Shown here: positions 1-61,681 of the stretch, in pieces
Position numbering within the stretch: position 1 is the stretch's first letter
Layout of the letters: each line of letters begins with the position of its first letter
NCBI GenBank assembly: GCA_002104905.1
Contig: MCFE01000531.1
Coordinates: 1 to 61,681 of the forward strand
Reading direction: 5' to 3'
Source of the DNA: Basidiobolus meristosporus CBS 931.73
Lineage: Eukaryota; Fungi; Basidiobolomycota
Length of the DNA stretch: 61,681 nt
The notes under the pieces: model-generated
What the model saw: only the letters and a program-made list of their open reading frames with translations
Database searches by the model: none
Told to the model about the DNA's origin: nothing
Made by a program: the position numbers and the translations under genes

Positions 1-1771
1 TCCTGGTATCTCTGCTGTGGATGATGCATACAAGTACTTTCAAGAAGTATTTGCATACCCACCTGCTCATTGCCTTAAAGATGGCTGGGTTCCAGCATTT
101 GGGTCATTCATGCAAGACACCCTCTCTGATAGTCAATGGTTCACTGCCAAGTCCCTTCTTCTTGCAATCAGCAAGTATCTCTCTTCCAAATCTGCTGGTC
201 TGGACCCCCTTCATATATGCACTCTCAAGGTTTTGGCTAGAAATGCAGCTTTCCTAGATGATTTGAAGATTTTCTTTCATCATTGCCTGAGGCTAGGGTT
301 TACCCCTTCACAGTGGAATCTCTCTCACTTTCACTCTTTGCCAAAGAAGTCCACTTCCTCAACCATTGACAACTTCAGGCCTATTGCCTTGACACCAATG
401 CTTAGAAGAATATTTGAAGCCTGACTCCTCAACCACCTGAAGGACTCCCTCTTGGCCCAGTTTTATCCTGCACAAGCTGGCTTTAGGGGTGGCTACTCTA
501 CTGTAACGCATTCAGTTGTATCTCATGATGCTTTTTACCTATCAGGTCATGAAGAAAGAAAACACAGAATCTTTATTGACCTGAAGCAAGCACATGATAG
601 GGTAGTGATCCCAATACTCCTGAAGAAGCTAACAAACCAGAATGTATCCAGTCAGCTTCTTAGGATTGAACACTCACTCTTCTCAGCCTGCTATTCCACA
701 ATTAGTGTTAATGGTCTGATTTCATCTCCATTTCCCAGGCTCAGGGGCCTATTCCAGGGATCTTTGCATTCACCAATCCTGTTCAATGTCTACATTGATG
801 ACCTGGCTCAAAGTCTCTGCTCCAATGACTCAGGAGCTGCTGTGCCCTCTGAACTGCTATTTGCTGATGACATCCAATTGCTGCCTAGGAGTCTCTCAGA
901 AGCTAATCATTTGCTGAGTAAAGTCAGCCAATGGTGTACTGCCAATTGTATGGAAGTGAACACTTCTAAATCAGAATACATTGGTCCTACACCAGAGTGG
1001 AATATTTCCTTCAATAACTCCCTTCTGCCTCAACCTTCCTCTTACAGCTACCTTGGACTCCCAACTTGTCAAAGTGGTATTTCTTGGGTAGCTTGCACTG
1101 AAAAGTGTGTTCAAAGGGCTTCTGCCACTTTAAGATTCCTACAGCTCAAAGGGACCAGATGGCATCCCCTGATTAGGCTACAGCTATTCAAGGCCTTTGT
1201 GAGGTCATCTTAGGAGTATGCTGCTCCTATGATGTGTTTGGCTGCTGATCCTGACCTCATTACCAAGGTACAAGCTCTTCAGCAAGAAGCTATTGGCTGG
1301 GTAGTCAATGCTTCTGACTACCATTCTAGGCAATATCAGAGACTTATACATAGTATGACTGGTATTAAGGCTGTGCCAATCAGATTTGAGACTTTAGGTA
1401 TCAGATTTGGGCAGCACTATGCAAAAGCATCACCCAATAATCCTTTGAAGATCTTAGTCAATAAGATTACTAACAACTTAGTCCAAGCTACCCCAAAGTC
1501 ATTGGTGAGGAAGAAGATACACTTTCCTGATGGTTATAGAGATTATCTGGCCTCCAACAGTGCCAAGCCACCTAGTGAGCATATTCCTCTCTCTGTAGCA
1601 ATGCATAAAAGGAAGCTGGAGAGTATCTCCAGAGTTGCTAGCTCAAAAGACAGAGTTGGACTTATTTCTCATGAGAGTAGACATTCCCATATGTTGTATC
1701 CTAGAGAAAGTGTAATAAGACTCTTGAATGGTTTAAATGAACTAAAGGGACAATTAAGTGCAGAATCTTAG
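1..1771 (+). mobile_element. Decayed non-LTR (LINE) retrotransposon reverse transcriptase ORF, 5' end outside the window
   Basis: ORFs 17-424, 452-1213 and 1229-1771 share one frame, broken only by TGA (422-424) and TAG (1211-1213). RT motifs: NFRPIAL, QAGFRGGYST, FIDLKQAHDRV, GLFQGS..SPILFNVYIDDL, LFADDI, YSYLG. CpG is nearly absent. Confidence 0.92.
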
Positions 1772-2368
1772 AATTGTCAGAGAGTGGCGGAAATATTAGC
1801 AGAAAGATTCTGATCTAATATTGGTCTTGGATATAGCTGGGTTGGCTATAAAGACAATGATATTTGTTTGCTAGGCAGGCTAGGCTTGGTGTTCTTTGGA
1901 GTGCTAGATATACTAGGCTTGGATAGAAACTAGAACAGAATTGTTGGACTCTTATTTTTGCTGAGACAGAATCTTAATTTTGTTGAGACACACACTAAAC
2001 CAAAAGGTTCAGTAAACTTTATTTATACTTTTCTGATCAAGTTGAATTAGTAAGCGCCAAGGGACTGGATTGATTGAAATCAATTTGGGTGTTCATAGGT
2101 GCATAAGATAAATGAAAATTACATCATCAATCAACTGATGTCTTGGCAACTGCACAGTGGTTGGATAGATCTCAGATGACTAATCACCTGGGAAGGCTTG
2201 GCAGATAGGTTGATAACGTAATGACCATTTGAAAATAGATCAGGTGTGATAGCTAAAAATAAATTCTGAGGTGGGATAAAATAAACTGTAACTGGGATTT
2301 GTTATGTTTGGGTTAGGGAGAATCAGTTAGGGTACTAGATTTTCAAATGGAGTAAAATTGGCTAAGTT

Positions 2369-2790
2369 TTAAATGTTGATGCACAACACCATAGTTGAGC
2401 AGACATATCCCTTTACATCAGGAGTTCCTTCTTTGCCTTCCAGGCCATAAGGTGGAGAATGAACACACTTTGCTTGGGCTTCAAGTGCCCCTACAGTAGC
2501 AGGTATTTTTACTTCTCTCATGTAGAGAGCTGCTTTGGGTTCAGGGATACCCAATCTTTGTTCCAATTTCACAAACAAAGGGAGCTCATCCAGAGACTTT
2601 CTGCTATCATATCTGCAATTAGACTTGAGCTTCTGCCTTCCTGTGAGATCCCTGCCTTCCAGGAAGTGGTAGTATAGCTCTACACTTTCCTTGGTGCTTT
2701 GCTTTCAAATAACTCCCAGCTTTACTTCATTTTCTAGCCTGATGTGTTGACAAATTTCTTTTCAGAACTTGACTCAACTTGAGCAGTATA
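2369..2790 (-). pseudogene. Possible CpG-decayed coding relic of unknown origin
   Basis: The frame of ORF 2369-2578 stays open for ~40 more codons upstream, then is interrupted only by three TGA codons (possible CGA>TGA) over ~25 codons. No recognisable family. Confidence 0.3.
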
Positions 2791-2903
2791 TTTACCTTCA
2801 CATTACCAAAGATACATTTTCTTTGTACAGTTTGCACTACTGAACTTATATCAAGTTAAAATGGTATTACTATACTTGATCAGATTCAATAAAAGAGTTT
2901 AGA

Positions 2904-2922
2904 CCCTTAACCCTAACCCTAA
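2904..2922 (+). repeat. Interstitial telomere-like repeat (CCCTAA)~3
   Basis: CCCTTAACCCTAACCCTAA at 2904-2922; another AACCCTAAG at 3082-3090. Confidence 0.6.
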
Positions 2923-2982
2923 GAATCTTCTATTCCCAGCTGGCTTCTTTATTTGTAGTCAGACTTGCCTAAAATCAAATAA

Positions 2983-3090
2983 AGATTTCACCTACCTTGG
3001 TGACTTTCCCTCCCCTAAGATTTCACCTGTTGGTGACTGTCTCCCCCCTAAATTTTTCAACTTGGTGACTTTCTTCCCCCCAACCCTAAG
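2983..3090 (+). repeat. Three degenerate ~33-bp tandem units ending in CCCCTAA-like motifs
   Basis: Units such as GATTTCACCTACCTTGGTGACTTTCCCTCCCCTAA, GATTTCACCTGTTGGTGACTGTCTCCCCCCTAA and TTTTTCAACTTGGTGACTTTCTTCCCCCCAACCCTAA. Confidence 0.7.
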
Positions 3091-3120
3091 AGTAACAGCT
3101 TGGGGCTCATAACCTGCTGT

Positions 3121-3441
3121 AAGAGTCTTGGAGATATTAGAAGTGATTGGGAAATAGAGTAGATTATGTGGTTTTCACTTAATGATTTATTGAATGTAAA
3201 AGTAGTAGTGATACTTCCACATGGTCTTGGCATTACAAGCACATAGAATATGTTTAGAAAGGTCCCAAAAACATGTGTGCAAAGTTTGGGGCTGTTTGGA
3301 GAACTTATCTAATTTTCATGTTCTGGGTACCTGATGTTTTGGTGAAATGTTGTAAGTAAATCCCAACAAGGAATTTGGTCAGTATTCCCCAAGATTTGAA
3401 GGTGATGATCTAAGTGACTAAGTTATCTGAATATTTAGGTG
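3121..3441 (+). repeat. Dispersed ~320-bp repeat family, copy A
   Basis: Shares blocks GAGTCTTG, TTTTCACTTAATGATTTATTGA, CATGGTCTTGGCATTACAAGC, TGTGCAAAG.TTGGGGCTG, CAAGGA.TTTGGTCAGTATTC and GAATATTTAGGTG with other copies. Confidence 0.9.
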
Positions 3442-4738
3442 CGATTATGATATACAACAATTATCACCCCTCTAACCAAAAACAGTAAGAACTCAAACAG
3501 CTCTAACACAGGACTTAAGTGACAACGCAAATACAAATTTTTGGGCGTAAACATCGATATACTAAAGAAGTTATACAGACTGAAGTTCCCTGATTGACAT
3601 GGACATTTCCAGACAACCTGTTGATCTCACATGACTTCTTGATTGAAGAATGTCAAGATATGATCTTATCAGTTGGCAACTATAATGTCTCTTACCCTGA
3701 ACACAACTATTTGGAGCAATATTTCTAGAATTGACTTCCTGGTCATAAATCATTAGTTCACTCGTAGTCTTGAACTTACCTGATGTAGACTAGGCTATAT
3801 CAGCCAGGTATATTCTCGAGCTTGGCCCATATGGAATAATCTATAGTATTCGGATCAGCCAATGATGTTATTAGCATTGACCTCCACGACATCTAAATAT
3901 ATCCACTATGCATTATGTAAGAAGAGCCAGTATTAATATGATAGATAACAATAAGCGAGCGAGCGCTTGTGGTTCAATTAATCAATGGGTGTGTTGACTC
4001 AGCGTATCTTTTAGAGGAAATATTTTTGGCACGAGGCTGGCTCGGTTTTGGTGAATGGTTTCATTAAATCATAGTCCAAATGGAAGCAGCCTCAATGCCT
4101 GCAAGTGCAGAATTCAGCTTACATTGATGTTTGGTACAGACGCATGTCTATTGCAGTCCCACAGCATCCTTAATAACACACGGATGGAAAATCTTTGGGG
4201 TGTGATTCCCAGATATTGGAGTGCTTGATACAATAGGCATTCCAATATGGATGTCAACAAATTTGGATCATGTTCGATTATCTTCAACAATAGTAGTTAA
4301 TCACATTCATCCGTAGCATAGGCCCCGCGAAAAAGGACATTCCACCACGAGTTTATATCATAATGTGGGCCAATGATAGAGTTGATGCAAGATATATCTT
4401 CGCTGATAGCGATGGTAGCCTTGGTGTCGGCAAAAGTGATTCTGATTTTATGGACAGGTCTTGTAAGTATTCTATCCACACCGATCTAGACCTCATCAAG
4501 AAGAAATTTTACCCTTTGCTGGGGTAGAAATAGCATAGACTAATGGTCAGAAATTATAAGCCATGTAAGGTGGGTTTGTAAAGCCAAGAAATATTGGCCC
4601 AAACAAACGGACAAACCAATAGATAGAATAATCTGAAGTATTGCTCATTCGGCACAATGGATGGTACCATCGAAAACAGCAAAGATCACACTTATAAAGG
4701 CAGCCTTGGCAGAATATTCCCAACATCACTCCGTCAAA

Positions 4739-5257
4739 ATGCGCTTCGCTTTTCTCTCGCTACTCGGTACCGCGCTCGCCGCATCCAACTGCCTTGCCGC
4801 TCCTGTAAAGCAGGCCAACGTCACTGTGTACACCGACTTTGAGGTTGGCCACTATAATTATTACTCTGAGTCCCAAGATATGCAGTTATGGGCGAAGCGA
4901 GTTTCTGGATCCGTTGATATCTGCAAGGAGGATATGTGCCTCAAAATGTACTTCCTTAATGACTTGAATCCGCTACTCCTTCCTCAGGCGAACTTCCCAT
5001 TTGGTACTGGCTGTCTTATTTGGGCCAATACTACGTATGACGGAGTTGATGACCAAAGCAGCCAGCTGAGCGCTAACTGGGGTGAAGTTGCTGTTCCTCT
5101 TTATTGTGACAAGAAATGCACAAACAAGGATTTTGCCCGCTATTGCAATTATAGGTGTGGTGGTGGAGGCGAGTATCCATTCCCTGAGAACTTCTACTCC
5201 TACAGAATGACTAAGGAACAACTGCTAGCAGCTCTTCAGGGCTCCTTACCAAAATAA
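4739..5257 (+). CDS. Secreted Cys-rich protein, 172 aa (paralog 1)
   Basis: ATG at 4739 gives signal peptide MRFAFLSLLGTALAASNCLAA. TATAAA lies at ~4693. Intronless, with Cx4C and PLxC..CT...F...CxYxC. Confidence 0.8.
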   Translation: MRFAFLSLLGTALAASNCLAAPVKQANVTVYTDFEVGHYNYYSESQDMQLWAKRVSGSVDICKEDMCLKMYFLNDLNPLLLPQANFPFGTGCLIWANTTYDGVDDQSSQLSANWGEVAVPLYCDKKCTNKDFARYCNYRCGGGGEYPFPENFYSYRMTKEQLLAALQGSLPK

Positions 5258-5703
5258 ATATCTTTTCCGACCTCATTACCAATATATATGTATAATATGC
5301 GTTTTGGCAGCCTCCAAATGGCTGGATAAAATATCAGATAATTGATTTTGCAATCAAAAGCCTTGTGTTTGCTACGAAATATATGGGACCTACTGCTTGG
5401 ATATCAGCTTGCTCATACTCGCGTATGCTTATTACTAAAAAACCAGTGTTACAGAGGTTAAACTATGGAGCATTTGGTACACGGTTAAGGAAAGAATCAG
5501 TAATGAATTGTGTACTGCCAATTTAGAAGGTGCTTAGAATTACCGTAAGTAGAGGTGTATCTGGTCATATTTCCTGTAGCGGCTAATCTGCAGATGATAT
5601 CGAAAATTGAGAATTTCGTTCCAAGCCCAGTTATTCAGGACTCGAAGCTTTCCAATCACTTATATAAGGACTGCGGGAGTAGTCGTTACTACATTCAAAG
5701 ACC

Positions 5704-6201
5704 ATGCTTTATTCTTGCATTTTGTCCGTTGCTACCTTGGCCTTTGGCGCTACTTCCGTTGCCGCTACTTTTGCCTCCACAGCCAATGTTGCGCTTGGCT
5801 ATAAATGCTCACCCAACGCTCCAGAGCTTATGACTTTTGGACCCGCCTGCTCTTTCTACCAAGCTGTGGACCTCAACGTCTGCAGCGACAGTCGCTGTTA
5901 TGAAATACCATACGTGACCGATGGCCTAACCAATCTTCAGTTCGTTACTAATGTGTTCAGCGAGAACGTTCAGCTGAGCTATGATACCAAGATTGACTAT
6001 GACAAACTCACATCCCTCCAGCTCCAAATGGGAGACGACAAGATGCCACTGATGTGCAACCCTGGCGAGTGCACCGAGCAAGCGTTCAGTTTGATGTGCA
6101 AATACGAATGCGCTGGCGTTCACGATAATGACAAAGCTCTCGAGCACTTTGCCAATCTCAAAATTGGCATTGAAACCACATACGGTGTAAACACATATTA
6201 A
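5704..6201 (+). CDS. Secreted Cys-rich protein, 165 aa (paralog 2)
   Basis: Signal peptide MLYSCILSVATLAFGATSVAA, TATATAA at ~5662, and the same Cys pattern as paralog 1. Confidence 0.8.
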   Translation: MLYSCILSVATLAFGATSVAATFASTANVALGYKCSPNAPELMTFGPACSFYQAVDLNVCSDSRCYEIPYVTDGLTNLQFVTNVFSENVQLSYDTKIDYDKLTSLQLQMGDDKMPLMCNPGECTEQAFSLMCKYECAGVHDNDKALEHFANLKIGIETTYGVNTY

Positions 6202-6722
6202 CCTAGAACAAAAGGAAATAAAATTATCCAACATACAAGATGGCAACGCTCGTAATCAGCACCTTATCGATTTGGCACTTTAATCTATGCTATCGTGAAG
6301 GTCTACCAAAGCAGGTGGTCTGAGGATTGATAAAGCTGATCAGGTGTGCACTCCTCCACAATGGGTTCGTAGCTCAACGGTGGAAGTAATCCATTCACGC
6401 CAATTGCGGGGTCAACGTGCTTACTTGTACCGAGAATAGTGATATACATTGTTGTACTAGTGAGCATGTATCAGACACTAAATCTATCAGCAGGATTGGC
6501 TCCTCAGATGAAACTTCTATCCAAGAATGTAGTATCTATTCGCTAGAATCCAGGAATGCAGCATCTATTGGCCAGAGAATCCGCATAACCGCAATAGAAG
6601 CTTCCTGCTGCGTATTTTTTTGGAAAGATATCTTAATGCATGCTTCAGGAGTAAGAGTGATTATCTCTTGGTGCCTTGAGATGAGTAAGAATAAGACTAA
6701 TTTGGCTTTGCATTTAGCCATC

Positions 6723-6774
6723 AAGGGCAAGTCAGAAATGTGGGTCTAAAGGGCAAGTCAGAAATGTGGGTCTA
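6723..6774 (+). repeat. Perfect 26-bp tandem duplication
   Basis: AAGGGCAAGTCAGAAATGTGGGTCTA x2. Confidence 0.95.
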
Positions 6775-7262
6775 GACCCAGACACCATGATCTGCAACCT
6801 TGTCTGTCAAAACAGGTTTAAAAATTACAACAAAGTACAAATGATAGGATGTGTCCGTAACTGAAGCGAATATTCCATTAGAACGAGATAGGGTTACTGC
6901 CTCCATGCGCGCCTTGAAATGAGCAGTAGTCAACCACTTATAGTGTCAGACCGGGAATGTAGACTTGAGTTTTCATACACACGTAGCATCTCCATGGGTT
7001 TGGAGGCGATACATGCTAACACAACAATATATCTGTGTCTTGGTTCAATAATGGATTCGAAAAATTTGTTCCACAATGGTAACTTGATGAGGCTTATCTT
7101 TGGACAACCTTCCAGGCTTCATAACTGCTCGCTATGTTTGGTGTAAATTTCAATGGTGATTGACGATTCATTGGGGATACCAAAAGCATTAAGATTGTTA
7201 TGCATAGGCCACAATCAATGGGTGACGCTTATTCCTAAAGCAGCACAAACTTCACCCAAAGT

Positions 7263-7379
7263 AGTTATCGCAATAATTCATTCACCTTTTGCACGCGGTT
7301 AAATACTGGAATATGGAGTTATCGCAATAATTCATTCACCTTTTGCACGCGGTTAAATACTGGAATATGGAGTTATCGC
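7263..7379 (+). repeat. Perfect 54-bp tandem duplication (2.2 copies)
   Basis: AGTTATCGCAATAATTCATTCACCTTTTGCACGCGGTTAAATACTGGAATATGG x2 plus AGTTATCGC. Confidence 0.95.
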
Positions 7380-8269
7380 CATTTTATTAGTATAAATCAT
7401 CCGATTTACATGGCCTGGGTGTTGCCAGATTAGTGACAGATTGACTTATATTTAGCCTACAGTTTCGATCAACATCCATTCCTATTTCAGGATGACATAT
7501 AATCGATGCAACATCGGTTGTTACTATCGGTTATTACTACTATGATTGGAATTAAATCACGGGAGGTTGAGTTTTGTTACGCTCGTAGAGGGAAATCCCG
7601 GCTAAACAGTAAATCTGTTGGGATTCCGGGGAGAGTAAGAGTTGATCCAGGATGCGAGGGAGATGATACTTTATTCGCGTACAAGTCTGTCTGCAATAGT
7701 TGTTCATATTATGCCTTATGTACTGTGTGCTAAATTAGTGATAGAGAGGGTTTTTGTCAGAATAACTCTATTTGGGTGCAGATTGGCATAATTGGTCTTA
7801 TACCATTACAGATGATTGTCCTCTACCAAGTGCCTACCACTTGTCCTACTGCCATGCTTTACCCTGTAACAGTTTGGACCTGCACTACTACTAAGCTTTA
7901 TGATGTAATGTTGACATTAATCTCAACTCCTTCCATTCTGTGAGTTACCCACAAGGTACACTAACAATCCCGATCAACTCCTGTGCATATTGATTATCTT
8001 GGCTAGAATTTGCTGTAGTTATCTCAAACATATCAAAGCAGAAGCTTAGCAATGAATATTAATAAATTGTCACCTCTTCTTTGCAATCTGATTTTTATAG
8101 ATTTACTTAGCTACTATCACAAGTATGTTAGGCAGGAATAATAATAGTACTGTTATTTTAGAACTTATACACTAGGCCCTTGGCACATCATGTATGATAA
8201 AGTGAACTTAGATTGTGTATTGTTATGGAGCTATACTACTTTGCTTCTCCTACTTTTTCTCCTGTATGT

Positions 8270-8390
8270 GACTTTTGGTACATCTACCTCCTAGAATAAG
8301 GAATGTTGCAAGATTCTAAGGAGTTTGGTCAGTAATCTCAAAAACTACAAGAATTGCATGATATTCACTTGTTATATTAAATCTATTTAA
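8270..8390 (+). repeat. Highly degenerate partial copy of the ~320-bp repeat
   Basis: AAGGAGTTTGGTCAGTAATCTC at ~8316-8338 matches the family's distal block. Confidence 0.5.
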
Positions 8391-8664
8391 GCCTAATATA
8401 TAATAGAACAAATATCTGAAGGAAGATCCCTGGAAGCAGTCTGCAAAGCTACGGGTCTTTTTGTTAAGTTTAAGAACTCCAATAACTTCAATGCATACTC
8501 TTCAAACAAAAGCTAGTATTTTACATATTTCATTGCAAGTTAGGAACTTGTTGCTTGAAAATAGCCAATATGCTATATAGAATTTTATGCTATTCAGTTA
8601 GTGGAGTAACAACCAGGTATCTTCAAGTATCAACCTCTTAAAGATGCTGAGAAAATTGGAACTC

Positions 8665-9054
8665 CACCTAAATATTCACCTAACTTAGCTACTTTGATCA
8701 TTACATACAAATCTTAGAGAATACTGACCAAACTCCTTGTTGGGATTTACTTAGAATATTTACCCAGAATATGAATATTGAATAAGTTGTCTAAACAGCC
8801 CCAAACTTTGCACAGATGCTCTTGGGACCTTGCTAAGCCTATTCTACATGTTTGTTATGCTCAAAGTTGTCCAAACAGCCCCAAACTTTGCACACATATT
8901 CTTGGGATCTTCCTTAACCTGTTCTATGTGTTTGTTATGCCAAGACCATGTAAAAGTATCAATCCTACTTTTACATTGAATAAATCATTAAGCAAAAACC
9001 ACATAATAGACTTGTTCTCCCAATCACTGCCAATATCTTCAAGACTCTTACAAC
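8665..9054 (-). repeat. Dispersed repeat copy B (inverted, with internal duplication)
   Basis: Reverse complement of the family. The block AAACAGCCCCAAACTTTGCACA occurs twice (~8793 and ~8873). Confidence 0.9.
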
Positions 9055-9199
9055 TAAGAAGTCCCAATATATGGCTTGACCCTGCTATGAGGTGACTAAG
9101 TTATGTAGTAGAAAGCCTCTGCACATTGTAAAATGTTTCAGGTGTGGCATTTTAGAGATTGTAATACCTTCCAATTATGAATAATCCTCCCCTATATAA

Positions 9200-9410
9200 T
9201 CTACTATTGCCTGAGCTTTGAGCACAGTGGAAGTGCTTAAATGAAAGAGAATATTAGGAGGTTTTACTGGTGAACTGTATATTGTAGGAGTAGTATTTGT
9301 ATTTCTACATGATATTGGCAAAACAAGCACACAATATATGCTGAGTAAGATCCAAAGTGCATGTGTGCAAAGTGTGGGGCTGCTGAGACAACTTTGGGAC
9401 TTGCATGTCC
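9200..9410 (+). repeat. Dispersed repeat copy C (partial, diverged)
   Basis: GCATGTGTGCAAAGTGTGGGGCTGCTGAGACAAC and the upstream block are similar to copies A and E. Confidence 0.7.
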
Positions 9411-9415
9411 TCAAT

Positions 9416-9742
9416 GTTGAAAGAGTCTTGATGATAAAGGAAGTGATTGGAAGAACATGTAGATATTGTGGTTTTCACTTAATGATTTATTGAGTGTAAA
9501 AGTAATATTTCTACTTTTACATGGTCTTGGCATTACAAGCATGTAGAATATGTTTAGGAAGGTCCAAAGAGCATGTGTGCAAAGCTTGGGGCTGTTTGAC
9601 AACTTATCTAATTTTTATGTTCTTGGAATCTGATATGTTGGTGAAAATATTCTAAATAAATCTAAACAAGGAGTTTGGTCAGTATTCTCTAGGATTTGAA
9701 GGCAATCTTTCTAAGTGACCAAGTAGGGTGAATATTTAGGTG
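9416..9742 (+). repeat. Dispersed repeat copy D; forms an inverted pair with copy B
   Basis: Runs from GAAAGAGTCTTG to GGTGAATATTTAGGTG; its end is the reverse complement of CACCTAAATATTCACC at 8665. Confidence 0.9.
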
Positions 9743-9851
9743 TAATTACAAATTTCTACAACAATATGAATGAGCTGTGATAGAGTCTTGACAAAAATAA
9801 GAACCTCAATTATCCACATATTCTGATATCAAACTCATAGCAGAGGTTATT

Positions 9852-10152
9852 TTATGTTAGATTAATAAAGGAAGAACTCATTGTAGCATTGCTGAATACT
9901 GCAGTAGATCCTATTGTGCTGCTACTGATTGATGCAACAGTGGATGAAGGTGAAGACAATGAGCTACCACCAGTCAAAGTACTGATTGCTGAGACAGAGC
10001 CATCACTGACTGGCAAATTAATTGCAGTGGCACTTGTTGGGGCTTGAAGTGTTGGTTTTATCATCATAGACAGATGAGATAGTAGGCACAACTGCAGCAC
10101 TACATGCAGCAATAATGAAAGCTAAAATGCTAAGGATTGAGTTTAAACTCAT
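9852..10152 (-). pseudogene. Frameshifted secreted Ser/Thr-rich protein
   Basis: Signal peptide MSLNSILSILAFIIAACSAA in one frame overlaps a Ser/Thr-rich frame (APTSATAINLPVSDGSVSAISTLTGGSSLSSPSSTVASISSS). CpG-depleted. Confidence 0.5.
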
Positions 10153-10737
10153 GGGTGGAAGATCTTTACAGCACAGATGATTGAAAATACTCCTGATCCA
10201 CATGAGTTGAAATAATTTGTGACACACTGAGTTTGTTTGGTAAAAATAATATATATACTATGTATTACTGAGCACTATGAACTACAAGGTTATGTAGTCT
10301 CAGTCAATATTCATATTTCAAGGAAACTGTTGTGTCTATATGGCAAGAATGGAATGAGCCTATATTGGTGTAAAGGTTTGACAAAGTAACCAGATGGCTA
10401 ACTTATTAATACTAATAGCACACTATTTCCAAGTTTTTAGAACTGATACACATTCTAGCTACTAATAACTGATAATGTAGGGGTACCAATACTAGCTCAT
10501 CAAAAACCAATAAAGCATATACTCTATTGTCAACTACAAATAGCATGAATAAGATGCATAGTTTACTGAAGCTATTAGACACCAACTATTATGGTCAAGA
10601 CAGTGCATCATTATAGACCACCCATATTTGCCAACCTTCTTGATGTTACTTGACTCACACCAGTTGCCCCAGGAGACCACAGTGGATGATAATGGAAGAC
10701 AACAATGATTACTTTTCCCTTCAGTTTGATGAGTAGC

Positions 10738-11242
10738 TCAGAAAAGTCTGTGGCTGTCAAAGTGCCTGTGTATCATCATTAACATAGCAGATTTCAGTGC
10801 CATGCCATAAGCATTGGATAAATTCAAATACTGATCAGTTGTAACGGCACTCAATTGCAGCTTTTGATTCTCAAGATAGATGAAGAAGCCTTTTTCTTTA
10901 TTCTGATTTAAAGCGCTCTGGTAAGTCTCATGGAACTTGCGCTTAAATTGTTCAAGCACAGTGCCAAGGGTCATCCCATGAAGTTGCACTCCAAGCACAA
11001 AAGCATTAGTCCTGTCGCTGGATTCCATGCTCTTTTTGAGTTTCATACTATTGAATAAGATCTAAGCTTAGATATCCTAATTGTTGCCTTTCTATTATAA
11101 ATTGATGATGCCCCCACTTACACAGTATATGTCCCATTGATGTATGTGCATTCACATACTGGAGGACTTGCCAAAATGGTATTTGTACTTTTGATATAAT
11201 AAGATAGGAAGCAGCTTCAAATCGTAGACAGTCAAGGATCAA
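10738..11242 (-). pseudogene. Unidentified ORF fragments in the CpG-depleted domain
   Basis: Abutting ORFs of 64 and 102 aa on the same strand; no recognisable motif. Confidence 0.2.
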
Positions 11243-11338
11243 TCATGTTTGCTACCAGTGCACTAGTTGAGTGTTAGTCTAGTGGTAAGATCATTGCTTC
11301 ATATGGCATAGATCTCAATACCAATTTTATTGTCTCCA

Positions 11339-12273
11339 CTATGTGAACCTTTCGCCTACAAGGTTTTCACTCAACTCCCACAACTTCTTTGCATTTTCAT
11401 CATCCAAAGCATATGGTCGTGCTGCCTCGTTATCAATGTGAGCATCCTGTAGGTAAGACCCGGACTGCTCTTGAATAGCTGGGTCGAAAGCAGCAACTAT
11501 ATGGGTAGAAGTACCCTGCGGGATGGTTTTCCGAGTCATCAGCTTTGCCGATGCTGCGGTAAACACCGGTGTACCATCAGCACCCAAAGTATCTCCGTGT
11601 ATTTCTTCTTCCATGTTTAAGTGGTTGGCCAGATTGGTTTCAATTACTCCCGGATGAAGGCTGAACGCCGCTACTCCCTGGCCTTTGTAGCGAGTACTTA
11701 ACTCTTTAGCAAATAGAATGTTGGCAGTCTTAGATTGGCCATATGCCTGCCATTTGTTATAGACATCTCCATTGGAGAATCCTGGATCAGTGAAGCGTAT
11801 TGGGGAGATCCGGTGGCCGCCACTTGACACGTTGACAATATAAGGTTGGTGAATAGGAATGGCCCCAAGTGGTTGGTTCCGAACTGAGCTTCAAAGCCGT
11901 CTTCGGTTTTCGCGTATGAGGAAGCCATAATTGCTGCGTTATTGATCAACACATCAATAGGCTCTGTATAGCCATTTACTTCCTTAGCCGCCTGACGTAC
12001 CGAAGCCAAGGAGGCCAAATCAACAATCAATGGCCGTAGATTGGCCTCTGGTACCTCCTTCTTGATATTGCTAATAGTCTCCTCAAGCGCTTCCTTTCTC
12101 CTACCAGCCACTATCACTAGTGCAGCACCGTGCTTTGCAATGACTCGGGCTGCCTCAGCCCCAAGGCCTCCCCAGGTGGCTCCGGTGATAAGAACAGTTT
12201 TCCCTTGAATGCTTTTGGAGAGGACTGCTGCAACCTCCTCTGCGGTCGTTTCTTTTCCGAATTGGTGAGCCAT
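11339..12273 (-). pseudogene. Short-chain dehydrogenase/reductase (RDH/WWOX-like) with frameshifting internal deletion
   Basis: N-half has TGATWGGLG, VDLASLASV, LINNAA and QFGTNHLGPF. C-half has IVNVSSGGH and YGQSK (YxxxK) in another frame. The two halves join at ~11836-11839 with no intervening sequence. Confidence 0.85.
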
Positions 12274-12497
12274 TTTGTATGGGACAACCTGCGTAGGCTG
12301 AATATTTATATGAATGACAAGACAGCCTGCGTAGGTCGATTATTTATATGAACGGCAAGTTAACGATCACGACATGAATAGTGTCAGTTATTTGGTCGAT
12401 TCTATGGGATTTGATTTATTCCTCTCCGCTGGGTTTGATCACAAAAATATCTGAAGCATGGCTTGCGGGGGCTTATCCTACCATCTGTGGTGTCTCG

Positions 12498-12533
12498 GGT
12501 GAATTACGCGGTGAATTACGCGGTGAATTGCGC
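12498..12533 (+). repeat. 12-bp tandem repeat x3
   Basis: GGTGAATTACGC x2 plus GGTGAATTGCGC. Confidence 0.9.
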
Positions 12534-12775
12534 ATCAATACTCACGTCAGCCGAAACAATTAGATTAAGTCTTCATAGCAGTCAATGAGTGAGAAAGAAT
12601 GCGAGATTGTAAGTGAGTGCTTAATATCTTATTGGCCCTATCTGTGGGAACGTGTTTTCATTGGTCATCGAGCTACAAAATCACCTCATTTGTTATACTT
12701 TCTATTCATCATCCAGACACTGAGAGATGTAACTCTGCTGGTCAACGTATTTCAGCCATTAAATCTTTCCTACAA

Positions 12776-12854
12776 GTGGGCAATAGTGGTATGTTGTGTT
12801 TAATTGTGGGCAATAGCGTATGTTGCGTTTAATTGTGGGCAATAGCGTATGTTG
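12776..12854 (+). repeat. 29-30-bp tandem repeat x2.7
   Basis: Units of GTGGGCAATAGCGTATGTTGCGTTTAATT. Confidence 0.9.
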
Positions 12855-13182
12855 GACAAAAGCAGAATTTGCTGGATGATAGGCATGGGGGCATATAAAT
12901 AAGCATCGATAGTGCATTGAGAGCTACTGTGGAATAATATACGCTGTTTAGTCATCTGAGTGTAAATTAGAATAATGAAGTGCCCATACCTGATTAATTC
13001 TGTACCTTGCTTTCCGAAACTATTCACTGCAATGAAAATCACTTGTTCTAAATCTACCTACCAATCTATGGCTTAGTCAACAGGGTGCAAAGTCGGCAAT
13101 GGGTTGTGGCAATACTCCAAGTTATAATGGCAATAGGCCAAAGCTATGTTATCCGACGGTTGTTTGCGGATATTTTTGACTG

Positions 13183-15433
13183 ATGCGGGTAATCATGGAT
13201 TCCATCAAATGCGGGAAGCCACGACACCATCTGGTAATCCATCACTGGCGAAGAACAGTCATTGAGTCACCCATGTTGGACGGTTATAACGGGAAACATC
13301 GACGACCATCCCACGTAACTACTGTCATGAGCACGCCCATCTGCAAGGTACCTCCCCGCTATGAAGTGGATCCCACTGAATGGTTACTCACCCCACCTGC
13401 TGGTAGAGAAAGCCCCCGATCGAGGCGCCCAAGGTATGGACAGAGACGATTCAAGAGCTCTGCGAGGGAACCGAATACTTTCGAGCATATCAGTCCGCAG
13501 TGTATACAAGGGACAATGTGGCCATCAGCATACTACTTAACGGGTATCCGGCCCAGAGAGATGTGTTCCACCGAGGGGTGTTTGTCAGTCACGGGTAGGA
13601 TGGCTTGGATCTGATCAACGCTGCGAGTACTAACCCGACCTTAAGGGGTGGCCGCAGTTGTGAAGTGGTGGATGGACGCGGGGGTCGACGCTTCCGGCTA
13701 GCCTCGTCGCAGCGACGCTCAGACCCTGGGGTTCGAAGCTTGTTCAACGCGATGTGGCGCAAGTCACCATTGATCGCCATCCTTGGTGACAAATACCAGT
13801 TGACAGACTTTGAGATTCCACACCCTTACTGTGTGTTGGGCTGGTTCAGCATCACGCACGCATGGGTCAGTGACGAGGCACCAGGTCGTCGATGGAATAC
13901 TAACCTCCTTCATTTCCAGGCTGAACTCGAAGACATAGAGGATGGGTCAGAGTATGTCCGGTACAAATTTCGTTTCGAGCGGCTGAAGAATCAAGATCCA
14001 CCCTGGTGGTACAATGAACCCAGCGCTGCTCTGAGCACCACGCTGCCTCCAATTGTTCAAAGATACAATTGTTATTTCTGTGGCTCGGACTATCCGAAAG
14101 TGTTTGCCGAGTGTATGCTGTGCCTTAACGAAGTCTGCCCCACCTTCTGGAAGGCTGGTGTCTGCATAAAAGTTGGCTGGATTTCCTTCGCTTCTTAACC
14201 GATTTTCTTTCGACAGATCGGTGCCATTACGCCCGATAATAAGCTGATCTTCACCAAACCAGAATTTGAACTTCACTATGATGCAGCATTCATCTCTACT
14301 TCATTTTTAGAAGAGACCGAGGCCACTTCACCTCTTCCTGCCCCCTCACTCATCGCTACGGATGGCCATGACAACGTGAATTGCCGGGCATGTTACTGCC
14401 GCCAATGCGGTAGAATCTCCTGCCGCGAGGAGCTCTGCCGATGGCGATGTCCCGCTTGTGGGGTAATCTAATATGCACACCGTTGAACCACCATTGAATG
14501 GCACTCACACTCCCTCCTCTCCAAAGAACTCCTGTACGTTCTGTACCCAGCTGCTCAAGCCAGTGGTGATACCTACTTCCCAAACGCTGGCCAAGGACAG
14601 GCTAGCGATGTATTACAAGCAGGAGGCCGGTATCACCCTAACCACTAGAACTACACCCAATGGTGCCACTGAAATGATCTATCACCTTCCTAGAACTGGC
14701 CGTATCACTCATCGAGTAGCTTCTCCTCAGATGCTCGATGAGGCCTCCGCATTGTTGGATTCGTACCTGAGAGATGACGAGACACAACCACCGTTTCGCA
14801 GGTGCCGTCTAAGTCGATCCCCACGTAAGTGGAAACCATCCCCTCACGAACATGAGAAACCCCCTTCGCTAACCAGCCCAGCAAGTGGGCAACATCCCAT
14901 TCCTCTCGAACCAGTTTCAGTTCAACGTGGGGGAGCCCTACAAGTTTGTCACCAGCGTGGACACGATCCCATTCTCTGAAGCACCTCTGTCGGCAACCCA
15001 GGCGATGGACATCCTGAAGCGAGAGACTGGCTTCGAGAAATTCAACGAGCTACTGAGCATCGCCTACCTGCACGGACAGAAGATCGGCTGGCACGACGAT
15101 GGGGAAAAAGAGGTGGGCAACACCATTGCCACTTTGAGCCTGGGGAGTCCAGCCACCATGTACTTTCGCAGGCATCAAGCCAAGTCTAAAAGATGCGATT
15201 CTGGGGAGTTGTGCGGCAGAGGCGAGAAGCGGGAATTGTTACATTTCACCCTGTGCCATGGGGACATATTGATCATGAACGGCAGACGTATACAAGCGTG
15301 CTGTGAGCACCAGGTGGTCCCCCAGGGGTTCCGTATAGGTAAGGGGGCTCTGCAATGGTTGGTCTGATGATTGCTAATCTAAAAGACATCCGCGCCCACA
15401 GCAATAACCGCACGATGTATGATGAACGACTGA
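13183..15433 (+). CDS. Spliced SRA/SAD-like + Cys-cluster + AlkB-type 2OG-Fe(II) dioxygenase (start uncertain)
   Basis: Introns 13348-13406, 13595-13645 and 15339-15401, plus about three more (~14170-14216, ~14463-14526, ~14825-14885), join VWTETIQELCEGTEYFRAYQ..VSHGGG..PLIAILG..YCVLGWF..KFRFERL, then CxxC clusters, then GWHDD (HxD)..EHQV..RIAITAR (Rx5R). Confidence 0.85.
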
Positions 15434-15539
15434 GTCACAAGAACTAGCGTATTTGACCCAAACATAAGGTGACACACTACTTTATTTCAAATAAACTGGC
15501 AATGTCAACACTAGAGACAGATTGATCGACTAGCATTAA

Positions 15540-15785
15540 TCAGGGATTGACACTGGTGGTAGCGACGACCACATTGGTGCTTGTGACGACCGAGGGAGGG
15601 AGTGTGGTCAGGGTCGTAGTAAGAGAGTACGAGGTGACCGGAGTGTACACGGTAGTGGAAACTGCGGTGATCGTGTTGGTGTTGGGGCCCGTGGGGAGCA
15701 CACCAACTGTGATGCTGCTTTGGCCGTTGACTGGGCTCCAGAGAAGAAGGCTGACGACGGCAGTGCAAATAGTAAAGTGGAGCAT
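15540..15785 (-). CDS. Small secreted Thr/Val-rich peptide, 81 aa
   Basis: Signal peptide MLHFTICTAVVSLLLWSPVNG, Thr-rich tail, TATAAG on the minus strand at ~15842-15847. Confidence 0.6.
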   Translation of the reverse strand: MLHFTICTAVVSLLLWSPVNGQSSITVGVLPTGPNTNTITAVSTTVYTPVTSYSLTTTLTTLPPSVVTSTNVVVATTSVNP

Positions 15786-16228
15786 GTTGGCTGAAGAGAG
15801 AGGGCAGGAATCTGGGTTGGAAGTGGAGACCCGCCCCGGTACTTATACTCCTCCGACCAGCGCGAAAACCATAACAATTCATATGTAATATTGATGTCGC
15901 CAAGTGGAAACTCAAATCACTGAACAAGCGTGTGTAGCGTCAGCACCCTCTGGTCGCAATGATTGAAGCCCCATGCGCATATTGGACGCCTTGAGATATT
16001 ACTTCAAGACCAAACGTCCCACTATGCCAGCAACCTCGGCGATAATGGCGGATTTAATCTGGGATAGCATCAATCAGCTGCCAGTCTCCCAAATGAAAAG
16101 CCCTCCAATCAGTCGTCTTGGAGCCGAGAGAAATTTTCAGGCCAATCAGGGGCCAGAGGATCGGGAATAAAGTAACTTAGGTGGGGGAGGGCCTCTTTCT
16201 TTTACTGTCACCTAGCAGGTTAAACAAA

Positions 16229-16941
16229 ATGAGGTTTGTATCGCGCGTCCGTGACCATCCATCCACCGAACTCGAGCACTAACAGCCTTCTGCAGCAAAA
16301 TATCTGTCGCTGCCGTGAGAGAGTCCGTCCGTGTTGTTTTGGCTGAATCCCAAGAGAAGGCCCGCAAGTTCACCGAGACCATCGAACTCCAGATTGGTCT
16401 TAAGAACTACGATCCCCAACGTGACAAACGTTTCTCTGGAACCATCAAGCTCCCCAACGTTCCTCGCCCCAAGATGTCCGTCTGCGTCCTTGGTGATGCC
16501 CATCACTGCGACCAGGCCAAGGAGCAAGGTTTGGAGTCCATGTCTGTTGAGGACCTCAAGAAGTTGAACAAGAACAAGAAGCTCATCAAGAAGCTGGCCA
16601 AGAAGTACGATGCCTTCCTTGCCTCCGAAGCCTTGATCAAGCAGATCCCTCGTCTTTTGGGACCTGGTCTCCACAAGGCCGGTAAATTCCCCACCCCCGT
16701 GTCCCACAACGACAACTTGACTGACAAGGCTGACGAGCTCCGCTCCACCATCAAGTTCCAGCTCAAGAAGGTTCTCTGCCTCGGTGTTGCCGTTGGTCAC
16801 GTTCAAATGACTGAGGACCAGGTTTTGGGTAACATCATGTTGTCCATCAACTTCTTGGTCTCCCTCTTGAAGAAGAACTGGCAAAACGTCAAGTCCCTCT
16901 ACATCAAGAGCTCCATGGGCAAACCCCAACGTCTCTTCTAA
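16229..16941 (+). CDS. RPL10A: 60S ribosomal protein uL1 (L10a/L1)
   Basis: ATGAG, intron 16234-16295, then CAAA gives [48 protein letters not shown]. Confidence 0.98.
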
Positions 16942-17330
16942 AGAGCTCACCGTATGAACAACTCTCATTTCAAGGTTTTTAGCCTGGATCCTGAAAACCT
17001 CACGGCGTACCAAGGTTAATGTTAATGTTATCACTAATCATTGGGAGAATCCAAATGAAATATTTGCTCAATAAATATTATCGATCATTCAAATCTATCC
17101 ATTTCCACATTTGCGTTGTTTTCGCTTGCCTTCCCTTGTTTTCCACGAGAACTGTTGGCCAGCGATGAATTTGCCGAGATCGATCGATTAGTTGACTTTT
17201 TCATCACCGCTCCTCGGATGATGCATATATACTTATTGACCGATTTAGCCACATGCATATTTCATTTTCCTTTCCCCAGCCGATAGAGCACCGTGCACTA
17301 TCCCCTTCTTACTTCGGTCTGTTGTGAAAG

Positions 17331-18269
17331 ATGAGACTCCTGATCCTCGAAGATTTCGACAAAGTTAGTTACTACGTTGGTACGTGAGAGCCTTACCGAT
17401 CGCAGCCCCGGGCCAACTTACTCATCTCCCTTTTGCCTCCCATAGCCGACTACATAAAGAAGCGTATACTCCAATTCAACCCCACGCCGAATCGCCCCTT
17501 CGTCTTGGGACTCCCGTGCGGCACCAGTCCTATAGGCGTCTATCGTTACCTGATTGAATTCTGTCGGACCGGGCAGCTGTCCTTCAAAAATGTGATCACC
17601 TTCAACATGGATGAATATGTCGGCCTACCGGCTGATCACCCCGAGAGTTATCACACGTTCATGTGGATGCACCTGTTTCGCCACATTGACATCCCCAAAG
17701 AGAACGTCAATCTTCTGGACGGAAATGCCAGCAATCTGGATGAGGAATGTCAGCGATACGAGGATAAGATTCGGTCGGTGGGTGGTATCGAGTTGTTCAT
17801 GGGCGGTATCGGTCCAGACGGTCACATCGGATTCAACGAGCCCGGCTCCTCTCTACACTCGCGCACTCGGCCGAAAACCCTGCCGTACGACACCATCCTG
17901 GCCAATGCGCGATTCTTCGACGGAGACCTCGTCAAAGTCCCCAAGCTTGCCCTCACGGTGGGCGTGGCGACGTTCATGACTGCCAGAGAGGTTTGTCTTA
18001 TCATCACGGGGCAGCATAATGCCTTGGCGCTAGCCAAATGTATCGAGGATTGCGTAAATCACGATTGGACTGTCTCCTGCATCCAGTTGCACCCATCGGC
18101 ACTGGTTGTTTGTGATGAGGATGCCACACAGGAGCTGCATGTCAAGACGGTGAAGTATTTCAACAGCATTCAGCAAGTCCAACAGCAAATCATCGGACCA
18201 GAGAACATGGACCTGAAAGGGTCTGTCAAGAATTTCAATCCAAATTGGCTAAATCGCGTTCGGTATTGA
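17331..18269 (+). CDS. NAG1: Glucosamine-6-phosphate deaminase
   Basis: Intron 17380-17445. Motifs [42 protein letters not shown]. Confidence 0.96.
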
Positions 18270-18518
18270 GCATCCTTTCCTCTTCCTTTCCCTTTCCCTT
18301 TGCCTCTTCCTTCCCCTTCCACCAGTTGTAGTTACCGTGGTCAGCGAATTAACCCTGAAATAAACAGCATGACTTTTGTCGTTTCCCCTAAGAAACATTC
18401 GTTGTGTGGAGAATTCCCCGAGGTCAAATATCCGGCGTATTCGAGACAGTCTGATCGGGATTGGTTTCCCATTTAGGACTCTGCCGCATCTTGGTCCCTC
18501 CCTCTTTTCCCTCTTTTC

Positions 18519-19519
18519 ATGAGAAGCCACTTTGCTAAGTTGTTCTTCGCTGCGTTACTATTGAAGCAAGCTTCGGTGGTGGCCAGTGACAACGGTAACC
18601 CTTCAGAATGACATGTTGGTCGAGCTTATACTGATCAGCCTTGTTCTAGTGGAAAAATGCCTCAACAATTGCCTGGGACAAATCCAGGGTCCTCCGTTGA
18701 TGCTGTGTGGCGCCAAGTGCGTTGGTGTACCAAACCCCTCACCTGAAGATGGTAAGTGGGCCAAACCTCCTCTCGGGAACCAATACTAAGCCATCCCAAG
18801 TTAAGAGCGCGACCGTGTGTAGCAAAAAATGCGGAAATGGCATTCACTGTCATGTCAGGTGCTTCCGAGAATACTTCCAAAAAGGTATCTCCGACAGCGA
18901 GTTTCCCATGGAAGGAAAAGATCGCCCCAATAAGCATGGGAAAAAAGCGGGTCACGAAAAATCAATCCATGACAGTCCTTCTAATCACACCTCCATCCCT
19001 TCTAATCGCACCTCCACCCCGGACACTCCTTTGAATCGAACCTCCGCCCTCGACATTCCTTTGAATCGCAACTCCACCCTTGACACTCCTTTGAATCGCA
19101 ACTCCACCCTTGACACTCCTTTGAATCGCAACTCCACCCTTGACACTCCTTCGAATCACACCTCCACCCTCGATATTCCTTCTAAAAACAACTCCACTCA
19201 CGACAAGCCTGCTAAAAGCAAAAAAACCCACCAGGTACCCAAACAAGCGAAAACCAATGCTCCCGTCGATGTTCTAAAAAGCTCCTCCACCATTCACTCA
19301 ACCTCTTCCCCGACCAAACCAGCCGGAACCACCGGCTTATCTCCACTACCAACACTTAACTCCTCTATACTATCGTCGGGGCCTCTTCCAAATAAACCTT
19401 CTACGGCTTCTCCGAAACCAACCGACCCTGCGGCGCCAACCGCAAACCAAGGGCACCCCGGCGCTAGAGCTTCACTATTAACCCTCGTCATCTCATGGAT
19501 CGTTAGTGCTGCCATGTGA
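18519..19519 (+). CDS. Secreted, probably GPI-anchored cell-surface protein: 8-Cys N-domain plus 10-aa repeat stalk
   Basis: Introns 18595-18649 and 18752-18800 give signal peptide MRSHFAKLFFAALLLKQASVVA, then CLNNC..CGAKC.GVPNP..CSKKC..CHVRCF, then a Ser/Thr/Pro-rich stalk and hydrophobic C-terminus LLTLVISWIVSAAM. Confidence 0.8.
18998..19207 (+). repeat. Coding 30-bp tandem repeat (~7 units, NRNSTLDTPL)
   Basis: CCTTTGAATCGCAACTCCACCCTTGACACT and variants. Confidence 0.95.
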
Positions 19520-19741
19520 GTTGTCCTAGCCGACAGACATCCTTCTCTCTTTAACCCTGCTTCAATAAAAATCGTAAACAGTACCATCGAGGTGTCTGGG
19601 CATTCAACGCCTGTAGCTAAAGCTGATGCATAGACCGTTGGCAGAGAGACTCGAGGAGTGGTGTTTATGCATAAAGTTCATTTATTTATTAATACAATGG
19701 AAGCACTTGAAGGGGTCGGAGGGTTTGAGTCAATGGATTAT

Positions 19742-22700
19742 CTAACAATCCTCTAATATTAACTTTGGCAAAATATTCATGCTTTGTAATTCTTGGAACA
19801 GCAATTTGGCCGCGTAGGGGATGGTCATCTTGACCATCCGTTTGCTGGACTTGCAATACTGGCACCAACCGCTGTACCCCAAAAGACCGCACTCCTCACA
19901 GACATGAACCTCAAACGCGTCCGAGGAGATCATCAGACGCTCCAGAAGCAGCATACTGGCTCCGTAGCCGATAAGACAATCACGTTCCATCTCACCGAGA
20001 CGAAGACCACCGTCGCGGGAACGACCTTCGGTCGGTTGTCGGGTCAGCACGGCGCGAGGGCCGCGAGCACGAGCGTGCATCTTGTCCATCACCATGTGCT
20101 TCAACTTCTGGTAGTAAACCGGGCCAAAGAAGATGTAGGCAGACAGCGGCTCTCCGGTGATACCGGAGGTGACGTAGTCCTTACCAGAGTAGCTGAACCC
20201 GTTCTCGATAAGGATCTGGCTCATGTCCTCGACCTTACTGCCGCCGAAGGCGGTTCCGTACTGGAATTCCCCTTTGAGGACGCCAGCCTTACCCGCAAGG
20301 AGTTCAATCATCTTACCTACAGTCATTCGAGACGGGAAACCGTGAGGGTTCATGATGATATCGGGGCATATTCCCTGGTCCGTGAATGGCATGTCCTCTT
20401 GGTTGACGATGATGCCGCAAACACCCTTCTGTCCGTGGCGAGAACTGAACTTGTCGCCAAGTTCCGGTCGGCGGGTCTGTCGGATAAGAACCTTGATAAG
20501 GGTTTGGTCGTTTTCGCTCGTGGTCAGGAGCACCTTGTCGATGTATCCAGGTGCTGGGGACTTGTAGGTCATGGGAGTTGCCTTGAATCCACCGTCGTTG
20601 GCCCCGACGTTGGTGCCAACGCCAACGTCCATGCTGGTGTTCACTGGGGATTGCTTGTTGATGTACACCTGGCCTGGGTTCACTCGCTCGCCAACACCAC
20701 AGATACCGTCCGCTTCAAGGATGTCGAACTTCTCGGGAACATATCCCTCGGCATCAACAGGCGGATCAGCCAGACGATCGTATGTGCCGTTGGCATATTT
20801 GCGAACCATGGTGGCATATTTGCGCATGACTTGGCATCTTCCGAAACCACGGTCCAACGAAGCTTTGTTCAAGACCAAAGCATCCTCGATATCGTATCCG
20901 GAATAAGACATGACTGCGACGGTGGCGTTCTGGCCAGCTGGTAGCTTGTCGTAGCCAATCAGCTCAATGGTCTTCGTCTTGACCAGCGGCTGTTGAGGAT
21001 AGACCATGAGATAGAGCAGAGTGTCAATTCTATTCAACTGGTTATAACCTATCACCCCGATTGCCTGTTTACCCATAGCACATTGGTAGGTGTTACGGGG
21101 ACTCTGGTTGTGATGCGGGTATGGAATCAACCCAGCGACGGCACCCAGGATGGTGAACGGCTCGATCTCCACATGGGTGGTCTCGGGAATGGTCTCGTTC
21201 TCGTAGAGCGCGATGTTGGAGTCGTTCTCTTCATTGACATCCAGGTACTCCACAAGACCCATGCGAAGGAAATCATCGAAGGCCAGCTTCCCGGCAACGA
21301 GGTCTTGGATATGGTGATCCTTAACACGGCTCTTCTGGTTCTCGACAATAATCAATGGTCGGCAGATTCGTCCACCATCGGAGGCGATGTTGACGGTTTG
21401 CTGATGCTTGTTGATGTAAATACTAACAAACTCGGAAACACGGCCGGCACGGCGAAGTCGTCTGAAATCCCCGACAAACTTGCTGGGCTGACGGGTAACT
21501 CCGAGGATGGCACCGTTGAGGAACACGAGGTAGGTGTTGGACGAATATAGCTCGGCACCAGAGAGAAGGTTGACATCCTCCACCCCCAGGATATACGCAA
21601 GGCGAGCAATTGGCTCATCCTCGTCGTCCGTCGTAATATGGGTCATGAGGGCCAGATTCTTAACCAGACCGCAAGCCTCACCTTCCGGGGTGTCCGATGG
21701 GCAAAGCATACCCCACTGAGAGGGCTGCAAGGATCTAGGACCACTGACCTTTCTGGTTTTCTCGAACTGTGAGGTGATTCTGGTCATCATTCCGAGGGCG
21801 CTGATGTAGCTGAGACGACTGAGCACTTGGGTGATACCAGCTCTTTCCATCTTGAATCTCTTCAAGGTCCAGTTACCGGTGGAGATTGCTCGGACGAAGC
21901 CGGAGGTGATGTGATCGCCATGGCACAGGAGCTGATTGTAAACATCAAACTCCTGGGTACGGTTAGGCTTCTTCAGGACCTTGTCGATGTTGAGCTTGAG
22001 GTCGTGGTTGAACTTCTTGAACAGATCCTCGAAAAGAAGCGAAAGCAGCTGACCAGCCAATTCCAATCTTTTGTTACCAACGTAATCACGGTCGTCGATG
22101 AGTCTTTCGTTATTCATGGCCATGATCGTACGACGAATCATTGCGGCTATGTAGATGCACTTGGGTCGGAAATTGAGGCCATCCACAGAGATGTGTGCTA
22201 GAATGACGGACGACAAGATCTCGAGAGCTTCCTCAGACTAAGCAAGGAGAGGATGAAGTGGATTAGTCAACATGTCGCATGTTGCCATGGTTAGGAAACG
22301 CACCATAGGCCTACGGATGCTTGCGATCTTTCTGGTGACTTTAACTTTGCTACCGATGTAGTCCAGTGCCTGTTGTTGAGTGAAGATTTTGAGTCTAGCG
22401 CACTCCTCCAAACTAGGTGCGAATGCATCCAGGAAAGCTGGATCGCTTCCTCCAACAAGCTGTGCAATCTCCTTGTCTGCTTGAAGTCCCATGGCCTAGA
22501 GGCAGCTACGTAAGTCAAGGATACAGGCATCTGAGCATAACACGGCTCTACTGACCTTCATAGCAATGACCACAGGAAGATCCTCGTTGATAGAGTTGTG
22601 GCGCAAGTAAAGTTTACCGTTCTTAACGGTAACATAGGTCTTACTCTTTCTCTCGTGAGTGGAACTAGGAGACAATCATGAGTCTCCACCATCAACATAC

Positions 22701-23545
22701 AACCTGTAGTTTCGCATTAATTACCTGGTAACCGAAGCAACCACCATTCCTTTGCGGTCTACATCGACAATGATACGATTTTTGGACAACTGCTCTTGGA
22801 CAAGAATCACCTTTTCCGTGCCCTTGACGATAAAGTAACCTCCAGGATCCAATGGACACTCACTCATCTTGGCAAGCTCTGGTTCATCTTTGCCGCTCAG
22901 AACGCAATGGGAACTACGAAGCATGATGGGCATTCTTCCGATAGGAACGCCGCGACGACGCACAAGCTGTCTACCACGAACATATTCAACATCAACGTAA
23001 ATGTTGGCAGAGTATGTAAGATCTCTAAGACGACATTCGTGAGGAGTGTACTCCAGATTGACCGCGTGAGGATCGGAACGCTCAGGCTTTCCAACTCGTA
23101 TCTGAGTGTATCTAGTGAACTCGATAAGGCACAACTCAACAAAAGTAAAGGAGTGGCAGAGTCACTTACTTTAGGTAGAAGTTCGGATCAACATCCGAAG
23201 TCACCTTCTCGTTGGCCTTGAGAATCTTGTTCAAATCAACATTGACGAAGTAGTTGAACGAATCAATATGTTGTTTGACAAGACCCTTGACTTTTAAGAA
23301 GGCAGGCAGGAGTTGCCATTTGTCCTATTGGGGGGGAAGGATCATTCAGCATATTGCGTCGTGAGTCAAGTGATGGATCTAAGAGAGCATACCTCGACAG
23401 TTGGAATCGGGTCGCCAGCCTTTTTGCCGTTGTAACGCTTCTCATCTTGAAGAATGTCAACCACGTTTTCCAAGCTCTGTTCCGGAGCAGGCTCCTTCTT
23501 TACTTTGGCTTTACCGTTCTCTTTTCTGATTTTCCCCCTAGTCAT
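19742..23545 (-). CDS. RPC2: RNA polymerase III second-largest subunit (multi-exon)
   Basis: [28 protein letters not shown] and C-terminal CxxC..CxxC. Pol III-type signatures [12 protein letters not shown] and [20 protein letters not shown]. Confidence 0.95.
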
Positions 23546-23904
23546 GCTTGTTGGGAGCAAGGACTGCCAGTTAGTTACTGGCCTACTTGCGCAGAAGTTT
23601 TGGGCTTAATTTTTTTTTCTTCTTTGGTTTGACCAATTTCACGAGTTTGTCAGCCCTTTTTGCATGTAAACTTGATCCAGTATTAAACAGCTACGAAGTG
23701 GATTTATGCCAAATGGTATAAACCCAGGTATCGATCATGATTTTCATATCAACCAATTGTTCATTTGAATGTCGATGATGCCAACGGGTAGCATGTAAAG
23801 ACGTGACTTGGTGGCCGATTCGCCCCACTTACCTGGTTTATTCCTTGTGCTTCTTTGCAACATAGATTCTTCAGTTTCCACACTCTTTACGGCCTCTTCA
23901 ACTG

Positions 23905-24930
<1,026 letters not shown>

Positions 24931-25069
24931 TCGACTAGTGGGTGAGAATCATGAAATCGCCGAGAATTCCCATCAAGATTATCAACGCAACGCTAGCTCT
25001 CTTCTCTGCAATAAACTCCACCTGTATTTTATTCATTGACTCTTCTATGTCTATTCTCTTTCATTGGGA

Positions 25070-28000
25070 TTATGACGAAAAACTCTGGGTGAATTTGTTG
25101 CCGCAGTATATACATTTATCGCATATGGACAGGATGGTCCAGACCAGACTTCCCTCGCTAATGGGCTTGTGTTGCGTGGAATTTGAGGTAAGATTGAGTG
25201 CCTTGATGTTGCATGCCGAGCAGGAGCGGATGTAAGGTGTTGCGGCGATTTGGAACGTGAGGGAGCATCTCTCTAAATGGTTGATCCAAGAACCAGGGTT
25301 ACTACAATTGGCATGCAGTAGACCAGCCAACCTGAACTTACCCCATCCATGCCCATTGGTGCATTTCACTTTTCTCAAGGAATCGAACGGGAGATGTAGC
25401 AGGTTAAGGACAACTGGATTGGTGCTGGGCACAGTATCGAGTCAATATGAAAAAGGATATCTTCATTACATGCTGGGCACTTCTCACGGAGCGTGGTGCC
25501 TTCCTCACTGTCGGATATCTTCACTTGCCCCAGAAACTCGTATATTTTTTGGATGTTGAGTGACATCGCGGCGTCTCCCGCGTAATTACGGAGTGCCCAG
25601 TCGCATGCCATTGACACGAACAGCTGATCTGAAGCTAGTAAGAGCAGGTTAATAAGCAACCAAAGTAACGCTCTTCAGCCAAACCCTACCAAGGATTACA
25701 AACTCGTTAGATTGTATGTAGCTCTTCATCAGAACGAGGACCTTTTCGAGATACCGCCGTTGAATGAAGAGAAAGCTCTCGTTAACAATGTTTCGGAGGT
25801 TAATGTCCTCACTACCGAAGGCCAGCGTCTAGCGAAGTCGAGAATTAGTCTTTCGGAGATTTCCACCAGGTCTTAGATGCGTACCTGGGCGATGTTCGAT
25901 ATGTTCCAGATGGCTCTATAAGAATTCAGCGTAGAGTTGTGATACAGTTCCTTTTTCCACTTGGTCAAAAACAGATCCTCTGAGAGACTAGAGAGATTTC
26001 CTGTGAGCTTATCCTCAAAGATGGTGAGCTGCCGCTAGAAGATATGTCACTTACTCTTCCGGGGTCGTGTCGTTCGAGGGTTCCTCATCGTAGCCAATGT
26101 ATTTTCGTAGTTTCATTAGTAATTCCGGATAAACTTCATTCTGCATGGAGTGGTCGTAGACCATAAATTGGAAAATATCCCAGTACAGATAGCCAGGCGA
26201 TGGAATCTCTTCAACTACGCCACAGTCTCGTCACTATGCGGCACAGTCACCTCTAGGTAAAATAAATCCCTTACCATGACCAGAGCTTCGATATCTGCTC
26301 CAAAGCTGAAGGACAGAGTCTGCCAGTTCGATTTTATCCGAATCCACCGAAGGACAGAAGCATAAATAGGAATTATCATATTGATCCGTCTTGTACTCCA
26401 TGTCCATAGGGGATGATAGTCTGTAAGGGACATTAGCCTCTTCCGCAAACCACTCATGCCGGTCCAGAATCTCCACTTACGTGTACGTGATCGCATAGAA
26501 ATACCCATTTGCAGAGGCGTCCACTCCAAAGACCCTCGCCACCATCGTCGAAGATTGCGAAGAACTAGTCTCCATATCAAGGAAAGATTTGTCTTCTTTA
26601 CAGTTATCGTCTAACGATGACGACAAAAACTGGCACTTCTCAGTGAACTTCTGAAGAATGATGCGAGATCTCGCTTCATTTTCAACCAGAGTCGAGTCCT
26701 GGTACGTGAGCACTCGGACTTTCCCGTCCATGGTGAAGACCGTTATATCCCGCTCCTCAGCATCCCATGACAAACCTAAATCTGCAGAGTTAGTGGAGCC
26801 CTTAAATCTAGCCTTTGATTTGAGCCAAACCTGAGATAGCCATTGCTGAAGGGATATGGTGAACGCTTAGTAGATTGGAAGATGGATCATCCTTCCTTAG
26901 CCATTGGCTCGGTGCTGACCAGATATATACACTGCTGCCTTTGCAAATCACTAGCTTGACACAATCAAAAGACTACTTGCTTTTAGCCATCTGCCGTAGC
27001 CTAGTTTCGATGTTGCGTATCAAAGATTCCTCTTACATGAATATTACTCCATTTCATTACAGTAACCAATCGGTAATCATTGGGGAGCAGTTCGTTCAGG
27101 AGTTCAACTTCAATGCCAAGGGCTGCATCTTGAACCGAAAGATCTCTCGAGATTTTAACCTTCCATGCCTTGACCCAGCCGTCGTTTCCTGCGGTGATTA
27201 ACATGCCCGTACCTAGATAGAATGTCAGAATCGACTGGATATTGTGCATTCACCAATATTGCCTGCCTACATTCATTATTGCTGATACTCTGCCAGGATG
27301 ACCACAAGATACTGCCAATCCAAGTATCGTGCGCCTTAAAAGATGTCAAATATTTTGCCGAATTTGTGTAGCTAGACGTAGTTAAATTAGCACAAAATTC
27401 GTAACCATGGCCATGGTAACGACATGAAAAAAAACCTCCAAAGTGTTATCCCTCCGGATTTACTCCCCAAAGCAATAATCGATGTACAAGGTACGCTGAA
27501 TTGAAAGGAGCAGCTCTTCGACCAAGACACCGCTAGTTGCGACATCCATGTAAGGATTAGCTGCTCTGTATGAACGATATATGCGTAGCTACCTGTGATT
27601 TCTACATCATCCGAGGTTTTCATCAGATCTGTCTGCTCTACTATCTTTTGTGAGACATCCTCGATCTTATACGATACAGAAGCGTAAGGATAAATATTTT
27701 TATGTCAGTTGAGTGCATTATGTCCACTTTACCATAGACCATTCTGAAGTTGCAGGATTTCCTCTCGGGGAAAACAAGGAGACTGTGTAGTTCGTAGAGA
27801 TTGCAGCTAATACACACCTTTTCGAGGGTAATGCAAAGTAATAAATATCCATAACGCCAAGCTTGTGCCATATATACATGTAGTTCAGTATTTACCCTTT
27901 TAAGGTAGAACAGCTGCTGGGTGACCAGGTAGCAGACCTGTACGAGCCTGGCATTACAGCAATAGGCTTCAAATCATCCACTACAAGCAATATAGATAAG

Positions 28001-28347
28001 TCGTAAAGCCTCAGACAAGGGAGGAGGGCGTATTAACCGAGATCGAGTCCTCTCTTCAACTTCAATTTATTCTCCGCATATTTCCCTGGTATCCCCGTGC
28101 GAAGCACTTTGCTTCGATTGCTTAAAGAAGCGCCTCTGAAGGTTGGTGTCTAGGAGATTCACAGATCACAGGATAAGTAACGAATGTTGATGCTTCAAAC
28201 GTTGAGCAGAGGGTTTTATAAATCCAGTAATACCAGTATGTGAATGGCCGAGTTCGTGGTTACAGCGATCTGATTGTCCTCTGACCATATTAAGGAGTTG
28301 GGTTGGTTTGGTCTAGAGTTGAATTCAATGATGTCGTCTATATGCAT
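25070..28347 (-). CDS. TFIIIC subunit (GTF3C4/Sfc9-like) WD/beta-propeller with C-terminal Zn finger (multi-exon)
   Basis: N-terminal LIWSEDNQIAVTT..IHIL, WD repeats (HDTWIGSILWS; LITAGNDGWVKAW), C-terminal CPAC..CTNGH.W..RCSLTF..CSAC..CIYCG.KF. Confidence 0.75.
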
Positions 28348-28738
28348 TCTTCAACGTTCGGGGTGGAAATCAAGCTAGAAGTTGGGACCAAACTCGAGAA
28401 ACAAAAAATCAAGCCAAGATAGGCAGTCATGAAATGGGTGTATAGGTATAAGATCACACCGCCAGCGAAATCATAATGCGATGGAAATGGCTTGAACGCA
28501 TACAATTTGCCAGCCTGGATTTACTCCAGCCTTCACATGGTTGGAGAAATGGAAATCCGTAATGCTGCGCGTAGGGAGGATAGTATGGCTCTGTTCCTAC
28601 CGTGGAAGGTCTTTATTGAAGTAAAAGATTAATCAAACACAGATGATGTATTAGAATCGGTCGTATTAGCACCTGGTACGATTAAAAACAAAAATACATG
28701 AACTAAAGGAAGATCGATTGGTCTCGCTTACAGCAGCA

Positions 28739-29752
28739 CTATAGAGACTTCTTGGTTTCTTTGCTGGTGATAGCAAATTGGGTTTGGACTGGTGAAGATG
28801 GTCGTTGTTTGTTGAGAGCTTCAGCGCGCTTAACATATGCTTCGAGCCCGATTCCAGCAAATACCAACGCTACCCCAATCCACTGTCCTGAGGAGAAATG
28901 GTGGTTGAACCAAAACACCGATAGAAGCATAGTGAACATCTTGCGGGTAACGGTAACTGTAACTAGGGAGAGGGATCCGTAGCTTTCTAATACATAGAAG
29001 ATGAAGCATTGCCCGACAGCCCCACAGATAGAGAAGGTCAGTATGTCTTTGATAACCCCGGGATATGAGGAGCAGAACTGAAGAGCCTCCGATAGCTCAG
29101 AATTCCAAGGGTTTAAAAGCCAAAGGAACATCAGCCCAGAGCCGATCAGATTCATGAAAAACATCATTTGCTGGCCATTCACTTTGTACTTGCGGAATAT
29201 TTGGTCTTGAGTGGAATTGGTAGCGCCATCCATTAAAAGATTGATAGTCAACAGGAATAGACCGTAAAGGCTGTTGACTGTACCAGAGGCTTTCTTCACT
29301 GGTTGAAGAAGCATGAACGCAGAAACACCCAACGTCACCAGGAACACAGTTACGTACTTGTACAATGGGAATTTCCGACGATACAACACAACATTCATCA
29401 GCATTACAGGTACCAGCTTGCAAGATTTTCCTAATATCAAAGTAGGATAGTCTATGTGCTTCAACGAGGCGTAGCCGAAAGGTGAAGCTAATACGTTGGT
29501 GACAGCTACTTGAGCGTAATTCTTCAGCAACTCCCAGCTCGGATTTCCAAGATCACGGCGATTGAATTTAAGATAAAGGTACGCCACACAAGAAGCGGCG
29601 AGACTTTGAACAGCATTAAGGAAAATAAAGTAGCGGAACTTTTGCCCCTCTCCGTAGGTGGTTGTCGAGACCCGCTCTTGTAAGACACCCCAGGTTAAAA
29701 AACAGGCGTATATTCCCAAGACACAGAGGCCAAGTCGTAACATTCTGGGCAA
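28739..29752 (-). CDS. HUT1: UDP-galactose transporter family (SLC35B1-like)
   Basis: GIYACFLTWGVLQER, LKHIDYPTLILGKSCKLVPVM, DGATNSTQD, TVTVTRKMFTMLLSV. Intronless. Confidence 0.93.
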   Translation of the reverse strand: MPRMLRLGLCVLGIYACFLTWGVLQERVSTTTYGEGQKFRYFIFLNAVQSLAASCVAYLYLKFNRRDLGNPSWELLKNYAQVAVTNVLASPFGYASLKHIDYPTLILGKSCKLVPVMLMNVVLYRRKFPLYKYVTVFLVTLGVSAFMLLQPVKKASGTVNSLYGLFLLTINLLMDGATNSTQDQIFRKYKVNGQQMMFFMNLIGSGLMFLWLLNPWNSELSEALQFCSSYPGVIKDILTFSICGAVGQCFIFYVLESYGSLSLVTVTVTRKMFTMLLSVFWFNHHFSSGQWIGVALVFAGIGLEAYVKRAEALNKQRPSSPVQTQFAITSKETKKSL

Positions 29753-30104
29753 TTAACTCTAGAAACAGTCGGTGAGTAGCTGTCCTATATACCTATTGAA
29801 GGGGTACTCCTAAATGTACAATTCACCTAATTAGCCAAATAGAATGTGACAACAAATTCTGAACTCTGTCAGAAAAAACAAGCAATGGTGATTTGTCCGA
29901 AACAGGCACCTGCGATTGCTTTTGATCTGATTCGCTACTGGTGGCGGAAGCTTGTTAAATAGAAAGATCTACATGTGTGGTGCAATATCCTGCACATCAG
30001 CATATCTATACTAATGAAGGCCTTGTATCTCCAGTTGCTGATGTTTATTGAGTCACGTATATTCATCAACAAATGAGATGCATCTATGGTTGCGATTTGG
30101 GTTC

Positions 30105-31433
30105 CTAGGTCACTAGGCTCTGAAATTGTGTGTACTGTTCTGGGTATTTGGGCAGGAGAATTCGCCCAACGTTGTTCATGGTCCGTGCTTTCGTTTGCTC
30201 TCTGTTGTTGTACGCTATGACACGCTTGCTTAGTTTCCAGTGAGCAACCAAAATGCCATGAGACTTACCTTTGACGTTCGCGATGAGTAATGTAAACTAT
30301 CAATAGCGGCGGTTAGTTCCCCGGTTGAAATGCGAACAATTATTAATAAACCCCGTATTACCTCGTCATAGCTAAGAATGCGCCTTGCTTTTCGAAAGAA
30401 ATCTTTCCCATTAACTGGGCCAGATATGCGTGTATTATCAGCCTCATTGGATCCCAGATTAGACGTTTCGAAGCGAACAGAATGTGATTGTCTTGACTGT
30501 CCAGAATTGGAGGCTCTGCCTCTAGACAAGCGGTTGCTGTCGTTGATCAAGGTTAGCCTTGGCCCGAGCAAGTTGTACGTGACCATGCTAATATATCCAT
30601 ACCTGTTGTTATCATTCGAGGAGGATATATTGATTGGCGATGAATCTGGAATATCGACATAGTATTATCGCTCCAAGGAAGTAATGGTCAACATATACAT
30701 ATATGGTCTACCAAGTACCTTGAACATCTAATCCAGATAGCTGATGCTAGGCCGTTCGTGGTAGACAAAAAAGAGATTAGTTGAGAGATTGGTGGAAGCA
30801 GCTGGGCTCTGCAAGTACCGATAATTCCTCTTGAAGGTCACTTAGTGTCCCTGGTTCGATTTCATTGACCTAAGTTTTACCGGTTCATCCGTAAAGGTTG
30901 GTAAGGCTCAGCAGATATCATGATGGGTAACAAGACGGCAATGCTTCTCCTACTCTATCTAATGGCTCTAACCCCCCATCGTTCGCCAGCTGTTGCACCA
31001 AGTTTTGCCTGAAAGAATTGAGCTTGGATACCATCCTTTCTAATTCCCGGTTTCTCTTTTCACTAAAAGCTACCGCAAAGTGTTAGGGTTCCTCACATAG
31101 CATTAGGACTAGAGAAGGCAACCTTCTTTGCAATTCTGCTTCCACTTGAGTAAAACGAACTCTTAATTCTAACGTGCAATTGCCATTTAAGGAAGGTCGG
31201 CTGGTGAGAAACACAGGTCACAATGACACGAACCTTGTAGAGCAACGTCCTTCCTACCACATTCTTGACTTAAATACCGGATCTCGGTTTCCAACGTATC
31301 TATCTAGTGGTACAGGCTCAGTCAAAAATGGAACGGCCTTTCATAGTCCAGAGCCTATCTTTACCTTTTTGTAATAGGCATCTTTGACATGTCGCAGGCC
31401 TTTCTCAAAATCCTGATCCAAGTTAGACTGCAT
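30105..31433 (-). CDS. Coiled-coil protein resembling the At4g15545-like family (multi-exon)
   Basis: Manually spliced: LERMVSKLNSFRQNLVQQLAND..NGKDFFRKARRILSYDEFTLLIANVKAYNNREQTKARTM..Y.QFQSLV*. Confidence 0.65.
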
Positions 31434-31755
31434 CAGTAGACGCCGGACTAAGCGGGACTATACTGGAAGGATTGCTTTATGACATAGATACTGCCTCATC
31501 CGATGATATATGCGTAGCTGATTGCAACTGAAACTGGGCCTATAGAATGGCGGAGACTGACAAATAAGCAGTAAAGTCGGATGGGATACAATGGGATGCA
31601 AATAAATTTATTACTGAACAGGCTGATTCTATCGTTTATGTTTGACTATATATAACTTAGACTCTGGTTGAGACGAACAATGGGAAGTGCTTCGCAGGGC
31701 TGGTTACAAACATAGAAGGATACCACAATAAAATAAACAAAATCTAAAATATCAA

Positions 31756-33840
31756 TTAATTGTTGCTCTTCTTCTTTCTATTCTTCTTCTGGCTTGGCTT
31801 TTCGTAAACCTCCTCAGGAGCCAACAGGTTAGCATCACTGACGTTGACCGGGGTAACCTCCTCCATGGAGATAGCCGGTGCATCACTAATAACAGTGATT
31901 TCGGCCTTGGGCTGGAATTTAACAGTAAGCAACGGGTCGAGCAGAGAGAAATCTAGAGTGCCTCTTACCATTTTAGGAGTGAAGTGGAAGTTGGAGAGAG
32001 AATCGAGCTTATGGCAAAGGTCCTTGAACATTTCATCAATCTCGTCGTGGGTCTTCTTCAGTGCCTCGTCCTTCTCGTTGACAACATGGCCAGTGGTCTG
32101 CTTAACATACTCTTCCTCATACAACTCACTGAGTGATTTCTTGCTCTTTTCATCATTGAGCTCAACCATCTTCGAGGGCTTGAAGGCTGGGAGGTTGGGG
32201 TCCTTCTTGCGTTGAACGTCGTCGAAAAGATTGTCGATGATACGGCGCTTGATCATGTCCTCCAGGGTTTCGGTGACCTCTTGGGTAATGACCGGAGCAG
32301 GCTAACAATGGCACTGGAAGTCAGGCAGCTAGGACTTACACATATCGAAGACGTGAAATTACCTTGGAAGCGTGGTCGAATTCCAAGTCCTCCTCCAACA
32401 AACTGTTCATGGGTCTTGTCTTCACTGAAGCCTACATTGGGGAAATGGTTGGCATTGCATTGATCGGAAACCTCGTAACTTCACCGTATCGTACCTCACC
32501 CTTAAGGGTCCAGTCCTTGTCGGCAACATTCTCCTCTTCCAGCTGGGAAATTGTTTCTTGGATTTTTCTTTGGTGCTTCTCGAACGACGAGAGCTTTTCA
32601 CCATCTAACAACATATAAGAAATAAGTAAAGGCGTTGATGGACCCTCGAATGTGTTTCTGCCAACCTTCGCTGTTGTCTTCATCGTCATCTTGTTCAAAA
32701 AGATCCCTGGTATTGGTCTCAGCCTCTTCTTCATCCTGCTCACCACCCTCTTTAGCATCATCATTTCCGGCAAACCGAACCTTCTTTTTGTCGTTAGAAG
32801 CGCTAGCCTTTGATGGGCGCTTCTTGCCATCTTTGAAGAATTCGCCATATGTAATGTCTACAAAGCAAGGTTACAATGCAATCCTTAAGAGAAGAGTGCC
32901 ATGGGGGCTCACCATTAGCGTTTGTTCCTTCCTCTTCCGAGTCACTCAGCTCATCGGGGTCTAAAAGTACCAATTAGTATGGGAAAGTCCTGACGTAACC
33001 AATGATCTCAATCTAACCGGCAAAGTAATCGATTTCGTCCTCTTCGTCGCTGTTCTCCTGGAGCTCCATCTCTTCGGCTTTTTCCGTGAAAGCCTCCATT
33101 TGAGAGAGTGAGAAGAACTCATCATCAATTTCTGAGCGCTCACTAACATACATAGAGCTCAGTCAAGTCGGATCAAGTAGAAGTGACATGTATAAGAGCA
33201 CATACGGATCTATGTTATCATCCGCCGAGTTATCATTCTCCTCAGCCGAATCCTCTTCCTCCAGATCTTCTTCCGCTTCTTCCTCCTCCTCCTCCTCTAC
33301 TTCTTGATTAGCCGCCTCGTCTTCATCGACCTTTAAACATTGATGGTTAGATCACTTCCATAATTGTGTACCAAATTTCCGGAACTTACACTCATGTCCT
33401 CATCTTCGGAAACCTCGGGAACTTGGGCGTCAGAATCGGCCATATCTGAGCCCTCGGAATCCGAGATGGCTTGATCTTGCTCAGTTTGCAATTCCTCAAG
33501 CTGGGTATCTACGTATTCAAGCAATGGTTGGTTCTGTAACTGGATTTCTTCCCAAATCTGCTCATAATCGAAGCCCTCGGTAAGGAGCTCGGGGATTGGA
33601 CCAAGAGGCAAGGGCTCATGCTTTTTAGCTATATTGGTGCCGAAGTTTAGTACTCGCCGTGGCGAAGGTTGGTTTATACGGAATGAAAAGCACACCTGTA
33701 TCATAGAGATTCTTCACTACGACGGTGACTTTGGAAGCGACCTCGGGGTTCTGAGAGATGAATATTTCCGGTTTGTCGACGACCTCTTTAACGAAGCTGA
33801 GTAGCAGCTCTTCTGAGGGATTTTTCAAAGACTCAGTCAT
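31756..33840 (-). CDS. MPP10: U3 snoRNP/SSU processome protein Mpp10 (multi-exon)
   Basis: GFDYEQIWEEIQLQN, acidic middle, KDWTLKGEV, IKRRI...FDDVQRK, KLDSLSNFHFTPK, LLAPEEVY. Confidence 0.93.
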
Positions 33841-34143
33841 TATCAACTATTCAAATGCTAACACTGACGAACTGGACGTACTAACTGTTATCAGTCAAAA
33901 ATCCCAGTACGTTCGTCAGAAAAAAAATAAAAAAACTTAAGAAATGCGTGAAGCCCAGTTGATTGATTTTTTTTACTTCAGATCAATCGTTGGTTTTGTG
34001 AAGTGGGTTTGTGGTACTGGGTTATTCGATGGTTCGATGGCTCCATGAAGGCCATAGCTGATTGGATTTCCGTTGGGTGAATCATGAACTGATATGGTTA
34101 GCATACCAGTCTCACAACACCTGAACTCCTTCATTTTCTAAGC

Positions 34144-36386
34144 ATGCCCTCAACAGAGGAAAATTCAGGTTTGGCACAGCGCAAAGGCGCTGGCAGTTCC
34201 AAGAAGGATGCCGTTTCTGAAGGGAACCAACAAAACGCTACCGGGAATGCGCAACAACAACAACAGCAGCAACCCCAACCTACATTCTGGGAAGCACTGA
34301 GAGGTTCTTTACCACAGATGGTGATCATGTACTTCGTCTTTAGCTACTTTACTGGTGCGTTTTACAGCTGTATCGTTGCTTTGAAGGACGCTTCTAAATG
34401 TTACGTACTTTCTATCAGGAAGTTTCAAAAATTCGACCACCACTACCACCACTACTTCAAAGTACGACTTTCCAGAGTCTGAGCATCATACTACTCCAAA
34501 CGCCATGCCACTCTGGGAGTTTGGAACTATGATGGTATTGTAGTGAATAGTCTCGTGGCTGTATCCGCAAACTTAACTGACCTATATTCTGGCAGGATCT
34601 GTATGTTTACACTTCTGAGTCGGAGGAATTCTCCTCGTTCGATGATCCCTCGGCGCTAGCTTGGAAAACTTCTTCCATCGAATTCGGTCAATGGGACGAA
34701 AGACACACGAAAGTATCCATCCCCGCCACGCCCGTAAGTTGCTCCTCGCTGCCTCTCATTCGTTGAAGCCCTGCTGCTCACATTTGCCCTCATTATTTCA
34801 ACAGACCATTCAACATAATGGAACACTTTATGCACACGTTTACCTTACACACCATCTCACCTCACCCAACCCCAACGATTCCACATTCAATGAAACGATG
34901 TGTACTCATTTAAGATATCGTAAGTACTCTTAACATATGCAAGTTCAAGCCCCCTGTATTGACCCGCTTTTAGCACTTACTCACTATCGCAAGAAGCAGG
35001 CCGCGGTCAAGAAAAAGAAATTGCTAGGTGGGTCTCACGAAGAGGAGAAGGAAGAGGAACAGGAGCCTCTAGTTGACGAGTCGAAGCAAGGCCCGCAGAT
35101 CGTGTCGTATTGGTTTGGAAACCTTACTCTGAATCTGGTTAACGAGCAAAACCTCATCCCCTTGGCGCAATTGCCTGAGCCCATGAAGCAACGTACGTAC
35201 AATTCCAGTGCCTTGGGTGGAGTGCACCTTGGCTTATTTTTGTTAATCGAACCTAGACATGATCTTGAGGCCGGGGCCCAAAAACGTTCCAGGGTCCATG
35301 GACCAGTATTACCCCATCATTTTCGCCAACAACTTTTGGATGCTGAGCGACCACCTCTCCTTGATTAACGACACCGTGAGGTAAGTGGCATTGTAGCGCC
35401 TCGAAGTTTCGCGGCTAAACGTATTCTACTCCAGCGAGCTTCCTTTGGACATCACTTTCTACCCGCTCACCACGTACAAGTTCCAAATGTACACCATGCT
35501 CAACGACAGCTTCACCAAGGGCTCCATGATGGGCTCCGGCCCTAACGAAACCGATGAATTCAAACGGATGCTCATTGAAACCAACCCTTGGCTGCTGGGC
35601 ATCACCGCCTGCGTTTCGGTCCTGCATAGCATCTTCGATTTCCTTGCTTTCAAGAACGACATCGCCTTCTGGAAAGACAAGAAAGATGTCGCCGGGATCT
35701 CCATCCGCACCATCATCCTCAACTTCGTATTCCAGGTGATCATCTTCCTTTACCTTCTCGATAACCAGGAGAACACCAGTTGGATGATTCTCCTTAGTTC
35801 TGGCGTGGGCCTGCTCATCGAAGCTTGGAAGATCAAGAAGGCCGTCAATGTCACGGTCACCCAGGTGGAGGGCGGTTGGATTCCTTGGAAAGTCACCTTC
35901 GAAGATAAAGAATCTTACACCGAATCGAAGACCAAAGAATACGATCAGATGGCGTTCACCTACCTTTCGTACGTCGCGTATCCATTGTTGTTCTGCTACG
36001 CCATCTACACGCTGATCTACGAAACTCACCGTGGCTGGTACTCCTGGGTCCTCGGAACTGCCGTTGGATTCGTTTACACCTTTGGCTTCATCGCCATGAC
36101 CCCTCAGCTGTTCATCAACTACAAGCTCAAGTCGGTCGCCCACATGCCATGGAAGGCATTCATGTACAAGGCGCTCAACACGTTCATCGATGACCTGTTC
36201 GCCTTCGTCATCAAAATGCCAACCCTTCATCGTCTTGCCTGTCTCCGTGACGATGTGATCTTCTTTGTCTATCTGTACCAACGCTGGATCTATCCCGTCG
36301 ACCAGACTCGTGTGAACGAGTTCGGCCAAGTCGGCGAGGAGGAGAGCGAGAACAAACAGGTAGCCGAATCGAAGAAGGAAAAATAA
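34144..36386 (+). CDS. CLPTM1-family membrane protein (multi-exon)
   Basis: IETNPWLLGIT..HSIFDFLAFKNDIAFWK, MTPQLFINYKLKSVAHMPWKAFMYKALNTFIDDLFAFVIKMPTLHRLACLRDD. Confidence 0.95.
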
Positions 36387-36494
36387 GCACCAGAGGGCGT
36401 TGCTCGGTTCTATTTATTTTATTCTAAAATTCATCATTGCTGACTATGTAGTGGGAAATTATAAATACATAATAAACTTGTTGCTTAGAATTTG

Positions 36495-37424
36495 CTATTC
36501 ACCTCCCTGTGCCTCACCACTCCGACTCCCACCCCCGCCTTCATCGCCGTCCTCCTCTTCGTCCTCAAGATCCACCCCACTACTCAAGCCTTGGATGGTA
36601 GGCTTGAGCAGGTATTTTGCGTATTCTTGTAGTAAAATCCCTGTGGGCCTGATTAATATGTGCTTTATGACAAACCAGGCATCGAACATACCAGTGGCGA
36701 TCAGGCCAGAGCCATGTATGGTCTTGAAAACTGGTGGGCACGGTCGAACCTCAGTGAAGTAGTATGATACGTAGCGATGATACGCCTGCAGAAATTCCTG
36801 CGAGGTGTGCTTAGTCGAGGTTACATAAAGTGAACGCAGAAGGATTCCATCAAGCCTACCGAGCGTGGCAACGGGTCGTCAGTTTCTCCGGAGGCTAATT
36901 CTTTTTGTGAATAAGAGCGATGATCGTGTGAGTTAGGACTCTTCCGAAAAAACTGGCAAAACACTCTTACCATCTGACAAGCGACTTGGCAATTGGGAGG
37001 ACTCGGCAAGTAGACGTCTCTCTAAAGGGGTATAGGGAAAAGTCGATGTTCAGCTACTGGTGGAAACCAGGTATCGAGGGCTCAAACTCGTCCACTCACT
37101 TGCTATACTACTCTTCCATAAAGAACTCTGGGGGACAATCGAGGCTAGATTGTAGCCATAAAATGCTTGAATGTCAGGTTCAACATTTTTCCGCTTGTTA
37201 ACTCGAATGTTCGGGGATTTCGAGCTTTCAAGCACCTTCCCTTTTGTTTTGTAATTGTTGAGTCGATACTTTCGATACAAAGGATCCATAGCATTGTACA
37301 CAGACCACCGTTGCGAGTATATGCAAGGTTTACCAGAGGCTATACACGTTGCACAGGACGGGAGGGACCTGCTACAGTACTTTCTCCCCTTTGTACAATG
37401 GAAGCAGGCCTTGGGGGATAGCAT
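36495..37424 (-). CDS. Zn(II)2Cys6 binuclear-cluster transcription factor (probably three introns)
   Basis: CFHCTKGRKYCSRSLPSCATCIASGKPC (Cx2Cx6Cx5Cx2Cx6C). Donors GTGAGT, GTAAGA and GTAGGC link it to the acidic C-terminal ORF at 36495-36689. Confidence 0.7.
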
Positions 37425-37677
37425 GGTAGAAGAGGCGTAGCTGATTCAGTTAAACGTATTCCAACGATTCTAAACTTCGAAAGTATCCATATTTATTGAA
37501 GATTGAGGAAAAATCAGCGCGGCCAAAGGTCGGTGATTTTTGCTCAACATTTTGTATCGTATTGCAAGTCCAATATCAATTCAAAATCACCATTGATTAG
37601 GTTTCAACAAGCCGATCTATTATAAGTTATTTTAGCAGGTCGCGTCTCTTGGTTCACGAGTACGTTACTTAAACACC

Positions 37678-40470
37678 ATGTCCTTTGTAAGTGTTCACGA
37701 ATATCCGTGGCTTCCTGTTCTTTTACTAACGTCAAACCCAGAATGATGCACTCTCGAATCTGTTGCCGAAAGGCTTCGGAAAACAGCCTGAGCGTAAAAG
37801 TAACAAGAATGAGACGGCAGAGCAAAGCGATATTGTCGAAGAGGATGTTATCGAGGACCTAGATCCGCTTCGTAGTATGGTCCCTATGTCTTTTGGAAAG
37901 CAGAAGAAAGAGGTGGACATGTCCGCCTACTTTGAGAAATCCAAAAGAACGGTAGAGGGGAAGGAAACGGTAGCAATGATCTAGCAATCATTGACCATAG
38001 AATACTTGACTTACACTAGATTCCAGTTGATGCACAGCACAAGAGAGTCCAAAGCTAAGGATTCCGAAGAGGAAATGGACAGCGAGGAGGAGGAGGAGGA
38101 AGAGGAAGAGGAACGAGAGATTACTCTGGACGAGATGCTTCCCATATCGCATGAAATCAAGCTTAAAGATCATTACAAGGTTTTTTGAGAGTGTGATGCT
38201 TTGTAGACTTGGAAAGATGCTAACCCGAATTGATAAAGACCGTCTCTGCTCTTGCTCTCGACCCAGCAGGAGCTCGACTAATAACAGGGGGATACGACTA
38301 TGATGTGAAGTTCTGGGATTTTTCTGGAATGGATTCCTCACTCAGACCGTTCAGAAGTTTGGAGCCCTGTGGTGGACATCAAGTACATTTCTACGGCAAC
38401 TCGATGCTCGGGAATTTTACTGACTTCTTCGAAGATCCACGATTTGCAATATAGCATTACTGGTGACCAATTCCTGATCATGTCCGGATCAGCCAGCGCC
38501 AAACTTTACGACCGCGATGGGTTTGAAATGTTAGCCGTCACAGCAACTTCACTCGCCAAAGATGATGCTAACCGAAGATTGATAGTGTAGAATATATGAA
38601 AGGCGACCCTTACCTCCGCGACATGCGACACACAAGGTAGTCACAGCAACGGCGTGAATAGATCGGCTTTGATTCCCTAACACAGTCGTCACCCGTAGTG
38701 GACATGTTGCAGCTCTAACCTCCTGTGCCTGGCACCCATCAAACAAGGAAACATTCATCACCGCTTCTGCAGACAGCACAATCAGGTTCGTGTCTAGCGA
38801 AATGGAGTTCACCTGTATCAGACAAACTGAACGCGGCTGTTTAGAATCTGGGACGTGGAAGATAAGCGCAAGCAAAAGCAGGTGATTTGCTTCAAATCGA
38901 AAAACAGAGGGGGCAGGTCGCCCATCACCGCTTGTAACTACAGTCACGACGGCAAACTGATCGTTGGAGGTAAGCAGGCGCTGCGTTTCGAGGCATCCAA
39001 GCAGTCGTGTTAATGTCGAGCGTTTCCAGCTGCCCAAGATGGCTCCCTCAACCTTTGGTCCACGAATAGCTCTTTTGCTAGACCCACGCATGTATATATT
39101 CTACTCCGCTAGTATCTACCACTCAGCCGCATATTAACCAGTTCGCAATAGAGCCTCAGTGACGCCCATATGCAGGGAAGTGAGACGTCCTCGGCGATTT
39201 TCTCCAAGGATAATCACACCGTTGTTACTCGCGGAGGGGACGACACCGTGAAGAGTAAGTACCTCGTTAAGATCTGGGGCAAGTACGTGCGCTGAGTACG
39301 GGCGTTGATTTTCGCAGTATGGGATATCCGAAACTTCAAGAGCCCACTGAACACTGCCAAGGATCTGACCACCTACAACGCTGAGACGAACGTTATCTTC
39401 AGCCCGGATGAGAAGCTCGTTATCACCGGTATAGTGCATAGCTCAATATTTCCTGCTCGCCCGCTGCTGACAGGTGTTGTAGGAACTGGAGTCAAAAAGA
39501 ATGAAGGATACGGAAAGGTCGTGATGATGGACAGAAACACACTAGAGGTCGTCAGAACGATGAGTATGTTTACATGGCAATACTTACGGCGGAATCGATG
39601 GATCTAATTGATGGATTTTGATTCAGGCGTCTCCCAGTCCAGCGTAGTCAGAGTACTTTGGCATTCTCGCATCAATCAGGTAGGAGAAGCCGCACCATGT
39701 GCTGTATGGAGGTTGGTGCTAACTCTGGGCCATTTAGATCATCACTGGAAGCGGAGACGGTACAGTATCGGTATTTTATGACCCAAACACCAGTGTGAGA
39801 GGGGCCAAACTCTGTGTAGTGAAAGAGCCCAAAGCGCGGTCAGTGGACGACTACGAGATCAACCGGCCCATCTTGACTCCACATGCACTGCCGATGTTCA
39901 AAGACGACCAACCCAGAACCAACCAGCGTAAACGTGAGAAGCTGCGCAAGGATCCTGTTGCATCTAGAAGACCAGGTGCGAGTCTTGATGCTCAGCCGAC
40001 GCCTACTATTCCAACTAATTGCCCATTGCGTTTGTTTAGACCTGCCAGTCAAGGGGCCTGGGCGTGGCGGCAAGGTCGGAGCGAACCTCACACAGCACAT
40101 CATGCGTGATTTAGTCAAGGACACATCTAGAGGTAGGCCGGCCGACGTAGCAAGAGCCGTATCCATATTAATCTGCATTTCTCACCAAAATAGACGAGGA
40201 CCCGCGTGAGGCATTCCTGAAACACGCCAAGGATGCGGAAGGTAATTAGCACTTTATTAGGGATCGCTCGCCGCCAAATCCATTCATATTAATCATTTGA
40301 ATTTCTGCAGAGGATCCGTACTGGGTTGCTCCAGGTAGGCCCAATGCACCATCGAACGACTTGTAGATACTAACCCATTCTGATGGCATCTAGCGTACAA
40401 GAAGCACCAGCCAAACCCGGTCTTTGACAAGAACAAGTACGACGAAGACGAGATGCCACGCCGTCAATGA
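37678..40470 (+). CDS. WDR70: WDR70/Gad1-like WD40 protein (many short exons)
   Basis: PMSFGKQ, LPISHEIKL, VSALALDPAGARLITGGYDYDVKFWDFSGMD, PWAWRQG/DPREAFLK C-terminal region. Confidence 0.9.
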
Positions 40471-40651
40471 ATTTAGAGATGAACAAAGATTAAAGCGTTG
40501 TTGCAAATGTTACGTTTTATATGAGCGATGGAATGGTTCAAACTACCAGTATGGCTAGTCTAGGTGGGGTTGGTATAAGGCAAAAAAGAGGGGAGGAGCG
40601 GATAAATATGTACATCTGTACAGTAGTGCGGTAATCTAGTGGGTTCTGGGT

Positions 40652-41894
40652 TCACTCCAAACTTATGTCTTCCATGGTTTTAAACAGCTCCTCGCTATCT
40701 CGAATTAGCTCCCGAAGCTCTCGGTTCTCGTCACGTAGATCGTTCACCAACAAACATTGCTCGCTGTAGCTGGTCTGAATTGAATTAGACATGGTTAATA
40801 CGGAGACTGGCAGATGCGCAGGAAACGGAGCATACTCGAAGCCTGTCGTATTCTTCCTCCAAGATGATCAGCTCGTTCTGAATCTCCATCCTTCGTTTGG
40901 TCACGATCACCAACTCGTCACTGAATTTCTTCTTCTCCACTTCGAGTGCTCGTTGCTGTTTCCATGGTCGAAGGGTTAGTGCAAACGTCCAACAAAAGGG
41001 TGCACCCATCAGCCAGTTACCATGTCCTCAAATCGCGAATCATAAATTGCACTCTTTTGTTCGGTAAAATCCGCCAACTTCGTCACATATGTGGTGGTTT
41101 CAACGAGGTCGCTGATCCGACTAGTCAGTCGTTCCGTTTCTTCCTTCTGGGCTTTGTTTTGCACTTTCAAAACATCAATCTGCAGAATCCATTAGTTAGC
41201 CGCAAGAGGTGGACACAGTGACTGTTGGAATTCACCTTGTTTTCCAAAACACTTTTGGTGTGTTCGAAGTCTTGTTGCAGGAGGTCAACTTCCTGTTGAT
41301 GCTGATCGACGAGCTATCCAACAGAGAACATCAAAACACATTCGTTGAGGCGGCACAGGAGAGTAACGTACCTTGCTTTGCCATTCGACAAACTGCTCCT
41401 CCAAAGTGACCAGCTTTGCGGTGGTGATTTGCATGTGTTCTAGGGAAAGATAAGGATATGGCTCCGAATACATCCAAAGGCAAGGACCCTTTTTACCTTT
41501 TAGGACAATGATTTCATCTTGAGTTCTAATTGCTTTGCTCTTCCACGAATCTAGCTCCTTGTTAGCTTCCTTCAGCTCGTTATTTAGCTTGCTTATATTG
41601 TCAGTCTGAAAAGTGCACTTAGCAATTCTGTGTAGACAGGGCCGAAGCAACTTGTATATACCTGCTCTTGGCTGTAAATTAAGAGCTGTTTGATGTATTC
41701 TTTCAGGATTTCAGGCTCCGTCTTTGTCAAATCACTGGTTAATAAGCGTGCTCGTTTGGAAGAAACAGGAGGGAAATGGCTACCTCCTCTTTGGCCAGAC
41801 TGGCACACTCTTTCAAATTGAAGGGGGGAGGTTGAGAAGTTAAAACTTTGGGCAGCTTCGTAGGGATATTGGAAAGGCGCAGATTAGCTAGCAT
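40652..41894 (-). CDS. Uncharacterised coiled-coil protein (multi-exon, boundaries approximate)
   Basis: Heptad-rich exons (ISKLNNELKEANKELDSWKSK; LEVEKKKFSDEL..IILEEEYDRLR) separated by GT-AG introns. Confidence 0.55.
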
Positions 41895-42342
41895 GCTGAA
41901 CTGGAGAGTATATTTATGCAAGGAAGATGGTGACTGTTGATTAACGGGAGTTTGGGACGGGGTCAAGTGAATTTATATCCAGCGAACCATGGGAATTGTG
42001 ATCGCAGCCCATTATCCTAAGGAAGTTAGGGAAACAATCATCGTCAAAAATAAATTGCAAGCACGGTTGGAAGCATTCAAGTATTTCCAGAACGGATCAC
42101 ATTAACGACCTTTTCGTTTGAATGCAACCGACATCATTTATGCGCAGACACATGCAACTGCTCATTGTGCTACGAGCCTCAAACAATAAGCATGGCGGTA
42201 CCCTTCAATGATCCCGACCCAGCACATTTATTGGGAATCGTCTCACCGACACTAATCAATGGGTTATGGATGGTGGTAGTCACTTTAATTTAGACACCGA
42301 TTAAATGTATATATTATCTGAAATACAAACGACAAGTGGACC

Positions 42343-42956
42343 TTAGAACGCCATCTCTTCCGAGCCTCCATACAACGCTGAGGGGTTGTTTAGGACCTCG
42401 TTAACTCGAGAGCGCAACTCTTCATCTTGCTCGCTCGACTTGTCTTGCATCCAAAAGAACATTCGCAGGGAGGAGGATTTGAACTTGAGAACGTACACAC
42501 GCCCATCCGATTCCTCCACCTTAAGAAACTCCGCTTCATCGGGGAAGATAATCAGATCCTAGGCAGACCATATTAATACCAGCGAAGCCAAGAAAATCTC
42601 TAGCTCTTTGGGGCATAACTCACATCTTCAACCGAGTTTGTTTTGCGATCTTTCCAATAGAAATGCATCAATGAATCTTCACCCTACACAGAACCACAAA
42701 TGCGATCAATCGGTGAATAGGTTGGCTGCGTCAAGACAGACTAATACCTGCTTCAAGTACACCAAGCTGACAACAAGGTAGTAGATCTCTGGTTAATATC
42801 AAGTCAACTCTTTCGACGATGGAAACCGGGAACTGACCCTTTTCTCGTGTCTGCTTTGACGACATTGGTGTCTCCTTCCCGAAGACATTTGCCTGCCTTG
42901 AACTCGACAAGGTTCTTACTGCGTTGCACAGGTTGTGGAAATAGAGAGGTGGCCAT
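42343..42956 (-). CDS. RPN13: Proteasome ubiquitin receptor Rpn13, Pru domain only (multi-exon)
   Basis: [59 protein letters not shown]. Confidence 0.9.
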
Positions 42957-43257
42957 TTTGCGGTGGATTCGAAAACAACTCACCTTCGCACAGCAGCGAA
43001 TTTAAATAGCAGCAGCAAATCAACTTGAATAGATTACGTAGGTCGCAGCCATCAAAAATAAGAATCAGCGATCTATCGTCCATTGATGTGGTGCAATGAT
43101 GCAGTGCGTTGATTTGGTGGATCTAATGAGCCTAAAGATTTATTAAATCACGAAAAATCTCACAAAACCTAGGTGTGCAAGCACCACATTGATATCAAAA
43201 CTAAGTCGACAAATGGGAAAATCTATGTTACAAAAAGTGTCGCGGGTCGGTGCCCGG

Positions 43258-44779
43258 TCAGTTTCGGACGGCGCCGGAAATCGACCGGAGCAGGTCGATA
43301 GTCTCGATGACAGGTTCAACCTGCACACTTTGACGCTTCTGCTCTTGGATGGCGGAAATCAGCTTACGGAAGAGAGTGCTGGTGTACTCGCCGGTGACCT
43401 CGTTAAACGAACGCGCTTGATATAAACCGTGGTGCAGTTGGTCAATCTATAGGAGTGGGATTAGTGAGTGGATCCCACCACAAGAATCATGATCTTACCT
43501 TGAATTCCAGGTCTTCGAGACCGCTGCGTAGGAACTCGTTATCGGAGTTGTCGACATGTTGCTCGATAAACAGACGCTGCTCAGCTGTCAAATATTCATG
43601 TTCATCGGTATTCGGGTCCACGGACATGGGCTGATCCGCTGAGGCTTGTGTTGGCCATCTTTCTATTGTTGCTGCGTGGTACGTGTTTTGCTTACGAATC
43701 AGCCTGTTCCACTCTTCATTCTCGTTTTGCAGTCTGAGAGACGCGATATTAGGACCGGAAGTGACGTGCAAGCAGGCTCCTTATCTTACCTTTCTATGGA
43801 GTGTGTGTACTCCTGCTTCTTCTGTTTGTTGATGATGTTTTGGGGGTTTTCCTTGAAAGTGAACGATTCATTGGCGGTCTGAGTGGACTAAAACCCACCT
43901 ATCGGTTAGCCGTGGCTAAATAGTAGAAGATTTTGGGAAATACATACATCCCGCGAGTACCACGAGGTGCTAACTTCGTTGTTCACCAACTTCGCCATGA
44001 TCTCTTCTTGAATGGCCTTGGCAAGTTCGAGTGCCTCTTGATCCTTCGAGGTTTGCTTATCCATAGCTCGACGTCCACACCAAACCAAAAGCTGCTTCAT
44101 GCGTACTGGGTCGGGAAGTTCCGGGGATATATGCTTGAAGAAGTCGGCCTCACTCACCGAAGGATGGGGTAGTGCTGCAGAGACATGGAGGTTAAGGAGG
44201 TGGCAAAGAGACAAGTTTGCAGCACATCTCACAACTTACAAATGAAGCCCCCGGCGATGGAAGACGCTCTTTTACCACGCTTTGCAAAGCTGGATCTTCT
44301 ACGAGTATTTCTAAACTCCTTGTTCTTATTTATCATGGGTGTCTCTTCGATGGGGATTTGGACAACAGCCTCTGAATAGTGGTGCTTTGGACGCGATACA
44401 TTCTTTGCAAAAGTTAGACAGAAACGGAGAGAGCTTTGGAGAGGCGAAAGTACCTTTGGCTTTGCCTCTGGCTCGTTCAAGAAAAAGTTTTCGTCATCGA
44501 TGACCCGTGTTAGTCGACGGGACTTGATCTCCTTGGCCACGGGTACTGGCTTGGGTGGAGCCTCAGTAACCTTCGGTTTCTTTGTGGACTTCTTGGGGAT
44601 TTTGGCTCGCGTAAACACAAAGCCAAGATCGTTCTCTTGAACGATTTGGGATAGATCGCGCTAGAAAAAAGACCAGGTTACTCTATGTGACAGGACAACA
44701 AGGATACTACGGGGGAAGGGAAAGCAACCTTCTCTTTGGTGGTTTTTTGTTTCGCGTAAGTCTGAGTACTAGGTGGCAT
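43258..44779 (-). CDS. MIS13: Kinetochore MIND/Mis12-complex subunit Mis13/Dsn1 (multi-exon)
   Basis: RRRSSFAKRGKRASS, PHPSVSEADFFKHISPELPDPVRMKQLLVWC, NNEVSTSWYSR, LQNENEEWN. Confidence 0.85.
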
Positions 44780-45179
44780 GGCTGTACGTGAGGGGAAGAG
44801 GGGGAAGTGACTAGGCTGGATGTACGAAAGTTAAGAATACCAAACAGGTACGTGAACATCAAAAGTTGACTTTCAATTTTGTTGATTGTTTACATTGCGA
44901 TGCTCTTAAAATTCAATTGGTTTACATTTGGAATATCACCAATTAGTGGGTGACTTTGGCAGAACAATGCACTCATTATTGGTGAACAGAATTGTTATTC
45001 GATTTCATCCCTAAGCATCCCAACCTCCCTTTCAACCAAATCAATCAACTCTGATCAATCCACCTTCAATCGCCACAGTAATTCAATACTCTGTACACTA
45101 CAAATCAAACATCAAAGGATCGAAGTTTTCGTCAAGTAAAACAATTGCACCGACTCTGGAACGAGACCGGGCGCTAAAT

Positions 45180-46135
45180 TTATTGTTGGGAACGAGCAAA
45201 AGCAGCCTTCTTTTGTTCGACCTTGTTGCGACGTTGCTTGAGGTTGAGCTTGACTTTGTGGTAACGCTTGGTCTTCTCACCTTGGGCGGGCTTCTTCTTC
45301 TCGGTGGGCTTGAAGGTAGGATCCTCACGGATCTTTTGGTGAGCAGCCTCGTACATCTCCTCAACGTTGTCTTCGTTGAGACCGGCTTCGAGGTACTTGG
45401 CGAATTGACGCTTGTACTTGTCCTCATCTTCTTCGGCGAGGTAGCTCATGTACTCGGCAACGTGGCCACCATAAAGGTAGCTACGGAGGACCTCAGAGTC
45501 CAAAGACTTAGACTCGGCATCGTAACCGGGGAAACGGTTCTCGGAATGGGGAATGAAGATACCACCATCAGAGGCACCCTTGAGGGCGGCGAAGACACGG
45601 GAACCAGTGGTGGTGCGCTTCAAACCAACATCAAGGAAGGCCTTGAAGGGACGAGGAGCATCCTCGAGCTCTTCAACAAGGGAGATGGTACCATCAGCCT
45701 CTTCGACACCTTGGTACTTGTCAGCAAGACCAAGCTTGGTCAAGACACGACGGGCAACGAGGAGACCAGTGCAGTAGGCGGCGGAGTAGTTGGTCAAACC
45801 AACCTTGACACCATATCTGGGCAACTCGTGAGAGTAGGCAGAAGCCAAGACGAAGTCACCTTGGATCTTGGCATAGACAATTTGACAGATAACATCGGTG
45901 TTGGTGAAACGAACAACCAATCTGTACTTGGGGGAATTGTATTTGTTCTTGGCCTGGACGACAAGTCTCTTGCGAGCGTAGTAGTCAGTCTTTCCCTCTC
46001 TTCTTCTTCTGTACTTGACTTGGAAACGCTTGAAATAAGCCTTGTTCTTAACGAGCTTGACGAATGGCTACAGGAGGCGAAGAATTAATGAGCAGTCAAT
46101 GGATGGATGAGGTCCATGTCGAGATATCTTACCAT
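45180..46135 (-). CDS. RPL5: 60S ribosomal protein uL18 (L5)
   Basis: ATG followed by an intron. [56 protein letters not shown]. Confidence 0.98.
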
Positions 46136-46455
46136 GACAACGGCCGTACTCTAGGAGAAACTCCGGGAAAGTAGAAAGAAGGATCGGTTCGGATCTTGAC
46201 TATACTTTATATTGCATTATCCTGTGCCACTGATTTTTCCCTCCGCGAGTGCATTCTCTGATTTGTTTGGAAATATCCGGGAATTGGAAAATGCCCTTCT
46301 TTTCCCGACCACTATCCATGCTCATCTGGCTTCTGGACAAAGGTTGATTTTTTTTTTCAGCAGGGGATGGGTTGGCACCATATTGATGGCATTATAATTA
46401 TGGCGTTTATTTTAGGAAGGGGGAAATATAATAACAAAGAATGATGGGAATCGGT

Positions 46456-48240
46456 TTAGTGTTCGGCTTCGTGAGTGGGGGCCTTTTCGCTCTCATCCTT
46501 GGTAGTGACGTCTTGTTCGAAGGCGTCCTGGGGAACAGAGTACAAGCGAAGCATGGGTCTGTTGGGATCCTTGATCAAGATGAATTTGCCTTCGGGCAAT
46601 CTGAGGCAGATGTCCACCATTGCCTTCAAGATACCCCATGCGTTCTGCAAGCTCAAGTTCATCTGAGCGGCGAACTCGGCTGGCTTGAACACCTGGGTGC
46701 CCAGGATCACATGGCGAGTGTTTTCCTTGGGATGGGCACGGCTGACATAACCGAGTCTCAACTGTTCACAGCCAGCAAGAACTGCTTGAAGGGCCCAGCG
46801 AGCGAGCTTCGAGCCGTTGTTCTTCATCTCGGTAGCAACGATGGCACCGCGCTGGGTGTCAAGTTTCTGGCGCCAGTCCAAAGCTCCTCCAGATCCGGGG
46901 GCACGTGAGTCGAACTCATTCAAAGCCTTGATGGTAACGAAGGCATCGGTGTTACCAACCTTGGAGTAGCCGTCAACCTCGGTACGGACAATGAGGTTCA
47001 AGGGCTCCTCTTCGTCACCCAGGTTGAAGCGACGGTAGCGATATCCAGCGGAAGCAAGGGGCTCGGTATCTTGACTGCTTTGGAACGGATTGGGGTTCTC
47101 GAAGTCGTAGGACTCTTCCTCGTTCAGCACTTGGGCGCTGAAGTTGTTGTTGATGTCGGTGGCTTCGTAGGAGAGGGCAGTTGGGTTGTTGAGGTCCCCG
47201 CCTTCGACAGGTGGCTCAGCAGCATTTTCGTTGACCGAAAGGAAGTCGAACACACCGCCGTCGCGTTTATCAAAGATAAGGTTGTCTCCCTCGCGAGTGA
47301 CAATGATGTCCCATGGGTAGGCGGATCTTGGTGCGCTCATCAACAAGGCAAGAATGTTGTCGGTAGCATACACAGTGCCCTCGTTTTTGGCCATCAAAGA
47401 TTGAAGAACGGGATCTTCGCTGGTGGTGACGTTGAAGCGAGTGCGGCTGATCTCCTCCAAAGGCTTTTCGTTCTTGGAGACGATTCTATCGTACGATTTC
47501 TCGTAGTGGAAGAGTTTACCATAGGAAGCGATGTCTTCAGGCTGGCGAACAGGCAAGGCTAATTTGGCAAGACGATGGAGCTCGAATTCCTCCACAACCT
47601 TCCAATCAGGTCCAATGGTAACTGAGGCGTCTCTGGTACGTTGTGGCTTCTTTTGGTAACCAGTTCTGTTGTATCCGCCACGGTTAGCAAACCCGGTACG
47701 TTGGGCTTGTCCGGTCTTTTGGTTTTGGTTCTGGTTGCGACCAGGACGCTAAAGAGAATGGTTTAATACAGAAATAAACACGATTGATCGAGTTGATTGC
47801 TTACTTTGGCGGAAACAGTTCCGCGCACGGATCTCTTTTGAGCACCGGTACGGTTGTCAACAACAGAGAAGCTAGATTCGTCTTCAGTGTGTTGGTATAC
47901 GAAGGCACTGGCTGCACCACTGCCGTAACCCTGGTAGCTCTCTATGGAGCGAACACGGAAGAGGAAAAGATCAGTTATGTCGATCAAACACAAATCGGCT
48001 GGGTAAAATCAGATATGCACCTTTGTAGTTCCTGTAACCTTGACGATTTCTGCCGCCCATGTCCTTATTGTCCTTGTTGTCAGGGGCTGACCAATCGGCG
48101 ATTCTACCTAACTTTTCACCTTTGCTATAGGGGGCATAGGGGATGTCTTTGTATTCCTCGGGGAGATGGGATGCGGACGGACCCCAGCCACTCTCATTAT
48201 CGTGGATGGTGGACAGAACAAAACTAGCACGAGTGGTCAT
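46456..48240 (-). CDS. EIF3D: Translation initiation factor 3 subunit D
   Basis: GWGP..PYAPYSKGEKLGRIADW, TTSEDPVL, DWRQKLDTQRGAIVATEMKNN, IKDPNRPMLRLY. Confidence 0.96.
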
Positions 48241-48539
48241 GATGTTAGATACAAGTGGCAGAGACTACTAGCTAGGATCGTACCGGTATGTAAATCCACT
48301 TTGGCCCTATCCCACACGTCCTTGGGCATCTGGCGGAAAAAAAAGACGCAATAGAAAAAAAAATCCATTGAATGCCGTTGTTTTTCGGCTTCATCTTCGG
48401 TGAACTCCATGGATTTTATTCCATCCCAATCTTATGAACCCGCAATCCTGATTACCCAATTTGGTGCTCTGCACCCAAACCAAATAAACAATTCGAATGT
48501 CAAATCCTTGAAATCCCTTTAGTCGACCACCCAGTGCAA

Positions 48540-50725
48540 ATGCCAACCAAACGAATCACCCGCTCACATACGCGCCTCAGAGAACGGGTAGAGCCGCTCG
48601 AATATGTCGACGAAGTGGAGGAGTGCGAAAGAAAGACAAAGAGAACGCGCAAGGTGAGTCGAAAGGATAGCGTTGCCTCTGCAAAGTCCGACTGCCAGGC
48701 ACCACAAAATCACCACGCCCCTGATTACCATGAGTTTTCTTCGGAGGAAGTTGAGGCAATCAGAAGCGGGTTGGTTGGTTGGTACCATGAGAATAAGAGA
48801 ACCCTTGAATGGAGGGTAGAGTGGGAAGAGGTGAGCTTCAAACAAAGTGCTGCTTTGGGTGCACCTAGGCTCATATACGTTTGTTCGACTCGTAAAGGGT
48901 AGGGAAGAAGACCAGCTAAGTCAACGGGCGTATGAAGGTAAATTCCCCTCAGCACTTGTTGGTGAAGGGCATTAATTTACTTTCCCCATGATAGTCTGGG
49001 TCAGTGAGATCATGCTGCAGCAGGTAGATACTATTCGAAATTGGTCATATCCAGTGGCAAATACTGATGCGGAGCCTTGTAGACCCAGGTCAAAACGGTC
49101 CGAGAATATTATCGCAGATGGATAGCGAGGTGGCCAACTGTGAGGGATCTTGCTAAGGCTGATCTGGAGGTATGGATTGGGCGTTTCTAGATGCCGGTCG
49201 TGGCGGCGAGTAATTCTTCAAATAGGATGTGAACAAGGTCTGGGCTGGACTCGGGTATTACCAACGAGCGCGTAGGCTGCACGAGGGGGCAAAGAAGGTG
49301 GTTAATGATCTGGGTGGGGTAATGCCTTCCAATGCTGCCGATCTGCAACGCCTTATACCTGGGATAGGAAGGTGAGGGTCACTTGGGTCCCGTGTCGACA
49401 AAAATCCACGCTAACATAGCATTACCAGATACACTGCTGGTACCATCAATATTTCACTGGCCAATGTCGCCATTGAGGCTAACTCCATGTTACAGGAGCG
49501 ATAGCTTCTATTGCTTATAACCAACCTGCCGAGCTAGTGGATGGCAATGTTGTGCGTGTACTGACGAGATTGCGTGCTATAGGAGGAGATCCGAAGAGTA
49601 ACGGGGTCATAGCAATGATATGGTGAGTTCCGCATCAATTATGCCCATTACGGCCCCTAATTAACCTTGTTGCTAGGGACTTGGCGAAGACATTGATTCA
49701 CCCCGTTAGTCCAGGCGACTTTAACCAGGCACTCATGGAGCTGGGTGCCACAGTGTGTACGCCAACCAACCCCAGCTGTAAGGTGTGTCCCATACAGTCT
49801 AGTTGTCGAGCTCTTGAGGAGGTAAGCTTCGTTTATGGAGATGCTTTATGCTACGATTGCTTCAATTTCTGGTGAATTACAGACCAAACTGCAAAGAGCC
49901 GTAGTCGCAAAAATGCCAGACATAGAAGGTTGTAGTGGGTTCAGTTTAAACTAATCGATGCTAGTTTAGAAACTGATATACCGCATTCTGTAAAGAATGT
50001 ACTGTGTGCATTCCTAGATCTTCCAGCGACCCATATCGCGTTACGGATTACCCCTGCAAAGTTGAGAAGAAACCGCCCAGAGAAGAAGGTATGCTGAATC
50101 GAGGTTGACCTTTTGGAGTATCGTTAACCAAAAGCCCGTGCAACAGGATGCGTAGTGTGCATATTGGAGCATACCAGTGATACTTCACAGATTCACTATC
50201 TGCTGCAGAAACGCCCGGAGAAAGGTAGCTTGGTCTTGGGATGTGCTTGGTCGAATTACACTGATGCTGCTTGTAGGTCTGCTAGCTGGCCTGTGGGAGT
50301 TTCCGAATGTGTCCATTACTAAGGCCCACCTTTCCAGCCAAGAGTACATCCGAATGGCAGGCGAAGAGGTGCAGGAACGGTTGGGAATCACACTCCCGGA
50401 AGAATCCCAGCGTGAATACATTGGGTCTATCATTCATTTATTTTCTCACATCAGACAGACATACGAAGTTGTTCGGATCTCATTTGACAGGTAGTATTGA
50501 AGGTGGCTTCACTCAGTGATCACGTGACTAAACGTCGTCCCTAGCACCGAAAAGATGCCGCCATTACCAACACTCGCTACCACTGAATTCCAATGGGTCA
50601 GCCAGTCAGAAATTTCGAAATGCGCGATCCCCACGGGGTTAAGGAAAGCCTTCAAGCTGCTCACCAAAGAGATCCCAAAGCCAAAAGCGAAGAATCAACC
50701 AAGCATCAAAGCCTTCTTCCAATAA
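48540..50725 (+). CDS. MUTYH: A/G-specific adenine DNA glycosylase (MutY homolog; many introns)
   Basis: [71 protein letters not shown]...C (4Fe-4S), HLFSHI, C-terminal PIP box QPSIKAFF. Confidence 0.95.
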
Positions 50726-50901
50726 ACTAGCCATAATAAGCAGCCCCTTACTTCACAAATTAAACTGGTTATTCCAGGCTAGATCTGACCACATTGACAG
50801 GCAGGCATCTGTATTAGCAAGATCATGTATGCGCACTAATAAGCTGCATGCATAGTTTGTGACTATATAAAGCGGATGACATCCAAGGCTGCCTCAACAA
50901 T

Positions 50902-51381
50902 ATGAAGAGCTGGGCTTCCCTGATCTGCTTTCTTTTTCTTCTTCTCCAAGTGGTGCTGGGTCTCACCACCACTGTGACCACGAATGTTCTCTCGAGAAAT
51001 TTCGACGTTCAACGAATGCTGAACCTAGTGAATCTACAGCGCACAAGAAATGGCAGGGCCCCATTGAAGCTTGACAATCGACTGGTTCAAGCGGCGCAAA
51101 AGCATACCAATTACCAGGCCAAGGTTGGCCAGCTAACCCATTCCGAGCCCTCTCGACCATTGAGCCTTCGTATATCAGAAACAGGCTTTAGATGGACAGC
51201 AATAGCCGAGAACGTCGCCATGGGCCAAATCAGCACTGATGCGGTCGTGAGGAGTTGGATGAATTCGCCTGGCCATCGACAGAACATCCTTAACCCGCAG
51301 TACACCTACTTCGGGGCTGGCTACTCTTCTAAAGGGAACTATTGGACTCAGGTCTTTGCCAGAGGCGAATACAACAAATAA
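50902..51381 (+). CDS. Secreted CAP/SCP-domain protein, bacterial YkwD-like type
   Basis: Signal peptide; LVN..R..PL..D.RL..AAQKH, AENVAMG, WMNSPGHRQNIL, YWTQVF. No Cys in the mature domain; intronless; TATATAA at ~50864. Confidence 0.9.
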   Translation: MKSWASLICFLFLLLQVVLGLTTTVTTNVLSRNFDVQRMLNLVNLQRTRNGRAPLKLDNRLVQAAQKHTNYQAKVGQLTHSEPSRPLSLRISETGFRWTAIAENVAMGQISTDAVVRSWMNSPGHRQNILNPQYTYFGAGYSSKGNYWTQVFARGEYNK

Positions 51382-51448
51382 ACGGCACATCAATGGTTTC
51401 ATGGATATATTTGAATTAGTTGAACTATTTGAACAAAAAGCGGGCAGT

Positions 51449-52792
51449 TTAGTTGGTCTTTCTCTCGGCGGCTTTCTTGAGTGAATTGTTTTGGCGTTTG
51501 ATCTGTCGGTCCCAGGTCTTCTTCCACTTCCGGAAGAGAAGCATGGTTGCTTGGGCATCCGTCACGGAAGAGTGACTTCCGCCCTGGATCTCCAGATTGA
51601 AGATCTCCTTTGCCAACCGCTTTAGCCCTGGTGTGTGTCCATCAACTATGGCTCGGTAATGATGGTACAACGAAGTATCTCTAATCAACTCCGCTGGGTG
51701 CTCAAGCTGAAGGGCATCCAGATCGTGGTGAATGCTATGTCCGACGATGACGCGATTGTTGATCAGTTCGGCCACTTCCTTTTGGACCTTGGCAAAGGGA
51801 GGCGCTGTCAAACAGGTTTAGAGAGCAGAACTCTGATTGATATTCAAACATCAAGATACACTACCGCTACGAACGTGGTTTGGCTTGATACCGCTCACAA
51901 AGGTACGGTAGTCGGTTACTCTTTCCGTAGGCTTGACAAACTTGTCCATCAGAACGCGTCCGTAGAAATTCACTATGCTGACACGTGCCAGGACGGAACG
52001 CGTGCCTTTAGGCCCCACGCCGACCATTTCGCAATCGATTGCGAGGAATCGGCCGATTCTATTCGAGAAGCTGTTAGAAACTTTGTTGTCGAATGCCGCG
52101 GTTCAAGGAGCCATTTACTTGTTTTTGTTTTCCTCGTCCTCGTTAGGATCGTCTAAAAGTCGAAGTAAGCGCTGCTCAGAGGTTTCACCTGGAATCTCCG
52201 TTAAGTCTGGAAGCGTGTCCAGCGTTTTCTTCTTCTTGGGGGTTGGTTTGGTTCTAGAAGAGCACGCCGCGTTAGACAAACGAAATGGAAATCCAAACAA
52301 GTTACTGGGTCAGTTCACATACTCGGTGGTCTCTATGGTAGTTTCTATTTCGGTGACCGAGGTCTCTGTGGTGGTGGTGGCTGTCTCCGTTACTACAGCT
52401 TGTGCGGCGTCCTCTGCTTTCACTTCGGCTTTCTGCTCGTCACTCTTCAACTCCAGAGTGACCTCTACATCAACAGTTTGTTTCTCCGTGACAGTGGTAG
52501 TCTCCTGAGGAACAGCATGTTTGGCCTTTTCCTTTTTAGCCTTCTTTTCCTTCTTACGTACGGAGCCATCAGCGTCGGAGTCGGACTCGTGTTTGCGTTT
52601 ACTTTTCTTCTTTTTTTCCTTCTTCTCGTCCACACAGTCGGTTGATTTCGTTTTCTTGTGTTTCTTCTCCTTCTTGAGCTGGGCGTTCTCAACCTCAACC
52701 TCAACCTCAGCCTCGGACTCCTTCTGCTTTTTCACCTTCTTTTCCTTTTTCTTCTCCACCCGGGTCTCGGTCAAGCTGTGCGCTGAGGACAT
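51449..52792 (-). CDS. REX4: RNA exonuclease 4 (DEDDh) with Lys-rich N-terminus (multi-exon)
   Basis: [57 protein letters not shown]. ORFs 52310-52792 and 52115-52300 are joined by GT-AG introns. Confidence 0.88.
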
Positions 52793-52988
52793 GGTTTAGA
52801 AGCGTGTGTAAAGGGGGAGAGGACGGAGAGAATCGGTACCAGTGTCAGCACACACAAGATCGGTCCATTAAAGAAAATTGCCCAAAAAAAAGAAAAAAAG
52901 TAGTAAAATTGAGGAGATTAAACAACTTTATTACAGTGGTGGAAAGCTGCCATCGAAAACCGATGAAATCCGAAATCGACGGTCGATC

Positions 52989-55227
52989 TCACATCTGAAT
53001 GTATATCAAATGATAATAATATTGCGCGTAAATGGTCAACAAACTACTTACCAGAACCAGCCCAAACCAGGTTAGCTGGTTCCTGTACTCGGGAAAGGCG
53101 TTCCACCATTTGAACAACTTGGCCAGAAACAAAAGACTCAGGACTTGGGTGATGATGGGCAAAATGAAGTAATTCCGGATTCCGCTGGGCAGCCTGGGGT
53201 GAGTGATAACACTCTTCCAAGGTACGGTTCGTGATATGTTGTAGAGCACCCCAAGGAAAATGAGCTGGAGTATTGATATGATCCCTGCGTAATGAGGTAT
53301 GCGCTTGAAGTCGGGATCTTCCGGCGAGAGCTCATCGTCGTCGTCCTGCTGCGCGTGGACCAGCTCCGTGCTCTGGGAGTCTTTCTCTGCACTCTTCTGA
53401 GCGGTTTGTTCCGCCGGTACCTCTTGGACTCCGGAGTTGCGGAGGAATGAATAGGAATAGTAGCCGGCTTCGATGATGAAGCATAGGGCGGATAATATAT
53501 ACACATAGGTTTGGAAACGGACTGTCTCATAGAAGCTCAACCGCTTGAAAGAGATCGGCACATCAAATACCCCAGTATGCATTAAATAACCATTGAGGGT
53601 TTCCTCGAAGTATACGTATCGCTTGCTCTTCAGCTCTGGCGATGGGTTGATAATCTTGAACATGTTTCTTCCGATTTCTCTCAACTGGATGGTGCTGGTG
53701 CCAAAGTAGATGCTTAGGTCCTTCGAAAGGCTTAGCGTTAGGTCATGCTCATGACCTGCTTTGATGGTTGCCTCTAGGAAGACTGAGATCACTTTCTCGT
53801 AGTTCCCTTTAGGCACACGTACAGGCCTGTAAGCGCCTTCGTAGTCCTCGCTTCTACTCTTCCAGGGCTCGGAGTTTATGAAGAACTCGGCGTCGTAATC
53901 GTCCAACGAACTCAGCTCTCCAATCCCGTAGAAATGTGCCAAGAGTCTCTCGATGTATCCCCTACGTATGGCAAGGCTATTGGAATTATGCCACAAGAAG
54001 ATACCCAAGTTTTCTTCCGGAAACAAGGCAATCTGGCTCGTTTGGCCGAACATATCTCCCACATGAGAGATCATACGAACACCATTTTCATATTTTGTTT
54101 CGAAGTATCCATAACAGACTCCATCTAACAATGCGTGAGAAGTACGCTGTTGAGAGAGCATCTTTTCTACATTCTGCTCTTGCAAGGCTCTTTTTCCTTC
54201 CTTGCTAACCCCTCCATTTAGTTGGGACACCATGAATCGGCCCATGTCAGCTGCGGTAGTGAACAAGCCTCCAGTAGGGAGTAGGGCCATATAGAGCTCT
54301 TCTGACGGGCTGAAACTGACACCACCCTCAGCATTTTGCTCATAACCGGTTGCGAAGTGGCTGCCAGATGAGATCAATCGCTCGACAAGCTCGTCCGTTC
54401 GATTGTAGCCGGTGAATGTGCTGGATTTCATCGCCAAGGGGGAGAGTACGTTGTCCTTCATGTATTCCGGAAATGGAGTGCCAGTTAGACGGCTGACCAT
54501 ATACCCCAAAGCCGCCATATTGTAGTAGGAGTAGCTGGATAGAACATCCACATCTCGCACACGTTCCGGGAACTTGGCGAATCGTGATCTAACATCTACA
54601 TCGATCTTTACAGCATGCGCGCGTGAGTATTGGTTTTCCTCAAGTTCATTGGCGGATAGTGCACTTACCTCTTCGGCTCTGCCAAAAGTCCCGGAGAACT
54701 TCTCGTCCAAACCTGAGGTGTGGGTCAGTAGGTGTTCTATGGTCACGTTTGTGAAGAAATCCATGTCCGCAATCCGGAATCCTTTTCTGTCCGTTGGCTC
54801 TCTTAGATAGTTGTTCGCAGTGTCGTTGAGGTTCTCGATGATGCCGGCCTCCAACAATTGGAGAACTGCCGTCGTGGTGAATAGCTCGGAAACGAGGCCG
54901 GCCTGTAGGAGGGTTTTTTCGGGATCAGCCTGAATTCCACTGGACAGGTCAGAGAATCCGTATCCGGCAGAGTAGATAACCTCGTCGCCTTTGACCACGC
55001 TCAAGACGGCACCTGCTTTCCATGTTAGCTATGGGAGTACGACGACACCGAAACTGAAACCCGCCCTAGGCTTTACCTGGTATTTTACCGTCCAAAATCA
55101 CCTTGTGGAAATAGTCATCAGAGAAGGATTTTATTTCTTCCGTCGTGATCTCCCTGAGAGGAGCGACTTTGGTTGCGTGTAAAGCGGCTATGCCGCAAAG
55201 AGATATCAGTATGGGTGGCAGTAACAT
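52989..55227 (-). CDS. Secretory-pathway beta-lactamase/PBP-fold protein with ~4 C-terminal TM helices and no catalytic SxxK (~724 aa)
   Basis: Exon 1 (55227-55077) encodes signal peptide MLLPPILISLCGIAALHA. Intron 55076-55013 restores KIPGAVLSVVKG. Fold motifs LLTHTSG, GGLFTTAADM.RF and HVG are present. SxxK position reads LVSE and YxN reads YSY. Confidence 0.88.
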
Positions 55228-55506
55228 TTTCCAACTCGACGCGTCGCTCCAAGCAGTACGCTTTTAAAGCAGCCAGCCAACAAGTGACCATTACACCGAC
55301 CAATCAAGACTCGGACAGGGATTCCATTGGTCTTCAAGCTTGTGCCGAATTAGGGAATCCCAGAATCCTAGGATAGTCGAGGAAATTCCCGTATTTTAAG
55401 CCTCAGAAAAATCTCCACCAAATCTCCAGGGATTGGATCGTGTGCCACCGACAAGGCTATATTTCTTGGCTCGAGCAATTGTACTGGCTGGCGAATCACT
55501 TGGACC

Positions 55507-55556
55507 TGCTAGCCACTACATCATATCAACATGCTAGCCACTATATCATATCAAAA
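55507..55556 (+). promoter_or_regulatory. 25-bp tandem duplication in the divergent promoter; motif CTAGCCACT recurs at 55796
   Basis: TGCTAGCCACTACATCATATCAACA and TGCTAGCCACTATATCATATCAAAA. A third CTAGCCACT (55796-55804) directly follows CTATATAA. Confidence 0.5.
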
Positions 55557-55826
55557 TGCATGCTTGAGGCCGAGATCTGAATCGGTGTCATCGAGTTTGA
55601 CTGCTAATCGATGCCTCCTCGAACACGGGTGATTATCGAAGGTGCTGTTGTGCTGGTGACGATTGCTTAGTGAATAATAAATCGGTTGGGTCTGATCAGT
55701 GCCTATGTTGCAGAACTGGTCTAGCGTCAATCAGTCATTCCTGATTCATGAGCTGAAACACCCAGGAGTAGAGTTGTCCACTGCTCACTATATAACTAGC
55801 CACTGCAACGTGCACTTCATCACCAA

Positions 55827-57116
55827 ATGAACAGCCTAGCAGAAGCGATCCTCTATGCATTTCTGGCCTTATTTACGCTGCTGACCGTCTTCACCCTCCA
55901 CAGGTTCTGGGCTCAACGGCAGGTGGAGAGCATAAAGTACCGATCCCCGGGGTATTCGATGGTCGCTGCAGTCACCATCTGGTTCTTGGTTAGTGTATTC
56001 TTACTTCGGATGAATGTGGGTTGGCTCCCCTGTTTTGTGTCGCTCTGGGCCACCTCTCTAGGATACCATGTAATCTATCTCGTTACGACGATTCGCTCTA
56101 TTCGGCTGTGGTTCCATTACCGCATCAGCGAAGCGAAGTTCCGCCAAGCTCTGATGCATGCGAACAAGAATGACAAGTGTGCGGAGACCACTGGTGGAAG
56201 CTTCCAATCGATTCGCACGGAGACTCTGGTCTTGAGCGAGGATGGGTTTTATCGCAGACGCCACATATTGTCGAGTCGCTTCTTGACTGGGGTATTCGTC
56301 GTGGTGATACTCGTGCATGTGGCGGTGATGACAATGGTTCAGATCTTCAGTATTAGATATTCCTTCAAGTCGTCTGCCGCTGATGCTGACGGGGTATGCA
56401 TGATCGGATGGGAGTATGTCCCCCATTACGTGATCTCGTTCATGTACACTCTAGTCGTACTTCCGTTCCTCAGTTACCAAATGCGAGACGTGAATGACGC
56501 TTACGGGATCCGTCGGGAGATGTTTTCCATATGCATATTGACGAGCTTCTCCACCATGCTTCTGATTCTGTTTCTGTATCTAGTCAAGCTCCAGCTGCTG
56601 AGTGCAGTGGTGTCAGGTATAGTCTGTTCGGCTTTCCCGCTCGTAGTCATTTACGGCCTTACGGTGATCAGCCCCTTGTTGGATTCCTACAGCATCACCA
56701 TCTTCAGGTGGCCGTGGCTATTCAACTCGAAATCCAACCTGCCGTACACCAGGGAGGCCATGGAAATGTTGCTAAACGATCCGATCCTTTTCAATCAGTT
56801 CAAATTGTTCTCAGTCACCGACTTCACCCTGGAGTGCGTCCTATTCTACGAATGTTGTCACAACTCGCTGGTCACCGGGGATGAAGAGGTGCTCAAAGAG
56901 ATCTACCTGAACTTCGTCCATCCCGACGCCAAGTTCCAGATCAATCTTAGTGAGCAAACCAGGTCCGAACTGGACTCACTTGTGAGACAGAATCGATATG
57001 AACGAACGATGTATCTGAACGCCGAGAGAGACATCCAAGACCTCATGTACGTCAACACCTTCTCCAGATACGTGCAGCACAATCAGGATTCCAAACTGGC
57101 CTGGGAACAGGTATAA
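55827..57116 (+). CDS. 7TM receptor with C-terminal RGS domain (GprK-like class)
   Basis: About seven hydrophobic segments with IKYRSP, PCFVSLW and R.IRLWFHY, then RGS motifs LLNDP..F..F..DFTLECVLFYE..EIY..FV..A.FQINL...R. Intronless. Confidence 0.88.
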   Translation: MNSLAEAILYAFLALFTLLTVFTLHRFWAQRQVESIKYRSPGYSMVAAVTIWFLVSVFLLRMNVGWLPCFVSLWATSLGYHVIYLVTTIRSIRLWFHYRISEAKFRQALMHANKNDKCAETTGGSFQSIRTETLVLSEDGFYRRRHILSSRFLTGVFVVVILVHVAVMTMVQIFSIRYSFKSSAADADGVCMIGWEYVPHYVISFMYTLVVLPFLSYQMRDVNDAYGIRREMFSICILTSFSTMLLILFLYLVKLQLLSAVVSGIVCSAFPLVVIYGLTVISPLLDSYSITIFRWPWLFNSKSNLPYTREAMEMLLNDPILFNQFKLFSVTDFTLECVLFYECCHNSLVTGDEEVLKEIYLNFVHPDAKFQINLSEQTRSELDSLVRQNRYERTMYLNAERDIQDLMYVNTFSRYVQHNQDSKLAWEQV

Positions 57117-58052
57117 TGACCGTCGCATTCCATTTCATAGATCATTGTACAAACCATGCATACAATTGCATCAGATCAGGGATGGTGTATGGTGCGCCAG
57201 GTCCCATTCTGCTTACCAACCCGCTTACTAATAAAATACGCATCCACATGAGTCTTCGGTTCTAGATGGTTGGGTTAGACCCACATCAATAGTAATCCTT
57301 GATGATCGCCTCTTCATGCGTTACAGGCAACGATCCACAGTCCCGTGACGTTGGATTGGGTACGTAACCAAGAAACAAAGATGGTCCCTGTAACATTCCC
57401 ACAAACAGGCTAGTTGTGTTCAATCGGTGCGTTCTTGTCCCATGTATTGCCGATTTGGAATTCTAAGAGAGTATCAAGTTTTACTTTATGCATAGGGGGT
57501 GGTGTTGATGAGGGTAATGGTGAGCTTAAACCGTCAATATATTGACTGCTGTCATCGAACATGCATACGTACCAACAACAAATCCCCATATGTCCACATA
57601 GTATCATTCATATCATCCCGCTGTTTTACTCGATTGCCTGTCTTTAACCTGATTTTTTAGACTGTCACGCTCACCATGACACAACACACCCGCAACAATA
57701 TGGTTCATGACTGGCATTTGGATCGCAGGATCATAGTGGTGATGTAAGAGCTGGGTCGCTATGGAACAGCACTTGATGCAACAGGGAATCAATATCATCA
57801 ATGGATTGGGTGACCGAAGCTGGTGTTGTATGTTCCTTCGGCAAACATCAAAGGGTGCTGGAGATATTGGAGCCCCCCCTCCCAAATTTCGAGTACCAAC
57901 TTGGAAAAAATATGTGAATATCCGTATTCTCACACTGCCTACTTTGTTATGGATTTATTAGATGTTTCTTTGTCCCATCGGGGATTTGGAATGCCCATGA
58001 TTTCCCCAGCTCTTGGGCATGAAATCTCCGAATACAAGCAGTCAGTGGTTGA

Positions 58053-58988
58053 TTAGAGATTTTCTTTATAGAAGGCTTCCAGCTGTTGGACAGCTTCGGC
58101 AACCGGCTCTGATTTGTCGTACAGATCGTAGTGGCAGGCGCCCTTTACGATGTGTAGGTGCTTCTTCTTTGATGCCGCCCGGTTATATAATTCATGGCCA
58201 TCCTTGTACGAGCCAAAGGCCCCTGGGACCTCGCCAATGATGATTTCTAGTGGCTGGGTCAGCAGTTGATCCACCAGGTGGAACGCGTCGAAACCAATGA
58301 CGGAGCCCACACTGGTAAATCTCAGGAGGTTCGGTGAGCAAGGATGTTGTCCACGCGGGGTTGTATAGTAGTCCACGGCTTCTTTGATGTCGATGTCTGT
58401 GATACCGGCTTTCTCTCTCTCTTCCTGATTTTTCGGGATCCAGTTGGTGATCATTGGTTCGGTGCCCCGTGCCTCTGCAGTTCTCTGTTGGCTGACGGCC
58501 TCCAGTGCTTTGATGACACCGTCGGTATCGCCATTACTGTCGCGATAGGTCCGGCCAATGTTCACCCCAACGACCGTTCCAACTGCTTTGATACGACGCT
58601 CGGTCATGGCTGCGTTCACGGCATACCCTCCACCAGCACATACACCCAACACACCAATTCGATTCTCATCCACGTCCGGAAGGGTGGTGAGGTAATCAAC
58701 CGCGCACCGGACATCCTCTACACGTGCCGCTGGGTCTTCGATATACCGGGGGCTGCCTTCGCTCTCCCCTTGGTACAAGGCGTCGAATACCAAGGTGATG
58801 TAGCCAATCTCGGCCAGCTTCTCAGCATAGATGCCTGCAGTCTGGTTCTTGCAGCTGCTTCCCGGGTGGACGCACACAATCGCCGGGAGTTTGCCAGTCC
58901 GTTCGGGTTGGTTTGGGACATTCAGGATAGCAGCCACCTTGAGCCCTTTGTGGGGGAAAGTGACGTTCTGTTTATTTACGCTGGTCAT
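58053..58988 (-). CDS. Alpha/beta hydrolase, bacterial YcjY-like, Cys nucleophile
   Basis: HPGSSCKNQTAGIYAEKLA, YQGESEG.PRY.EDP..RVED, GVCAGGGY (nucleophile elbow), YYTTPRG, GACHYDLYD. Intronless. Confidence 0.9.
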   Translation of the reverse strand: MTSVNKQNVTFPHKGLKVAAILNVPNQPERTGKLPAIVCVHPGSSCKNQTAGIYAEKLAEIGYITLVFDALYQGESEGSPRYIEDPAARVEDVRCAVDYLTTLPDVDENRIGVLGVCAGGGYAVNAAMTERRIKAVGTVVGVNIGRTYRDSNGDTDGVIKALEAVSQQRTAEARGTEPMITNWIPKNQEEREKAGITDIDIKEAVDYYTTPRGQHPCSPNLLRFTSVGSVIGFDAFHLVDQLLTQPLEIIIGEVPGAFGSYKDGHELYNRAASKKKHLHIVKGACHYDLYDKSEPVAEAVQQLEAFYKENL

Positions 58989-60397
58989 TCTCTACTGGAT
59001 GGTTTAGGGAAAGCTGGGGTCGTGCTCCCTGGCACCTCCAGCTAACCAGATTATATAGAGTCCCGTCGCTGCGGATCGATCTCCTCGTGAGCGGTATTGT
59101 TCTAGAATCATTGTTCGCGGGAAATAAGGGATGAAGTGCCGCCGGGACATGACAGCAAATAAGCTCGGATTCTAGGGATTGAAAAATACCCAGTTCCCTG
59201 AGATAGGGCCATTTTTGGGGAGGGCGTTTGGTGAACCTCGATATGAATCATCCGTTTTCCTTATCGCGTTGGTAACAAGATCGGCCATTGCTTATCTCAT
59301 CCACTGGCCAATAGTGTTACGTGGCCACCGTAACCACCATGGCTCCCATCCATGCCAGGGGGAAACGTCCGCAATGATTCAATCGACCGCCTAGTAAGCG
59401 CTATGGAAAACAACACTATGCAATCATTGGTGGAAACCACCGTCGGGCCAGATAGGCTTCTCGACAGATTGGGATGAAGGCGGCGTTTCCACTTCCTCCG
59501 CATGCGAGGTAGTGCTCAGTAACTTCCCACTCATTTGAAATATCCTGACCATCCAATGGTTGCTACATTCATCGACGATCAAATTCCCACCTGAATTGAG
59601 GCCTCTCAGTGATGGGCTTGGTGGGAGAATAACGCGCACCTACACTGGTATATTAGCCCTGAGGGAGGTTCCCGACATCCACCATCATACCAGGGCCACT
59701 TAAAACTCGGCGACCCAAGCTTCAAGTATTCAATGGATCAGGGTTAGTGGCACTATTGGCGCACGATGTTTCCTGTCATGCAAAACTGTCATCGGTGCTT
59801 GTCAAATAAGGTGTAGCCGTGCAAATCCAAGTATTCTCAACCACCAGCATCATTGCCATTCAAAGGACGCCAATTTCCCAACCAGCGATCTGGGCAATGA
59901 TCAGGGTGATAAATTGGTTACCAAATTTAAGTGCCGGTTCTGCCTGTGATTTGATCTGTGATCAGTGATCCCAAAAACGGAAAATTTCATGGATGTCTAA
60001 TATACCATTCAGCAAAAATCCATGTTCCACAACAACCATCCCTGTAAATCACATAGGATCCAATTCAAATCCATACTGAGCAGGCTCTATATACACCGAA
60101 GCAATACCATTGACTTGATTCCACAGAAATTAGCCAACATCAACATTATTCCCTCCCAAATTAACAGTTTCGACGTTGCCATGTATACCATCACCAAATT
60201 CCACACAAAAGAGATCAGTATTACACTGTATGAACCTAGGGTATCTGTTGTTGCACACAGCTCTAAACAGCCATCCTAAAGATATTCTAGTAGTGCTTTC
60301 CATAATACTTTGCTAGCAAATCTTCTTGATGTTCTCTTCCCTGAAGCCCCACTATCCCTTCCTCACACACTAGCAGCTGAAGGCAACAGTACAATTT

Positions 60398-60722
60398 GTT
60401 GTAGTAGTTTTGGAGATTTTCGAAATGAATGGGAGGACAAGTAGATTATATGGCTTTCACTTAATGATTTATTGAATGTAAAAGTAGTATGTATACTTTT
60501 ATATGAGCTGGGCAAAATAAACACGTAGAGTATGCTCAGTAAGGTCTGAAGAGCATGTGGGCAAAGTGTGGGGCTGCTTGGACAACTTAACAAATCTCAT
60601 GTTTTGGGTACCAGATGTTTTGGTGAATGTATTCCAAGTAAGTCCCAACAAGGAATCTGGTCTGAGTTCTCTAAGATTTGTAGTTAGTAATATAAGTGAC
60701 TAAGCAAGGTGAATGCTTAGGC
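60398..60722 (+). repeat. Dispersed repeat copy E
   Basis: TTTCACTTAATGATTTATTGAATGTAAAAGTAG..GCATGTGGGCAAAGTGTGGGGCTG..CCCAACAAGGAATCTGG..GGTGAATGCTTAGG. Confidence 0.9.
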
Positions 60723-60960
60723 ACAAACTTTACAATAAGTGGCAGCTGAAAACAATAATATATTTTCACTGAGAGGTTGTCTCTATTGTGTACATTTCAA
60801 TGAACAGTACTCCAGCTATCTCCTCTATACATTTAGGTTACTCCTTAAATATGAATGCCCTATCTGAGCCCAGTAATGCAAGGCATGATGGTTATCCAAC
60901 TTTCCTAGTTCTGCACATTACTTTCTGCCCTTGCAAGATCTTCACAGTCAACTTGATCTG

Positions 60961-61281
60961 GAGAGTGTCTTGGAGACATTAGAAGTGAATGGGAGAACAA
61001 GTAAATATATGGCTTCACTTATTGATTGGTTCAATGTACATGTAGTATTTACACTCTTACAAGGTACAGGCAAAAACAAACAACTAGAGTATGTTTAGGA
61101 ATATCTCCAGAGCATGGATTGAGAGTTTGAGATTGTTGAAAGAACTTGGAGATAGATCATATCTGTGTACATGATGTGTTAGTGGAAATATTCCACAAAT
61201 ATTGCAGCAAGGGATCTGGGTGGAGTTCTCTGAGAGATATACTCCGTGATCTAAATTCCTATATTAGGTGAATGCTAAGGG
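60961..61281 (+). repeat. Dispersed repeat copy F (most diverged)
   Basis: GTCTTGGAGACATTAGAAGTGAATGGG..CTAGAGTATGTTTAGGA..GGTGAATGCTAAGG. Confidence 0.8.
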
Positions 61282-61454
61282 GTAGCTACAAAACTCAATA
61301 CTCCCATTCAACAAAATGTTAATAATACCAGGCCTGCAGACAAGAGGAAAATGTATTCAAGTCAGAAAGGTCAGCAATGGTAAAGCATCTTTCAACCTTG
61401 CTTCAACTTATTAGTGGGCTTCCCATACAAACTCTTCTCTTTCTTTTAGCTAAA

Positions 61455-61681
61455 ATGAAGTTCTCTTTCAGCAATCTCTCATTGGCTACTGTTGTTGGTG
61501 TTCTTTTCCTTGGAGCCACACTCTCCCTTCCCCATGGACAGGCAGCTGAAGGTACCAGTAAAGTTCTGAAGAGAGGCTACTCATACAATGACTATGATGA
61601 TTGCTGTGACCCCTGCTATGATCCATGTTATGATGATTGCTGGGATCCCTGCTGTGATCCTTGCTATGATCCTTGCTATGA
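61455..61681 (+). CDS. Secreted Cys/Asp-rich repeat peptide precursor, open at the window end
   Basis: Not in the ORF track because there is no stop. MKFSFSNLSLATVVGVLFLGATLSLPHGQAAEGTSKVLKR-GYSYNDY-DDCC-DPCY-DPCY-DDCW-DPCC-DPCY-DPCY. Confidence 0.75.
   Translation, partial: MKFSFSNLSLATVVGVLFLGATLSLPHGQAAEGTSKVLKRGYSYNDYDDCCDPCYDPCYDDCWDPCCDPCYDPCY

Follow-up and report, generated by a model that had tools for sequence, protein, structure and literature searches.

The window analyzed here, a 61,681-nucleotide stretch of the Basidiobolus meristosporus CBS 931.73 genome (contig MCFE01000531.1), carries at positions 52989..55227 a three-exon gene encoded on the reverse strand, to which all feature coordinates given below refer. 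The open reading frame begins with an ATG at 55227, and exon 1 (55077..55227) provides codons 1–50 plus 1 nt, with an N-terminus in agreement with NCBI model P0001, a partial model of the gene. A signal peptide is indicated by hydropathy at about 55227..55174. Exon 2 (54669..55012) encodes the N-terminal portion of a penicillin-binding protein (PBP)-fold domain including a degenerate motif 1, and exon 3 (52989..54605) encodes the remaining PBP domain, a beta-rich domain, a four-transmembrane (4-TM) module and the stop codon. Local GC content is ordinary (0.47–0.51).

Both introns carry canonical signals. Intron 1 (55013..55076; 64 nt, phase 1, GTAAAG..CTAAC..CAG) splits the Gly codon in 'IPG-AV'; the original prediction had given its length correctly but had placed it immediately after the signal peptide, whereas it lies at codon 51, approximately 30 residues further downstream. 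Intron 2 (54606..54668; 63 nt, phase 0, GTAAGT...AAG) is in frame and contains no stop codon, such that the 671-codon exon previously described as otherwise open is indeed free of stops but is interrupted by this intron (54668..54606). Several observations indicate that intron 2 is removed: it is spliced out in the NCBI model P0001, no homolog has residues at this place, the B. ranarum ortholog harbors a frame-breaking intron at the same position and the paralogs have introns there too, and the read-through residues show the lowest pLDDT values of the AlphaFold model (53–56). Once intron 2 is removed, the gene encodes a protein of 703 amino acids in an open frame of 703 codons.

Pfam scans of the window found nothing besides a divergently transcribed RGS gene on the upstream side and a lysine-rich ORF on the downstream side, and the neighbors of the B. 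ranarum ortholog encode GH20, 7TM-RGS, RNase_T, CAP, HhH-GPD and eIF3 proteins. An NRPS/PKS cluster with an exporter was found neither among the B. ranarum neighbors nor in the Pfam scans of the window. Bacterial contamination was considered and rejected, because the gene has introns and eukaryotic neighbors with conserved synteny.

Fold and membrane topology

The predicted protein matches PF00144 with an E-value of 3.7e-36 (125 bits versus a cut-off of 27, Pfam), which assigns it to the S12 family; the scan detected no domain besides PF00144, neither a protease nor any other output domain, and NCBIfam returned no model at its cut-off. AlphaFold models were obtained with pLDDT values of 92 and 90, and structure comparison yielded Z scores of 32–36 to many solved S12 members, among them Pab87 (35.9), IS11 (35.6) and full-length ClbP (about 33), in line with the PBP/class-C scaffold that had been proposed from sequence motifs. 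The alignment of the model extends over 1..492 for the IS11 esterase and over 1..491 for SurE, and includes a beta-rich, lipocalin-like domain of 135 residues (53541..53945; residues about 386–520 of 703; pLDDT >90).

This domain is followed by the membrane module. TM helix 1 (53442..53516) follows a juxtamembrane 'FYE' motif that is conserved and reads WYE in bacteria, and the linker connecting it to TM helix 2 (53301..53441) is acidic (13 D/E versus 5 K/R) and predicted to be cytosolic. This linker is the least conserved region of the protein (38% identity to the B. ranarum ortholog), yet an ELSPxD motif is kept in the ortholog. TM helices 2 (53235..53300), 3 (53112..53180) and 4 (52998..53075) are, like helix 1, supported by both hydropathy and the AlphaFold model, in which the four C-terminal helices span residues 497–526, 571–595, 617–638 and 640–665 (numbering of the 673-residue read-through protein). 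Between TM3 and TM4, the loop KWWNAFPEYRNQ shows no difference from the B. ranarum ortholog (100% identity), and four conserved N-glycosylation sequons all fall on the predicted outer side.

These analyses, in which the previously proposed signal peptide and some four C-terminal TM helices were recovered by hydropathy and the helices again in the model, show an architecture that runs from a signal peptide through an extracytoplasmic S12/PBP-fold domain and a beta-rich domain to a 4-TM module at the C-terminus. The same architecture is present in many prokaryotic 'serine hydrolase domain-containing' proteins, as expected from the initial description of such domain arrangements as typical of bacteria. 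An Atlas feature search with the TM module gave a best score of 0.89 and bacterial clusters, and provided no lead.

Catalytic motifs and selection

When aligned to the three solved structures of Pab87, IS11 and alkaline D-peptidase, the sequence has LVSE at SxxK, YSY at YSN and HVG at HxG. Motif 1 (54896..54885) accordingly departs from SxxK at both catalytic positions (Leu, 54896..54894; Glu, 54887..54885), motif 2 (54525..54533) retains the Tyr of YxN but carries Tyr for Asn, with two further changes nearby (G>N and L>A), and motif 3 (54057..54065) conforms to the H/K-x-G pattern of the family, leaving Tyr190, His346 and Gly348 as the retained residues. In 109 prokaryotic homologs the same columns are near-invariant (S 100%, K 99%, Y 100%, N 93% and H 93%), and the substitutions are therefore outside ordinary family variation; the catalytic losses noted initially (Ser>Leu, Lys>Glu and YSY) are thus borne out by both structural alignments and homologs. 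Since the Leu codon CTC differs from the Ser codon TCT of the ortholog by at least two base changes, a single-base sequencing error was rejected as the source of the Ser>Leu exchange.

In B. ranarum, the ortholog (70% identity) has SISE at motif 1 and YSY at motif 2, and motif 3 is HVG or HAG in the two species. The suggestion that LxxE/YSY might be conserved in orthologs under constraint applies in part: Glu (E93) and Tyr (Y192) occur in both species as fixed, derived residues at an omega of about 0.08 or less, whereas Leu is confined to B. meristosporus. For the related S12 enzyme Lip3, mutagenesis demonstrated that the Ser is indispensable (S98A is inactive, as are Y193A/F) and that K101A keeps 13.7% of activity via a backup base (PMC12903863). 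Residual activity is therefore conceivable for the B. ranarum protein, which keeps both the Ser and the motif-3 His. That the B. meristosporus protein is still an enzyme, using a non-canonical nucleophile or base such as the retained motif-2 Tyr or motif-3 His, appears very unlikely to us: although Tyr190, His346 and Gly348 persist and the S12 family tolerates some base substitutions, the nucleophile position is occupied by Leu, the Lys>Glu exchange reverses the charge at the catalytic center, and the Asn>Tyr, Gly>Asn and Leu>Ala exchanges remodel motif 2.

Comparison of the ortholog pair yielded a dN of 0.19, with a pS of 0.87, 68% of 4-fold sites different and a saturated maximum-likelihood dS of 2.4, corresponding to an omega of about 0.08 or less. 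By region, dN was 0.16 for the PBP domain and 0.14 for TM2–4, and the TM module is conserved like the ectodomain (TM2, 82% identical). Canonical motif segments, from which pocket conservation was estimated in place of distances in the model, are 91% identical between the orthologs versus 68% elsewhere in the domain (Fisher p 2e-5), a conservation which may reflect the structural core instead of a ligand pocket. Across 72 columns conserved in prokaryotes, the B. meristosporus protein and its ortholog (hereafter lineage B) deviate from the consensus at 16, and the SxxK-intact paralogs described below at 14 and 12, in keeping with a retained fold; the deviations specific to B are concentrated in motifs 1 and 2. 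At the level of coding sequence, these results show purifying selection over the full length of the protein, with the former active-site segments being the most conserved.

The low dN relative to saturated dS argues for a maintained pseudoenzyme, and sustains the earlier view that the gene is no decaying pseudogene. A pseudogene that merely looks intact would account for the lost catalytic residues, the partial NCBI model and an apparent 1-nt frameshift ahead of the last 50 codons in the B. ranarum assembly, whether a genuine lesion or an artifact of assembly. Nevertheless, the 703-codon frame and both sets of splice signals are intact, the dN of 0.19 contrasts with a saturated dS across every domain, and the 50 codons past the frameshift are open, 74% identical and end at the same stop, rendering decay extremely improbable.

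Paralogs, introns and the origin of the family

The exhaustive search identified as nearest relatives the SxxK-intact Basidiobolus paralogs (38% identity, E 3.5e-114, versus about 1e-46 for the best prokaryotic protein). Two such paralogs, A1 (P0269/P0120) and A2 (P0309), both reading SISK, are present in B. ranarum, where A and B are unlinked; a search with A1 returned A2 but no A ortholog of B. meristosporus within the length window and existing annotation used. In the tree, Basidiobolus sequences form a clade (100/99) with B as sister to A1+A2, and this clade is joined at 97/98 by a homolog from the chytrid Quaeritorhiza together with metagenomic homologs that are probably eukaryotic. Both introns occupy the same position and phase in B, A1, A2 and the Quaeritorhiza homolog, and the TM module is homologous between A and B. 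The introns common to Basidiobolus and a chytrid imply that the family is old in fungi. A word search with a profile of the eukaryotic members did not recover A1 and Quaeritorhiza, which are part of that profile, and is therefore uninformative on further fungal relatives.

These findings do not support the original proposal of an acquired and domesticated bacterial gene; a vertically inherited fungal clade of closest homologs, which had been named as the outcome that would speak against it, is largely what the A1/A2 and chytrid grouping and the common introns reveal. A recent, Basidiobolus-specific transfer of a bacterial serine hydrolase, later domesticated as a non-catalytic sensor, could be suspected from a word-index search, in which all matches outside Basidiobolus were bacterial or metagenomic (25–33% identity, with the same length and TM layout), and from the fact that approximately 5% of genes in this very strain are published candidates for horizontal transfer (PMC7466969). 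However, the hallmarks of recent transfer in the sense of that study (bacterial best matches, no fungal relatives outside the genus and nesting in bacteria) are not those of this gene, and we consider such an event highly improbable: the Basidiobolus paralog is far nearer than any prokaryotic protein, A1, A2 and B are monophyletic and grouped with the chytrid protein, both introns are common to the chytrid gene, GC content is ordinary and no bacterial donor clade is resolved.

The deep origin of the family is a separate matter. The search gave 483 representatives at E<1e-30. With the exception of two fungal genera and two metagenomic contigs, those that were named or inspected come from prokaryotes of many phyla; in the Atlas, the structure clusters nearest to the protein are 89–100% bacterial, and the TM-module homology reaches bacteria. 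An ancient bacterial origin stays plausible, because all other nameable close relatives are prokaryotic, and we lean slightly towards a scenario in which a single old transfer of a complete PBP, beta-domain and 4-TM gene from a bacterium to a fungus gave rise to the whole fungal clade, with later acquisition of introns, vertical inheritance accompanied by losses, duplication and the catalytic death of one copy. Against this, the tree is unrooted and places the fungal clade on a long branch of its own and not nested among bacteria, approximately 30 proteins are named among the 150 matches listed and fungal members were scored among matches above the listed cut-off, and a fungus-to-fungus transfer would give an identical picture. 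This scenario concerns the deep origin alone and is compatible with a pseudoenzyme.

The gene thus combines active-type paralogs in B. ranarum, lost catalytic residues and purifying selection, the attributes of a pseudoenzyme, and we regard it as probable that it represents a conserved, non-catalytic paralog within an old family of membrane proteins of early-diverging fungi. A gene duplication along the Basidiobolus line separated lineage B from A1/A2, which kept SxxK intact. As the ortholog reads SISE and YSY, two losses predate the divergence of B. meristosporus and B. ranarum: that of the general-base Lys (K>E) and that of the motif-2 Asn (N>Y, accompanied by G>N and L>A). The Ser nucleophile (S>L) was lost later and in B. 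meristosporus only; this timing depends on two species and one ortholog pair. In the proposed mechanism, the protein would function at the cell surface or on the luminal face through binding instead of acyl-enzyme hydrolysis and, alternatively or additionally, its TM module may associate with another protein, for example one of the active paralogs.

If pairing were the whole of its function, B would be a regulatory dead subunit which, through the 4-TM module or the ectodomain, modulates the activity or trafficking of A1/A2 or another membrane protein and binds no small ligand itself. The conservation of the TM module, including TM2 and the invariant TM3-TM4 loop, its homology in A and B, the deposition of full-length ClbP as a dimer (7ul6) and the second, non-catalytic function supported by the ClbP TM domain alone, independent of catalysis (PMC6776366), are consistent with such a role. 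A purely TM-mediated role, however, needs no 91% identity in the former active-site segments, and the A and B genes of B. ranarum are not linked; we therefore judge it unlikely. Less likely still, as one specific form of the binding function favored here, is a receptor of a gut-dwelling fungus for bacterial D-amino-acid molecules (peptidoglycan stem peptides, lipopeptides or beta-lactams), in which a non-cleaving D-peptidase-fold ectodomain would be reused and the 4-TM module and fungus-specific acidic cytosolic linker would relay the signal inward, as a eukaryotic BlaR1-type counterpart derived from an ancient fungal S12 family. Should the dead ectodomain bind bacterial D-peptides, it would, speculatively, represent a novel class of receptor for bacteria at the fungal surface.

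Overall, these results document that early-diverging fungi (Basidiobolus and a chytrid) possess an uncharacterized family of membrane-anchored PBP/S12-fold proteins, and trace within it the stepwise birth of a pseudoenzyme, from duplication through Lys and Asn loss to nucleophile loss, under continued purifying selection. They also advise caution with transfer calls in Basidiobolus, as index-search matches were all bacterial for a gene that the exhaustive search and intron positions place in a fungal clade.

Comparison with known systems

The resemblance to BlaR1/MecR1 is conceptual only, namely an extracytoplasmic penicillin-recognizing fold combined with a 4-TM module for signaling and not turnover. 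BlaR1 combines a cytoplasmic zinc-protease domain with a class-D-like C-terminal sensor that depends on acylation of its Ser. The fungal protein has its domains in the opposite order and no such Ser, and Pfam detects neither a protease nor another output domain in it; it therefore lacks both the acylatable Ser and the zinc-metalloprotease output domain that define these sensors. With regard to further literature, PMC11291939 does not mention lactamases, and the lactamase in PMC5005798, a metallo-enzyme, was set aside as irrelevant.

ClbP and ClbP-like prodrug-activating D-peptidases (MEROPS S12; 7mde, 7mdc, 7ul6) likewise possess a signal peptide, an extracytoplasmic S12/PBP domain and a C-terminal TM anchor, and the structural match to ClbP extends into the TM region. 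In contrast to ClbP, which is encoded in an NRPS-PKS island, has S95/K98 intact, lacks a beta-rich middle domain and spans the membrane with three TM helices, the fungal protein (approximately 18–20% identity) has four TM helices, the additional 135-residue domain, no catalytic Ser/Lys and no biosynthetic neighbors, and thus falls outside a ClbP-like class defined by an S12 domain with exactly three C-terminal TM helices and no further domain.

The best sequence and structure matches among solved proteins are the two-domain PBP homologs Pab87 (2qmi), IS11 esterase (7spn), SurE cyclase (6ksu) and Lip3 DL-peptidase (9sn1), in which the PBP fold is likewise followed by a beta-rich/lipocalin-like domain and with which the HxG form of motif 3, as in SurE and R61, is shared; all of these are soluble, catalytically competent (SxxK, YxN) and without the 4-TM module. 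Full-length collinearity (PBP, beta-rich domain, juxtamembrane WYE and four TM helices) is found with prokaryotic 'serine hydrolase domain-containing proteins' of 615–730 amino acids, such as those of Agrilutibacter (P0006), Dictyobacter (P0213), Moorena (P0336) and Promethearchaeum (P0128), with an Atlas structural TM-score of 0.82. These differ from the fungal protein by sequence (25–33% identity), intact catalytic motifs, the absence of introns and a TM1-TM2 loop which is short and positively charged, whereas a long acidic linker is found at this position in the fungal protein.

Gene structure, fold and membrane topology

The gene (minus strand, 52989..55227) begins with a 151-nt exon (start ATG at 55227), followed by the clean 64-nt intron of the original prediction, which we located at 55076..55013 (minus strand, GTAAAG...CTAAC...CAG). 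Downstream of this intron the frame is without a stop down to 52989, as had been proposed, but the supposed 671-codon exon contains a second intron that had been read straight through (54668..54606, minus strand; 63 nt, in frame and stop-free, starting GTAAGT and ending AAG). The long ORF is thus made of more than one exon. The 21 residues encoded by the read-through are missing from the NCBI model, the B. ranarum ortholog and all bacterial homologs, and, when the read-through is modelled with AlphaFold, show the lowest pLDDT (53-56); the B. ranarum ortholog has a frame-breaking intron at this position. With intron 2 excised, the mature product is 703 aa, and retention of the intron would insert 21 residues in a surface loop without truncating the protein. 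The deposited NCBI model P0001 is 'partial' (515 aa) and ends ('...VFDVP') ahead of the first TM helix, so that the last 188 residues, which are conserved and carry the four TM helices (window 52989-53555, minus strand), are unannotated.

The scaffold is intact, as predicted: PF00144 is recognized by Pfam (E 3.7e-36), and the AlphaFold2 model (116-sequence alignment) has a pLDDT of 92 for the ectodomain and 90 at full length. Upon structure comparison, the PBP-fold domain matched Pab87 (Z 35.9), the esterase IS11 (Z 35.6, the alignment reaching residue 492 and including the beta-rich second domain) and, further, EstG, an FmtA-like protein, LACTB and ClbP (Z about 33), and with full-length ClbP entries the alignment extends into the TM region. 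The approximately four C-terminal TM helices originally seen correspond to four hydrophobic helices modelled with confidence. Conservation in the B. ranarum ortholog extends to all N-x-S/T sequons (4/4), each of them located in either the ectodomain or the TM2-TM3 loop, and the TM1-TM2 linker is acidic; the topology is probably N-out, with the PBP domain on the luminal or cell-surface face, which fits both features. The linker itself, predicted to be cytosolic (window 53301-53441, minus strand), is poorly conserved overall (38%), with an acidic 'ELSP(E/Q)D' stretch kept in both Basidiobolus species that resembles a CK2-type phospho-site or an acidic-cluster sorting signal. Its counterpart in bacterial homologs is a short Arg-rich loop.

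Loss of catalytic motifs and selective constraint

When the protein is aligned pairwise by HMMER with three enzymes of known structure, LVSE falls under SxxK, YSY under YSN and HVG under HxG, bearing out the proposed losses in the first two motifs (Ser>Leu, Lys>Glu, YSY) as well as the assignment of the third. Among 109 prokaryotic homologs, Ser is invariant, and conservation is 100% for Tyr, 99% for Lys and 93% each for Asn and His. Over 72 strongly conserved columns, lineage B (the gene studied and its B. ranarum ortholog) departs from the prokaryotic consensus at 16/72, close to the 14/72 and 12/72 of the intact paralogs, indicating that fold-defining residues are kept; the B-specific changes (S90L, K93E, N192Y, G194N, L197A) all fall in motifs 1 and 2. 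In the S12 relative Lip3, S98A and Y193A/F abolish activity and K101A leaves 13.7% (PMC12903863). Judged from its residues, the B. meristosporus protein is incapable of acyl-enzyme catalysis, and the B. ranarum protein, which keeps Ser and has Lys>Glu, is very probably likewise incapable of it, though residual activity is conceivable.

The B. ranarum ortholog (P0002, locus L001) aligns over 703 residues at 70% identity, and both introns recur in it at matching sites. The two species share the derived Glu, Tyr, Asn and Ala; of the predicted LxxE/YSY signature, the Glu and the YSY Tyr are therefore common to both, but the Leu is not, the ortholog having Ser (codon CTC versus TCT, at least two positions differing). 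Synonymous sites are saturated between the species (pS 0.87, 68% of 4-fold sites different), and for this two-species pair dN is 0.19 and ML dS 2.4, i.e. an omega of about 0.08 or lower, in agreement with the expected dN/dS below 1. The PBP domain (dN 0.16) and TM2-4 (0.14) are no less constrained than the remainder of the gene. Five canonical active-site segments, whose limits we chose and which also form the structural core, show 91% identity versus 68% elsewhere in the domain (Fisher p 2e-5). Near L001:5539 in the B. ranarum assembly (L001:5538-5541, JASJQH010006894.1), a Val codon seems to have lost 1 nt, and the resulting frameshift makes the NCBI model K7432_000955 finish in unrelated residues. 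Past this gap the final 50 codons run on in a different frame with 74% identity and an identical stop, and we attribute the gap to misassembly or to a very recent change.

These results show that the B. meristosporus protein keeps its fold, pocket-forming segments and TM module under selection, without the nucleophile and base.

Origin of the family in fungi

Outside Basidiobolus (Basidiobolomycota in the NCBI taxonomy), a word-index search returned bacterial or metagenomic matches only. In an exhaustive search, the best non-self match was the B. ranarum paralog A1 (K7432_006522; E 3.5e-114, 38% identity), the best prokaryotic proteins reaching only about 1e-46. A second paralog, A2 (K7432_002755), is 61% identical to A1; motif 1 reads SISK in both, and A2 has YSN. 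The genes upstream of A1 (L004:3047-8385) recur upstream of A2 (L005:3520-8361), one for a dCMP deaminase and one unnamed, which indicates a segmental or whole-genome duplication.

The top matches also included a protein from the chytrid Quaeritorhiza haematococci, encoded by a gene with about ten introns in a eukaryotic neighbourhood, and two metagenomic proteins, P0158 and P0203. The P0158 contig (L002) looks eukaryotic, with sparse short ORFs and a split CYP52/CYP4-like P450 gene (L002:2176-3830) whose two ORFs flank a short AT-rich stretch containing a CTAAC-like element, suggesting that this contig, annotated by a prokaryotic gene caller, is fungal or otherwise eukaryotic. P0158 (L002:10001-12154) has ESN instead of YSN, and P0203 (L006:44-1906) has SLSQ instead of SxxK and I-V-G instead of HxG, losses that are independent; degenerate members make up 4/7 of the eukaryote-containing clade versus at most 1% of prokaryotic homologs (Ser, Lys and Tyr positions).

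An IQ-TREE analysis (LG+C20 PMSF, 52 sequences) united all seven Basidiobolus, Quaeritorhiza and metagenomic sequences in one clade (SH-aLRT 99), and FastTree with 157 sequences gave the same grouping. In an unrooted 35-sequence tree leaving out the long metagenomic branches, Basidiobolus is grouped (100/99), with B (100/100) sister to A1+A2 (100/100), and Quaeritorhiza joins at 97/98. The introns offer evidence independent of the trees. Two of the Quaeritorhiza introns match the two Basidiobolus introns, which A1 and A2 also have, in position as well as phase, according to boundaries checked by hand against a sequence alignment: intron 1 splits the Gly codon of 'PG|A' (phase 1), and intron 2 is phase 0, ahead of the Ile/Val after the loop that follows HTSG. 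Two exact matches by chance have p near 1e-5 (about ten introns, roughly 2,500 positions, uniformity), a figure which proto-splice-site bias raises without explaining the matches away. At L006:25-70, ahead of the called P0203 start and 24 nt from the contig end, '...TNIPG' in another frame lies 34 nt before 'AVVSIV' with GC...AG bounds, possibly a very short intron at the phase-1 site of intron 1.

The fungal clade and shared introns point to an intron-bearing fungal gene that preceded the separation of the Basidiobolus and Quaeritorhiza lineages, or to a fungus-to-fungus move, and the dead copy is, by its place in these sequence comparisons, a duplicate arisen within the Basidiobolus line. 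The nearest match, clade and introns argue against the originally proposed horizontal acquisition of this gene from bacteria. Apart from a few eukaryotes, the named or inspected matches are prokaryotic, from many phyla (about 30 named among the best 150 listed), and an ancient bacterium-to-fungus transfer of the family is plausible, although the tree is unrooted and resolves no donor clade.

Possible mode of action and relation to known systems

We infer that the B protein would work as a binder. The substrates of characterised S12 relatives are peptides with D-amino acids, namely peptidoglycan stems for R61 and AmpH, N-acyl-D-Asn prodrugs for ClbP and lipopeptides for Lip3/Lip7 (PMC9889268, PMC12903863), making such peptides, by analogy, the best-guess ligand class. 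The TM module may instead, or in addition, bind a partner. In ClbP, the TM domain alone sustains microcin activity after mutation of the catalytic site or replacement of the domain (PMC6776366). As the B protein has no output domain, the 'sensor' role of the original prediction is hypothetical. A gene for a multi-TM protein with a C-terminal RGS domain (55827-57116, plus strand; PF00615, E 2.4e-9) is divergent from the gene studied, 600 bp from its start codon, and this pairing is kept in B. ranarum; however, the entire neighbourhood is conserved in order (7TM-RGS head-to-head, RNase_T, CAP, HhH-GPD), so the pairing is not specific evidence for a functional module.

The conservation of dead enzyme paralogs is a known phenomenon; in the literature searched, we found no characterised example of this fungal membrane-anchored family or its pseudoenzyme branch. 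B is homologous to S12/PBP-fold enzymes but lacks their catalytic membership features, and differs from BlaR1 in sequence and domain order. Its layout of a domain followed by C-terminal TM helices is like that of ClbP, from which its four helices, additional domain and lack of a biosynthetic context set it apart.
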